NCBI RefSeq assembly: GCF_017348835.2
Contig: NZ_CP071375.1
Direction: 5' to 3' (one strand)
DNA length: 64,000 nucleotides
Origin: Escherichia coli
GTDB lineage: Bacteria > Pseudomonadota > Gammaproteobacteria > Enterobacterales > Enterobacteriaceae
The translations under genes were made by a program, and so were the position numbers. Of this stretch, positions 1 through 64,000 are shown in pieces. How positions within the stretch are numbered: the stretch's first letter is position 1; the number at the start of each line of letters is the position of its first letter. Below the pieces are notes generated by a model. It was not told where the DNA came from. It made no database searches and worked only from the letters and a program-made list of their open reading frames with translations.

Positions 1-2150
<2,150 letters not shown>

Positions 2151-2281
2151 GAAAATAAAACCTTGCAGGAAAAACGGCGATAGCACCGGGTGAGAACAAT
2201 ACCCGAGAAGCGATATCCATACAAACAGATGAAGATTGCAGCCGTAACGTCTATAATCAGCGCCCCACACAGAGGTAGAAC

Positions 2282-3616
2282 ATGACTGTAACGACTTTTT
2301 CCGAACTTGAACTCGACGAAAGCCTGCTGGAAGCCCTCCAGGATAAAGGTTTCACTCGCCCGACCGCCATTCAGGCTGCCGCCATTCCGCCTGCGCTCGA
2401 TGGCCGTGATGTACTCGGTTCTGCGCCGACAGGCACCGGTAAAACGGCGGCGTATCTGCTGCCAGCGTTGCAGCACCTGCTCGATTTCCCCCGTAAGAAA
2501 TCCGGTCCGCCGCGTATTTTGATCCTCACCCCAACTCGCGAGCTGGCGATGCAGGTGGCCGATCATGCCCGCGAACTGGCGAAACATACGCATCTGGATA
2601 TCGCCACCATCACCGGCGGCGTAGCCTATATGAACCACGCGGAAGTGTTCAGCGAAAATCAGGACATCGTGGTCGCCACGACCGGACGTCTGCTGCAATA
2701 CATAAAAGAAGAGAACTTCGATTGCCGCGCGGTTGAAACGCTGATCCTCGACGAAGCAGACCGTATGCTGGATATGGGCTTCGCTCAGGATATCGAACAT
2801 ATTGCTGGCGAAACGCGCTGGCGTAAACAGACCCTGCTCTTTTCGGCAACGCTGGAAGGCGATGCGATTCAGGACTTTGCCGAGCGTCTGCTGGAAGATC
2901 CGGTGGAGGTTTCTGCCAATCCGTCCACCCGTGAGCGCAAAAAAATTCATCAGTGGTATTACCGCGCCGATGACCTGGAACATAAAACCGCATTGCTGGT
3001 GCATCTGTTAAAACAGCCGGAAGCGACCCGCTCAATTGTGTTTGTGCGTAAGCGTGAGCGTGTGCATGAGCTGGCAAACTGGCTGCGCGAAGCGGGCATC
3101 AACAACTGCTATCTCGAAGGTGAGATGGTACAGGGCAAGCGTAACGAAGCGATCAAGCGTTTGACCGAAGGTCGCGTAAACGTACTGGTTGCAACCGATG
3201 TTGCCGCGCGCGGTATCGACATTCCTGACGTCAGCCACGTCTTTAACTTCGATATGCCGCGCAGTGGCGATACTTATTTGCACCGTATCGGACGTACCGC
3301 GCGCGCCGGTCGTAAAGGCACCGCAATTTCGCTGGTGGAAGCCCATGACCATTTGCTGCTGGGCAAAGTTGGTCGCTATATTGAAGAGCCAATTAAAGCT
3401 CGCGTAATTGATGAGTTACGCCCGAAAACGCGTGCACCAAGCGAGAAGCAGACCGGCAAGCCATCGAAGAAAGTACTGGCAAAACGCGCCGAGAAGAAAA
3501 AAGCTAAAGAGAAAGAGAAGCCGCGGGTGAAAAAACGCCATCGCGATACCAAAAATATTGGTAAGCGCCGTAAACCAAGCGGAACGGGCGTGCCACCGCA
3601 AACGACAGAAGAGTAA
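2282..3616 (+). CDS. srmB: DEAD-box ATP-dependent RNA helicase SrmB
   Basis: 444-aa ORF with Q motif, Walker A (APTGTGKT), DEAD box (LDEADRM), SAT and HRIGRTAR motifs and a basic C-terminal tail. Confidence 0.95.
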
Positions 3617-3619
3617 TCT

Positions 3620-3650
3620 CAATGCCGGGTTTAAGCCCGGCATTATTTTT
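3620..3650. terminator. GC-rich hairpin with flanking T/A runs between convergent srmB and yfiE
   Basis: Inverted repeat aatgccgggtttaagcccggcatt followed by a T run. Confidence 0.5.
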
Positions 3651-4530
3651 ATCCCGGCAAAAAACAATCTTCAACACACTGAATAAAAATGTGCATCGCC
3701 GGGCTAACTGCTTTTCCGGCATGGTGAGCGCACATTGCCGTAATGGTCTGCGAGTGTTCGCCAAAAGGCAATTCAATTAATTCTCCGCTCTCAAGCTCTT
3801 TTTCCACCGCAAAGCGGGGCAAGTAACTGACACCGATATTCGCCGCGACACAACGTTTGATACTTTCAATGCTTAACAGCTCAATGGTGTTTTCCACCGT
3901 GATCCGCCGCTGGCGCAGCGTGCTCTCAAATATCTGCCGGAATACACATTGCGGTTCGTTGATAATAAAGCTACAGGCGTTATGTCTTCCCGGCTCAGTA
4001 AAATCGACATCTGCAATTTGCGGTGAAGCTACCAGCACCAGCGATTGCTCACCCAATTCTCGTCGGTTCAGGGCATCATCATTCCCTACGCGATAAAAAA
4101 CCCCGACATCGGCCTCATCATTCAGTAGCGCATCACGGATCACGTAACAGTTCAGAGACTGCAACGATAAACGCACTTTTGGGGCGCGTTGCCGAAAACG
4201 CTGCAACACCTGCGGCATTCGGTAAGAGAGCAACGTTTCGCCCGAAACAACGCGTAGTTCCCCGTCCGGATCCGACTCCTTTTTGGCAGCCTCACGAAGG
4301 GTATCCATCACTCTGGTGAGTTCATAAATGTGCGGCAGCAGCTTTTTACCTTCGCGAGTGAGGCACATCCGTCGGCCAATTTTCTCAAATAACTGTACCG
4401 AGAACTCCTGCTCAAGCTGCTGAATATGAAAAGTCACCGTCGATTGTGTACAGCACAATTTTTGCGAAGCTCGCAAAAAGGAACCCTCTTCCACCACGGT
4501 TTTAAGCGTAATAAAACGGCGCAAATCCAT
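3649..4530 (-). CDS. yfiE: LysR-family transcriptional regulator
   Basis: ORF 3649..4575; start chosen at MDLRRFITLKTVVEEGSF (293 aa); N-terminal LysR helix-turn-helix signature. Confidence 0.85.
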   Translation of the reverse strand: MDLRRFITLKTVVEEGSFLRASQKLCCTQSTVTFHIQQLEQEFSVQLFEKIGRRMCLTREGKKLLPHIYELTRVMDTLREAAKKESDPDGELRVVSGETLLSYRMPQVLQRFRQRAPKVRLSLQSLNCYVIRDALLNDEADVGVFYRVGNDDALNRRELGEQSLVLVASPQIADVDFTEPGRHNACSFIINEPQCVFRQIFESTLRQRRITVENTIELLSIESIKRCVAANIGVSYLPRFAVEKELESGELIELPFGEHSQTITAMCAHHAGKAVSPAMHIFIQCVEDCFLPG

Positions 4531-4632
4531 AACCCCAAACCTATCGAAAATATCGAATTTAGAATGTAAAAACATTCATTTTTTTAAATGTTCCGTGTCG
4601 GGTACTGTCTACCAAAACAGAGGAGATAACAA

Positions 4633-5220
4633 GTGACACCGACCCTTTTAAGTGCTTTTTGGACTTACACCCTGATTACCGCCATGACGCCAGGACCGAA
4701 CAATATTCTCGCCCTTAGCTCAGCCACAACGCACGGATTTCGTCAGAGTACCCGCGTGCTGGCAGGGATGAGTCTGGGATTTTTAATCGTCATGTTGCTG
4801 TGTGCGGGCATTTCGTTTTCACTGGCTGTTATCGACCCGGCAGCTGTGCATCTGTTGAGTTGGGCGGGGGCGGCATATATTGTCTGGCTGGCGTGGAAAA
4901 TCGCTACCAGTCCAACAAAGGAAGACGGGCTTCAGACAAAACCAATCAATTTTTGGGCCAGCTTTGCTTTGCAGTTTGTGAACGTCAAAATCATTTTGTA
5001 CGGTGTTACGGCACTGTCGACATTTGTTCTGCCGCAAACACAGGCGTTAAGCTGGGTAGTTGGCGTCAGTGTTTTGCTGGCGATGATTGGGACGTTTGGC
5101 AATGTGTGCTGGGCGCTGGCGGGGCATCTGTTTCAGCGATTGTTTCGCCAGTATGGTCGCCAGTTAAATATCGTGCTGGCGCTGCTGCTGATCTATTGCG
5201 CGGTACGCATTTTCTATTAA
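4633..5220 (+). CDS. eamB: Cysteine/O-acetylserine efflux protein (RhtB/LysE family)
   Basis: 195-aa hydrophobic ORF with GTG start at 4633; divergent from yfiE; sequence recognised as EamB (YfiK). Confidence 0.9.
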   Translation: MTPTLLSAFWTYTLITAMTPGPNNILALSSATTHGFRQSTRVLAGMSLGFLIVMLLCAGISFSLAVIDPAAVHLLSWAGAAYIVWLAWKIATSPTKEDGLQTKPINFWASFALQFVNVKIILYGVTALSTFVLPQTQALSWVVGVSVLLAMIGTFGNVCWALAGHLFQRLFRQYGRQLNIVLALLLIYCAVRIFY

Positions 5221-5228
5221 TGAAAAAA

Positions 5229-5257
5229 AGCGGAAGAGGTCGCCCTCTTCCGCTTAG
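5229..5257. terminator. Bidirectional hairpin terminator between eamB and grcA
   Basis: Inverted repeat agcggaagagg...cctcttccgct flanked by A and T runs. Confidence 0.5.
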
Positions 5258-5275
5258 TAACTTGCTACTTAAGCC

Positions 5276-5659
5276 TTACAGGCTTTCAGTAAAGGTACGA
5301 GCGATAACGTCGCGCTGCTGTTCCGGAGTCAGAGAGTTAAAGCGAACTGCATAACCGGATACACGGATGGTCAGCTGCGGATATTTTTCCGGATGCTTAA
5401 CTGCATCTTCCAGAGTTTCACGACGCAGAACGTTAACGTTCAGGTGTTGACCACCTTCAACGCGAACTTCTGGTTTCACTTCTACTGGAACTTCACGGTA
5501 TTCAATGTCACCCAGTTTGCTTACTGCAACCACTTCATCTTCTGCATAACCTGCTTTTGCAACGATGCAACGCGCTTCGCCTTTTTCGCTGTCCAGCAGC
5601 CAGAAAGAGTTCAGCAGATCGTCGTTAGCGGCTTTAGTAATCTGGATACCTGTAATCAT
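5276..5659 (-). CDS. grcA: Autonomous glycyl-radical cofactor (stress-induced alternate pyruvate formate-lyase subunit)
   Basis: ORF 5276..5677; start at [10 protein letters not shown] (127 aa); glycyl-radical motif RVSGYAV near the C-terminus. Confidence 0.93.
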
Positions 5660-5963
5660 GTGATGCCTCCCCGGCAAAATTATTTGATTTGTTCAGCCTG
5701 TCGCGGCCAATTGGTAAAACCATTGTTGCTTGAGTGTATATATACTCCTCAACCACCCTTGATTCTTTGATTTAAATCAATAAAAACCACACATCGATTG
5801 TGGTTGTAAATGGATTTTATTGTTTTACATCAACTTATGCGGGTGTGAAATTTTACCAATTTACATTTTTTTGCACTCGTTTAAGTCTAAAAAATGAGCA
5901 TGATTTTGTTCTGTAGAAAGAAGCAGTTAAGCTAGGCGGATTGAAGATTCGCAGGAGAGCGAG

Positions 5964-6653
5964 ATGGCTAACGAATTAACCTGGCATGACGTGCTGGCTG
6001 AAGAGAAGCAGCAACCCTATTTTCTTAATACCCTTCAGACCGTCGCCAGCGAGCGGCAGTCCGGCGTCACTATCTATCCACCACAAAAAGATGTCTTTAA
6101 CGCGTTCCGCTTTACCGAGTTGGGTGACGTTAAAGTGGTGATTCTCGGCCAGGATCCTTATCACGGACCGGGACAGGCGCATGGTTTGGCATTTTCCGTT
6201 CGCCCCGGAATCGCCACTCCTCCGTCACTGCTGAATATGTATAAAGAGCTGGAAAATACTATTCCGGGCTTCACCCGCCCTAATCATGGTTATCTTGAAA
6301 GCTGGGCGCGTCAGGGCGTTCTGCTACTCAATACTGTGTTGACGGTACGCGCAGGTCAGGCGCATTCCCACGCCAGCCTCGGCTGGGAAACCTTCACCGA
6401 TAAAGTGATCAGCCTGATTAACCAGCATCGCGAAGGCGTGGTGTTTTTGTTGTGGGGATCGCATGCGCAAAAGAAAGGGGCGATTATAGATAAGCAACGC
6501 CATCACGTACTGAAAGCACCGCATCCGTCACCGCTTTCTGCGCATCGTGGATTCTTTGGCTGTAACCATTTTGTGCTGGCAAATCAGTGGCTGGAACAAC
6601 ATGGCGAGACGCCGATTGACTGGATGCCAGTATTACCGGCAGAGAGTGAGTAA
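5964..6653 (+). CDS. ung: Uracil-DNA glycosylase
   Basis: 229-aa ORF with GQDPYH and HPSPLS motifs characteristic of family-1 UDG. Confidence 0.95.
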
Positions 6654-6700
6654 ATTTGCGGGAAAATGCCGGATGGCAGAGTTGCCACCCGGCTGATTTA

Positions 6701-7738
6701 TCAGGCTTTATTCTGACGCCACCATTCACCAAGCAAAACGCCTGTTGCAACAGAGATATTCAGCCCGGCAACGTTGCCCGTACCGTCAATCTTCACGCGC
6801 AGATCGTTCGGATCGCGTGCGGCATCCGGTAACCCTTCATATTCCTGACCCAGCACCAGTACCATTTTCGCTGGCAGGCTGGTTTTGAACAGCGGTTTCC
6901 CCTGCTCGCTGGAAGTTGTCACTACGGTGTAACCCGCCTGACGGAAATCATCCAGCACGTTAACAATGTTGTCGCCAGTAATCGGCTGAACGTGCTCTGC
7001 GCCGCCTTCTGCGGTACGGATAGCCGCACCCGACTCCAGCAGTGCCGCATCCTGCACCACAACGCCTTTCACGCCGAAGTGCGCACAGCTGCGCATCATG
7101 CCACCCAGGTTATGCGGGTTAGATTCGTTTTCCAGTGCCAGAACGCAATCCTGCGCACCTGCCTGGCTTACCCACTGCTGCACGGTTGTACCGTTACGCT
7201 TTTTGATCAGGAAGCAAACGCCGCCGTGATGTTCCGTGCCTGACGCTTTTGTCAATTCCGCTTCATCTACCACATGGTACGCTTTGCGGTTTGCTGCCAT
7301 CCAGCGCAAGGCTTCTTTAAAACGCGGCGTTACACTCTGGATAAACCAGGCGCGAACAATCGCTTCCGGACGGCTCTGGAACAGTGCCTGACAGGCGTTT
7401 TCGCCGTAGACGCGGGTTTCTTCCGCACGCTGACGACGCAAAACTTCCGGATCAATAAAACTTTTACCACTGATGCCACCGTGATCGGACTTTTCCGGCG
7501 TCTCATCACCCGGCGCGCGGGAAACCGTGCGCCACGGCGAATCTTCCCACTTGCGGTCACGGGGCTGACTCTGTTTGTCATCGCGGGCGGGGCGACGGCC
7601 ACCGTCAGCACGAGATTTTCCTGGACGCCCGCCCCCTTTCCCGGTACGCGGGTTGTGGGTACGTTTATCAGAATCATCATCACTGCGGACATACATCACT
7701 TTGACCTTGCCGCTTTTACCTTTCATTTCATCGTTCAT
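6701..7738 (-). CDS. yfiF: SpoU/TrmH-family RNA 2'-O-methyltransferase
   Basis: ORF 6701..7813; start chosen at MNDEMKGK (345 aa); basic N-terminal extension followed by a SPOUT methyltransferase domain. Confidence 0.85.
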
Positions 7739-7944
7739 GCTTTTCTCCACCAGCGCTGCGCGAAGCGCGCAGATTACCCGAAGTCCGCGCGGTTCGCCAT
7801 GATTTCGTACCAAAGCCTGCGACTATCATACCTATTGAATAAAACAGATTGTTGTCTGGAACAATGTCCCCGATAATATGTAACATATTAGAAACATACC
7901 GGCGTCGTTGCCGATAAGTCTCCTTACTCATCCCGAGGTTAGTT

Positions 7945-8364
7945 ATGAATACCGTTTGTACCCATTGTCAGGCCATCAATCGCATTCCCGACGATCGGAT
8001 CGAAGATGCGGCAAAATGCGGACGCTGCGGTCACGACTTGTTTGACGGAGAGGTGATTAATGCGACCGGTGAAACGCTCGACAAATTGCTGAAAGATGAT
8101 CTACCAGTGGTGATCGACTTCTGGGCACCGTGGTGCGGCCCCTGCCGTAATTTCGCACCAATTTTTGAAGATGTCGCGCAAGAGCGTAGCGGTAAAGTGC
8201 GCTTTGTGAAAGTGAATACCGAAGCTGAACGTGAATTAAGCAGCCGCTTTGGTATTCGCAGTATTCCGACGATCATGATTTTCAAAAACGGTCAGGTTGT
8301 CGACATGCTTAATGGCGCAGTACCGAAAGCGCCGTTCGACAGCTGGTTGAACGAATCTCTTTAA
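7945..8364 (+). CDS. trxC: Thioredoxin 2
   Basis: 139-aa ORF with N-terminal zinc-binding CxxC pairs and the WCGPC active site. Confidence 0.95.
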
Positions 8365-8369
8365 TCTTA

Positions 8370-8398
8370 CCGGGGCGCATCTTGTGCCCCGTTTTCTC
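8370..8398 (+). terminator. Probable trxC intrinsic terminator
   Basis: Hairpin ggggcgcatcttgtgcccc followed by gttttct. Confidence 0.5.
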
Positions 8399-8432
8399 CT
8401 CTGCGACAATGGCGTTTTTTCGACGCTCTCTT

Positions 8433-9131
8433 ATGACCGAAAACGCTGTTCTCCAGTTACGCGCCGAGCGTATTGCGCGCGCAACACGTCCTTTTCTTGC
8501 CCGTGGTAATCGCGTTCGTCGCTGCCAACGCTGTCTTTTGCCAGAGAAATTATGTCTCTGTTCGACAATTACCCCAGCACAAGCAAAAAGTCGCTTCTGT
8601 TTGCTGATGTTCGACACCGAGCCAATGAAGCCCAGTAATACCGGGCGTCTGATTGCTGATATTTTGCCTGATACCGTTGCGTTTCAATGGTCGCGTACCG
8701 AACCCTCGCAAAATTTGCTGGATCTGGTACAAAACCCGGATTATCAGCCAATGGTGGTCTTTCCCGCCTCGTATGCTGATGAGCAACGGGAAGTGATCTT
8801 CACACCACCTGCCGGTAAGCCACCGCTGTTTATCATGCTCGATGGTACCTGGCCGGAAGCTCGCAAGATGTTTCGTAAAAGTCCGTATCTGGATAATCTT
8901 CCCGTCATTTCCGTCGATCTTTCCCGGCTTTCTGCCTATCGCCTGCGTGAAGCCCAGGCTGAAGGCCAATATTGTACTGCCGAGGTAGCCATCGCACTGT
9001 TAGATATGGCCGGCGATACCGGGGCGGCAGCAGGGTTAGGCGAGCATTTTACCCGCTTTAAAACACGCTATCTGGCAGGAAAAACGCAACATCTGGGTAG
9101 CATCACAGCAGAACAGTTAGAAAGCGTTTAA
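8433..9131 (+). CDS. tapT: tRNA-uridine aminocarboxypropyltransferase (DTW domain protein)
   Basis: ORF 8382..9131; start chosen at MTENAVLQLR (232 aa); CxxC...C pattern and DGTW motif. Confidence 0.8.
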   Translation: MTENAVLQLRAERIARATRPFLARGNRVRRCQRCLLPEKLCLCSTITPAQAKSRFCLLMFDTEPMKPSNTGRLIADILPDTVAFQWSRTEPSQNLLDLVQNPDYQPMVVFPASYADEQREVIFTPPAGKPPLFIMLDGTWPEARKMFRKSPYLDNLPVISVDLSRLSAYRLREAQAEGQYCTAEVAIALLDMAGDTGAAAGLGEHFTRFKTRYLAGKTQHLGSITAEQLESV

Positions 9132-9162
9132 AATCATTCGGTCACTTCTGCGGGAGACCGGT

Positions 9163-11823
9163 ATGAGTCAGCGAGGACTGGAAGCACTACTGCGACCAAA
9201 ATCGATAGCGGTAATTGGCGCGTCGATGAAACCCAATCGCGCAGGTTACCTGATGATGCGTAACCTGCTGGCGGGAGGCTTTAACGGACCGGTACTCCCG
9301 GTGACGCCAGCCTGGAAAGCGGTGTTGGGTGTGTTGGCCTGGCCGGATATTGCCAGCTTGCCCTTTACACCCGACCTTGCGGTTTTATGTACCAATGCCA
9401 GCCGTAATCTTGCTCTTCTGGAAGAGCTCGGCGAGAAAGGCTGTAAAACCTGCATTATTCTTTCCGCCCCGGCATCGCAACACGAAGATCTCCGCGCCTG
9501 CGCCCTGCGCCATAACATGCGCCTGCTTGGACCAAACAGTCTGGGTTTACTGGCTCCCTGGCAAGGTCTGAATGCCAGCTTTTCGCCGGTACCTATTAAA
9601 CGCGGCAAGCTGGCGTTTATTTCACAATCGGCTGCCGTCTCCAACACCATCCTCGACTGGGCGCAACAGCGTGAGATGGGCTTTTCCTACTTTATTGCGC
9701 TCGGCGACAGCCTGGATATCGACGTTGATGAATTGCTTGACTATCTGGCACGCGACAGTAAAACCAGCGCCATCCTGCTCTATCTCGAACAGTTAAGCGA
9801 CGCGCGACGCTTTGTTTCGGCGGCCCGTAGTGCCTCGCGTAATAAACCGATTCTGGTGATTAAAAGCGGACGTAGCCCGGCGGCACAGCGACTGCTCAAC
9901 ACGACGGCAGGAATGGACCCGGCATGGGATGCGGCTATTCAGCGTGCCGGTTTGTTGCGGGTACAGGACACCCACGAACTGTTTTCGGCGGTAGAAACCC
10001 TTAGCCATATGCGCCCGCTGCGTGGCGACCGGTTGATGATTATCAGCAACGGTGCTGCGCCTGCCGCGCTGGCGCTGGATGCCTTATGGTCACGCAATGG
10101 CAAGCAGGCAACACTAAGCGAAGAAACCTGCCAGAAACTGCGCGATGCACTGCCAGGACATGTGGCAATCTCTAACCCGCTCGATCTGCGCGATGACGCC
10201 AGCAGCGAGCATTATGTCAAAACGCTGGACATTCTGCTCCATAGCCAGGATTTTGATGCGCTGATGGTTATTCATTCGCCCAGCGCCGCTGCTCCCGCAA
10301 CAGAAAGTGCGCAAGCATTAATTGAAGCAGTAAAGCATCATCCCCGCAGCAAGTATGTTTCTCTGCTGACGAACTGGTGCGGCGAGCACTCCTCGCAAGA
10401 GGCACGACGTTTATTCAGCGAAGCCGGGCTGCCGACCTATCGTACCCCGGAAGGAACCATCACTGCTTTTATGCATATGGTGGAGTACCGGCGTAATCAG
10501 AAGCAACTACGCGAAACGCCGGCGTTGCCCAGCAATCTGACTTCCAATACCGCAAAAGCGCATCTTCTGTTGCAACAGGCGATTGCCGAAGGGGCTACGT
10601 CGCTCGATACCCATGAAGTTCAGCCCATCCTGCAAGCGTATGGCATGAACACGCTCCCTACCTGGATTGCCAGTGATAGCACGGAAGCGGTGCATATTGC
10701 CGAACAGATTGGTTATCCGGTGGCGCTGAAATTGCGTTCGCCGGATATTCCACATAAATCGGAAGTTCAGGGCGTCATGCTTTACTTGCGCACAGCCAAT
10801 GAAGTCCAGCAAGCGGCAAACGCTATTTTCGATCGCGTAAAAATGACCTGGCCGCAGGCGCGGGTCCACGGCCTGTTGGTGCAAAGTATGGCTAACCGTG
10901 CTGGCGCTCAGGAGTTGCGGGTTGTGGTTGAGCACGATCCGGTTTTTGGGCCGTTGATCATGCTGGGTGAAGGCGGTGTGGAGTGGCGTCCTGAAGATCA
11001 AGCCGTCGTCGCACTGCCGCCGCTGAATATGAACCTGGCCCGCTATCTGGTTATTCAGGGGATCAAAAGTAAAAAGATTCGTGCGCGCAGTGCGCTACGC
11101 CCATTGGATGTTGCAGGCTTGAGCCAGCTTCTGGTGCAGGTTTCCAACTTGATTGTCGATTGCCCGGAAATTCAGCGTCTGGATATTCATCCTTTGCTGG
11201 CTTCTGGCAGTGAATTTACCGCGCTGGATGTCACGCTGGATATCGCGCCGTTTGAAGGCGATAACGAGAGTCGGCTGGCAGTGCGCCCTTATCCGCATCA
11301 GCTGGAAGAATGGGTAGAATTGAAAAACGGTGAACGCTGCTTGTTCCGCCCGATTTTGCCAGAAGATGAGCCACAACTTCAGCAATTCATTTCGCGAGTC
11401 ACCAAAGAAGATCTTTATTACCGCTACTTTAGCGAGATCAACGAATTTACCCATGAAGATTTAGCCAACATGACGCAGATCGACTACGATCGGGAAATGG
11501 CGTTTGTAGCGGTACGACGTATTGATCAAACGGAAGAGATCCTCGGCGTCACGCGTGCGATCTCCGACCCTGATAACATCGATGCCGAATTTGCCGTGCT
11601 GGTTCGCTCGGATCTCAAAGGGTTAGGCTTAGGTCGACGCTTAATGGAAAAGTTGATTACCTATACGCGAGATCACGGACTACAACGTCTGAATGGTATT
11701 ACGATGCCAAATAATCGTGGCATGGTGGCGCTGGCCCGCAAGCTCGGGTTTAACGTTGATATCCAGCTCGAAGAGGGGATCGTTGGGCTTACGCTAAATC
11801 TTGCCCAACGCGAGGAATCATGA
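9163..11823 (+). CDS. patZ: Protein lysine acetyltransferase (NDP-forming acyl-CoA synthetase-like domain fused to GNAT domain)
   Basis: 886-aa ORF; N-terminal CoA-binding and ATP-grasp regions, C-terminal GNAT acetyltransferase; recognised as Pka/YfiQ. Confidence 0.92.
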   Translation: MSQRGLEALLRPKSIAVIGASMKPNRAGYLMMRNLLAGGFNGPVLPVTPAWKAVLGVLAWPDIASLPFTPDLAVLCTNASRNLALLEELGEKGCKTCIILSAPASQHEDLRACALRHNMRLLGPNSLGLLAPWQGLNASFSPVPIKRGKLAFISQSAAVSNTILDWAQQREMGFSYFIALGDSLDIDVDELLDYLARDSKTSAILLYLEQLSDARRFVSAARSASRNKPILVIKSGRSPAAQRLLNTTAGMDPAWDAAIQRAGLLRVQDTHELFSAVETLSHMRPLRGDRLMIISNGAAPAALALDALWSRNGKQATLSEETCQKLRDALPGHVAISNPLDLRDDASSEHYVKTLDILLHSQDFDALMVIHSPSAAAPATESAQALIEAVKHHPRSKYVSLLTNWCGEHSSQEARRLFSEAGLPTYRTPEGTITAFMHMVEYRRNQKQLRETPALPSNLTSNTAKAHLLLQQAIAEGATSLDTHEVQPILQAYGMNTLPTWIASDSTEAVHIAEQIGYPVALKLRSPDIPHKSEVQGVMLYLRTANEVQQAANAIFDRVKMTWPQARVHGLLVQSMANRAGAQELRVVVEHDPVFGPLIMLGEGGVEWRPEDQAVVALPPLNMNLARYLVIQGIKSKKIRARSALRPLDVAGLSQLLVQVSNLIVDCPEIQRLDIHPLLASGSEFTALDVTLDIAPFEGDNESRLAVRPYPHQLEEWVELKNGERCLFRPILPEDEPQLQQFISRVTKEDLYYRYFSEINEFTHEDLANMTQIDYDREMAFVAVRRIDQTEEILGVTRAISDPDNIDAEFAVLVRSDLKGLGLGRRLMEKLITYTRDHGLQRLNGITMPNNRGMVALARKLGFNVDIQLEEGIVGLTLNLAQREES

Positions 11824-11936
11824 GTAAGGTACTGGAAATGTTGACCACTTAATCGGGACTGGTGTTATTATTGCCCGCTTATGTCGTCTGCATTGCACAG
11901 AGGACCCTTCAATGAACAGAGAAGAAATGCACTGTG

Positions 11937-13292
11937 ATGTTGTCAAAATTTAAGCGTAATAAACATCAACAACACCTTGCCCAACTACCCAAGATTTCTC
12001 AATCAGTTGATGATGTCGATTTCTTTTACGCTCCCGCCGACTTCCGGGAGACGCTGCTGGAAAAAATAGCCAGCGCGAAGCAGCGCATTTGCATTGTCGC
12101 CCTGTATCTCGAACAGGATGACGGTGGCAAAGGCATTCTGAACGCGTTGTATGAAGCTAAAAGGCAGCGTCCGGAACTGGATGTGCGGGTGCTGGTCGAC
12201 TGGCATCGTGCACAACGTGGACGCATTGGCGCTGCGGCATCTAACACTAACGCTGACTGGTACTGCCGCATGGCGCAGGAAAATCCGGGCGTAGATGTTC
12301 CGGTTTATGGCGTTCCAATCAATACCCGTGAAGCCCTTGGTGTTCTGCACTTTAAAGGCTTTATCATCGACGATAGCGTACTTTATAGCGGTGCCAGCCT
12401 GAACGATGTTTACCTGCATCAGCACGATAAATATCGCTACGACCGTTATCATCTTATCCGTAACCGTAAGATGTCAGACATTATGTTTGAATGGGTTACA
12501 CAGAATATTATGAATGGCCGCGGCGTTAATCGTCTGGATGATGTTAATCGGCCAAAAAGCCCGGAAATCAAGAATGATATTCGTCTGTTCCGCCAGGAGC
12601 TGCGTGATGCCGCTTATCATTTCCAAGGCGATGCCGACAACGATCAGCTTTCCGTAACGCCGCTAGTGGGGCTGGGGAAATCGAGTCTGTTGAACAAGAC
12701 CATTTTCCATCTTATGCCTTGTGCCGAGCAGAAACTAACCATCTGTACGCCATACTTCAACCTGCCAGCAATCCTTGTGCGCAATATTATCCAGTTGCTG
12801 CGCGAAGGGAAAAAGGTCGAAATTATTGTTGGTGATAAAACCGCGAACGACTTCTACATTCCGGAAGATGAACCTTTCAAGATAATTGGCGCATTGCCTT
12901 ATCTCTATGAGATCAATCTGCGTCGTTTCCTGAGCCGTTTGCAGTATTACGTCAATACTGACCAGCTAGTGGTTCGGTTATGGAAAGATGACGACAACAC
13001 CTATCACCTAAAAGGGATGTGGGTTGATGATAAGTGGATGTTGATCACCGGTAATAACCTGAACCCGCGCGCCTGGCGTCTGGATCTGGAAAACGCCATT
13101 TTGATCCACGATCCACAACTGGAGCTTGCGCCGCAGCGAGAGAAAGAACTGGAGCTGATCCGCGAGCATACCACCATCGTTAAGCACTATCGCGATCTGC
13201 AAAGTATTGCCGATTATCCGGTGAAGGTTCGTAAACTCATCCGCCGTTTGCGCCGTATCCGCATCGACCGATTAATTAGCCGCATCCTGTAA
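11937..13292 (+). CDS. pssA: CDP-diacylglycerol--serine O-phosphatidyltransferase (phosphatidylserine synthase)
   Basis: ORF 11934..13292 (GTG then ATG); 451 aa from the ATG; two HKD-type phospholipase-D motifs. Confidence 0.93.
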   Translation: MLSKFKRNKHQQHLAQLPKISQSVDDVDFFYAPADFRETLLEKIASAKQRICIVALYLEQDDGGKGILNALYEAKRQRPELDVRVLVDWHRAQRGRIGAAASNTNADWYCRMAQENPGVDVPVYGVPINTREALGVLHFKGFIIDDSVLYSGASLNDVYLHQHDKYRYDRYHLIRNRKMSDIMFEWVTQNIMNGRGVNRLDDVNRPKSPEIKNDIRLFRQELRDAAYHFQGDADNDQLSVTPLVGLGKSSLLNKTIFHLMPCAEQKLTICTPYFNLPAILVRNIIQLLREGKKVEIIVGDKTANDFYIPEDEPFKIIGALPYLYEINLRRFLSRLQYYVNTDQLVVRLWKDDDNTYHLKGMWVDDKWMLITGNNLNPRAWRLDLENAILIHDPQLELAPQREKELELIREHTTIVKHYRDLQSIADYPVKVRKLIRRLRRIRIDRLISRIL

Positions 13293-13298
13293 TCACAA

Positions 13299-13326
13299 CC
13301 CCGTCCTGTACGGGGTTTGTTTTTTG
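13299..13326 (+). terminator. Probable pssA intrinsic terminator
   Basis: Hairpin ccccgtcctgtacgggg followed by tttgttttttgg. Confidence 0.5.
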
Positions 13327-13337
13327 GAGGCCACGTT

Positions 13338-13661
13338 TTGCGTATTCTTTTTGTCTGTTCGCTATTGTTACTTTCTGGATGCAGCCATATGGCTAACGAT
13401 AGCTGGAGCGGGCAGGATAAAGCTCAACACTTTATCGCCTCGGCGATGCTTTCCGCCGCCGGAAATGAATATTCACAGCATCAGGGGATGAGCCGGGATC
13501 GCAGTGCCATGTTTGGATTGATGTTCTCTGTCAGTTTGGGGGCGTCAAAAGAGCTTTGGGATAGCCGCCCCGAAGGGAGCGGCTGGAGCTGGAAGGATTT
13601 GGCCTGGGATGTCGCCGGTGCAAGCACCGGCTATACCGTCTGGCAACTGACCCGTCACTAA
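13338..13661 (+). CDS. yfiM: Small lipoprotein YfiM
   Basis: ORF 13317..13661; likely TTG start giving [15 protein letters not shown] with a lipobox cysteine; exact start uncertain. Confidence 0.7.
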
Positions 13662-14956
13662 AGACGCATCCCCTTCCCTTTGCGATGTAGCATCAAAGAA
13701 ACCAGAAACGCCACCACGGCCATCAAGGTCACATACCAGAAGAAGGCTGTTTCCATTCCTATTGATTTCAGCGACAACGCTACGTACTCCGCCGAACCAC
13801 CAAATATAGCATTAGCGACCGCATATGACAGACCAACGCCTAATGCGCGAACCTGTGCCGGGAACATCTCAGCCTTCAGTATTCCACTGATTGATGTATA
13901 AAAACTCACTATCAGCAGGGCACACATCACCAGACCAAAAGCGGCATAAGGCGAGGAAACGTTTTGCAATGCTGAGAGAATAGGAACGGTAAAAATGGCT
14001 GCCAGCGAACCGAAACATAACATTGAGGTACGGCGACCAATCTTATCCGACAGCGCGCCAATGAGTGGTTGAATAAGCATGAATACAAACAATGCGGCAG
14101 TCATAATGCCACTCGCCACGTTGGCATGCATTCCCGCAGTATTTACCAGATACTTCTGCATATAAGTGGTGAAGGTATAGAAACAAAGGGAGCCCGCAGC
14201 GGTAAAACCGAGAACCATGATGAATGCACGGCGATTGCGCCATAATCCTTTCAGAGATCCAGCTTCTTTTAAAGCGCGCGTTTCTTGTTGCGAAGTTTCA
14301 TCTAACTGACGACGTAACCACAACGCCACAACAGCTAACACAGCTCCTAACGCGAAAGGAATACGCCATCCCCACTCTCTGAGTGCAGCGTCTTCCATGG
14401 TGTGTTGTAAAACCACGACAACCAGTAGGGCTAGCAGTTGTCCGCCGATCAACGTCACATACTGAAATGATGCGTAAAAACCTTTGCGCCCTTCAACGGC
14501 AACTTCACTCATATAGGTGGCGCTGGTGCCATATTCTCCGCCAACGGATAATCCCTGAAATAAACGCGCGAGAAGCAATAATGCCGGAGCCCACGTACCG
14601 ATTGTTTCATAACCAGGCAAACAGGCGATTACCAGTGAGCCGAAACACATCATACACACCGATAGCAGCATCGATTTTTTGCGACCATGTTTATCGGCTA
14701 TGCGGCCAAATAGCCAACCGCCTATTGGGCGCATCAGGAATCCCGCAGCAAAAACACCTGCTGTTTGTAGTAGTTGAGTCGTCGTGTTCCCGGAAGGGAA
14801 GAAGATGTGGGCAAAGTAGAGTGAACAGAACGAGTAGACATAGAAATCGAACCACTCGACCAGATTACCTGAAGAGGCCCCCACAATCGCCCAAATGCGG
14901 CGACGAGTATCACTACTTGTCAGTTTGCTGTCTGCCGTTACAGTACTTTCAGCCAT
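13658..14956 (-). CDS. kgtP: Alpha-ketoglutarate:H+ symporter (MFS transporter)
   Basis: ORF 13658..15058; start chosen at [11 protein letters not shown] (432 aa); 12-TM major-facilitator architecture. Confidence 0.9.
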
Positions 14957-15189
14957 GCCATTATGTCTCCTGCCGTAATCCGATGCTTTTGTCGGTCGCT
15001 TTTGTTTATTTCTTTTGGTAAAGAAAATGTTATACATTTGTTGCGTATCATTATGCAACCTTAACCATGAATTTAGTTAGCAGGAAAATGGTTATTGAGG
15101 AGCTTAAGGATAAATTTCTGGTAAGGAGGACACGTATGGAAGTAGGCAAGTTGGGGAAACCGTATCCGTTGCTGAATCTGGCATATGTG

Positions 15190-15222
15190 GGAGTATAAGA
15201 CGCGCAGCGTCGCATCAGGCAT
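15190..15222. repeat. REP (repetitive extragenic palindromic) element
   Basis: Sequence gtataagacgcgcagcgtcgcatcaggca matches the canonical E. coli REP consensus. Confidence 0.5.
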
Positions 15223-15240
15223 TTTTTTCTGCGCCAATGC

Positions 15241-15272
15241 AAAAAGGCCATCCTGACGGATGACCTTTCGCT
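15241..15272 (-). terminator. rrn operon terminator downstream of 5S rRNA
   Basis: Hairpin aaaggtcatccgtcaggatggcctttt on the minus strand immediately 3' of the 5S gene. Confidence 0.55.
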
Positions 15273-15279
15273 TAATTTG

Positions 15280-15399
15280 ATGCCTGGCAGTTCCCTACTC
15301 TCGCATGGGGAGACCCCACACTACCATCGGCGCTACGGCGTTTCACTTCTGAGTTCGGCATGGGGTCAGGTGGGACCACCGCGCTACTGCCGCCAGGCA
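15280..15399 (-). rRNA. rrfG: 5S ribosomal RNA
   Basis: 120-nt reverse-complement match to the E. coli 5S sequence (TGCCTGGCGGC...CTGCCAGGCAT). Confidence 0.95.
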
Positions 15400-15493
15400 A
15401 ATTCTGTCGTATTAACCCGCTTACCGCCGGTTAATCTAATCTGTATCAGGCTGAAAATCTTCTCTCAATCCGCCAAAACACCTTCGGCGTTGT

Positions 15494-18398
<2,905 letters not shown>

Positions 18399-18591
18399 TC
18401 ACAACCCGAAGATGTTTCTTGCGATCCATCATCTTGTTGCGAAAATTTGAGAGACTCACGAACAACTTTCGTTGTTCAGTGTTTCAATTTTCAGCTTGAT
18501 CCAGATTTTTAAAGAGCAAATATCTCAAACATCACCCGAAGATGAGTTTTGAGATATTAAGGCAGGTGACTTTCACTCACAAACCAGCAAG

Positions 18592-18667
18592 TGGCGTCCC
18601 CTAGGGGATTCGAACCCCTGTTACCGCCGTGAAAGGGCGGTGTCCTGGGCCTCTAGACGAAGGGGAC
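18592..18667 (-). tRNA. gltW: tRNA-Glu (anticodon UUC), 16S-23S spacer tRNA
   Basis: 76-nt reverse-complement match to GTCCCCTTCGTCTAGAGGCCCAGGACACCGCCCTTTCACGGCGGTAACAGGGGTTCGAATCCCCTAGGGGACGCCA. Confidence 0.95.
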
Positions 18668-18752
18668 GTATCAGTCTGCTTCGCAAGACGCCTTGCTTTT
18701 CACTTTCTATCAGACAATCTGTGTGAGCACTACAAAGAACGCTTCTTTAAGG

Positions 18753-20294
<1,542 letters not shown>

Positions 20295-20418
20295 AAAAGT
20301 TTGATGCTCAAAGAATTAAACTTCGTAATGAATTACGTGTTCACTCTTGAGACTTGGTATTCATTTTTCGTCTTGCGACGTTAAGAATCCGTATCTTCGA
20401 GTGCCCACACAGATTGTC

Positions 20419-20438
20419 TGATAAATTGTTAAAGAGCA
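20419..20438 (-). promoter_or_regulatory. rrn leader boxA antitermination element
   Basis: Minus-strand sequence TGCTCTTTAACAATTTATCA, the conserved rrn boxA. Confidence 0.7.
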
Positions 20439-20469
20439 GTGCCGCTTCGCTTTTTCTCAGCGGCGCGAG

Positions 20470-20505
20470 GTGTGCATAATACGCTTTCCCGCTACAGAGT
20501 CAAGC
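20470..20505 (-). promoter_or_regulatory. rrn P2 promoter
   Basis: Minus strand reads TTGACT - 16 nt - TATTAT followed by GCACACC, as in rrn P2. Confidence 0.65.
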
Positions 20506-20589
20506 ATTTATTTTTGCTTTCTCTGCCGGAATTCTCAGGAGAACCCCGCTGACCCGGCGGCGTGTTTGCCGTTGTTCCGTGTCAGTGGT

Positions 20590-20700
20590 GGCGCATTATA
20601 GGGAGTTATTCCGGCCTGACAAGCGAAAAATATAAAAACTTTATCGTTCGCTCATTTTTCAGACAAAACATCTTAAATATAGTCTTTTCCGTCTAACTTA
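20590..20700 (-). promoter_or_regulatory. rrn P1 promoter with upstream A/T-rich UP element and Fis region
   Basis: Minus strand reads CTTGTCAGGCCGGAATAACTCCCTATAATGCGCCACCACTGAC (the rrn P1 core) preceded by an A/T-rich tract. Confidence 0.7.
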
Positions 20701-20705
20701 TAGAC

Positions 20706-20735
20706 AAAAACGAGCCCCGAAGGGCTCGTTTTATC
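20706..20735. terminator. Hairpin terminator 3' of clpB
   Basis: Inverted repeat aaaacgagccccgaagggctcgtttt. Confidence 0.55.
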
Positions 20736-20737
20736 AT

Positions 20738-23311
20738 TTACTGGACGGCGACAATCCGGTCTTCATTAACTTCCAGGCGAATCACTTTACCCGGAACCAA
20801 TTCACCAGACAGTATTTGCTGTGCCAGCGGGTTTTCGATCTGCTGCTGAATTGCACGTTTCAGAGGACGTGCACCATAGACCGGATCGTAACCGTTCTCG
20901 CTCAGCAGTTTCAGCGCCTCGTCAGAAATGTGGATTTCATAACCACGTTCTTCCAGACGTTTATACAGACGTTTCAATTGAATCTGCGCAATCGACGCAA
21001 TGTGCTGTTCACCCAGCGGATGGAAGACCACCACTTCATCGATACGGTTAATGAATTCCGGACGGAAGTTATGGCTAACCACACCGAGCACCAGCTCTTT
21101 CATGTGCGCATAATCCAGTTCACCGAAGCGTTCCTGAATCAGATCGGAACCGAGGTTAGAGGTCATAATGACAACCGTATTACGGAAGTCGACCGTTCTC
21201 CCCTGCCCGTCAGTCAGACGCCCATCATCCAGTACCTGCAACAGAATATTGAAGACATCCGGATGCGCTTTTTCCACTTCATCCAGCAGGATGACGGAAT
21301 ACGGACGACGACGCACCGCTTCGGTCAGGTAGCCACCTTCTTCATAACCGACATATCCCGGAGGCGCACCAACCAGACGAGACACCGAGTGTTTCTCCAT
21401 AAACTCGGACATATCGATACGGACCATCGCCTCGTCGCTATCAAACATAAAGTTCGCCAGCGCCTTACAAAGCTCTGTTTTCCCCACACCAGTTGGGCCG
21501 AGGAACAGGAATGAACCAATCGGGCGATTTGGATCCGCCAGCCCCGCACGGCTACGACGAATAGCGTTAGATACCGCATCAACCGCTTCGTTCTGACCAA
21601 TTACGCGATGGTGCAGTTCTTGCTCCATACGCAGCAGTTTTTCGCGCTCGCTTTCCATCATGCGAGAAACCGGAATCCCCGTCCAACGCGCCAGCACTTC
21701 AGCAATTTCAGCGTCGGTCACTTTATTACGCAACAGACGCATAGTTTTGCCTTCGAGCTGCGTTGCGGCTTCCAGTTGCTTTTCCAGTTCCGGGATTTTG
21801 CCGTATTGCAGTTCAGACATCCGCGCCAGGTCACCCACACGGCGAGCCTGTTCAATAGCGATTTTCGCCTGTTCCAGTTCCGCTTTAATGGTCTGCGTAC
21901 CAGAAAGCGATGCCTTCTCTGCTTTCCACTCTTCTTCTAACTCGGAGTACTGACGTTCTTTGTCGCTCAGTTCTTCGTTGAGCATATCCAGACGTTTTTT
22001 ACTGGCTTCATCAGACTCTTTCATTAACGCCTGTTGTTCCAGTTTGAGCTGGATGATACGGCGATCGAGTCGGTCGAGTTCTTCTGGTTTTGAGTCAATC
22101 TGCATACGAATGCTGGATGCTGCTTCATCGATCAGGTCGATGGCTTTATCCGGCAGCTGACGGTCAGCAATGTAGCGATGAGACAACGTCGCCGCTGCAA
22201 CAATTGCCGGGTCAGTAATTTGCACATGGTGGTGCAATTCGTAACGTTCTTTCAGGCCACGCAGAATCGCAATGGTATCTTCAACAGAAGGCTCGGCAAC
22301 AAACACTTTCTGGAAACGACGTTCCAGCGCAGCATCTTTTTCGATGTACTGGCGATATTCGTCAAGCGTCGTGGCACCTACGCAGTGCAATTCACCACGC
22401 GCCAGCGCCGGTTTCAGCATGTTTCCGGCGTCCATTGCGCCATCGGCTTTACCCGCGCCGACCATGGTATGTAATTCGTCGATAAACAGGATGACGTTGC
22501 CTTCCTGTTTGGCAAGGTCGTTAAGCACGCCTTTTAAACGTTCTTCAAACTCACCGCGATATTTCGCCCCAGCCACCAGCGCGCCCATATCCAGCGCCAG
22601 TACCCGGCGGCCTTTCAACCCTTCCGGCACTTCGCCGTTGATAATACGCTGCGCCAGACCTTCAACGATGGCAGTTTTACCGACGCCGGGTTCACCAATC
22701 AGTACCGGGTTATTTTTAGTACGACGTTGCAGCACCTGAATGGTACGGCGAATTTCTTCATCACGACCAATCACCGGATCGAGTTTGCCCTGTTCGGCTC
22801 GTTCGGTAAGGTCGATGGTATATTTTTTCAAAGCCTGACGTTGGTCTTCAGCACCTTGATCGTTCACGCTTTCACCTCCACGCATTTGTTCAATCGCTTG
22901 AGTAATGTTGGCGGTGGTCGCCCCTGCTGCTTTCAGGATGTCGGCCAGTGTGCCGCGAGACTCAAGTGCCGCCAGAACGAACAGTTCTGACGAGATAAAG
23001 TTATCACCACGTTTTTGCGCCAGCTTGTCGCAAAGATTAAGAACGCGCACCAGATCCTGTGATGGCTGGACATCACCACCAGTACCTTCAACCTGCGGTA
23101 AACGATTTAATGCCTGATTGATATCTGTGCGCAACTGGCCAGCATTTATGCCAGCGGATGTTAATAAAGGACTAACCGAACCCCCTTCCTGATTCAGCAG
23201 GGCGCTCATTAAATGAAGTGGTTCGATAAATTGGTTGTCGTGCCCGAGTGCAAGTGATTGGGCATCGGCAAGAGCAAGCTGGAATTTATTAGTAAGACGA
23301 TCCAGACGCAT
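20738..23311 (-). CDS. clpB: Hsp100 disaggregase chaperone ClpB
   Basis: ORF 20738..23323; start chosen at [10 protein letters not shown] (857 aa); two AAA+ modules with Walker A/B and a coiled-coil middle domain. E. coli ClpB is known to have a second internal GTG translation start producing a shorter isoform. Confidence 0.95.
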
Positions 23312-23344
23312 AACTCCTCCCATAACGGATCAAAGTTGCTACTG

Positions 23345-23382
23345 GAGATTAAATGAGGTCATCCCTCAATTATTCAAGGTTA
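23345..23382 (-). promoter_or_regulatory. Sigma-32 (heat-shock) promoter of clpB
   Basis: Minus strand reads CTTGAA - 14 nt - CCTCATTTA, fitting the sigma-32 consensus (CTTGAAA / CCCCATnT). Confidence 0.6.
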
Positions 23383-23440
23383 TTGACCAGATTAATGTGA
23401 AAAGAAAATCACGCGTACCGGATCGTCTTGATTCTTTAGG

Positions 23441-24172
23441 TTATATCAGCCAAATGAAACTTGCCATACGACCGGTGGTCTTGTCGCGACGATAAGAGAA
23501 GAAAGTCTCATTTTCCGTATATGTACAACGGTCGCCGCCGAAAATTTGTTCAACACCAACGCTCGCCAGACGCTGCCGGGCAAGCTGATAAATGTCCGCC
23601 AGATACTTATCACCATGCTGAATGAAAGCTGTACTCGCTTCGGCGTCTACTGCCATAAACGCCTCGCGAACCTCCGCCCCCACTTCAAACGCGCGTGGAC
23701 CAATTGCCGGCCCTAACCAGGCGAGAATATTTTCTGGATTATCAGCAAAACAGGAAACTGTCTCTTCCAGCACGCCTGCGCACAGTCCACGCCAGCCAGC
23801 ATGAGCGGCGGCGACTTCCGTTCCCGCTCGATTGCAAAACAGCACAGGGAGGCAGTCGGCAGTCATCACTGCGCAAACCGTGCCGGGCGTATTGCTATAA
23901 GAGGCATCTGCTCGTTTTGAGGCATAAGGTTCGCCAGTAAGCTTAAGCACATCTTTGCCGTGTACCTGCTCAAGCCAGACCGGTTTAGAAGGCAAATTGC
24001 CCGCAGCAAAAAGTCGCTTGCGATTCTCCTCAACGTGATCCGGGTTATCGCCACAATGGGCACCGAGGTTGAGCGAGTCATACGGGGGCAAGCTCACGCC
24101 GCCGATACGAGTAGAGCTACAGGCCGCAACACCTTTTGGCAGCGGCCACTGCGGAACAATCAGCTTACTCAT
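23441..24172 (-). CDS. yfiH: Purine nucleoside phosphorylase / polyphenol-oxidase-like protein YfiH
   Basis: 243-aa ORF recognised as YfiH (PgeF); overlaps the rluD stop by 4 bp. Confidence 0.9.
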   Translation of the reverse strand: MSKLIVPQWPLPKGVAACSSTRIGGVSLPPYDSLNLGAHCGDNPDHVEENRKRLFAAGNLPSKPVWLEQVHGKDVLKLTGEPYASKRADASYSNTPGTVCAVMTADCLPVLFCNRAGTEVAAAHAGWRGLCAGVLEETVSCFADNPENILAWLGPAIGPRAFEVGAEVREAFMAVDAEASTAFIQHGDKYLADIYQLARQRLASVGVEQIFGGDRCTYTENETFFSYRRDKTTGRMASFIWLI

Positions 24173-25149
24173 AACCAGTCCACTTCATCTTTATGCTCTT
24201 CGAAATCGGCGCGCATCACCTCAATCAGCTCCACCATATCTTGTGGAATAGGCGCATGCCATTCCATTTCGATACCGGAGATCGGGTGATAAAGACGCAG
24301 CATGGTTGCATGAAGCGCCTGGCGGTCAAATTTACGCAGCGTGGAGATAAACGCTTCCGAAGCACCTTTTGGCGGACGCGGACGGCCACCATAAACCGGA
24401 TCGCCCACCAGCGGATGAGTGATATGGGCCATATGCACGCGGATCTGGTGCGTACGTCCAGTTTCCAGACGCAACCGCAGACGCGTGTGCACACGGAAGT
24501 GTTCCATGATGCGATAGTGAGTCACCGCCGGTTTGCCCATCGGATGCACCGCCATGTGAGTACGTTTGGTCGGGTGGCGGCTGATTGGTTCATCTACTGT
24601 ACCGCCAGCGGTCATATGACCAATTGCCACCGCTTCATACTCACGAGTAATTTCACGCCTTTGCAAAGATTCGACTAAACGCGTCTGAGCCGGAACGGTT
24701 TTTGCCACAACCATCAGGCCAGTGGTGTCTTTATCCAGACGATGGACGATGCCCGCACGTGGTACATCGGCAATGGGCGGATAGTAATGAAGCAACGCAT
24801 TCAGTACCGTGCCATCCGGGTTACCCGCGCCAGGATGTACCACCAGATCGCGCGGTTTATTAATGACGATGATATATTCATCTTCATAGACGATATCCAG
24901 CGGGATATCCTGCGGTTCAAAACGCGCTTCTTCTTCAATCTCAGCATTGATGGCAACCTGCTCGCCACCCAATACTTTTTCTTTCGGCTTATCACAAACT
25001 TTGCCGTTTACCAGCACGCGCTGGTCGAGGATCCATTCTTTTATTCGCGAACGTGAATAATCCGGGAACATTTCGGCCAAAGCCTGATCTAAGCGTTGTC
25101 CGAGTTGGTTTTCGGACACCGTTGCAGTGAGCTGTACTCGTTGTGCCAT
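24169..25149 (-). CDS. rluD: 23S rRNA pseudouridine synthase D
   Basis: 326-aa ORF with N-terminal S4 domain and RluA-family catalytic motif HRLDKDTTG. Confidence 0.93.
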   Translation of the reverse strand: MAQRVQLTATVSENQLGQRLDQALAEMFPDYSRSRIKEWILDQRVLVNGKVCDKPKEKVLGGEQVAINAEIEEEARFEPQDIPLDIVYEDEYIIVINKPRDLVVHPGAGNPDGTVLNALLHYYPPIADVPRAGIVHRLDKDTTGLMVVAKTVPAQTRLVESLQRREITREYEAVAIGHMTAGGTVDEPISRHPTKRTHMAVHPMGKPAVTHYRIMEHFRVHTRLRLRLETGRTHQIRVHMAHITHPLVGDPVYGGRPRPPKGASEAFISTLRKFDRQALHATMLRLYHPISGIEMEWHAPIPQDMVELIEVMRADFEEHKDEVDWL

Positions 25150-25283
25150 ATATACTGCTTCTTCGTTTATCGTTGGGGTTTTACGGCTTTGCCGTTTAAT
25201 ATAGTGTGCTATTGTAGCTGGTCTTAACCGGGAGCAGGAACAGAGAATCTCCCGTATTACATTTTGAGGAAAGTCAAAACGTC

Positions 25284-26021
25284 ATGACGCGCATGAAATA
25301 TCTGGTGGCAGCCGCCACACTAAGCCTGTTTTTGGCGGGTTGCTCGGGGTCAAAGGAAGAAGTACCTGATAATCCGCCAAATGAAATTTACGCGACTGCA
25401 CAACAAAAGCTGCAGGACGGTAACTGGAGACAGGCAATAACGCAACTGGAAGCGTTAGATAATCGCTATCCGTTTGGTCCGTATTCGCAGCAGGTGCAGC
25501 TGGATCTCATCTACGCCTACTATAAAAACGCCGATTTGCCGTTAGCGCAGGCTGCCATCGATCGTTTTATTCGCCTAAACCCGACCCATCCGAATATCGA
25601 TTATGTCATGTACATGCGTGGCCTGACCAATATGGCGCTGGATGACAGTGCGCTGCAAGGGTTCTTTGGCGTTGACCGTAGCGATCGCGATCCTCAACAT
25701 GCACGAGCTGCGTTTAGTGACTTTTCCAAACTGGTGCGCGGCTATCCAAACAGTCAGTACACCACCGATGCCACCAAACGTCTGGTATTCCTGAAAGATC
25801 GTCTGGCGAAATATGAATACTCCGTGGCCGAGTACTATACAGAACGTGGCGCATGGGTTGCCGTCGTTAACCGCGTAGAAGGCATGTTGCGCGACTACCC
25901 GGATACCCAGGCTACGCGTGATGCGCTGCCGCTGATGGAAAATGCATACCGTCAGATGCAGATGAATGCGCAAGCTGAAAAAGTAGCGAAAATCATCGCC
26001 GCAAACAGCAGCAATACATAA
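25284..26021 (+). CDS. bamD: Outer-membrane protein assembly factor BamD (TPR lipoprotein)
   Basis: 245-aa ORF with lipoprotein signal (LFLAGCSGS) and TPR-like repeats. Confidence 0.93.
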
Positions 26022-26044
26022 CAGAAACCTGAAACACAAAACGG

Positions 26045-26058
26045 CAGCCCTTGAGCTG
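26045..26058. repeat. Left copy of the IS4 target-site duplication
   Basis: cagcccttgagctg immediately precedes the IS4 left end; the identical 14 bp recur at 27485..27498. Confidence 0.75.
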
Positions 26059-27484
26059 TAATGCCAGTCAGTTAAGCAACTGACTGGCTCTTTTTCGGGG
26101 CTGTGGGGTATTTCCAGGGCCTCTCCTTTACCACTCTCGGGAAGGCCCTTTCCCTTCTTGTCGGTAATTTCACAAGTTGTCCCATACTTGCAAGATCGCG
26201 CATCAGCTCCGGTATACGTCCCGGTGAAGCGCCCTGCAATGTCATCAGCATTCTCATCACCATTCCGCATGATTCTGAGAAGCTCAGTTGATTTGGCCAG
26301 TAACCTTTCAGATGTTCCGCCATTTTAATCATCTGATATCTCACCAGATTATAAGCCAGTAAGACACCCCACAGCTCTTGCTCCACAAGCTCAGGCTTTT
26401 TACTTCTCAGCGTCAGCCTGCTCAGTTGCATCGTCTGTTTTATCTCCCTGTATCCCAGTTCGATTTCCCAGCGATGACTGTACAGATCCGCCATTTCTCC
26501 TCCGGGGAAGCGCATGGCGTCCGTCATCGACGTCAGCAGATGGCAGACTTTTCCTTTGCGCGTCACGGTCAGCAGGCGGGCTGTCACCTCATTTCCCAGT
26601 CCCGGCCACTTTTTTCGTGCCTGCGGGCTGGTTTTCAGCTTCACCAGATGATCGCCTTTACCCAGTTTTCTGATCTCTTCATATTGCGCTCCCTTTCTGA
26701 GAGGGATCATCCAGTGGCGGTGTTCTCCCGCCAGGCTCCAGGCATTTAACAATCCCAGTGAGTAATAACCTTTATCCATTAACGTCAGAGTGTTATCGCC
26801 GGTTTGTTCTATAAGTTGCTCAGCAAGCTCATTTTCGCTGTTCTTCATCGTGCCGAAGGCTGCAGCCGTCAGCAGATGGCTGGTCAGTTCCATCTGGCAG
26901 ACCATTTTGACCTGCGGGTAGAGCGCCGGGGTCCCGGCATGTGTCTGGCGAGGGAAGGCTGCATCGTTCTCTGGTGTATCCGGTGTGCGCCAGAACACAC
27001 CATCGATGGCCAGCAGGGTCAGGCCGCACCAGTGCGGATGCGGCGTGGCGTTATGCCAGAGCTGCGCTGTTTTCGTGAACACGCGGCGGACAGCCTCACT
27101 TCCCAGGCGCTGGCGGGCCTGAATAACAGCACTGGGGGCAACGAAGGTGCGATTGCCCGGCAGCATGATGTCCAGGCGATTCACAATCTGGTGAAGAGGT
27201 TCTTTACGCTCAAGCGCCATGCCAACAATACACCAGACCATCATTTCGAGGGGAAGACGGCGCTTGCGTAGCGTTACAGTACCTGATTCGGCAAGGCAAC
27301 GAGAGATGAGTTCGGGGTCGAGGTAATCTCCCAGAGAAGTCAGTGGGTTACGCAGAGAATCGTAACGGGATACCAGATCAAGAGCCTGTCCAATGTGCAT
27401 AAAAAAATCCGGAAACGAGTGAGCGTTTCCGGATTCTTACACAGCCACTGGATCGGTCAACTGATCCTTAACTGATCGGCATTA
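26059..27484 (-). mobile_element. IS4 insertion sequence, complete (1426 bp)
   Basis: Terminal inverted repeats taatgccagtcagttaag... (left) and ...cttaactgatcggcatta (right), a single 442-aa DDE transposase ORF, and flanking direct repeats. Confidence 0.9.
26072..27400 (-). CDS. insG: IS4 transposase
   Basis: 442-aa ORF ([16 protein letters not shown]...) recognised as the IS4-family DDE transposase. Confidence 0.9.
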
Positions 27485-27498
27485 CAGCCCTTGAGCTG
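27485..27498. repeat. Right copy of the IS4 target-site duplication, continuing into the original T tract of the bamD terminator
   Basis: cagcccttgagctg followed by ccgttttttt. Confidence 0.75.
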
Positions 27499-27677
27499 CC
27501 GTTTTTTTATTCTGTCAGTTGTGAAACTGAAGCGATTTAGTCGCTATCGATCTCATCAAATATGGCTCGCTTTGAGATATTCCTCAAGTAAAAAAACACC
27601 TCTTCCTGCGATTTCTCACAAAAAAGATTCGTTGACAAAAAGTGACAAAATTATGAGATTTCCATCACACATTTTGA

Positions 27678-28073
<396 letters not shown>

Positions 28074-28094
28074 TCCTTTATATTGAGTGTATCG

Positions 28095-28120
28095 CCAACG
28101 CGCCTTCGGGCGCGTTTTTT
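28095..28120 (+). terminator. Probable raiA intrinsic terminator
   Basis: Hairpin aacgcgccttcgggcgcgtt followed by a T run. Confidence 0.55.
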
Positions 28121-28176
28121 GTTGACAGCGTGAAAACAGTACGGGTACTGTACTAAAGTCACTTAAGGAAACAAAC

Positions 28177-28224
28177 ATGAAACACATACCGTTTTTCTTC
28201 GCATTCTTTTTTACCTTCCCCTGA
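28177..28224 (+). CDS. pheL: pheA operon leader peptide (Phe-rich, 15 aa)
   Basis: ATG at 28177 encoding [15 protein letters not shown] then stop; seven Phe codons. Confidence 0.85.
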
Positions 28225-28270
28225 ATGGGAGGCGTTTCGTCGTGTGAAACAGAATGCGAAGACGAACAAT

Positions 28271-28301
28271 AAGGCCTCCCAAATCGGGGGGCCTTTTTTA
28301 T
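28271..28301 (+). terminator. pheA attenuator terminator
   Basis: Hairpin aggcctcccaaatcggggggcct followed by tttttta, between pheL and pheA. Confidence 0.7.
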
Positions 28302-28322
28302 TGATAACAAAAAGGCAACACT

Positions 28323-29483
28323 ATGACATCGGAAAACCCATTACTGGCGCTGCGAGAGAAAATCAGCGCGCTGGATGAAAAATTATTAGCATTACTCGCA
28401 GAGCGGCGCGAACTGGCCGTCGAGGTGGGAAAAGCCAAACTGCTCTCGCATCGCCCGGTACGTGATATTGATCGTGAACGCGATTTACTGGAAAGATTAA
28501 TTACGCTCGGTAAAGCGCACCATCTGGACGCCCATTACATTACTCGCCTGTTCCAGCTCATCATTGAAGATTCCGTATTAACTCAGCAGGCTTTGCTCCA
28601 ACAACATCTCAATAAAATTAATCCGCACTCAGCACGCATCGCTTTTCTCGGCCCCAAAGGTTCTTATTCCCATCTTGCGGCGCGCCAGTATGCTGCCCGT
28701 CACTTTGAGCAATTCATTGAAAGTGGCTGCGCCAAATTTGCCGATATTTTTAATCAGGTGGAAACCGGCCAGGCCGACTATGCCGTCGTACCGATTGAAA
28801 ATACCAGCTCCGGTGCCATAAATGACGTTTACGATCTGCTGCAACATACCAGCTTGTCGATTGTTGGCGAGATGACGTTAACTATCGACCATTGTTTGTT
28901 AGTCTCCGGCACGACTGATTTATCCACCATCAATACGGTCTACAGCCATCCGCAGCCATTCCAGCAATGCAGCAAATTCCTTAATCGTTATCCGCACTGG
29001 AAGATTGAATATACCGAAAGTACGTCTGCGGCAATGGAAAAGGTTGCACAGGCAAAATCACCGCATGTTGCTGCGTTGGGAAGCGAAGCTGGCGGCACTT
29101 TGTACGGTTTGCAGGTACTGGAGCGGATTGAAGCGAATCAGCGACAAAACTTCACCCGATTTGTGGTGTTGGCGCGTAAAGCCATTAACGTGTCTGATCA
29201 AGTTCCGGCGAAAACGACGTTGTTAATGGCGACCGGGCAACAAGCCGGTGCGCTGGTTGAAGCGTTGCTGGTACTGCGCAACCACAATCTGATTATGACC
29301 CGTCTGGAATCACGCCCGATTCACGGTAATCCATGGGAAGAGATGTTTTATCTGGATATTCAGGCCAATCTTGAATCAGCGGAAATGCAAAAAGCATTGA
29401 AAGAGTTAGGGGAAATCACCCGTTCAATGAAGGTATTGGGCTGTTACCCAAGTGAGAACGTAGTGCCTGTTGATCCAACCTGA
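28323..29483 (+). CDS. pheA: Bifunctional chorismate mutase / prephenate dehydratase (P-protein)
   Basis: 386-aa ORF with N-terminal chorismate mutase, central prephenate dehydratase and C-terminal ACT domain. Confidence 0.95.
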
Positions 29484-29492
29484 TGAAAAGGT

Positions 29493-29520
29493 GCCGGATG
29501 ATGTGAATCATCCGGCACTG
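29493..29520. terminator. Bidirectional hairpin terminator between convergent pheA and tyrA
   Basis: Inverted repeat gtgccggatgatgtgaatcatccggcac. Confidence 0.5.
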
Positions 29521-29525
29521 GATTA

Positions 29526-30647
29526 TTACTGGCGATTGTCATTCGCCTGACGCAATAACACGCGGCTTTCACTCTGAAAACGCTGTGCGTAATCGCCGAA
29601 CCAGTGCTCCACCTTGCGGAAACTGTCAATAAACGCCTGCTTATCGCCCTGCTCCAGCAACTCAATCGCCTCGCCGAAACGCTTATAGTAACGTTTGATT
29701 AACGCCAGATTACGCTCTGACGACATAATAATGTCGGCATAAAGCTGCGGATCCTGAGCAAACAGTCGCCCGACCATCGCCAGCTCAAGGCGGTAAATCG
29801 GCGAAGAGAGCGCCAGAAGTTGCTCAAGCTGAACATTTTCTTCTGCCAGGTGCAGCCCGTAAGCAAAAGTAGCAAAGTGGCGCAGTGCCTGAATAAACGC
29901 CATATTCTGATCGTGCTCGACGGCGCTAATACGATGCAACCGAGCGCCCCAGACCTGAATTTGCTCCAGAAACCATTGGTATGCTTCCGGTTTACGTCCA
30001 TCACACCAGACCACAACTTGCTTTGCCAGGCTACCGCTATCCGGACCAAACATCGGGTGTAACCCCAGCACCGGGCCATCATGCGCCGCCAGCATGGCCT
30101 GTAACGGCCCATTTTTCACTGATGCCAGATCGACCAGAATACAGTCTTGCGGTAAACGCGGTAATTTGCCGATAACTTGTTCTGTAACATGAATCGGCAC
30201 GCTGACAATCACCATACCGGCATCGGCAACAATCTCAGCCGCGCGATCCCAGTCATGTTGTTCAAGGATCCGCACCTGATAGCCAGAGAGCGTCAGCATC
30301 TTCTCGAACAAGCGCCCCATCTGTCCACCGCCACCAACAATGACTACCGGACGTAGTGAAGGACAAAGCGTTTTAAACCCTTTGTCGTTTTCACTGGAGT
30401 AGGACTCACGCATTACCCGACGCAGAACATCTTCAATCAGATCTGGCGGCACGCCGAGTGCTTCCGCCTCTGCACGCCGCGAGGCCAACATAGATGCCTC
30501 ACGCTCCGGAACATAAATAGGCAGTCCAAAGCGGCTTTTTACTTCGCCCACTTCGGCAACCAGTTCCAGACGCTTCGCTAATAAATTCAGCAGCTCTTTA
30601 TCGACTTCATCAATTTGATCGCGTAATGCGGTCAATTCAGCAACCAT
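29526..30647 (-). CDS. tyrA: Bifunctional chorismate mutase / prephenate dehydrogenase (T-protein)
   Basis: 373-aa ORF recognised as TyrA; sits downstream of aroF on the same strand. Confidence 0.95.
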
Positions 30648-30657
30648 AATAAACCTC

Positions 30658-31728
30658 TTAAGCCACGCGCGCCGTCAGTTGCCCTTTGAGATCATGATGG
30701 ATCTCACGCAGCAAGGCATCAGTCATTTCCCAGCTAATGCAGGCATCGGTTACGGATACACCGTATTTCATTTCACTGCGCGGTTGCTCGGAAGACTGAT
30801 TGCCCTCGTGGATATTACTTTCGATCATCAGACCAATAATTGAGCGATTGCCATCTTTGATTTGAGCAACCACGGATTCTGCCACCGCAGGCTGACGGCG
30901 ATAATCTTTATTGGAATTACCGTGGCTGCAATCTACCATCAGAGACGGGCGCAGTCCCGCCTGTTCCATCTCTTTTTCACATTGCGCAACATCCGCAGGG
31001 CTATAGTTCGGCGCTTTACCACCGCGCAGGATCACATGCCCGTCCGGATTCCCCTGAGTTTGTAGCAACGCAACCTGCCCTGCCTGGTTAATGCCAACAA
31101 AACGGTGCGGCTGGGCGGCGGCGCGCATAGCGTTAATTGCCGTTGCCAGACTGCCATCGGTGCCGTTTTTAAAACCAACCGGCATGGAAAGCCCGGAGGC
31201 CATTTCACGGTGAGTTTGCGATTCCGTTGTACGAGCACCAATTGCTGACCAGCTAAACAGATCGCCCAGGTATTGCGGGCTATTCGGATCTAACGCTTCC
31301 GTCGCCAGTGGCAGTCCCATATTCACCAGCTCAAGCAGCAATTTACGCGCGATCTGCAGCCCGGCTTCTACATCAAAAGAGCCATCCATATGGGGATCGT
31401 TAATTAACCCTTTCCAGCCGACAGTGGTACGGGGTTTTTCAAAATAGACGCGCATTACCAGATAGAGGCTATCGCTGACCTCTGCGGCAAGGGCTTTAAA
31501 TCGACGAGCATATTCCAGAGCAGTTTCCGGATCATGAATGGAACAAGGACCACATACTACCAGCAGACGAGGATCGCGCCCGGCGATAATATCTGAAATG
31601 GTTTTACGCGAGTCAGCAATCTGGGCTTCTTGTTGCAGGCTTAATGGAAAAGCGGCCTTCAGTTGTGCCGGAGTCATTAAAACCTGTTCGTCGGTAATAT
31701 GTACGTTATTCAGCGCGTCTTTTTGCAT
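30658..31728 (-). CDS. aroF: DAHP synthase, Tyr-sensitive
   Basis: ORF 30658..31797; start chosen at [10 protein letters not shown] (356 aa); class I DAHP synthase. Confidence 0.93.
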
Positions 31729-31937
31729 GATGGCGATCCTGTTTATGCTCGTTTGCGATAGTTGATCCTCAGCGAGGATGACGTAACGATAACACATAAA
31801 GTAAAGTTTTCAATCCATATTTCGTACATTTTTCTTTACATAAGCAATTTATTCGCGCTTTCAACCCTTGCCCCTGTATAGATAAATTTACACCACCTTT
31901 GAAAACAATCCGCTATGCTTTGAAAAAGGAGAAAGAA

Positions 31938-32303
31938 ATGATGAAAAAGTTTATCGCCCCCTTGTTGGCTTTACTGGTTAGCGGATGCCAGATTGATCCT
32001 TATACTCACGCGCCAACCTTGACCAGCACCGACTGGTATGATGTTGGTATGGAAGATGCGATATCGGGCAGCGCCATAAAAGATGACGATGCATTTAGCG
32101 ATTCACAGGCGGATCGCGGTCTATTCCTTAAAGGATATGCCGAAGGACAAAAGAAAACTTGCCAGACCGATTTTACTTATGCCCGAGGACTTTCCGGTAA
32201 AAGCTTTCCTGCCAGCTGCAACAATGTTGAAAATACAAGCCAACTGCATGAAGTATGGCAAAAAGGGGCTGATGAAAATGCCAGCACAATACGATTAAAT
32301 TAA
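31938..32303 (+). CDS. yfiL: Small lipoprotein YfiL
   Basis: ORF 31899..32303; start chosen at MMKKFIAPLLALLVSGC (lipobox); 121 aa. Confidence 0.75.
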   Translation: MMKKFIAPLLALLVSGCQIDPYTHAPTLTSTDWYDVGMEDAISGSAIKDDDAFSDSQADRGLFLKGYAEGQKKTCQTDFTYARGLSGKSFPASCNNVENTSQLHEVWQKGADENASTIRLN

Positions 32304-32452
32304 TTAAAACCCCACAAATAAATTAAACATAAGATTTTACTCATTATGTTTTATTTCTCACAATGATGACGATCGCATGAAAAAATGATATTTTAATGAG
32401 CATTCTGAAAAAATATCGATGCATTTCGAGCGAAGATGGTGGGGATCCCTGA

Positions 32453-32971
32453 ATGCGTTTTTCTCACCGACTGTTCTTACTTCTGATTCTCCTGCTGACG
32501 GGAGCACCAATACTCGCTCAGGAGCCTTCTGACGTTGCGAAAAACGTGCGTATGATGGTTTCCGGTATTGTCAGTTACACCCGCTGGCCTGCGCTATCAG
32601 GGCCACCAAAATTATGTATCTTTTCATCTTCACGTTTTAGTACCGCCCTACAAGAGAATGCCGCGACATCTTTGCCTTATCTGCCTGTCATCATTCACAC
32701 TCAACAAGAGGCGATGATTTCAGGCTGCAATGGTTTTTATTTTGGCAACGAGTCACCGACATTCCAGATGGAATTAACCGAACAATATCCGTCAAAGGCG
32801 TTATTATTAATTGCCGAACAAAATACCGAGTGCATTATTGGTAGCGCCTTTTGTCTGATCATCCACAATAATGACGTCAGATTTGCCGTAAACCTGGATG
32901 CCTTATCGCGTAGCGGTGTAAAGGTCAACCCGGATGTCTTAATGCTCGCACGGAAGAAAAATGATGGATAA
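32453..32971 (+). CDS. yfiR: Periplasmic repressor of the DgcN diguanylate cyclase
   Basis: 172-aa ORF with signal peptide; first gene of yfiRNB; overlaps the dgcN start by 11 bp. Confidence 0.85.
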
Positions 32972-34187
32972 CGATAATTCTCTTAATAAGCGCCCCACGT
33001 TTAAAAGAGCATTACGCAACATCAGTATGACCAGCATATTTATCACTATGATGCTGATCTGGTTGCTGCTTTCCGTGACCTCGGTGCTGACCCTGAAACA
33101 GTACGCGCAAAAAAACCTGGCACTGACAGCAGCAACAATGACTTACAGTCTGGAAGCAGCTGTCGTTTTTGCCGATGGCCCTGCAGCAACTGAAACACTG
33201 GCAGCGCTGGGCCAGCAAGGGCAATTTTCAACTGCAGAAGTACGTGATAAGCAGCAAAATATTCTGGCATCCTGGCATTACACCCGTAAGGATCCAGGCG
33301 ATACTTTCAGCAATTTCATAAGCCACTGGCTCTTCCCTGCCCCCATCATTCAGCCGATTCGTCACAATGGCGAAACCATTGGCGAAGTACGCTTAACCGC
33401 TCGCGACAGTTCAATCAGCCATTTTATCTGGTTTTCGCTCGCCGTACTGACCGGTTGTATTCTGCTGGCATCAGGAATCGCAATTACCCTCACCCGCCAT
33501 TTGCACAATGGCCTGGTGGAAGCACTGAAAAATATCACCGATGTCGTACATGATGTGCGTTCCAACCGCAATTTTTCCCGACGAGTTTCGGAAGAACGTA
33601 TCGCTGAGTTTCACCGATTCGCTCTCGACTTCAACAGTCTGCTGGATGAAATGGAAGAGTGGCAGCTTCGTTTACAGGCCAAAAATGCGCAGCTTCTACG
33701 TACCGCGCTACATGACCCATTAACCGGGCTGGCTAACCGCGCAGCGTTTCGTAGCGGCATCAACACGTTGATGAACAATTCCGATGCCCGAAAAACGTCG
33801 GCGTTACTATTTCTTGATGGCGATAATTTCAAATATATCAATGATACCTGGGGTCATGCGACGGGCGATAGAGTCTTGATTGAAATCGCAAAACGGTTAG
33901 CTGAATTTGGCGGGCTGCGACATAAAGCATACCGCCTGGGCGGCGATGAATTCGCTATGGTGCTCTATGATGTACAGTCGGAATCTGAAGTGCAGCAGAT
34001 ATGCTCAGCACTGACACAAATCTTTAATCTCCCGTTTGATCTTCATAATGGCCATCAGACCACCATGACATTAAGCATTGGTTACGCGATGACCATTGAG
34101 CACGCCTCTGCGGAAAAATTACAAGAGCTTGCCGATCACAATATGTATCAGGCCAAACACCAGCGTGCCGAAAAGCTGGTGAGATAA
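32961..34187 (+). CDS. dgcN: Membrane-bound diguanylate cyclase (GGDEF domain)
   Basis: 408-aa ORF with two TM segments, a HAMP-like linker and a GGDEF domain (RLGGDEF motif). Confidence 0.88.
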
Positions 34188-34202
34188 CAAGGATATATCG
34201 AT

Positions 34203-34685
34203 ATGATAAAGCACCTGGTAGCACCCCTGATTTTCACCTCACTAATACTGACTGGCTGCCAGTCCCCTCAGGGAAAGTTTACTCCTGAGCAAGTCGCCGC
34301 TATGCAATCTTATGGATTTACTGAATCCGCCGGCGATTGGTCGCTGGGCTTATCAGATGCCATTCTGTTCGCAAAAAATGACTACAAATTGCTCCCGGAA
34401 AGCCAGCAACAGATCCAAACCATGGCAGCCAAATTGGCCTCGACAGGGCTAACACATGCCCGTATGGATGGACACACCGATAACTATGGTGAAGACAGTT
34501 ACAACGAAGGCTTATCATTGAAACGGGCGAATGTCGTGGCCGATGCATGGGCTATGGGTGGACAAATTCCACGCAGCAATCTCACCACACAGGGTTTAGG
34601 AAAAAAATATCCCATAGCCAGTAACAAGACCGCCCAGGGCCGCGCCGAGAACCGCCGCGTCGCAGTGGTGATTACTACCCCTTAA
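34203..34685 (+). CDS. yfiB: OmpA-family outer-membrane lipoprotein YfiB
   Basis: 160-aa ORF with lipobox (LILTGC) and C-terminal OmpA-like peptidoglycan-binding domain. Confidence 0.88.
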   Translation: MIKHLVAPLIFTSLILTGCQSPQGKFTPEQVAAMQSYGFTESAGDWSLGLSDAILFAKNDYKLLPESQQQIQTMAAKLASTGLTHARMDGHTDNYGEDSYNEGLSLKRANVVADAWAMGGQIPRSNLTTQGLGKKYPIASNKTAQGRAENRRVAVVITTP

Positions 34686-34700
34686 AACACGAGCAAACAG

Positions 34701-34735
34701 ATAAAAAAAAGGGCCAGCCAATTGGCCAGCCCTTC
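34701..34735 (-). terminator. rplS operon intrinsic terminator
   Basis: On the minus-strand RNA, gggcuggcc/ggcuggccc pair with G-U wobbles and are followed by a U8 tract. Confidence 0.5.
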
Positions 34736-34762
34736 TTAACAGGATGTCGCTTAAGCGAAATC

Positions 34763-35113
<351 letters not shown>

Positions 35114-35151
35114 TTAATCTCTTATCCTGGGTAAACTGATATCTCGGGGGC

Positions 35152-35919
35152 TTACGCCATCCCATCATGTTTATGTTGCTGTTGTGCGTGTTCCGTTTTG
35201 AACTCCGCCAGCAACCTTGCTTGCTCTTCAGTCAGAGCCAGGTTTTCCAGAAGTTCAGGTCTTCTAAGCCAGGTACGGCCCAGCGACTGTTTCAAACGCC
35301 AGCGACGTATCTCGGCATGGTTGCCCGACAGTAACACTGGCGGAACTTCCATCCCTTCTAACACCTCAGGCCGCGTATAGTGCGGGCAATCCAGCAATCC
35401 TTCAGCAAAGGAATCTTCCGTTGCCGAGGCTTCATGTCCCAGTACTCCCGGAATAAACCGGGAAACGGAGTCAATCAGCGTCATTGCTGGTAACTCACCA
35501 CCACTGAGAACGTAATCGCCGATTGACCATTCTTCGTCAATTTCGGTTTGGATCACGCGCTCATCTATACCTTCGTAGCGACCGCACACCAGAATCAATT
35601 TTTGATTCGTTGCCAGTTCGCTGACGCCCGCTTGATCAAGCTTGCGTCCCTGTGGTGAAAGATAAATCACCTTTGCGCCTTCACCCGCCGCGGCTTTTGC
35701 TGCATGAATGGCGTCCCGCAAGGGTTGCACCATCATTAACATCCCCGGTCCGCCGCCGTAAGGACGATCGTCCACGGTACGGTGCCGGTCATGCGTGAAA
35801 TCGCGAGGACTCCAGCTCTGGATGCTCAGCAGGCCATTTTTAACTGCCCGGCCAGTTACCCCGTAATCGGTAATTGCGCGGAACATTTCAGGAAACAGGC
35901 TAATTATGCCAATCCACAT
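35152..35919 (-). CDS. trmD: tRNA (guanine37-N1)-methyltransferase
   Basis: 255-aa ORF recognised as TrmD (SPOUT fold). Confidence 0.95.
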
Positions 35920-35949
35920 AGCGCCGTCTTTTACCGTTTATCCGGTGGT

Positions 35950-36498
35950 TTAAAAACCAGGATCCCAATCTACTTCGATTGAACGAGTAGTGAGATCGAC
36001 TTTCTTGATAACCTGCCCATCGAGGAACGGTACGAGACGTTCCTTGATACCAAACGCATCTTTCAGGTTTGCCTTAATGACGAGAACGTCATTGGATCCG
36101 GTTTCCATCATATCGACGACTTTACCGAGATCGTAGCCTTCAGTGGTTACTACCTGGCAGCCCATCAGGTCTTTCCAGTAGTAGTCACCCTCTTCAAGCT
36201 GAGGCAGCTGCGATGAATCCACGACAATTTCACAATTTGTCAGCAGGTTCGCCGCATCACGATCGTCAACGCCTTTCAGCTTGATGATCATGTCCTGATT
36301 GTGGTGCTTCCAGCTTTCCAGCTGGACTTGCTGCCACTGACCCGCCTTCTGGATAAACCAGGGCTGATAGTCAAAAATGCTTTCGGCGTCTTCGGTGGAA
36401 GAAAACACTCTGAGCCACCCACGAATACCGTAAGACGAACCCATTTTTCCCAAAACGATGGGATCAACAGGTGCTTGCGCGGTGAGTTGTTTGCTCAT
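35950..36498 (-). CDS. rimM: Ribosome maturation factor RimM
   Basis: ORF 35950..36507; start chosen at [10 protein letters not shown] (182 aa). Confidence 0.9.
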
Positions 36499-36516
36499 CA
36501 TGACCACCGTGACAGA

Positions 36517-36843
<327 letters not shown>

Positions 36844-36901
36844 TTACTGATTTCTGGAGAAAATGCAATCAGCAGTTAATAACTCTGTCGCATAAGGTCA
36901 T

Positions 36902-38263
36902 TTAGCGACCAGGAAATCCCGGCGGCATCATCCCCTTCATGCTTCTCATCATCTTCGCCATTCCGCCTTTCTTCATTTTCTTCATCATGCGCTGCATGTC
37001 GTCGAACTGCTTCAGAAGGCGGTTAACGTCCTGCACCTGCATACCGCAACCGGCAGCAATACGGCGTTTACGCGAACCTTTGATGATTTCTGGCTTAGCG
37101 CGCTCTTTCATCGTCATTGAGTTGATGATGGCTTCCATACGCACCAGCACTTTATCGTCCATCTGCGACTTGACGTTATCCGGGATCTGCCCCATGCCCG
37201 GCAGTTTGCCCATCAAGCTGGCCATGCCGCCCATATTTTTCATCTGGCGCAGCTGCTCAAGAAAGTCGTTGAGATCGAAGCCGTCACCTTTTTTCAGCTT
37301 GCTGGCTAATTTCTCTGCCTGCGCGCGGTCAACTTTGCTTTCGATATCTTCGATCAGCGACAGTACGTCGCCCATGCCGAGAATACGCGACGCGATGCGG
37401 TCCGGATGGAACGGCTCCAGCGCCTCAGTTTTCTCGCCAACACCGAGGAACTTGATCGGTTTGCCAGTGATGTGACGAATAGAGAGCGCCGCACCGCCGC
37501 GGGCATCGCCGTCCACTTTGGTCAACACTACGCCGGTAAGCGGTAACGCTTCATTGAATGCTTTTGCCGTATTGGCCGCATCCTGACCGGTCATGGCGTC
37601 AACCACAAACAGGGTTTCAACCGGGTTAATCGACGCATGGACTTGTTTGATCTCGTCCATCATCGCTTCGTCAACGTGCAGACGACCAGCGGTATCCACC
37701 AGCAGCACGTCGTAGAATTTCAGTTTGGCTTCTTTCAGCGCCGCGTTAACGATATCTACCGGCTTCTGACCAACATCAGAAGGGAAGAAATCAACGCCCA
37801 CCTGCTCTGCCAGCGTCTCAAGCTGTTTGATTGCCGCCGGGCGATAGACGTCGGCAGAAACCACCAACACTTTCTTCTTGTGCTTCTCGCGCAGGAACTT
37901 ACCGAGTTTACCAACGCTGGTTGTTTTACCGGCACCTTGCAGGCCCGCCATCAGCACGACCGCTGGCGGTTGCGCAGCCAGGTTCAGGGTCTGGTTCTCT
38001 TCGCCCATCGCCGCAACCAGTTCGTTACGGACGATTTTGACGAACTCCTGCCCCGGCGTCAGGCTCTTATTAACTTCATGACCAACCGCTTTCTCTTTTA
38101 CGCGATTGATAAACTCACGCACTACCGGCAGAGCAACGTCCGCCTCCAGCAGCGCCATGCGCACTTCGCGCAGCGTATCTTTTACGTTGTCTTCAGTGAG
38201 GCGTCCACGGCCACTGATATTGCGCAGCGTGCGCGACAAACGATCGGTTAAATTATCAAACAT
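36902..38263 (-). CDS. ffh: Signal recognition particle protein Ffh
   Basis: 453-aa ORF with NG domain (GLQGAGKTT) and Met-rich C-terminal M domain. Confidence 0.95.
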   Translation of the reverse strand: MFDNLTDRLSRTLRNISGRGRLTEDNVKDTLREVRMALLEADVALPVVREFINRVKEKAVGHEVNKSLTPGQEFVKIVRNELVAAMGEENQTLNLAAQPPAVVLMAGLQGAGKTTSVGKLGKFLREKHKKKVLVVSADVYRPAAIKQLETLAEQVGVDFFPSDVGQKPVDIVNAALKEAKLKFYDVLLVDTAGRLHVDEAMMDEIKQVHASINPVETLFVVDAMTGQDAANTAKAFNEALPLTGVVLTKVDGDARGGAALSIRHITGKPIKFLGVGEKTEALEPFHPDRIASRILGMGDVLSLIEDIESKVDRAQAEKLASKLKKGDGFDLNDFLEQLRQMKNMGGMASLMGKLPGMGQIPDNVKSQMDDKVLVRMEAIINSMTMKERAKPEIIKGSRKRRIAAGCGMQVQDVNRLLKQFDDMQRMMKKMKKGGMAKMMRSMKGMMPPGFPGR

Positions 38264-38429
38264 TGTCTCTCGCCTGGGGTGGAAACGGTTGGCCGCAATC
38301 GCGACACATCATCAGTATTTTGCCGCAGTATAACATGAAGGCGTCTTTGTTGTTATGCAACGGTTGGAGCAGCGTTCACCTGACGCTATACTGCTTCTCT
38401 TTCTTATTGCTCAAACTGTCGACATCACT

Positions 38430-39221
38430 ATGCCCGTTTTTGCTCTGCTCGCGCTTGTCGCCTACTCCGTCAGTCTTGCGCTGATTGTTCCCGGTCTGCT
38501 GCAAAAAAACGGCGGCTGGCGGCGCATGGCTATTATTTCTGCGGTCATTGCGCTGGTCTGCCACGCAATCGCTCTGGAAGCCCGCATCCTGCCCGACGGT
38601 GATAGCGGACAAAACCTCAGCCTGCTGAACGTTGGTTCATTGGTCAGTTTGATGATCTGTACGGTAATGACCATTGTGGCTTCTCGCAATCGTGGCTGGT
38701 TGCTGCTACCCATTGTCTATGCCTTTGCGCTTATCAACCTGGCGCTGGCGACCTTCATGCCCAATGAATACATCACCAATCTGGAAGCTACGCCTGGGAT
38801 GCTGGTGCACATTGGCTTATCGCTCTTTTCCTATGCCACGCTAATTATCGCCGCCCTGTACGCGCTGCAACTGGCGTGGATTGATTACCAACTGAAGAAC
38901 AAGAAGCTGGCGTTTAACCAGGAAATGCCGCCATTGATGAGTATCGAGCGTAAAATGTTCCACATCACGCAGATTGGCGTGGTGCTGCTAACGCTCACGC
39001 TTTGCACTGGCCTGTTCTACATGCACAACTTATTTAGCATGGAAAATATCGACAAGGCTGTGCTCTCTATCGTGGCGTGGTTTGTCTATATTGTGCTGCT
39101 GTGGGGACATTATCATGAAGGATGGCGTGGACGCCGCGTCGTCTGGTTTAACGTTGCGGGTGCAGTCATTCTGACACTGGCCTACTTCGGCAGCCGAATT
39201 GTCCAGCAGTTAATCAGCTAA
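38430..39221 (+). CDS. ypjD: Inner-membrane protein YpjD (cytochrome c assembly-like family)
   Basis: ORF 38355..39221; start chosen at MPVFALLALVAYS (263 aa); polytopic membrane protein divergent from ffh. Confidence 0.8.
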   Translation: MPVFALLALVAYSVSLALIVPGLLQKNGGWRRMAIISAVIALVCHAIALEARILPDGDSGQNLSLLNVGSLVSLMICTVMTIVASRNRGWLLLPIVYAFALINLALATFMPNEYITNLEATPGMLVHIGLSLFSYATLIIAALYALQLAWIDYQLKNKKLAFNQEMPPLMSIERKMFHITQIGVVLLTLTLCTGLFYMHNLFSMENIDKAVLSIVAWFVYIVLLWGHYHEGWRGRRVVWFNVAGAVILTLAYFGSRIVQQLIS

Positions 39222-39265
39222 ACCCAGAAAAGGAGTTTCCCCTGGAACACATTTCTACTACTACG

Positions 39266-40528
39266 TTGATCATTATTCTGATCATCATGGTGGTCATTTC
39301 AGCCTATTTTTCCGGGTCCGAAACCGGAATGATGACCCTCAACCGCTATCGTCTGCGACATATGGCGAAACAGGGTAATCGCTCGGCCAAACGCGTCGAA
39401 AAACTGCTGCGTAAGCCAGACCGCCTGATAAGCCTGGTGTTAATCGGCAATAACCTGGTCAATATTCTTGCCTCCGCGCTCGGCACTATTGTTGGGATGC
39501 GTTTGTACGGCGATGCGGGCGTGGCAATTGCGACTGGTGTGCTGACTTTTGTCGTACTGGTTTTTGCTGAGGTATTGCCGAAAACCATTGCTGCGCTGTA
39601 CCCGGAAAAAGTCGCTTATCCGAGTAGTTTTCTGCTGGCTCCGCTGCAAATTTTGATGATGCCGCTGGTCTGGTTGCTGAATGCTATCACCCGTATGCTG
39701 ATGCGCATGATGGGTATCAAAACCGATATCGTGGTTAGCGGCTCTTTGAGCAAAGAAGAGTTGCGCACTATCGTGCACGAATCGCGCTCACAAATTTCCC
39801 GTCGCAATCAGGATATGCTGCTGTCGGTGCTCGATCTGGAAAAAATGACCGTTGATGACATCATGGTGCCGCGCAGTGAAATTATCGGTATTGATATCAA
39901 CGATGACTGGAAATCGATTCTGCGCCAACTCTCCCACTCACCTCACGGGCGCATCGTGCTCTACCGTGATTCGCTGGACGACGCCATCAGTATGCTGCGA
40001 GTACGTGAAGCCTGGCGGTTGATGTCGGAGAAAAAAGAGTTCACCAAAGAAACCATGCTGCGCGCCGCGGACGAGATCTATTTTGTGCCGGAAGGTACGC
40101 CGCTCAGCACGCAGTTGGTAAAGTTTCAGCGCAACAAAAAGAAAGTCGGCCTGGTCGTCAACGAGTATGGAGACATTCAGGGGCTGGTGACGGTTGAAGA
40201 TATTCTGGAAGAGATTGTCGGCGATTTCACTACGTCGATGTCGCCAACACTTGCCGAAGAAGTCACGCCGCAAAACGACGGTTCGGTGATTATTGATGGC
40301 ACTGCCAACGTGCGGGAAATCAACAAAGCCTTTAACTGGCATCTACCGGAAGATGATGCCCGCACGGTTAATGGCGTCATTCTTGAGGCACTGGAAGAGA
40401 TCCCTGTCGCAGGCACCCGCGTGCGTATTGGCGAGTACGATATCGATATTCTCGACGTACAGGACAATATGATTAAGCAGGTAAAAGTTTTTCCTGTGAA
40501 ACCGCTGCGCGAGAGTGTGGCGGAGTAA
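39266..40528 (+). CDS. yfjD: CNNM/CorC-family membrane protein (DUF21 + CBS pair + CorC_HlyC domain)
   Basis: 420-aa ORF from the first ATG; the true start may lie a few codons upstream at a non-ATG codon. Confidence 0.85.
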   Translation: MIIILIIMVVISAYFSGSETGMMTLNRYRLRHMAKQGNRSAKRVEKLLRKPDRLISLVLIGNNLVNILASALGTIVGMRLYGDAGVAIATGVLTFVVLVFAEVLPKTIAALYPEKVAYPSSFLLAPLQILMMPLVWLLNAITRMLMRMMGIKTDIVVSGSLSKEELRTIVHESRSQISRRNQDMLLSVLDLEKMTVDDIMVPRSEIIGIDINDDWKSILRQLSHSPHGRIVLYRDSLDDAISMLRVREAWRLMSEKKEFTKETMLRAADEIYFVPEGTPLSTQLVKFQRNKKKVGLVVNEYGDIQGLVTVEDILEEIVGDFTTSMSPTLAEEVTPQNDGSVIIDGTANVREINKAFNWHLPEDDARTVNGVILEALEEIPVAGTRVRIGEYDIDILDVQDNMIKQVKVFPVKPLRESVAE

Positions 40529-40582
40529 CGAAAACGGCCCGGCATTCGCATGCAGGGCCGTGAATTATTACGAAAGCAGAAA

Positions 40583-41209
<627 letters not shown>

Positions 41210-41219
41210 CTAACTTCGC

Positions 41220-41252
41220 TTATTATGGGGATCAGTTTCAGGGTTTCAAGGG
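41220..41252 (-). promoter_or_regulatory. Sigma-32 (heat-shock) promoter of grpE
   Basis: Minus strand reads CTTGAAA - 13 nt - CCCCATAAT, a near-consensus sigma-32 promoter. Confidence 0.6.
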
Positions 41253-41298
41253 AAGCACTCACATTGTCATCAATCTTCGCAACAAGGACCTCGGAAAA

Positions 41299-42177
41299 AT
41301 GAATAATCATTTCAAGTGTATTGGCATTGTGGGACACCCACGGCACCCTACTGCACTGACAACACATGAAATGCTCTACCGCTGGCTCTGCACAAAAGGT
41401 TACGAGGTCATCGTTGAGCAACAAATCGCTCACGAATTGCAACTGAAGAATGTGAAAACTGGCACGCTCGCGGAGATTGGGCAACTGGCTGATCTCGCGG
41501 TAGTCGTTGGTGGCGACGGTAATATGCTGGGCGCGGCGCGCACGCTCGCCCGCTACGATATTAAAGTTATTGGAATCAACCGTGGCAACCTGGGTTTCCT
41601 GACTGACCTGGATCCCGATAACGCCCAGCAACAGTTAGCCGATGTGCTGGAAGGCCACTACATCAGCGAAAAACGTTTTTTGCTGGAAGCGCAAGTCTGC
41701 CAGCAAGATTGCCAGAAACGCATCAGCACGGCGATTAACGAAGTGGTACTTCACCCTGGCAAAGTGGCGCATATGATTGAGTTCGAAGTGTATATCGACG
41801 AGATATTTGCGTTTTCTCAGCGTTCCGATGGCCTGATTATTTCGACACCTACAGGCTCCACTGCCTATTCTCTCTCGGCAGGCGGTCCAATTCTGACGCC
41901 TTCTCTGGATGCAATTACCCTCGTGCCCATGTTCCCGCATACGTTGTCAGCACGACCGCTGGTGATAAACAGCAGCAGCACGATCCGTCTGCGTTTTTCG
42001 CATCGCCGTAATGACCTGGAAATCAGTTGCGACAGCCAGATAGCCCTGCCAATTCAGGAAGGTGAAGATGTCTTGATTCGTCGCTGTGATTACCATCTGA
42101 ATCTGATTCACCCGAAAGACTATAGCTATTTCAACACATTAAGCACAAAGCTCGGCTGGTCAAAAAAATTATTCTAA
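41299..42177 (+). CDS. nadK: NAD kinase
   Basis: 292-aa ORF with GGDG motif ([10 protein letters not shown]). Confidence 0.93.
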
Positions 42178-42262
42178 TTTTGCGCCAGCCTCTTTACTGT
42201 ATATAAAACCAGTTTATACTGTACACAATAACAGTAATGGTTTTTCATACAGGAAAACGACT

Positions 42263-64000: not shown

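What the first reader, a model, noticed from the sequence alone, without database searches (positions are those of the whole stretch)
20419..20700. Textbook rrn P1/P2 promoter and boxA architecture upstream of the 16S gene
P1 core (TTGTCA ... TATAAT GCGCCACC discriminator), the P2 promoter, and boxA are all readable on the minus strand, identifying an intact, highly expressed rRNA operon. I assign it to rrnG from its position between kgtP and clpB.
Basis: partly seen in the sequence, partly recalled or inferred. Interest (0 to 1): 0.2.

Follow-up and report, generated by a model that had tools for sequence, protein, structure and literature searches.

The report
Ordinary E. coli rrnG ribosomal-RNA promoter region
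This is the well-known tandem P1/P2 promoter and antitermination leader of the E. coli rrnG ribosomal RNA operon, correctly read and correctly assigned; the only wrinkle is that parts of the operon carry sequence types that K-12 has in other rrn operons.

Summary

- **P1:** -35 TTGTCA (20622-20617), 16-bp spacer, -10 TATAAT (20600-20595), discriminator GCGCCACC (20594-20587), predicted +1 A at 20586.
- **P2:** TTGACT (20503-20498), 16-bp spacer, TATTAT (20481-20476).
- **Leader:** boxB hairpin (20464-20441), exact boxA TGCTCTTTAACAA (20438-20426), boxC.
- **Operon:** full-length 16S, tRNA-Glu, 23S and 5S follow.
- **Flanks:** clpB ends 116 bp upstream of the P1 -35. kgtP lies downstream of the 5S gene.

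The unique sequence on both sides matches only K-12 rrnG among the seven K-12 operons, so the rrnG assignment holds.

The operon interior is a mosaic relative to K-12:

- The P1-P2 inter-promoter segment is the K-12 rrnA/B/C type (1 difference, against 10 for K-12 rrnG).
- The 16S-tRNA spacer is the short rrnC/E type.
- The 16S gene carries the exact rrsH helix-33 allele.

This fits the known exchange of sequence among rrn copies, and similar alleles are common in complete E. coli genomes. The window is 99.99% identical to E. coli strain PE164. Nothing here is new, so interest is low. "Highly expressed" is inferred, not shown.

The parts
20738..23311 (-). clpB coding sequence, the upstream neighbour that defines the rrnG context
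   Evidence: It matches the NCBIfam ClpB equivalog NF008118 at 1926.7 bits over residues 1-857. It is annotated as clpB at the matching position in PE164 and K-12.
20703..20735 (-). clpB intrinsic terminator hairpin (GC-rich stem, UUCG loop, U-run), directly upstream of the rrnG activator region
   Evidence: The RNA fold gives -20.3 kcal/mol with z = -6.1, and 0 of 200 shuffles fold as well. The consensus scanner missed it, probably because the A/U pairs extend the stem into the T-run.
20691..20705 (-). Fis-like 15-mer GTCTATAAGTTAGAC centred at -112 relative to the P1 start
   Evidence: It matches 10 of 11 specified positions of GNNYAWWWWWTRNNC. This is motif-level evidence only, and the consensus is taken from my own knowledge.
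20650..20664 (-). Fis-like 15-mer GTCTGAAAAATGAGC centred at -71, the position of Fis site I in rrnB P1. It holds both upstream SNPs relative to K-12 rrnG (20663 and 20655).
   Evidence: It aligns with the rrnB 15-mer GGTTGAATGTTGCGC. Fis binding was not tested.
20626..20646 (-). A+T-rich UP element region of P1 (-60 to -40): CGATAAAGTTTTTATATTTTT, 18 of 21 bases A/T
   Evidence: The position definition comes from PMC7822876. It is identical to K-12 rrnG.
20617..20622 (-). P1 -35 hexamer TTGTCA
20595..20600 (-). P1 -10 hexamer TATAAT, with a 16-bp spacer from the -35
20586..20594 (-). P1 G+C-rich discriminator GCGCCACC (20594-20587) and the predicted start A at 20586, nine bases after the -10
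   Evidence: The sequence is. The rule comes from PMC7822876. The start site itself is inferred by identity to rrnB P1.
20504..20585 (-). Inter-promoter segment between the P1 start and the P2 -35, of the K-12 rrnA/B/C sequence type rather than the K-12 rrnG type
   Evidence: It has 1 difference from K-12 rrnA, rrnB or rrnC and 10 from K-12 rrnG.
20498..20503 (-). P2 -35 hexamer TTGACT
20476..20481 (-). P2 -10 hexamer TATTAT with a 16-bp spacer. It is followed by GCACACCTCGCG, where the T at 20468 is C in K-12 rrnG, A, B and C.
20441..20464 (-). boxB-like hairpin GCCGCU...AGCGGC of the nut-like leader
   Evidence: A 6-bp stem appears in both the MFE and centroid folds. The sequence is identical to the K-12 rrnG leader.
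20426..20438 (-). boxA, TGCTCTTTAACAA, the NusB/NusE binding element
   Evidence: It is an exact match with a chance expectation of 0.13. It is invariant in all seven K-12 operons. Its function is described in PMC6614801.
20398..20411 (-). boxC-like GU-rich element TGTGTGGGCACTCG (boundaries approximate)
   Evidence: It is invariant in all seven K-12 operons. Its role is described in PMC6614801.
18753..20294 (-). 16S rRNA gene (rrsG locus) carrying the exact rrsH-type helix-33 allele
   Evidence: Rfam RF00177 matches model positions 1-1533 at 1575.6 bits. It has 1 difference from K-12 rrsH and 17 from rrsG.
18592..18667 (-). Spacer tRNA-Glu(UUC), the gltW position, preceded by a short 85-bp spacer of the K-12 rrnC/E type
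18506..18518 (-). Second, spacer boxA-like element TGCTCTTTAAAAA upstream of 23S
15494..18398 (-). 23S rRNA gene
   Evidence: Rfam RF02541 matches model positions 1-2925 at 2871.3 bits.
15282..15397 (-). 5S rRNA gene
   Evidence: Rfam RF00001 matches model positions 1-120.
15239..15271 (-). Operon terminator hairpin followed by a U-run, immediately after 5S
   Evidence: The fold gives -20.6 kcal/mol with z = -4.8, and 0 of 200 shuffles fold as well. It is homologous to the K-12 rrnG sequence after rrfG.
13658..14956 (-). kgtP coding sequence, the downstream neighbour that defines the rrnG context
   Evidence: NF007710 matches residues 1-432 at 951.5 bits. It is annotated as kgtP at the matching place in K-12 and PE164.

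Best explanation
This is the control region of the E. coli rrnG ribosomal RNA operon, transcribed on the minus strand.

**P1.** P1 is a sigma-70 promoter with near-consensus hexamers set on a suboptimal 16-bp spacer. An 8-nt G+C-rich discriminator places the start nine bases after the -10. Together these give a short-lived open complex whose output follows initiating-ATP levels, ppGpp and DksA. Its strength comes from an A+T-rich UP element (-40 to -60), contacted by the alpha subunit C-terminal domains, and from Fis bound further upstream.

**P2.** P2 lies about 117 bp downstream and supplies more constitutive, basal transcription.

**Leader.** Transcripts from both promoters carry boxB, boxA and boxC. 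On these elements NusB/NusE (S10), NusA, NusG, SuhB and S4 convert RNA polymerase into a Rho-resistant antitermination complex. That complex reads through 16S, tRNA-Glu, 23S and 5S to a hairpin terminator upstream of kgtP.

**Basis.** Shown here: the sequence elements, their spacing, their identity with the K-12 elements, the intact downstream genes and the rrnG flanks. Inferred from the literature on K-12 rrnB and rrnG: the start sites, factor binding and expression level.

**Mosaic.** Relative to K-12, the locus carries an rrnA/B/C-type inter-promoter segment, an rrnC/E-type spacer and an rrsH-type 16S helix 33. The most likely cause is gene conversion among rrn copies.
For: Elements and spacing:
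- P1, P2 and boxA sit at the stated coordinates with the expected spacing.
- The P1 core is identical to K-12 rrnG, A, B and C.
- The 171-nt leader from boxB to 16S is identical to K-12 rrnG.

Operon:
- There are full-length 16S, 23S and 5S matches and one tRNA-Glu.
- Hairpin terminators flank the operon, with z = -6.1 and z = -4.8.

Locus identity:
- clpB lies upstream and kgtP downstream.
- The unique flanks match only rrnG.
- The 466-bp region is found next to clpB in 5,413 records of complete E. coli genomes.
- The window is collinear with strain PE164 at 99.94-99.99% identity.

Mechanism from papers:
- The P1 features are described in PMC7822876.
- The roles of UP, Fis, P1 and P2 are in PMC4696680, which also ranks the K-12 rrnG promoter fragment second strongest of the seven.
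- The boxB-boxA-boxC antitermination complex was assembled on rrnG leader RNA in PMC6614801.

Mosaic:
- Helix 33 is identical to rrsH.
- 9 of the 14 differences between the window and PE164 across 64 kb cluster within 16 nt of helix 33.
Against: No evidence contradicts the identification. Several points remain untested or qualified.

- Nothing was measured: start sites, Fis binding and expression level are all inferred.
- The window is not identical to the characterised K-12 rrnG promoter region. There are two substitutions in the Fis-site-I-like 15-mer (20663, 20655), ten differences between P1 and P2, one in the P2 spacer (20485) and one at 20468 next to the expected P2 start. K-12 reporter data therefore transfer only approximately.
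- The 78-nt boxB-boxA-boxC stretch does not fold better than shuffles (z = -0.33). The boxB hairpin rests on identity with K-12 rather than on thermodynamics.
Confidence: 0.97

Rival explanations
1. The operon is a different rrn operon, or a hybrid made by reciprocal recombination between two rrn operons (a large inversion or transposition), so that only one flank belongs to rrnG.
For: The interior is not K-12 rrnG-like. The inter-promoter segment is the A/B/C type, the spacer is the C/E type, and the 16S is closest to rrsH.
Against: - Both flanks are rrnG-specific: 2 differences in the 118 bp upstream and 18 in the 300 bp downstream, against more than 70 and more than 200 for every other operon.
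- Gene order across the whole 64 kb is collinear with PE164, and around the operon with K-12.
- The foreign segments are short internal patches. That pattern fits gene conversion rather than crossover.
Confidence: 0.01
2. The promoter-like elements are present, but the operon is inactive or decaying (a pseudo-operon).
For: None was found. The only supporting point is that expression was not measured.
Against: - The rRNA models match end to end at very high scores, and the tRNA-Glu is intact.
- The P1 core and the leader are identical to functional K-12 sequences.
- The same arrangement is conserved in 5,413 records of complete E. coli genomes.
Confidence: 0.01
3. The sequence differences from K-12 rrnG (the Fis-site-I variants, the A/B/C-type inter-promoter segment and the T at 20468 in P2) give this allele a distinct regulatory behaviour, rather than being neutral results of homogenisation.
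For: - Both upstream SNPs fall inside the 15-mer centred at -71, and both bring it closer to the Fis consensus.
- The seven K-12 rrn promoter fragments differ 6-7 fold in reporter strength (PMC4696680).
Against: - Every variant base between P1 and 16S is one already found in other K-12 rrn operons.
- Alleles at least 99% identical occur in 1,125 of 5,428 records, and there is a continuum of intermediates.
- No functional data exist.
Confidence: 0.1

Closest known systems
E. coli K-12 MG1655 rrnG (rrsG-gltW-rrlG-rrfG, b2591-b2588) and its P1/P2 control region
   Same: - The flanks are the same, with clpB upstream and kgtP downstream.
- The clpB terminator, the UP region, the P1 core and the boxB-boxA-boxC leader are the same, with 0 differences in 171 nt of leader.
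- It carries the spacer tRNA-Glu and has no distal tRNA.
- The terminator after 5S is homologous.

   Different: - Two SNPs lie in the -71 Fis-like site.
- There are 10 differences in the 82-nt inter-promoter segment and 2 in the P2 core.
- The 16S-tRNA spacer is 85 bp rather than 171 bp.
- The 16S gene has 17 differences, including the whole helix-33 block.
- The K-12 rrsG 'foot' variants are absent.

E. coli K-12 rrnB P1/P2, the reference rRNA promoters
   Same: From the P1 -35 to the 16S gene the window differs from rrnB at only 4 positions in 328 nt. The P1 core is identical.
   Different: Everything upstream of the -35 is unrelated in sequence, including the UP element, the Fis sites and the neighbouring gene (72 differences in 118 nt). 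The chromosomal location also differs.
E. coli strain PE164 (NZ_CP114128.1) rrn operon next to clpB
   Same: - The window is collinear with PE164 at 99.94-99.99% identity across all 64 kb.
- It shares the same mosaic promoter region and the same IS4 copy between bamD and raiA.

   Different: There are 14 differences in total.
- Nine cluster in 16S helix 33.
- One is at 20367 in the leader, where PE164 is the odd one out.
- One is in the terminator stem at 15263.
- One is an indel in glaH.

Phage lambda nut sites (boxA-boxB)
   Same: Both are RNA elements that recruit NusB/NusE and NusA to make RNA polymerase resistant to termination (PMC6614801).
   Different: The order is reversed here (boxB then boxA), there is an extra boxC, and SuhB and S4 take the place of the N protein.

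Membership tests
E. coli rrnG locus (positional orthologue) | clpB immediately upstream on the same strand | tested here: met
   clpB lies at 23311-20738 on the minus strand and matches the ClpB equivalog at 1927 bits. The annotated K-12 and PE164 contexts agree.
E. coli rrnG locus (positional orthologue) | kgtP immediately downstream of the 5S gene | tested here: met
   kgtP lies at 14956-13658 on the minus strand. The 300 bp after 5S differ from K-12 rrnG at 18 positions, against 219-316 for the other operons.
E. coli rrnG locus (positional orthologue) | Operon layout 16S, tRNA-Glu, 23S, 5S with no distal tRNA | tested here: met
   Searches show this layout, and no tRNA lies between 5S and kgtP.
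E. coli rrnG locus (positional orthologue) | Operon-specific sequence upstream of the P1 -35 matches rrnG | tested here: met
   There are 2 differences in 118 nt from K-12 rrnG, against 72-101 for the other six operons.
E. coli rrnG locus (positional orthologue) | Internal variable segments of the K-12 rrnG type. This does not define the locus, but it is what a sequence-only assignment would rely on. | tested here: not met
   The inter-promoter segment is the A/B/C type, the spacer is the C/E type, and 16S helix 33 is the rrsH type.
rrn P1-class sigma-70 promoter | Near-consensus -35 and -10 hexamers with a 16-bp spacer | tested here: met
   TTGTCA, 16 bp, TATAAT, matching 11 of 12 positions. 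It occurs once in the window, with 0 expected by chance.
rrn P1-class sigma-70 promoter | G+C-rich 8-nt discriminator with the start nine bases after the -10 | tested here: met
   GCGCCACC is followed by A at 20586. The definition comes from PMC7822876. Actual use of that start was not measured.
rrn P1-class sigma-70 promoter | A+T-rich UP element at -40 to -60 | tested here: met
   18 of 21 bases are A/T at 20646-20626, and the stretch is identical to K-12 rrnG. Binding by the alpha C-terminal domain was not tested.
rrn P1-class sigma-70 promoter | Fis binding sites upstream of the UP element | tested here: inconclusive
   15-mers matching 10 of 11 positions are centred at -71 and -112. The motif is degenerate and no binding data exist. 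The paper that mapped the rrnG sites (Hirvonen 2001) is not held.
rrn P1-class sigma-70 promoter | Control by growth rate, ppGpp/DksA and initiating NTP | not testable with these tools
   This needs expression measurements.
rrn antitermination (nut-like) leader | boxA consensus TGCTCTTTAACAA | tested here: met
   It is an exact match at 20438-20426.
rrn antitermination (nut-like) leader | boxB hairpin upstream of boxA and boxC downstream | tested here: met
   A 6-bp stem forms at 20464-20441. The whole stretch is identical to the K-12 rrnG leader. The fold statistics alone are not significant (z = -0.33).
rrn antitermination (nut-like) leader | Assembly of the NusA/B/E/G, SuhB and S4 complex, and resistance to Rho | not testable with these tools
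   This was shown for K-12 rrnG leader RNA in PMC6614801. The window's leader is identical to K-12 rrnG from boxB through boxC.

The most novel reading that the evidence does not exclude
In this lineage the strong rrnG promoters drive a 16S rRNA with the rrsH-type helix-33 'beak' allele, which in K-12 is confined to rrnH and has been linked to stress-response phenotypes. They do so from a promoter region with an improved -71 Fis-like site and an rrnA/B/C-type inter-promoter segment. If these differences are functional, the mix of ribosome variants and its growth-phase control would differ from K-12. rrn gene conversion would then be re-wiring which rRNA variant is expressed when.
Probability: 0.07. 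Interest if true: 0.35.

Novelty: already known. Interest (0 to 1): 0.06.

Why it matters
It matters little beyond annotation. It confirms that the window is E. coli chromosome around rrnG and that the operon and its control region are intact.

The one useful point is methodological. rrn operons should be named from their unique flanks and not from internal sequence. Promoter-proximal, spacer and 16S segments move between operons by gene conversion, so K-12 operon-specific alleles are not operon-specific across the species. The rrsG 'foot' and rrsH 'beak' variants and the rrnG inter-promoter segment are examples.

Tried and rejected
- **Terminator scanner.** The consensus scanner reported no terminator after clpB and none on the minus strand after 5S. 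Direct folding shows strong hairpins at both places. The scanner probably lets A/U pairs extend the stem into the T-run, so its negatives were set aside.
- **Folding the leader.** The 78-nt boxB-boxA-boxC stretch folds no better than shuffles (z = -0.33). Thermodynamics alone does not support the leader structure. Its identification rests on the exact boxA and on identity with K-12.
- **P2 start site.** I tried to find the mapped rrnB/rrnG P2 start to decide whether the C-to-T change at 20468 is the initiating nucleotide. Two literature look-ups did not give it, so this stays open.
- **Fis site map.** Hirvonen et al. 2001, which maps Fis sites and UP elements for all seven P1 promoters, is not in the held library.
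- **A source error.** PMC4696680 states that rrnD carries tRNA-Glu and rrnE carries tRNA-Ile/Ala. The MG1655 annotation shows the opposite: Glu in rrnB, C, E and G, and Ile plus Ala in rrnA, D and H. I followed the annotation.
- **Hybrid operon.** A hybrid operon made by rrn-rrn crossover was considered and rejected, because both flanks are rrnG.

Full report
**What is there**

Read on the minus strand, the stretch 20740-20295 contains the following elements, in order.

- The clpB stop codon (TAA, 20740-20738).
- A GC-rich hairpin with a UUCG loop and a U-run (20735-20703). It folds at -20.3 kcal/mol with z = -6.1 against shuffles.
- An A+T-rich region.
- P1: TTGTCA (20622-20617), a 16-bp spacer, TATAAT (20600-20595), then GCGCCACC (20594-20587) and an A at 20586.
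- An 82-nt inter-promoter segment.
- P2: TTGACT (20503-20498), a 16-bp spacer and TATTAT (20481-20476).
- A hairpin GCCGCU...AGCGGC (20464-20441).
- TGCTCTTTAACAA (20438-20426).
- TGTGTGGGCACTCG (20411-20398).
- The 16S 5' end at 20294.

The promoter scanner independently picks exactly these two minus-strand promoters, at 11 of 12 and 10 of 12 consensus positions. The 36-nt P1 pattern is unique in the window, with zero matches in 100 shuffles. Allowing up to one mismatch, boxA occurs exactly once in the leader and once in the 16S-23S spacer (18518-18506). Chance expectation is 0.13 matches.

**What it controls**

Rfam finds end-to-end matches on the minus strand:

- 16S at 20294-18753
- 23S at 18398-15494
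- 5S at 15397-15282

ARAGORN finds tRNA-Glu(UUC) at 18667-18592. No tRNA follows the 5S gene. Immediately after 5S there is a hairpin and U-run at 15271-15239, folding at -20.6 kcal/mol with z = -4.8. The operon is intact from promoter to terminator.

**Which operon**

- **Upstream neighbour.** The upstream ORF (23311-20738, minus strand) matches the ClpB equivalog over its full length.
- **Downstream neighbour.** The downstream ORF (14956-13658, minus strand) is the kgtP transporter.
- **K-12 context.** In K-12 MG1655 the annotated order is kgtP, rrfG, rrlG, gltW, rrsG, clpB, ryfD, yfiH, rluD, bamD, raiA, pheL, pheA. The window has the same order, and Rfam also finds RyfD and the phe leader where expected.

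I then counted differences per segment.

| Segment | vs K-12 rrnG | vs the other six operons |
|---|---|---|
| 118 nt between the clpB stop and the P1 -35 | 2 | 72-101 |
| 300 nt after 5S | 18 | 219-316 |

The 466-nt query spanning the clpB end and the leader is covered by at least 80% in one place in 5,413 records from 5,414 genomes. In every hit listed, that place lies next to an annotated clpB.

**The qualification: a mosaic interior**

From the P1 -35 inward the window no longer follows K-12 rrnG.

| Segment | Differences from K-12 operons |
|---|---|
| P1 core, 37 nt | 0 vs rrnG, A, B, C |
| Inter-promoter, 82 nt | 1 vs rrnA, B, C; 10 vs rrnG |
| P2 core, 38 nt | 1 vs rrnC; 2 vs rrnG, A, B |
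| 16S-tRNA spacer | 85 bp, the rrnC/E type (1-2 differences); K-12 rrnG and rrnB have a 171-bp spacer |
| 16S gene | 1 vs K-12 rrsH; 17 vs rrsG |

- In the P2 core, A at 20485 is the base found in rrnC, D, E and H. T at 20468 is the base found in rrnD, E and H.
- In the 16S gene, positions 997-1044 (helix 33) are identical to rrsH. The K-12 rrsG 'foot' variants are absent.

The window is collinear with E. coli strain PE164 at 99.94-99.99% identity. Nine of the 14 differences across 64 kb cluster within 16 nt of helix 33. That pattern is what a short, recent gene-conversion tract would leave.

Homogenisation of rrn copies by recombination is established knowledge. It is discussed in PMC4696680 and PMC6312700, which also notes that 6 of 7 operons in O157:H7 EDL933 carry the rrsH helix-33 sequence.

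Alleles of the 197-nt UP-to-P2 stretch that are at least 99% identical to the window occur in 1,125 of 5,428 records, with a continuum of intermediates. The mosaic is therefore common and unremarkable.

**How it works**

This section rests on the literature for K-12 rrnB and rrnG. It was not shown on this sequence.

- **P1.** PMC7822876 defines rRNA P1 promoters by three features: an A+T-rich UP element at -60 to -40 contacted by the alpha C-terminal domains, a G+C-rich discriminator at -8 to -1, and a start nine bases after the -10. The last two make the open complex unstable and sensitive to initiating ATP and to DksA/ppGpp. All three sequence features are present here. The UP region 20646-20626 is 18 of 21 A/T.
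- **P2 and Fis.** PMC4696680 summarises two points. P1 dominates in fast growth and P2 gives basal expression. Three to five Fis sites lie upstream of each P1. In their reporter assay the K-12 rrnG fragment ranked second of seven.
- **Fis-like sites.** I find Fis-like 15-mers centred at -71 (20664-20650) and -112 (20705-20691), each matching 10 of 11 specified positions. The -71 site aligns with the 15-mer at the same position in rrnB. The only two upstream substitutions relative to K-12 rrnG (20663 and 20655) fall inside it, and both move it toward the consensus. This is motif-level evidence only.
- **Antitermination.** PMC6614801 used rrnG leader RNA to assemble the antitermination complex. 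NusB/E binds boxA, SuhB binds the boxA-boxC linker, NusA binds boxC, and NusG and S4 also join. The window is identical to K-12 rrnG from boxB through boxC.

**Verdict**

'Highly expressed' remains an inference. This is a textbook, already-known element in a strain very close to a sequenced E. coli, so interest is low.

Two minor open points remain. It is not known whether the T at 20468 alters the P2 initiating nucleotide, because I could not retrieve the mapped P2 start. It is also not known whether the -71 site variants change Fis activation.

Noticed in passing
window 19257-19298 (16S positions 997-1038, helix 33): The 16S gene at the rrnG locus carries the exact K-12 rrsH helix-33 'beak' allele, and the whole gene differs from rrsH at one position (1120). 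Nine of the 14 differences between the window and strain PE164 over 64 kb lie within 16 nt of this helix, which looks like a recent gene-conversion tract.
   Followed up: partly
window 18668-18752: The 16S to tRNA-Glu spacer is 85 bp, the K-12 rrnC/E type with 1-2 differences. K-12 rrnG and rrnB have a 171-bp spacer.
   Followed up: partly
window 26059-27484: An IS4 copy lies between bamD and raiA. Its transposase ORF is at 26072-27400 (minus strand) and matches NF033592. It is flanked by 14-nt direct repeats CAGCCCTTGAGCTG at 26045-26058 and 27485-27498, spaced 1440 bp apart, and it sits inside the hairpin after bamD. It is absent from K-12 at this site and present in PE164.
   Followed up: partly
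window 46061-51299: ssrA (tmRNA, 46061-46423) is followed directly by a 1571-aa autotransporter ORF (46584-51299, minus strand), annotated ypjA/ehaD in PE164. No integrase or prophage sits at the tmRNA 3' end. From memory, K-12 has the CP4-57 prophage there.
   Followed up: partly
window 54310-54385: ARAGORN calls this tRNA Met(CAT), but the identical gene in PE164 is annotated tRNA-Ile. It is presumably the lysidine-modified CAU isoleucine tRNA (ileY).
   Followed up: no
window 18406-18514: Rfam's 'StyR-44' ncRNA family matches the spacer immediately upstream of 23S. The hit reaches into the spacer boxA-like element at 18518-18506. It is therefore probably part of the pre-rRNA rather than a separate gene.
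   Followed up: no
window 15263: The terminator stem after 5S has a T where PE164 and K-12 rrnG have C, which gives a G-U wobble pair. The loop sequence also differs from K-12 (GTCA against TGAC).
   Followed up: partly
window 57428-58510: glaH (csiD) is an uninterrupted ORF here. The PE164 copy is annotated as frameshifted and has one extra T, at about window position 58044.
   Followed up: partly
window 23292-23430: The RyfD small RNA (Rfam RF02768, 125 bits) overlaps the 5' end of clpB on the same strand, as annotated in K-12.
   Followed up: no
window 20531-20536: The inter-promoter segment contains GAATTC (an EcoRI site). At the T at 20532 the window keeps the K-12 rrnG base inside an otherwise rrnA/B/C-type stretch, so the mosaic is patchy at the single-base scale.
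   Followed up: no

Follow-up and report, generated by a model that had tools for sequence, protein, structure and literature searches.

What the short spacer between yfiH and clpB of Escherichia coli encodes, and how the heat-shock-controlled clpB gene might be shielded from constitutive transcription coming from upstream, are the questions raised by this locus. It was analyzed within a window, i.e., the whole stretch of 64,000 nucleotides under study, which is E. coli DNA: of 5426 complete E. coli genomes, 5425 have a match to a 601-bp query around the spacer, in many cases with 100% identity. The features framing the spacer are as follows.

20738..23311, minus strand: clpB, with its ATG at 23311, beginning MRLDRLT... 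and encoding 857 aa
23309..23321, minus strand: clpB translation initiation region, with the Shine-Dalgarno sequence (SD) GGGAGGAG at 23321..23314 and the AUG at 23311..23309
23441..24172, minus strand: yfiH, ending in the stop codon TAA (23443..23441)

The spacer itself (23312..23440) is 129 bp long, exactly as given in the initial annotation of this DNA, and has the same length in K-12. ORF callers give an 861-aa ClpB because an in-frame ATG at 23323 (23321..23323, minus strand), four codons 5' of the clpB start, lies inside the SD. ClpB80 is annotated to start at an internal GTG, which corresponds to position 22867 on the minus strand.

Several further features were observed in the window. 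Between bamD (25284..26021) and raiA (27732..28073), a 442-aa ORF on the minus strand (26072..27400) with the Pfam domains Nterm_IS4 and DDE_Tnp_1 is the mark of an IS4-type insertion not present at this place in K-12, raiA and pheL being shifted by about 1.44 kb; raiA, the source gene of RaiZ, lies about 4.5 kb from the spacer-encoded RNA described below. A complete rRNA operon (5S, 23S, 16S; 15282..20294, minus strand) carries a tRNA-Glu(UUC) in its spacer (18592..18667), and an Rfam match to StyR-44 (18406..18514) is located just upstream of the 23S gene. A tmRNA with the tag peptide ANDENYALAA (46061..46423, plus strand), the pheA leader/attenuator (Phe_leader; 28176..28301, plus strand), and a tRNA with the anticodon CAT (54310..54385, minus strand) were also detected.

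The yfiH–clpB spacer encodes the known enterobacterial sRNA RyfD (Rfam RF02768; E. coli b4609), whose reported presence near clpB had been mentioned tentatively in the initial annotation.

23291..23433, minus strand: RyfD small RNA, 143 nt (RyfD nt n is window position 23434-n)

The Rfam covariance model RF02768 (Ysr155_RyfD) matches 23430..23292 on the minus strand over its full length (model positions 1-140 of 140) with 125.3 bits (E = 6e-27), compared with a curated gathering score of 42 bits. The K-12 ncRNA ryfD (b4609; 2734153..2734295, minus strand), from whose annotation the 5' end at 23433 is taken, projects onto 23291..23433 with an offset of 2,710,862, and the window differs from K-12 at 0 of 143 positions in ryfD and at 51 of 2501 in the flanking 2.5 kb. 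RyfD lies between yfiH and clpB on the clpB strand and overlaps the clpB start, its first nucleotide being 8 nt past the yfiH stop codon and its 3' end 21 nt inside clpB, at codon 7. The interval 23312-23440 proposed initially thus gives the limits of the spacer correctly and those of the sRNA incorrectly, as RyfD reaches 23291 in clpB. An Rfam scan of 23100..23700 (E <= 1) returned nothing but RyfD and one chance intron match, and no riboswitch family. The RyfD found here is an already catalogued sRNA, and its identity adds nothing new; its annotation in E. coli K-12 reportedly dates from a 2005 study of Kawano and colleagues, and it also features in a number of ProQ and interactome studies.

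The distribution of this element was examined in the clpB loci of 80 Enterobacteriaceae species, which were anchored on the ClpB N-domain and hence collected independently of RyfD, together with 11 more distant loci. The element was present in all 80 species and scored above the Rfam threshold in seven of the 11 distant loci, and the synteny yfiH/RyfD/clpB was kept in the 80 Enterobacteriaceae loci and in several of the more distant ones. It was not found in Edwardsiella, Plesiomonas, and one non-enterobacterial locus, and a further locus (L091) gave a sub-threshold score of 34 bits. In Yersinia pestis, Ysr155/RyfD was detected by northern blot and deep RACE between y0913 and clpB, in the order y0913 > RyfD > clpB according to the Yersinia paper, and was expressed constitutively, at a level independent of temperature and hfq. 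Three of the compared loci deserve separate mention. In locus L084 (GCA_024989695.1; 1120..2804), frameshifts split yfiH and clpB into short ORFs around a RyfD region of 91 bits, which could reflect a degraded genome or an error-rich assembly. In a Symbiopectobacterium MAG (locus L087; 1383..1520), a RyfD match of 63.5 bits covers the promoter, the SD, and the clpB start only; the locus lacks yfiH and the 5' part of the element and has a tRNA and a UDG-like gene upstream. In locus L090, a preQ1 riboswitch match of 49.7 bits (1172..1217, minus strand) lies upstream of PTPS and radical-SAM (queD/queE-like) genes and adjoins a non-enterobacterial clpB.

A discrete transcript of about 140 nt is supported not only by the northern blot and deep RACE data from Yersinia but also by published transcript ends from K-12, whose RyfD sequence is identical.

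23290..23291, minus strand: 3' end of RyfD and of the rluD-yfiH primary transcripts, 3 nt past the helix that closes RyfD

The dominant 3' end in Term-seq data (K-12 2734153, minus strand; labelled 'ryfD primary / clpB internal'; Adams et al. 2021) corresponds to window position 23291, exactly the annotated end of RyfD, and is represented by 2.65e7 reads in one and 7.4e7 in the other of the two conditions displayed, with 8e2 to 9.6e5 reads for neighbouring entries. SMRT-Cappable-seq, which reads full-length 5'-triphosphate transcripts (Yan et al. 2018), placed a TTS at 2734152 for transcripts from the rluD TSS at 2736065 and defined from this TSS an operon of rluD, yfiH, and ryfD (b2594, b2593, b4609), without clpB. 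The rluD-yfiH TSS corresponds to window position 25203 (minus strand), 3' of a TACAAT -10 box and in a back-to-back arrangement with the promoter region of bamD. Of the 125 reads that started at the rluD TSS in rich medium, 32 ended at 2734152 and 41 within 50 bp, and two passed the site; in M9, there were 74 read starts, with 10 ends at the site, three within 50 bp, and 19 reads passing. In M9, 19 of 32 rluD-initiated reads extended at least 50 nt beyond the site, with a median extension of 145 nt. RyfD is therefore co-transcribed with rluD-yfiH and has its 3' end in common with these transcripts, as expected of a 3'UTR-derived sRNA.

The way in which this 3' end arises was also considered. 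It lacks a U-tract after the helix (..CGUCUUACU/AAUAAA; 3' flank ACUAAUAAAUUCC), and no terminator was found at 23291 in a terminator scan; a canonical intrinsic terminator, i.e., a G+C-rich hairpin followed by a U-tract, was rejected for this position as the U-tract is missing. The RyfD 3' end could be produced by termination of a non-canonical kind; or longer RNAs could end heterogeneously, perhaps with the help of Rho, and then be shortened by 3' trimming as far as the helix. Trimming is compatible with the read-through seen in M9 (about 145 nt) and with the bicyclomycin Rho score at 2734153, which is small but significant (1.28, p = 3e-8; authors' threshold 2; Adams et al. 2021). An RNase III product is unlikely, as the mapped ends lie outside the helix and are not staggered within it.

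In addition to rluD-yfiH transcription, a promoter of its own may contribute to RyfD synthesis.

23440..23467, minus strand: putative sigma-70 promoter of RyfD in the last yfiH codons, recognized by sequence inspection

The candidate consists of a -35 box aTGgCA (23467..23462), a 16-bp spacer, and an extended -10 box TGaTATAAc (23448..23440), which ends 7 nt before the annotated RyfD 5' end at 23433. The yfiH codons under these boxes are nearly frozen among the 80 species (CGT 94%, GCA 94%, AGT 100%, CTG 96%, the rare ATA 100%, and TAA 100%), whereas codons of the spacer vary (TTC 45 / TTT 34; ATT 57 / ATC 20) and those further upstream show ordinary diversity. Such conservation of the yfiH 3' end is promoter-like, and the element is regarded here as a candidate. 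A sigma-70 promoter scan, which excludes a -10 box ending in C as that of the candidate does, found no promoter. No entry supporting a primary 5' end at 23433 was present in the TSS sets examined, and the Cappable-seq supplements were empty near these coordinates. In SMRT-Cappable-seq, at least one read spans ryfD and clpB only, implying initiation between the yfiH start and RyfD +1.

The promoter and start site of the heat-shock clpB mRNA are located within RyfD.

23351..23378, minus strand: clpB sigma-32 promoter inside RyfD, with the -35 element CTTGAA at 23378..23373, N14, and the -10 element CCTCATTT at 23358..23351
23342..23343, minus strand: clpB heat-shock transcription start, A 23343 (RyfD nt 91) and a minor G 23342

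CTTGAA-N14-CCTCATTT is the sole match in the 64-kb window to CTTGAA-N13-15-CCNCATNT, a loose sigma-32 consensus pattern for which 0.03 matches were expected by chance, and the promoter is invariant across 62 distinct sequences. The clpB (b2592) TSS mapped by SMRT-Cappable-seq at K-12 2734205 (Yan et al. 2018) corresponds to 23343, 8 nt after the -10 element, and agrees with the adjacent A/G starts observed by primer extension (cited in PMC6941012). The single match and the published TSS downstream of it bear out the near-consensus sigma-32 promoter for clpB that had been noticed initially. The RyfD 5' end is 90 nt upstream of this start and the sigma-32 promoter sequence is contained in RyfD, so the sRNA initially supposed to lie in this spacer exists and its suggested 5' UTR derivation does not hold. 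The heat-shock clpB mRNA has a leader of just 32 nt, and the 5' arm of the RyfD structure is absent from it.

RyfD is predicted to be highly structured: its 143 nt fold at -52 kcal/mol (z = -5.6), and none of 200 shuffled sequences was as stable. In both the MFE and centroid structures, its two ends are joined by a long closing helix.

23406..23429, minus strand: RyfD nt 5-28 (5' arm of the closing helix)
23294..23316, minus strand: RyfD nt 118-140 (3' arm of the closing helix), comprising the SD 3' edge, the AUG of clpB, and its codons 2-6

The helix has about 23 bp. One segment joins nt 5-16 to nt 129-140 (clpB codons 3-6), and the next, set off by a bulge of one nucleotide, joins nt 18-28 to nt 118-128 (SD 3' edge, AUG, and codon 2). 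A perfect inverted repeat of 10 nt (23420-23429 / 23294-23303), with the two copies 116 nt apart, makes up the outer part of the helix, whose base lies close to both RyfD ends, the mapped 3' end following it by 3 nt and the annotated 5' end preceding it by 4 nt. The heat-shock clpB start (RyfD nt 91) falls in the loop closed by this helix. For the interior of the loop, RNAalifold and the Rfam model disagree on the hairpins, whose sequences are invariant and hence beyond the resolution of covariation. A terminator-like hairpin, UGAGG-GAUGA-CCUCA followed by UUUAAU (23354..23368, minus strand), was also observed in RyfD in the sigma-32 spacer/-10 region and competes with the hairpins of the Rfam model.

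The consequence of this helix for the accessibility of the clpB ribosome-binding site (RBS) would depend on where the transcript starts. For E. coli, the predicted cost of opening the RBS is 29.5 kcal/mol in upstream-initiated RNA versus 10-13.5 kcal/mol in the sigma-32 mRNA, and the probability that the AUG is unpaired is 0.02 versus about 0.5-0.6. Even at 45 C, the predicted opening cost for upstream-initiated RNA is still 26.4 kcal/mol. Over the RBS window (-12..+12) of the 77 distinct sequences that have the 5' arm, the upstream-initiated isoform has a mean opening cost of 28.7 kcal/mol (minimum 20.1), which exceeds all 15 shuffles of the 5' segment in 77 of 77 cases, whereas the means are 14.4 kcal/mol for the sigma-32 isoform and 13.9 kcal/mol for shuffled 5' segments, and the five loci lacking the arm give 9-17 kcal/mol. 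In divergent genera, the 5' arm has other sequences (ACGCGUGAUUUUC, AAGGCAAACUUAUUUUUC, GUGCGGAUAACUCC, and ACGACGCAUGG) and its pairing in the MFE structures always includes codons 2-6 and the AUG, and in most cases the SD. On thermodynamic grounds, transcripts initiated upstream are thus predicted to be translationally silenced.

The opening-cost comparison is structure-agnostic and is more informative here than covariation. Among 62 distinct sequences, pairing of the outer 12 bp is kept in practically every cell, with one G-A exception; one outer pair occurs as A-U (58), G-U (2), and G-C (2), another alternates between A-U and G-U, and a further compensatory pair is seen in locus L089 (GGUUCGG with CUGGACC). 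When the E. coli MFE structure was imposed on the 62 Enterobacteriaceae sequences, 92.0% of positions were paired compared with 92.0% after shuffling, a non-significant result from a control that has no power because the 3' arm is almost invariant; a slid-partner control gave 36-47% and is biased, as the structure was derived from one of the sequences.

The near-invariance of the 3' arm extends to synonymous sites of the coding sequence. Codons 2-6 of clpB (R L D R L) are frozen among the 80 species (CGT 80, CTG 80, GAT 78, CGT 80, and CTT 80), and the first codon to vary is codon 7 (ACT 40 / ACC 39), precisely at the end of the helix. Codons 5-6 have drifted (CGC TTA, CGT CTA, and CGT TTA) in three of the five loci without the 5' arm, namely those with an R-L-D-R-L start. 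The other two are L090, which is divergent throughout, and L087, whose frozen codons 2-6 in spite of the missing arm suggest a recent loss.

We propose, with about equal chances of being right or wrong, that the RyfD closing helix acts as a promoter-straddling insulator of clpB. RyfD would be made by sigma-70 transcription from upstream, either by read-through from rluD-yfiH or from its own extended -10 promoter, and the closing helix would set and protect its 3' end. In the same upstream-initiated transcripts, the helix would sequester the clpB SD, AUG, and codons 2-6, so that these RNAs would either end at codon 7, giving abundant ProQ-bound RyfD, or, on read-through, be translationally locked. 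Sigma-32 transcripts would be born inside the loop without the 5' arm and would be unable to form the helix; they could therefore elongate and support efficient ClpB translation. Three observations are in keeping with this proposal: RyfD is constitutive and clpB heat-inducible, codons 2-6 are frozen, and both RNA ends coincide with the base of the helix.

Once released, RyfD may also act in trans with ProQ, for example on the 5' end of the lpp mRNA.

23338..23352, minus strand: lpp-complementary site (RyfD nt 82-96, UUAAUCUCCAGUAGC), pairing with the first 16 nt of the lpp mRNA

A strong contact of RyfD with the lpp 5'UTR was described in a 2025 TRIC-seq preprint. In a windowed search, RyfD nt 82-96 and lpp nt 1-16 were predicted to form a duplex of 15 bp with one bulge at -21.6 kcal/mol, and one of 40 shuffles was as good; a full-length duplex prediction gave large loops and was no better than shuffles. 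The predicted local duplex agrees with the published contact. As the site straddles the sigma-32 -10 element and +1, it is whole only in upstream-initiated RNA. The same stretch of RNA might thus combine three roles: terminating transcripts or stabilising their 3' end, locking translation, and acting in trans as a ProQ sRNA.

The foremost alternative, rather unlikely in our opinion, is that RyfD is a stable by-product, a structured 3' remnant of rluD-yfiH (or abortive clpB-directed) transcription without any function in trans. This alternative bears on function alone and does not conflict with the identity of RyfD. The primary rluD-yfiH transcripts do end at the same nucleotide as RyfD; however, a remnant would hardly account for the conservation of the 5' arm and of the promoter-like block across genera. 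The number of genetic interactions of RyfD in a double-deletion screen was one of the lowest, and its known phenotypes are mild (less biofilm formation and swarming) and come solely from overexpression, yet it is very abundant and strongly ProQ-enriched, being one of the most abundant sRNAs in ProQ co-IP in Salmonella and an 'abundant ProQ-associated sRNA' in E. coli. A predicted duplex between RaiZ and RyfD was no better than shuffles (7/20), which is in line with a by-product, whereas the specific and strong lpp contact and the 15-bp complementarity point to a partner in trans. RyfD also elutes in high-molecular-weight fractions in E. coli, which speaks against an inert remnant; the same RNA has no obvious ORF and no ribosome-profiling support.

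A second alternative, that the element is a cis-acting clpB leader (an attenuator, riboswitch, or RNA thermometer) tuning ClpB from the clpB mRNA, is very unlikely. The element overlaps the clpB 5' end in sense and pairs the SD and AUG of a heat-shock gene, and the Yersinia authors raised riboswitch or attenuation mechanisms for sense-overlapping sRNAs; but the main clpB TSS at 23343 is inside the element and yields an mRNA with neither the 5' arm nor more than the 32-nt leader, by which this alternative is largely refuted. An RNA thermometer was rejected on the same absence of the arm from the sigma-32 mRNA and on the opening cost of about 26 kcal/mol (26.4) at 45 C, and neither the lack of any Rfam riboswitch match in the region nor the temperature-independent RyfD level in Yersinia favours a sensing leader. 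Finally, an antisense RNA, an option raised initially, or a small protein-coding transcript, for which a 7-codon ORF is readable within RyfD (AUG ACC UCA UUU AAU CUC CAG UAG), is a most improbable source of the signal, since both the Rfam match and the K-12 annotation place RyfD on the clpB strand, all Term-seq rows naming ryfD or clpB refer to the same minus-strand 3' end with none classed as antisense, and no promoter-like site was found in a plus-strand scan.

The proposed insulation by the closing helix suggests how heat-shock-controlled clpB is shielded from constitutive upstream transcription and offers a reason why RyfD is constitutive and clpB is not. No discussion of a control of clpB was found in the searched papers mentioning both RyfD and clpB (Kawano 2005 being outside this search), and the function of RyfD is still called unknown; the added value is modest and mechanistic.

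Compared with known systems, the element shows no difference from RyfD/Ysr155 (RF02768; b4609), with which it shares sequence, position, strand, full-length model, and mapped 3' end. It resembles RaiZ-type ProQ sRNAs from mRNA 3' ends in that it has a 3' end in common with rluD-yfiH, starts just past the stop codon, and combines a high degree of structure with abundance, ProQ binding, and independence of Hfq. Unlike them, its body overlaps the promoter, the 5' UTR, and the first 7 codons of the next gene, and it probably has its own promoter and lacks a U-rich intrinsic terminator. As in RNA thermometers (the rpoH coding-region element, ROSE, and ibpA), the SD and AUG of a heat-shock gene are paired with upstream sequence; however, the sequestering arm is absent from the heat-induced clpB mRNA, the helix is far too stable for melting at 42-45 C (about 26-27 kcal/mol), and control of clpB would act via the choice of start site rather than temperature-dependent melting. 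Intrinsic terminators likewise have a stable helix directly 5' of a sharp 3' end, and the A-rich 5' flank of RyfD pairs with the 3' end of its stem (AAGACG/CGUCUU) as in such terminators, whereas the RyfD helix has no U-tract, closes a multibranch loop of about 90 nt that contains a promoter, and ends inside a coding sequence.

Follow-up and report, generated by a model that had tools for sequence, protein, structure and literature searches.

IS4 of Escherichia coli K-12 (insG) is the founding member of the IS4 family, and it usually duplicates 11–13 bp of its target on insertion. The target is reportedly pseudo-palindromic, with a consensus of AAA-N20-TTT that is said to derive from the galT, pheST-attenuator and K-12 resident sites. 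The ends of IS10 and IS50, which belong to the same family, are Dam-regulated, and structures at these ends protect both elements from outside transcription, including fold-backs that sequester the ribosome-binding site. Our literature search found no description of the AAA-N20-TTT consensus and no paper describing the bamD-raiA (yfiO/yfiA) site as an IS4 hotspot; for IS4 together with rho-independent terminators, it returned nothing beyond a general review of small repeats. Within the IS4 subgroup, conserved left and right target arms have been described, and IS4 duplications are given as ‘about 10 bp’ and variable, with no mention of terminators as IS4 targets (PMC2266710). Insertion sequences that target palindromes in REP elements are known from the IS3 family (IS1397, ISKpn1), the IS110 family (ISPa11, ISPpu9) and the IS4 family (ISRm22) (PMC1525189).

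We analyzed a window of 64,000 nucleotides of E. coli DNA, in which a complete IS4 (26059–27484, 1426 bp, minus strand by its transposase gene) lies between bamD and raiA. This copy resembles K-12 IS4 in its 1426-bp length, in having the same terminal repeats with 16/18 agreement, in a 442-aa transposase with 4 substitutions and in its match to the same family HMM. It differs in location (bamD-raiA as opposed to yjgZ-nanX) and in the length of its target duplication (14 bp as opposed to 12 bp). Like the REP-targeting elements, it has entered a hairpin-forming intergenic palindrome and spared genes; unlike them, it sits in a single-copy terminator with A and T tracts and bears terminator-like hairpins of its own at its ends. 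These end structures share with those of IS10 and IS50 a predicted role in dampening the influence of transcription that arrives from neighboring genes, but with their hairpin plus T run they resemble complete intrinsic terminators and not fold-backs over a ribosome-binding site.

Our reading, to which we give a probability of roughly 0.85, is that this is a standard IS4 insertion into a preferred, terminator-like target which has been hit repeatedly, and that the insertion is close to transcriptionally neutral, with a terminator supplied by IS4 itself. It is an ordinary insertion of a known IS into its usual type of target and is already annotated: in the RefSeq record of E. coli PE164, the interval from bamD to raiA contains an ‘IS4-like element IS4 family transposase’. 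What we add below, namely counts for the hotspot, the resemblance of IS4 targets to terminators and a conserved inward structure preceding the transposase gene, amounts to modest refinements.

Identity and anatomy of the IS4 copy

Aligned with IS4 of K-12 MG1655, the copy showed 98.9% identity, with differences at 15/1426 bases and 4 amino acids. Its termini, TAATGCCAGTCAGTTAAG and the reverse complement of TAATGCCGATCAGTTAAG, agree at 16/18 positions and form the imperfect 18-bp terminal inverted repeats with a TAATGCC start that characterize IS4. The right repeat (IRR, 26059–26076), at the transposase-stop end, adjoins bamD, and the left repeat (IRL, 27467–27484) adjoins the raiA side. The transposase gene (26072–27400, minus strand) is an intact ORF of 442 aa; its product scored 305.4 bits against the NCBIfam model NF033592 ‘IS4 family transposase’ (cutoff 115), with a Y(2)R(3)E(6)K motif at residues 307–321. 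By length, near-identity, termini, family transposase model and YREK motif, the element is IS4.

A candidate promoter for the transposase gene, found by consensus match, lies inside the left end (27433–27460, minus strand) and is sigma-70-like (TTGACC-16-AAGAAT with a TG). Three GATC (Dam) sites at 27451, 27463 and 27474 are located in or beside IRL, near this promoter-like site, in a cluster that brings to mind the Dam-regulated termini of IS10 and IS50.

The insertion site and its empty allele

The bamD gene (25284–26021, plus strand, 245 aa), assigned from its ORF and from the bamD annotation in identical RefSeq records, and the transposase gene on the minus strand are convergent. IS4 is bracketed by an exact 14-bp direct repeat, CAGCCCTTGAGCTG, at 26045–26058 and 27485–27498, which is one base above the usual range of 11–13 bp. 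Duplications elsewhere measured 13 bp (IAI39 and a site at rpoD), 12 bp (the K-12 site and others) and 12–14 bp (complete copies in metagenomes). The window copy exceeds the 12–13 bp of these individual sites, a point that counts somewhat against an entirely standard insertion.

Joining the two flanks gave AAAACGGCAGCCCTTGAGCTGCCGTTTTTTT, which can be written as AAAACGGCAGC-CCTTGA-GCTGCCGTTTTTTT and begins 17 nt past the bamD stop codon. This reconstructed site folds into an 11-pair hairpin with a 6-nt loop followed by U7 (−17.3 kcal/mol, z = −5.6), and 0/200 shuffled sequences were as stable. The native bamD site accordingly carries the features of a predicted intrinsic terminator, with a GC-rich stem, a short loop and a U tract after the stop codon. 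The rejoined sequence is the actual allele in K-12 MG1655, where the single IS4 copy lies at 4502090–4503515, in the yjgZ-nanX interval, and has duplicated 12 bp of its target. When the 399-bp reconstruction was used as query against 5426 complete E. coli genomes (at least 80% covered), the empty allele was found in 5009 of them, with one match 100% identical across the 399 bp.

In the window, the left remnant of the terminator (26038–26058, plus strand) retains the A tract, the entire 5′ stem arm, the loop and 4 nt of the 3′ arm, and folds into just a 5-pair mini-hairpin without a U tract. On the other side (27485–27508, plus strand), the right copy of the duplication (27485–27498) is followed by CCG and the T7 tract (27502–27508), and this stretch folds poorly (−6.4 kcal/mol, z = −0.5). 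We considered whether the IS4 terminus restores a terminator stem next to raiA by CGGCA...TGCCG pairing, and rejected this on the same weak fold.

The original prediction had described this arrangement well. It placed a complete 1426-bp IS4 at 26045–27498, a span that correctly runs from the outer edge of one duplication to the outer edge of the other, with a duplicated target on each side and a transposase gene antisense to bamD, as the ORF strands bear out. Its statement that K-12 has no IS4 at this site agrees with the empty MG1655 allele and the position of IS4 elsewhere in that genome. Its claim that a terminator had been split is upheld by flanks that rejoin to a hairpin and T7 tract which exist in K-12 and as the allele of the 5009/5426 empty genomes; an empty site without the hairpin in related genomes was what it had named as evidence against it.

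Predicted consequences for bamD and raiA transcription

From the split terminator, it had been concluded that bamD transcripts lack a terminator and read into IS4, and that the T tract was displaced to a position next to the raiA promoter. The first of these claims is weakened by a putative substitute terminator just inside IS4 on the bamD strand (26063–26096, plus strand). It comprises an 11-pair stem with a 4-nt loop, GCCAGTCAGTT-AAGC-AACTGACTGGC (26063–26088), and the tail TCTTTTTC (TCTTTTT; 6/8 positions are T). This IRR-proximal hairpin starts five bases inside IS4 and was the best terminator-like site across a 3.1-kb region. Folding of the 71-nt bamD 3′ context left it intact (−25 kcal/mol), and the same stem folded on the minus strand gave −19 kcal/mol. 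The hairpin was identical in seven IRR ends with at least 93% identity to IS4; an inward terminator at the IRR end was not evident in distant IS4 relatives, and the hairpin is unaccompanied by covariation evidence. A second hairpin is predicted on the same (plus) strand near the far end of IS4 (27406–27435, −19.3 kcal/mol).

The bamD 3′ end is thus most likely shifted about 30 nt farther downstream, rather than lost to read-through. We infer this substitute termination from sequence and thermodynamics, and on the same grounds the insertion would be close to transcriptionally neutral. If the substitute terminator holds, it would explain how IS4 persists at low cost beside essential genes.

On the raiA side, the coding sequence (27732–28073, plus strand, 113 aa) retains an intact 233-bp upstream region, which differs from that of K-12 by two single-base changes. 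A promoter in the spacer between bamD and raiA has been predicted by genomic SELEX (PMC3946193), and the predicted element, CTGTCA-18-TTTAGT (27512–27541, plus strand), is untouched by the insertion. The T tract natively lies 3 nt ahead of the predicted −35 hexamer CTGTCA, and its position relative to raiA is the same in the window, contrary to the displacement that had been proposed. Since the target is duplicated, the 27 nt upstream of the −35 hexamer are also preserved unchanged. A consensus scan of IS4 found no promoter-like sites on the plus strand, the outward direction toward raiA. We expect little or no effect on raiA from this arrangement.

The alternative that best survives is that the insertion abolishes bamD termination, so that transcripts cross IS4 antisense to the transposase and reach, or otherwise alter, raiA. 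The destruction of the native hairpin speaks for it, with the left remnant reduced to five pairs and the right remnant barely folding, as does the C that interrupts the IS4 U tract (UCUUUUUC) and makes it less ideal than the native U7. Set against these points are the 11-pair hairpin and its TCTTTTTC tail, 5 nt inside the element, as the top terminator-like site of the region, and the second plus-strand hairpin beyond it. A change in raiA expression is opposed by the result of the promoter scan and by an upstream region that, starting 27 nt before the predicted −35, matches that of genomes with an empty site. In addition, bamD is an essential gene, and insertions persist beside it in 405 genomes. 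We regard read-through as unlikely, and prefer near-neutral insertion with substitute termination.

IS4 inserts into terminator-shaped DNA

The bamD site can be written as AAA-CGG-[14-bp duplication]-CCG-TTT, and fits the consensus AAA-N20-TTT exactly (AAA-CGGCAGCCCTTGAGCTGCCG-TTT, N = 20, with the duplication centered). The resident site in K-12 likewise matches AAA-N20-TTT. At a shorter-loop allele of the bamD terminator in IAI39 and at the rpoD site, the arrangement is AAA-N19-TTT with 13-bp duplications, so the spacing is not rigid.

The tie between IS4 targets and intrinsic terminators comes from the present survey of flanks, for which metagenome contigs were scanned for IS4-type ends, yielding 109 unique flanks that were compared with random controls. 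A T-run starting 12–20 nt from the IS end was present in 76/109 unique flanks (70%) and in 11% of controls; T frequency peaked at 64–78% at positions 16–19. A perfect hairpin of at least 4 bp at the start of the flank was seen in 39% of flanks versus 4% of controls. Among metagenome elements at least 95% identical to IS4, the hairpin-plus-T-run pattern occurred in 18/20 distinct flanks, and in complete metagenome copies the duplications were hairpin tops between A and T tracts. Taken with De Palmenaer et al., these data make the ‘precise’ entry of IS4 into the bamD hairpin the normal behavior of this element.

A copy identical to that of the window at 1426/1426 positions was found in E. coli F2_81 (L130, 1260–2685), between rpoD and mug, with a 13-bp duplication. 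This site is also terminator-shaped (AAACGC|CACCTTTTCGGTG|GCGTTTTTT). The presence of an identical copy at the rpoD terminator of the near-identical F2_81 suggests recent transposition in this pig-associated lineage.

These observations fit a simple mechanism. IS4, as a DDE transposase element of the IS4 family, would insert by cut-and-paste into a selected palindrome in which a GC-rich core able to form a hairpin lies between an A tract and a T tract, which is the DNA form of an intrinsic terminator, and symmetric cutting would duplicate the top of the hairpin. The bamD terminator matches this motif so closely that separate insertions have struck it again and again, in either orientation, throughout E. 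coli. With IS4 in place, bamD transcripts would stop at the hairpin and U-run 5 nt inside the bamD-proximal end, and the raiA promoter region would stay unchanged.

Two further kinds of locus were seen in the metagenome set. At L025, L081 and L115 (flanks CAGCCTAGCTGGGGGTT...), IS4 lies inside a hairpin matching the terminal hairpin of IS200 (compare L006, 4218–4245), and IS4 therefore appears to hit the hairpin of another IS as well. At L018 and L116, two IS4-type ends abut in inverted orientation within the first ~50 nt past the matched end (TAATGCCAGTCAGTTAAGCAACTGACTGGCATTA); these look like tiny MITE-like palindromes built from IS4 termini.

Recurrence of IS4 at the bamD terminator

The bamD terminator was occupied by IS4 in 405/5426 complete E. 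coli genomes (~7.5%), with 69 genomes in the orientation of the window (window junction as query) and 336 in the opposite orientation (synthetic junction as query). About 11 further genomes were neither empty nor occupied by IS4. An internal IS4 probe detected 5230 places in 2598 of the complete E. coli genomes, and the bamD terminator therefore holds ~7.7% of all IS4 copies in them. The three opposite-orientation carriers inspected had the same 14-bp duplication as the window. In IAI39, IS4 lies in the window orientation with a 13-bp duplication, CAGCCTTGAGCTG, derived from the shorter-loop terminator allele, which was also found empty in strain EcPF15. IAI39 thus represents an independent insertion in which the stem was cut at equivalent points.

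Compared with the window, carriers had up to 52 SNPs in the 2.4-kb left flank and 35 SNPs in the 1.6-kb right flank (up to ~2%), and their IS4 copies differed from the window copy at 4–15 bases. The NCTC86 junction was 100% identical over 399 bp, yet its flanks differed by 51 and 11 SNPs. Across a 25-kb stretch around the site, PE164 (pig, China) was 100% identical to the window and F2_81 (pig, Australia) 99.9% identical. With this 25-kb query, 371 records were at least 99% identical to the window at their best-matching place; PE164 and F2_81 aside, all same-orientation carriers among the matches listed were at most 98.9% identical. Of the O121 strains, one was empty and one occupied at the bamD terminator.

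At least three independent insertions at this site are certain from the two orientations and the 13-bp allele. The spread of haplotypes suggests many more events than three, although recombination could give the same divergence. The bamD terminator is a recurrent IS4 hotspot by target specificity and not the marker of a single lineage. The original prediction had thought that the insertion may mark a particular lineage and had recommended a junction search across E. coli genomes; that search returned the 69 same-orientation carriers on diverged backgrounds, and the lineage idea gives way before occupancy in both orientations with diverged flanks and IS4 alleles. As the site has been hit repeatedly, the bamD-raiA junction is unusable as a clonal marker unless orientation, duplication and background are checked.

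Beyond target preference, clonal expansion or selection could account for part of the high occupancy. In its strong form, selection would drive the recurrence, with insertions favored for changing the expression of bamD, raiA or raiZ over and above the quality of the target. The share of genomes and of IS4 copies found at this one terminator is compatible with such an advantage, as are the unequal orientations and the landing of IS200C immediately behind this terminator. The target pattern that IS4 shows in general, at unrelated loci, predicts a hotspot by itself; no outward promoter was detected in IS4 by the scan, the orientation bias may merely be clonal expansion, and IS200 is itself known to sit beside hairpins. 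We consider selection an improbable main cause, somewhat more so than read-through, and retain target preference as the explanation of the hotspot.

A single old insertion, inherited vertically and usable as a lineage marker, is very improbable: the 69 same-orientation carriers do share a junction (99.2–100% identity over 399 bp), and divergence among IS copies (~0.9%) is similar to that of the flanks, but this reading is contradicted by the existence of two orientations, by the 13-bp duplication from a distinct native allele, by recent movement of the element as implied by the perfectly matching copy at another locus in a 99.9% relative, by most of the closest relatives in the region being without the same-orientation insertion, and by the contrast of IAI39 and CE10 with NCTC86 and with the pig strains, which suggests that carriers are spread over several phylogroups.

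The bamD terminator also serves as a landing site for an IS unrelated to IS4. In E. coli GmM077 (NZ_CM183654.1; L006, 4200–4925), IS200C lies immediately after the bamD T tract and leaves the terminator intact (...GCTGCCGTTTTTTT|GTGCACAG...).

Rearrangements can draw on the homology between IS4 copies at fixed terminators, and such copies may act as recombination substrates in this neighborhood. In Shigella sonnei, a ~45-kb inversion flanked by IS4-family transposases has been described, with listed genes that begin at raiA and include an IS4 beside bamE (PMC12795559). This inversion is consistent with occupation of the same bamD site in that organism.

A conserved hairpin precedes the transposase gene

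Directly 5′ of the transposase ATG, IS4 carries an element made up of an A tract, a hairpin and a T7 tract (27403–27438, minus strand), which faces inward and is read from the raiA side. On the transposase strand, the structure AAAAATCCGGAAACG-loop-CGTTTCCGGATTTTTTT folds at −23.6 kcal/mol (z = −6.7). IS4-like elements from metagenomes (loci L014–L111) showed the same order of A tract, 10–16-pair stem, T tract and start codon, with 12 different stem sequences, and in all but one of them the arrangement lay 72–91 nt from the element end. This variety of stems amounts to compensatory variation and speaks for a functional structure, which has the appearance of a conserved terminator facing inward or of a translation-control structure. 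In the 336 opposite-orientation genomes, it is this hairpin that bamD transcripts would meet.

We tentatively suggest, at slightly less than even odds, that IS4 and its close relatives are dedicated terminator-hoppers, in which the transposase picks terminators as targets, and inward terminators restore termination of the upstream gene and shield the transposase gene, leaving the insertion near-neutral. If true, this could explain how single terminators such as that of bamD turn into species-wide hotspots.

At the top of the hairpin that precedes the ATG, the window has G at position 27417 where K-12 IS4 has A. Alleles with A at this position are annotated in RefSeq with a transposase 6 codons longer, from a TTG start (448 vs. 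442 aa).

Other features of the window

Farther along the window, the stretch from ssrA (tmRNA, 46061–46423) to ~54400 contains ypjA/ehaD, which encodes an autotransporter adhesin, then a recombinase fragment, a DUF5507 gene and a tRNA. It has the look of a degraded island that had integrated at ssrA. The tRNA downstream of ssrA has a CAT anticodon and was called Met by ARAGORN and Ile by RefSeq. The glaH (csiD) gene, at ~57533–58511, is a frameshifted pseudogene according to the annotation of the identical PE164 record.

Follow-up and report, generated by a model that had tools for sequence, protein, structure and literature searches.

The window analysed here, a 64,000-nucleotide stretch of Escherichia coli DNA, carries the gene order known from K-12 (yfiH-rluD / bamD / raiA / pheL-pheA / tyrA-aroF / yfiL), and between raiA and pheA it contains a short leader gene with several RNA elements, which together with their surroundings are as follows:

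26059-27484, IS4 element, its transposase ORF (26072-27400) on the minus strand, with Nterm_IS4 and DDE_Tnp_1 domains
27732-28073, raiA, upstream of pheL, with a Ribosomal_S30AE domain
28097-28116, terminator of raiA, upstream of the phe promoter (terminator scan)
28122..28151, plus strand, probable phe operon promoter (read by eye and deduced)
28165..28169, plus strand, Shine-Dalgarno sequence of pheL, AAGGA, 7 nt 5' of the ATG (sequence)
28177..28224, plus strand, pheL leader peptide gene (translation; RefSeq annotation on identical sequence)
28191..28267, plus strand, 1:2 'protector/pause' hairpin (minimum free energy (MFE) folds; Rfam consensus structure; compensatory changes)
28226..28281, plus strand, 2:3 antiterminator (ribosome-mask folding; energies)
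28271..28299, plus strand, 3:4 intrinsic terminator, the attenuator (terminator scan; folds; compensatory changes)
28323..29483, plus strand, pheA, the regulated gene, 386 aa (ORF list; Pfam CM_2 and PDT; RefSeq annotation)

Farther away in the window lie four additional RNA loci:

15282-20294, minus strand, complete rRNA operon (5S, 23S, tRNA-Glu, 16S), as in the K-12 map
23292-23430, sRNA RyfD, upstream of clpB, as in the K-12 map
46061-46423, plus strand, tmRNA gene ssrA, tag ANDENYALAA
54310-54385, minus strand, lone tRNA-Met (CAT), about 8 kb downstream of ssrA

The lone tRNA-Met may be part of an element that has integrated at ssrA, a site which in K-12 presumably holds the CP4-57 prophage.

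Translation of the leader gene from the ATG at 28177 to the TGA at 28222-28224 yields 15 sense codons, seven of which specify Phe (plus strand: ATG AAA CAC ATA CCG TTT TTC TTC GCA TTC TTT TTT ACC TTC CCC TGA), which bears out the 15-codon leader with seven Phe codons described in the initial annotation. The Phe residues occupy codons 6, 7, 8, 10, 11, 12 and 14 (28192-28218) and fall into three blocks (28192-28200, 28204-28212 and 28216-28218). The locus thus offers what is expected of a Phe leader, namely a translatable short ORF with a run of Phe codons and a Shine-Dalgarno sequence. The gene ends in the 'shifty stop' UUC_CCC_UGA (28216-28224, TTC CCC TGA), by which, together with a conserved nucleotide sequence, the enterobacterial 'group 1' pheL has been defined (PMC3082878), and the present leader belongs to this group. 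When the reading frame is shifted to +1 at CCC_UGA, 51 codons are open and the stop closing them (28376-28378) lies 53 nt beyond the A of the pheA start codon, and the resulting 66-aa product fits the ~9 kDa product of an earlier study (PMC5373646); in the zero frame, 15 codons follow the pheL UGA up to a UAA at 28270-28272.

The product of the downstream ORF (28323-29483) matches Pfam CM_2 with 69.8 bits and PDT with 211.7 bits and, carrying both domains, the ORF is therefore pheA, encoding chorismate mutase / prephenate dehydratase. It lies on the same strand immediately 3' of the leader, the T tract of the leader terminator ending 24 nt before the pheA ATG. Shine-Dalgarno sequences have been reported to precede both pheL and pheA (PMC3082878), the latter being AGG at 28313-28315 in the window.

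Upstream of pheL, a perfect -35 hexamer (TTGACA, 28122-28127) is separated by an 18-nt spacer from a weak -10 hexamer (TACTGT, 28146-28151), and these probably form the phe promoter. A sigma-70 consensus scan of 27600-28500 called no promoter site at its thresholds, because the weak -10 hexamer agrees with TATAAT at only 3/6 positions and therefore falls below the threshold. From this arrangement, the phe transcript would start at about 28157-28160. The T tract of the raiA terminator merges into the -35 TTGACA, so that terminator and phe promoter are contiguous; in MG1655 the same terminator also forms the 3' end of an annotated sRNA, RaiZ (27959-28127 region).

The identity of the leader is supported by several comparisons. 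The Rfam model Phe_leader (RF01859) matches 28176-28301 over its entire length (model 1-125/125) with 132.3 bits, the gathering score being 55 (E = 1.5e-24), and the match was also recovered in a gathering scan of the whole window. Between the raiA stop codon and the start of pheA (28075-28330), 256/256 positions are identical to E. coli K-12 MG1655, in which the ORF is annotated as pheL (b2598), upstream of pheA (b2599); it was stated initially that the element appears fully intact, and the lack of any difference over this region agrees with this. RefSeq annotation on identical or near-identical sequence, including two listed matches of 100% identity, gives raiA, 'Phe leader region', 'pheL: phe operon leader peptide' and pheA. 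A weaker Phe_leader match on the minus strand (33.6 bits, short of the gathering score of 55) was rejected as an echo of a largely self-complementary region, and the sub-threshold Rfam matches Arrc14, engA, sX6 and KCNQ1OT1 were dismissed as well.

Within the species, a 1.2-kb stretch around the leader was matched in 5425 of the 5426 complete E. coli genomes, in every case in the chromosome, and the 203-nt promoter-leader segment shows at least 95% identity in 5425 complete genomes. The leader is 100% identical to that of the window in 8/30 evenly spaced E. coli genomes. Five sampled variants differ at one to a few positions: all five encode Thr as the fourth residue (by ACA in four and by ACG in one), and apart from this there are a change in a loop, changes compatible with G-U pairing and, in one case, the loss of 1 nt from the G run of the terminator. 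At this codon (28186-28188), the window and K-12 have ATA, a rare codon for Ile; the corresponding RefSeq proteins are WP_010723158.1 (Ile4) and WP_001386991.1 (Thr4). The Ile4 (ATA) allele of K-12 appears to be the minority allele of pheL.

The sequence downstream of the Phe codons contains the helices of an attenuator. Segment 1 (28191-28214), which overlaps the Phe codons, and segment 2 (28244-28267) form the 1:2 hairpin, which has a small hairpin at its tip (28215-28220 / 28227-28232) and, folded in isolation, an energy of -31.2 kcal/mol. The 3:4 terminator consists of a stem of 10 pairs, seven of them G-C (28271-28280 / 28286-28295), closed by a 5-nt loop (28281-28285), with an energy of -18.5 kcal/mol. 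Directly 3' of this hairpin (28271-28295) the sequence reads TTTTTTATT, and the terminator scan places the T run (T6) at 28294-28299. An intrinsic terminator hence stands between leader ORF and pheA, as in attenuators of the trp type, and the GC-rich hairpin with T tract noticed initially was found as described. In the 2:3 antiterminator, 28226-28233 (UGGGAGGC) pairs with 28274-28281 (GCCUCCCA) and 28235-28236 with 28271-28272; its core is formed by GGGAGGC (28227-28233) and GCCUCCC (28274-28280), and it encloses an internal hairpin (28237-28245 / 28254-28265). The antiterminator has an energy of -22.5 kcal/mol, and an extended form, in which 28217-28224 is free and binds the terminator's 3' arm (28284-28291), reaches -36.6 kcal/mol. 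The 161-nt leader as a whole has an MFE of -52.9 kcal/mol versus -32.1 +/- 3.8 in 200 dinucleotide shuffles (z = -5.5), none of which (0/200) folded as well.

Since helices 2:3 and 3:4 share nucleotides 28271-28281, they are mutually exclusive: this 5' arm of the terminator finds its partner either in 28285-28295 (terminator) or in 28226-28236 (antiterminator). The folding proposed in the initial annotation, in which an absence of mutually exclusive stem-loops would have spoken against attenuation, therefore came out in its favour. The window suggested for it (28225..28310), however, omits segment 1, which is needed for the protector/pause hairpin, and a range of about 28190-28300 is the informative one. 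Likewise, of the extent first assigned to leader and attenuator (28177-28310), the start holds, whereas the end lies some 10 nt past the T tract.

How the position of a ribosome would select between these folds was modelled co-transcriptionally, folding being confined to the RNA that separates the leading edge of the ribosome (+10 or +13 nt) from the polymerase. With no ribosome present, the 1:2 hairpin forms once segment 2 has emerged (-32.7 kcal/mol), leaving segment 3 unpaired, and then the terminator forms (total -51.7). With the A-site on codons at 28192-28213, 28226-28236 binds 10/10 of the paired segment 3 nucleotides before segment 4 exists, and this sequestration by a ribosome on the Phe codons is the same at +10 and +13 nt. 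Up to an A-site at about 28207-28210, the antiterminated state is the energy minimum of the whole leader, too (-36.8 to -29.8), because 28217-28224 then engages the 3' arm of the terminator as well. When the A-site is at Pro15, a partial antiterminator (7/10 nucleotides, +10 setting) or none is formed, and on the stop codon GGGAGGC is covered, the antiterminator is absent and the terminator is present. At both of these codons, the terminator forms together with the 1:2 hairpin or with a hairpin of segment 2. The Phe codons (28192-28218) overlap segment 1 (28191-28214), the ribosome position selects the fold in silico, and the behaviour predicted by this model is the three-state behaviour of classical attenuation.

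An earlier variant of the calculation, equilibrium folding of the whole leader with 30-nt ribosome masks, gave the antiterminator only at A-site positions 28195-28204, and some late Phe codons favoured the terminator. It was replaced because RNA 5' of the ribosome could pair with the 3' end and the order of transcription was ignored. The outcome at these late Phe positions implies that the attenuation model needs a kinetic, co-transcriptional order of folding.

Comparison across species provides a further line of evidence. Searching one genome per species with the pattern TTYTTYTTYACNTTCCCCTGA, we obtained at least 120 loci, of which 110 were kept as leaders of Enterobacterales, amounting to 105 distinct sequences; 10 of the matches (in Lachnospiraceae, Omnitrophota, Nanoarchaeota and others) lack GGAGGC after the stop codon and were discarded as chance. 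Among the matches listed, leaders occur in Escherichia, Citrobacter, Enterobacter, Klebsiella, Serratia, Pantoea, Erwinia, Pectobacterium, Yersinia, Rahnella, Photorhabdus, Hafnia and other genera. The 105 leaders encode peptides of 15-21 residues with variable N-termini and a shared 10-residue core (or close variants of it). It should be noted that the search pattern fixes 28204-28224, i.e. the last seven codons, so that invariance there is due to ascertainment; the informative compensatory pairs lie outside the pattern.

In the alignment of these 105 leaders with the window (106 sequences), standard pairs make up 95.9% of the 4022 cells of the terminated fold (1:2 plus 3:4) versus 45-60% with slid partners. 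Six pairs of this fold changed on both sides (82 cells), a cell count reached by 0/500 shuffles and exceeding that of all slid controls. Compensatory changes across species affect 2-3 pairs of the terminator, and the clearest examples in both helices are:

28202/28256, helix 1:2, C-G to U-A in 7 sequences
28203/28255, helix 1:2, A-U to U-A in 9 sequences
28273/28293, terminator, G-C in 45 and A-U in 55 sequences
28280/28286, terminator, C-G to U-A in 19 sequences

For the antiterminator, 91.9% of the cells are pairable versus 39-54% in slid controls. Covariation of the antiterminator was not detected in the 106 sequences (score 0.065 versus 0.064 in shuffles), since its GGGAGGC/GCCUCCC core is essentially invariant. 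The change of 28280 from C to U, accompanied by G to A at 28286, turns the antiterminator pair 28227/28280 into a G-U wobble, and both folds hence tolerate it. Beyond the functional question, the comparative set documents one RNA that is constrained by a reading frame and three alternative helices at once.

Two deviating cases were encountered in this set. In Candidatus Symbiopectobacterium sp. 'North America' (L086:6309-6440), near a contig end, leader and terminator stem are kept and the T tract is replaced (…CAGGGGGCTAATGAGATGG…); the attenuator of this symbiont may be disrupted. In Yersinia leaders (e.g. L011, L051 and L108), no pheA start follows within about 30 nt after the T tract, in agreement with the IS1541 insertion reported for this genus (PMC3082878).

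Taken together, the element is most probably (we estimate about 97%) the pheL-pheA ribosome-mediated transcription attenuator of Escherichia coli. The classical Phe-responsive attenuation control of pheA proposed at the outset is thereby supported by the RF01859 match, the identity to K-12, the domains of pheA and the alternative folds. The element is already known and well characterised, and it is ordinary and intact. In the published description of attenuation at E. coli pheL, 1:2 is the pause structure, 3:4 the attenuator and 2:3 the antiterminator (Gurvich et al., PMC3082878). For an identical K-12 sequence, basal pheA expression amounts to ~10% of the starved level (PMC3082878). A NusA-enhanced transcriptional pause with a half-life of ~17 s was measured in the pheL leader, and pausing in vitro was not regained when the pause hairpin carried compensatory mutations (PMC9291695).

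Applied to the window, transcription would start just after the raiA terminator and give a leader of about 140 nt, in which segment 1, the region of the Phe codons, and segment 2 are expected to form the long hairpin that, according to the literature, pauses the polymerase for ribosome loading on pheL. When Phe-tRNA(Phe) is plentiful, the ribosome would reach CCC-UGA, cover GGGAGGC (28227-28233) and block the antiterminator, and 3:4 with its T tract would terminate transcription before pheA. When Phe-tRNA(Phe) is scarce, the ribosome would stall on the seven Phe codons and occupy segment 1, freeing 28226-28236, which could then capture the 5' arm of the terminator (28271-28281) as it emerges; the terminator would fail to form and transcription would read through into pheA. 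In the case of no translation, both 1:2 and 3:4 should form, leading to termination. Polymerase pausing and the in vivo response to Phe are in this scheme taken from the literature or deduced.

The near-invariance of the leader and the retained CCC_UGA could be taken as signs of a second function beyond attenuation, either of a trans-acting RNA of ~140 nt or of a sensor of the nascent peptide or of the termination rate that tunes basal pheA expression. We regard such a function as very improbable; it is not required, because coding capacity and three alternative helices suffice to explain the conservation. In its first form, the terminated leader RNA of ~140 nt would also act in trans as a small regulatory RNA, which we consider a little less probable still. 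The strong GC hairpin with a U tract at its end resembles sRNA terminators, the nucleotide sequence is unusually conserved in Enterobacterales even outside the columns fixed by the pattern, and there is a weak resemblance to the Actinobacillus sRNA model Arrc14; this match, however, reaches 26.7 bits, far below the gathering score of 99, and is driven by the terminator, while the conservation is accounted for by the overlapping coding and three-helix constraints. A literature search for pheL with Hfq/sRNA found pheL named only among known leader peptides and no trans role.

Its second form, in which the leader peptide or its extension by +1 frameshifting or UGA readthrough is a functional small protein or a nascent-peptide sensor, seems yet more doubtful. 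The 10-residue core recurs in 105 leaders, but it is partly fixed by the search pattern, which covers the last seven codons. The +1 frame is open from 28223 to the stop at 28376-28378, and 15% +1 frameshifting at CCC_UGA, stimulated by the nascent peptide, has been reported and judged incidental (PMC3082878); the length and sequence of the extension differ between genera, and tRNA(Pro) mutants with altered frameshifting leave pheA expression unchanged (PMC3082878). Heavy ribosome occupancy on the pheL UGA as well as readthrough and +1 products were detected in K-12, but these products are attributed to its weak RF2 (PMC5373646).

The only strain-specific feature near the leader is the IS4 insertion, which sits between bamD and raiA inside the terminator hairpin of bamD and is absent from this site in MG1655. 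Its junctions, located by 12-mer mapping, are flanked by a target duplication of about 11 bp (26048-26058 = 27488-27498), and 69 of the 5426 complete E. coli genomes share this IS4/flank junction, among them several of pig origin. That the attenuator is decayed or was disabled in this strain, for instance by this nearby IS4, and does not regulate pheA can practically be dismissed, since raiA and its terminator separate IS4, which ends at about 27484, from the phe promoter some 640 nt further downstream, 28075-28330 shows zero differences from K-12, and pheA is a full-length ORF of 386 aa. The insertion, ~690 bp upstream of the leader, leaves phe promoter and leader untouched.

Judging from sequence, the attenuator should thus confer normal Phe-responsive control of pheA on this strain, and the leader is the sequence to remove or mutate when engineering phenylalanine overproduction.

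Among the known systems, the element corresponds in all respects to the K-12 pheL/pheA attenuator (RF01859; group 1 of PMC3082878), sharing its promoter-leader-attenuator sequence, its peptide, UUC_CCC_UGA and the 1:2, 2:3 and 3:4 helices. The neighbourhood is likewise the same, with raiA-pheL-pheA and, on the opposite strand, tyrA-aroF. The strain differs from MG1655 in the IS4 insertion upstream of raiA, whereas within the element no difference exists. With trpL, hisL, leuL, thrL and ilvL, the leader shares a short ORF rich in codons for the end product, a pause hairpin, an exclusive pair of antiterminator and terminator and the read-out by ribosome position. The regulatory codons, in contrast, are for Phe (7/15) instead of the two Trp codons of trpL, and the amino-acid leader sequences are not homologous. 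To our knowledge, no additional protein repressor of pheA acts at the phe promoter. The pheM leader of pheST likewise encodes a Phe-codon-rich peptide controlling transcription termination by Phe-tRNA(Phe), but it belongs to another locus and differs in sequence and Rfam model, while the element described here matches RF01859 and precedes pheA, not pheST.

Follow-up and report, generated by a model that had tools for sequence, protein, structure and literature searches.

Is the yfiR-dgcN-yfiB locus found in a 64,000-nucleotide stretch of Escherichia coli DNA (hereafter the window) an intact c-di-GMP signaling module, and how is the expression of its three tightly packed genes tied together? 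A preliminary description had taken the locus for the known tripartite system of a periplasmic repressor, a diguanylate cyclase and an OmpA-like lipoprotein, and equivalog models, Pfam domains and Pseudomonas aeruginosa structures all agree with that assignment. We are highly confident that the region is the wild-type chromosomal E. coli yfiR-dgcN-yfiB operon, a stress-gated c-di-GMP switch with the mechanism known from K-12 and P. aeruginosa.

Organization and conservation of the locus

The three genes are uninterrupted, ATG-started open reading frames (ORFs) on the plus strand. According to the ORF listing, yfiR occupies 32453-32971 (172 amino acids), dgcN (also named yfiN) 32961-34187 (408 amino acids from the annotated ATG) and yfiB 34203-34685 (160 amino acids). 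The yfiR stop codon, TAA at 32969-32971, lies within dgcN when the latter is read from ATG 32961, and the dgcN stop at 34187 is separated from the yfiB ATG at 34203 by 15 nt. The ORF coordinates thus reproduce exactly the 11-bp overlap, for the annotated dgcN start, and the 15-bp spacing that had been reported for the two junctions. Gene order, shared strand and operon-like spacing are those of a YfiBNR/YfiRNB module. Antisense and out-of-frame ORFs within the region all encode 76 amino acids or fewer, are unsupported and were treated as spurious. No RNA family was detected in or beside the operon by Rfam at the gathering threshold across the whole window, or at E<=1 between 31800 and 34800, apart from a nematode sRNA match in the latter interval that we attribute to chance (E=0.72).

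Strain PE164, K-12 MG1655 and two divergent lineages all have these three coding sequences annotated in RefSeq with unchanged boundaries, and PE164 is 100% identical to the window over 32300-34760. The gene context, aroF-yfiL-yfiR-dgcN-yfiB-rplS-trmD-rimM, is identical to that of K-12, and the window here is ordinary E. coli chromosome of the aroF-rplS region. A search of 5426 complete E. coli genomes recovered it in 5425 of them, always on the chromosome, which excludes a chance pattern; the locus is real and conserved. All three genes are under purifying selection, with pairwise pN/pS values of 0.05-0.24 against lineages that are approximately 97% identical.

The closest characterized relative is K-12 MG1655, in which yfiR (b2603), dgcN/yfiN (b2604) and yfiB (b2605) share the order, relative coordinates, overlap, spacer and junctions of the window. 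No amino acid of YfiR or DgcN departs from its K-12 counterpart (100% identity), and the sole change in YfiB is V10I, within its signal peptide. Across the three genes there are 13 nucleotide differences, 12 of them synonymous (nine in dgcN) and the remaining one accounting for V10I. Three further substitutions fall in the yfiL-yfiR intergenic region and one lies downstream of yfiB, where an A-run also measures 8 nt here compared with 6 in K-12. The operon is therefore already known and ordinary, its proteins being essentially those of K-12, and the preliminary description was right to call it known biology. As a textbook E. coli core operon, it carries little weight as a discovery. What is gained is modest: the catalytic GGDEF residues are unaltered and the I-site is missing, as published, and comparison across genera places the conserved dgcN start a single codon further downstream than annotated, giving an 8-nt overlap with yfiR.

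The yfiR/dgcN junction

The dgcN gene begins with two consecutive ATG codons (ATGATG), the first at 32961 and the second at 32964, which would give proteins of 408 and 407 amino acids and overlaps with yfiR of 11 and 8 nt, respectively. Citrobacter, Salmonella, Enterobacter and Trabulsiella have a single ATG here, the one corresponding to 32964, within a conserved 8-nt ATGNATAA overlap, and their counterpart of ATG 32961 is AGC. The 3' end of yfiR contains GGAAG (32952..32956, plus strand; anti-SD duplex of -3.5 kcal/mol), a weak Shine-Dalgarno-like element that precedes dgcN by 4-5 nt when counted to ATG 32961 and by 7-8 nt when counted to ATG 32964. Given that only ATG 32964 is conserved outside Escherichia and that it has the better spacing from GGAAG, the real overlap may be 8 nt rather than 11.

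Alternatively, dgcN could be translated from the annotated first ATG, with the 11-nt overlap, the additional Met codon representing an Escherichia-specific start. RefSeq places dgcN starts equivalent to 32961 in K-12, PE164, ST131 and LS45, the ATGATG is invariant among the divergent E. coli alleles checked, and one homolog with 88% identity (P0011) also starts with MM. However, the longest ORF is the default choice of annotation pipelines, a second homolog that is 90% identical (P0007) starts with MDNDNS, and both the AGC codon with a lone second ATG in the four other genera and the short distance from GGAAG to 32961 argue for the downstream start. We consider initiation at the first ATG a real possibility, if on balance a doubtful one. 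Because the two starts differ by a single Met, the functional consequence is probably nil.

It is conceivable, and in our view quite improbable, that the extra in-frame ATG of Escherichia (ATGATG) alters re-initiation on dgcN by ribosomes terminating on yfiR and so shifts the YfiR:DgcN ratio relative to genera with a single ATG. If this were true, the set-point of the switch would differ from that in Salmonella, Citrobacter and Enterobacter, which have one ATG and the 8-nt overlap. The evidence at hand does not require such an effect; the two DgcN products differ only by one N-terminal Met.

Whichever start is used, an overlap of this kind raises the prospect that dgcN translation is coupled to that of yfiR. 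Coupling is plausible, judging from the overlap and its conservation: each of the five genera compared has a stop/start overlap, and divergent E. coli lineages show no variation in the junction sequence. No experimental report on yfiR/dgcN coupling was found in the literature consulted, PMC2837407 included. Folded as RNA, the junction (32900-33020) does not exceed shuffled sequences in stability (z=+0.40), so nothing suggests a structure that occludes the dgcN start.

The competing explanation is that the three genes are co-transcribed and that each initiates translation independently, the overlap being mere genome compaction. Short overlaps are frequent in bacterial operons irrespective of coupling, free ribosomes should be able to reach the dgcN start since the junction RNA shows no unusual structure, and Shine-Dalgarno-like elements precede both downstream genes, namely GGAAG before dgcN and a good AAGGA before yfiB. 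The latter lies in the 15-nt spacer (34189..34193, plus strand), 8 nt from the start codon, forms an anti-SD duplex of -5.2 kcal/mol, and is kept in Citrobacter, Enterobacter and Trabulsiella, in which the spacers measure 12-17 nt. Against independent initiation of dgcN stand the weakness of its Shine-Dalgarno element and the retention of the ATGNATAA overlap across five genera while neighboring codons vary; in addition, a repressor and an enzyme that together set an on/off balance would be expected to gain from fixed co-translation. We regard wholly independent initiation as somewhat unlikely. Judging from the sequence, dgcN translation probably depends on yfiR termination via the overlap, most likely the 8-nt ATGGATAA with its start at 32964, and yfiB would initiate from its own AAGGA element, 15 nt after dgcN.

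Protein features of YfiR, YfiB and DgcN

Alignment to characterized YfiBNR/TpbB systems, which had been proposed as a check on the assignment, returned P. aeruginosa YfiR, TpbB/YfiN and YfiB as the best solved-structure matches. YfiR matches the Pfam family DUF4154 (PF13689, YfiR/HmsC-like; E=4.9e-31), the NCBIfam equivalog sequest_YfiR (168 bits; cut-off 85), and P. aeruginosa YfiR structures (E=1e-16). A predicted N-terminal signal sequence spans residues ~1-22, including a hydrophobic 19-mer at residues 3-21, and YfiR is the periplasmic repressor of DgcN. Its conserved cysteines C55, C92, C127 and C134 align with C71, C110, C145 and C152 of the P. aeruginosa protein, and these two pairs may form the redox-sensitive disulfides seen in known systems.

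YfiB contains an OmpA domain (Pfam; residues 55-151, E=1.2e-17), scores 348.6 bits against the NCBIfam model PRK09967 (cut-off 155) and 231.4 bits against the OMP_LP_YfiB equivalog (cut-off 128), and matches P. aeruginosa YfiB structures at E=1e-31. A lipobox, LTGC, is located at residues 16-19 (nt 34248-34259, plus strand), with C19 as the lipidation cysteine. Residues C19, F39, W46, N59, D93, G96 and R108 align with C26, F48, W55, N68, D102, G105 and R117 of P. aeruginosa YfiB, and the residues for lipidation, peptidoglycan binding and N-terminal activation are conserved between the two. YfiB is an outer-membrane OmpA/Pal-like lipoprotein with a peptidoglycan-binding domain.

DgcN has the architecture of YfiN: a first hydrophobic segment (TM1, ~26-44), a periplasmic CHASE8/PAS-like domain (45-146; Pfam CHASE8, E=1.3e-33), a second hydrophobic segment (TM2, ~160-178), a linker (~179-245) and a GGDEF domain (Pfam, residues 249-403, E=1.5e-43). 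It scores 503.9 bits against the NCBIfam DgcN/YfiN equivalog (cut-off 325), and its GGDEF domain aligns end to end with the TpbB structure 7a7e (E=5.5e-29). The protein is an inner-membrane diguanylate cyclase. In the literature the linker is called HAMP (PMC4992967); however, Pfam HAMP gave no match to residues 160-256 even at E<=10, and a sub-threshold Med29 match in the same interval was set aside as chance. Residues 169-236 give weak NCBIfam matches to a model for the N-terminus of YfiR-associated histidine kinases (E=8e-23) and to the equivalent region of BaeS (E=5.8e-4).

The GGDEF catalytic motif is intact at residues 327-331 (33939..33953, plus strand; codons GGC GGC GAT GAA TTC), and neither its loss nor disruption of any of the three genes, either of which would have spoken against the assignment, was found. 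The preliminary description had called for inspection of both the active site and the I-site: the catalytic motif is present, but the RxxD of the primary inhibition site (Ip), an optional feature of the family located five residues upstream of GGDEF, is not. No RxxD occurs in DgcN residues 241-408, and the Ip position (residues 318-321; 33912..33923, plus strand) reads GLRH. The same GLRH has been reported for E. coli YfiN as a functionally important state, and more than 90% of YfiN homologs are without I-sites (PMC10127611), which supports membership of this protein in the enterobacterial DgcN group. Four relatives likewise have other residues at this position (GNRH, GSRY, DKHH and GKRH). A secondary inhibition site is also reported to be absent in E. 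coli YfiN (PMC10127611); the residue N280 named in that paper could not be placed here, as residue 280 is Ser in the 408-amino acid numbering and Asn occurs closest to it at 272, 273 and 289. With GLRH instead of RxxD, DgcN is free of product feedback inhibition.

A module that has decayed or lost catalysis, with a degenerate GGDEF protein acting as scaffold or receptor only, is next to inconceivable. In its favor are the undetected HAMP and the missing RxxD, which a naive reader could mistake for degeneration. Against it, the GGDEF motif is intact, the DxLT, DxD/FK and NDxxGH regions align with those of the active TpbB domain, selection on the locus is strongly purifying, GLRH is wild-type in E. 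coli and the lack of I-sites the norm among YfiN homologs, and the protein matches K-12 YfiN residue for residue, an enzyme that has been described as the most robust E. coli cyclase and that depends on GGDEF for its activity (PMC10127611).

Related systems and proposed mechanism

The P. aeruginosa YfiBNR system (PA1121-PA1119, in which YfiN is TpbB) has the same three-protein architecture with yfiR first (PMC2837407). Identity over aligned columns is ~32% for YfiR and ~40% for YfiB. P. aeruginosa YfiN keeps an RxxD primary I-site (RESD), whereas E. coli has GLRH. Several interface residues also differ in E. coli, namely E163 (A145), I169 (L151) and Q187 (K169) of YfiR and L43 (M34) and F57 (L48) of YfiB. 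Work on the E. coli and Salmonella proteins, by comparison, has described roles in cell division and GTP depletion. In Salmonella enterica, yfiR-yfiN occupies the same position between aroF and rplS with an 8-nt yfiR/dgcN overlap, and DgcN is 75% identical and also without RxxD; there is no yfiB, rplS following directly after dgcN, as likewise stated in PMC4992967. The HmsCDE proteins of Yersinia pestis are described as a homologous redox-responsive repressor/cyclase/lipoprotein tripartite system, with a periplasmic repressor (PMC5550408), and Yersinia YfiN homologs are reported to keep the primary I-site (PMC10127611).

By analogy with K-12 and P. aeruginosa, YfiR would be exported to the periplasm, fold with two disulfide bonds and bind the periplasmic CHASE8/PAS-like domain of inner-membrane DgcN, holding the cyclase off. 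YfiR would misfold under reducing conditions or when DsbA is lost, and released DgcN would convert GTP to c-di-GMP at the GGDEF site, which in turn would inhibit motility and promote cellulose and biofilm formation. Since DgcN is without inhibition sites, synthesis is not expected to be self-limiting and could deplete GTP and arrest growth. Under added envelope stress, E. coli DgcN would relocate to midcell, bind FtsZ and ZipA, and block division. These steps draw on work on the P. aeruginosa mechanism (PMC2837407; PMC3375315), on YfiBNR structures (PMC4887326), on E. coli YfiR/YfiN with DsbA/DTT and FtsZ/ZipA (PMC4992967), and on absent I-sites and GTP depletion (PMC10127611). Repression of YfiN by YfiR and its relief have been shown for the identical K-12 proteins (PMC4992967; PMC10127611) and for the P. 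aeruginosa homologs (PMC2837407; PMC3375315). In Pseudomonas, peptidoglycan-bound outer-membrane YfiB can also draw YfiR off; as an E. coli yfiB knockout did not abolish relocation of YfiN under envelope stress (PMC4992967), a sequestering role for YfiB here is an extrapolation from Pseudomonas.

Putative flanking regulatory sequences

A weak promoter ahead of yfiR probably drives all three genes as one transcript. The 149-nt yfiL-yfiR intergenic region (32304..32452, plus strand) is the presumed yfi promoter and 5' UTR, and a Shine-Dalgarno-like GGGGA element lies 7 nt before the yfiR ATG (anti-SD duplex of -5.5 kcal/mol). A promoter scan detected no plus-strand sigma-70 consensus match of at least 9/12 in this intergenic region. 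The two plus-strand matches, at 32529 and 34179, are intragenic and were rejected, the scan yielding seven matches compared with 5.8 expected in shuffled sequences. The native yfi promoter is reported to be weak (PMC4992967; PMC10127611), and the window sequence offers no new handle on transcriptional induction of the operon.

At the other end of the operon, a terminator scan identified a GC-rich hairpin (34706..34737) in the gap where yfiB and rplS converge. Read on the minus strand, it consists of a 14-pair stem followed by the T-run TTTTTTTT, and is likely to be the terminator of the rplS operon. The plus-strand RNA also folds (-19.9 kcal/mol, z=-2.74); with its tail, CTTCTTAA, it would terminate yfi transcripts weakly at most.

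Organization and identity of the yfi locus

Three plus-strand genes make up the locus, each an uninterrupted ATG-started open reading frame in both the ORF listing and the raw sequence: yfiR (32453-32971, 172 aa), dgcN (32961-34187, 408 aa) and yfiB (34203-34685, 160 aa). The yfiR stop codon (TAA, 32969-32971) ends 11 nt past the annotated dgcN start, and 15 nt separate the dgcN stop from the yfiB start, exactly as the preliminary description had it. Its assignment of the genes to the yfiR-dgcN-yfiB c-di-GMP module is borne out by Pfam, NCBIfam, solved structures and RefSeq names, which all agree. YfiR matches the Pfam DUF4154 "YfiR/HmsC-like" family (E=4.9e-31), its NCBIfam model (168 bits against a cut-off of 85) and the P. 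aeruginosa YfiR structure (E=1e-16). DgcN contains CHASE8 (45-146, E=1.3e-33) and GGDEF (249-403, E=1.5e-43) domains, scores 503.9 bits against an NCBIfam cut-off of 325, and matches the TpbB/YfiN catalytic domain structure (E=5.5e-29). YfiB carries an OmpA domain (55-151, E=1.2e-17), exceeds two NCBIfam cut-offs (231.4 against 128 and 348.6 against 155) and matches P. aeruginosa YfiB (E=1e-31). The locus is the already known module in a wild-type, intact state, and only two refinements arise: DgcN has no I-site, which is the expected state in E. coli, and the conserved yfiR/dgcN overlap is 8 nt by way of a second ATG.

Simple sequence analysis places a hydrophobic signal segment at the YfiR N-terminus, hydrophobic segments on either side of CHASE8 in DgcN (26-44 and 160-178), and an LTGC lipobox with Cys19 in YfiB. 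The Pfam HAMP model gives no match to the cytoplasmic linker of DgcN, which is named HAMP in the literature. Reading residue correspondences off HMMER alignments, we found that YfiR C55, C92, C127 and C134 correspond to the P. aeruginosa disulfide cysteines C71, C110, C145 and C152, and that YfiB C19 corresponds to the lipidated C26, F39/W46 to the activation-segment F48/W55, and N59, D93, G96 and R108 to the peptidoglycan-binding N68, D102, G105 and R117 (for the roles of these P. aeruginosa residues, see PMC3375315, PMC4887326). Several interface residues differ from P. aeruginosa, in YfiR (E163 to A145, I169 to L151, Q187 to K169) and in YfiB (L43 to M34, F57 to L48).

Conservation among E. 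coli genomes

A megablast search of all complete E. coli genomes (n=5426) with 32300-34760 matched all but one (5425), always on the chromosome and with every best match at least 95% identical. At least 80% of the query was covered at one place in 5368 genomes; no single place reached 80% in 57 of the 5425. Over this interval, two isolates from pigs (PE164 and F2_81) match at 100% identity. The three CDS have identical boundaries and names in the RefSeq annotations of PE164, K-12 MG1655, an ST131 strain and LS45, all sharing pheA-tyrA-aroF-yfiL upstream and convergent rplS-trmD-rimM-rpsP-ffh downstream. Relative to K-12, YfiR and DgcN are identical in amino acids, with one and nine synonymous differences, respectively, and YfiB has one conservative change in its signal peptide (V10I). 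Against two lineages of ~97% identity, pN/pS in the three genes is 0.05-0.24.

Rare E. coli have the locus broken by IS4 or IS1 (H46, NZ_CP123335.1; H52, NZ_CM129852.1), an insertion absent from the window. Public collections also hold single-copy E. coli variants: two proteins joining YfiR (DUF4154) and DgcN domains (P0004, 542 aa; P0005, 525 aa, in which a deletion fuses YfiR at about residue 143 to DgcN TM1), a DgcN-YfiB fusion (P0021, 512 aa) and a DgcN whose GGDEF domain contains a 31-aa internal duplication (P0001). Such variants may be natural alleles in which regulation has been lost or gained, or they may reflect assembly errors. Three further DgcN homologs (P0008, P0013, P0015), from short metagenome contigs of 2-6 kb, are identical to E. 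coli DgcN over their N-terminal ~235-290 residues and far more divergent in GGDEF, and could have arisen by allelic recombination or by chimeric assembly.

An intact GGDEF motif and no I-site

Of the two DgcN checks suggested previously, that of the GGDEF motif found it intact (residues 327-331, nt 33939-33953). For the primary I-site, the position was located five residues upstream, but it reads GLRH (318-321) rather than RxxD, and the catalytic domain contains no RxxD at any other position. We rejected GLRH as a lesion because it equals the published wild-type state: E. coli YfiN (DgcN) lacks both primary and secondary I-sites (Hwang and Harshey, PMC10127611). I-sites are missing from >90% of YfiN homologs, and their absence permits run-away c-di-GMP synthesis, with consequent GTP depletion and growth arrest on gluconeogenic carbon sources (PMC10127611). 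RxxD is also absent from four fetched relatives (GNRH, GSRY, DKHH, GKRH), whereas P. aeruginosa TpbB retains RESD in the alignment. The secondary I-site was restored by mutating "N280" (PMC10127611); in the 408-aa, K-12-identical DgcN residue 280 is Ser, with Asn nearby at 272, 273 and 289, which differs from that numbering.

The yfiR/dgcN junction and translation initiation

In E. coli, the junction reads ...GGAAGAAAA ATG ATG GAT AA, such that dgcN opens with tandem in-frame ATG codons (32961-32966), and it is invariant among divergent E. coli lineages. We compared it with Citrobacter, Salmonella enterica, Enterobacter and Trabulsiella loci (DgcN identity 67-78%), where it reads ...AAAAGC ATG GAT AA or ...AAAAGC ATG AAT AA and the called stop and start overlap by 8 nt in all four. 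Since AGC aligns with 32961 in these genera, the conserved start is the second ATG, at 32964, in the ATGNATAA overlap. Therefore, the annotated 408-aa dgcN start may be one codon too long, and the functional overlap may span 8 nt instead of 11 nt. Among DgcN homologs, one 90% identical starts MDNDNS (P0007) and one 88% identical starts MM (P0011). The sole SD-like element for dgcN is a weak GGAAG (32952-32956, -3.5 kcal/mol), 5 nt from 32961 and 8 nt from 32964. Junction RNA structure is no stronger than in shuffled controls (z=+0.40). Judged from sequence, the conserved stop/start overlap is consistent with translational coupling of dgcN to yfiR; we found no experimental test of this coupling in the cited Yfi studies.

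A good SD of its own precedes the yfiB ATG by 9 nt (AAGGA, duplex -5.2 kcal/mol) and is kept in yfiB-bearing relatives, with spacers of 12-17 nt. Salmonella lacks yfiB altogether, in agreement with PMC4992967. Within the 149 nt between yfiL and yfiR there is neither a plus-strand sigma-70 consensus match nor an Rfam match, in keeping with the very low native yfi expression reported, for which transcription-inducing signals are not known (PMC4992967, PMC10127611). No gene is called in the aroF-yfiR gap, the place of yfiL, in the Citrobacter, Salmonella and Trabulsiella loci.

The spacer separating yfiB from the convergent rplS contains a GC-rich hairpin (34706-34737), followed by a T-run on the minus strand and a T-poor tail on the plus strand; on the minus strand it serves as the rplS-operon terminator. 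Relative to K-12, this spacer carries a single substitution, with G in place of C at 34691, and the A-run forming the minus-strand T-tail (34703-34710) is 8 long rather than 6. PepSY_TM and DUF2946 genes lie between yfiB and rplS in Citrobacter (L003, 4221-6054) and Enterobacter (L005, 4222-6035), but not in E. coli or Trabulsiella.

Proposed mechanism

The three genes would be co-transcribed, with dgcN translation probably coupled to that of yfiR and yfiB initiation predicted to be independent and SD-driven. The subsequent steps come from literature on identical or homologous proteins and not from this analysis (PMC2837407, PMC3375315, PMC4887326, PMC4992967, PMC10127611). YfiR binds the YfiN periplasmic domain and represses it, and is inactivated by DTT or loss of DsbA (PMC4992967). 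In P. aeruginosa, outer-membrane-anchored, peptidoglycan-bound YfiB sequesters YfiR. Active YfiN raises c-di-GMP, inhibiting motility and promoting cellulose and biofilm. When envelope stress is added, the E. coli protein moves to midcell via FtsZ and ZipA and arrests division; this relocation still occurs in an E. coli yfiB knockout (PMC4992967).

Other features of the window

A complete minus-strand rRNA operon (5S, 23S, tRNA-Glu spacer, 16S; 15282-20294) and the RyfD sRNA and Phe leader upstream of pheA (23292-23430, 28176-28301) are ordinary E. coli features. ssrA (tmRNA, tag ANDENYALAA; 46061-46423) is directly followed by ypjA/ehaD (46584-51745 region), beyond which the PE164 annotation places a small ATPase ORF, together with a fragment of a recombinase gene (~51578-51745); no intact integrated element is seen at ssrA in this strain. 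The minus-strand tRNA at 54310-54385 is tRNA-Met with anticodon CAT according to ARAGORN and tRNA-Ile in RefSeq, and presumably represents the minor isoleucine tRNA modified with lysidine. glaH (csiD, 57533-58510) is uninterrupted in the window and annotated as frameshifted in PE164, the two sequences being otherwise identical over 46000-64000 (18002 versus 18001 nt); therefore, either the window is not PE164 itself or PE164 carries a 1-nt indel, from sequencing or real.
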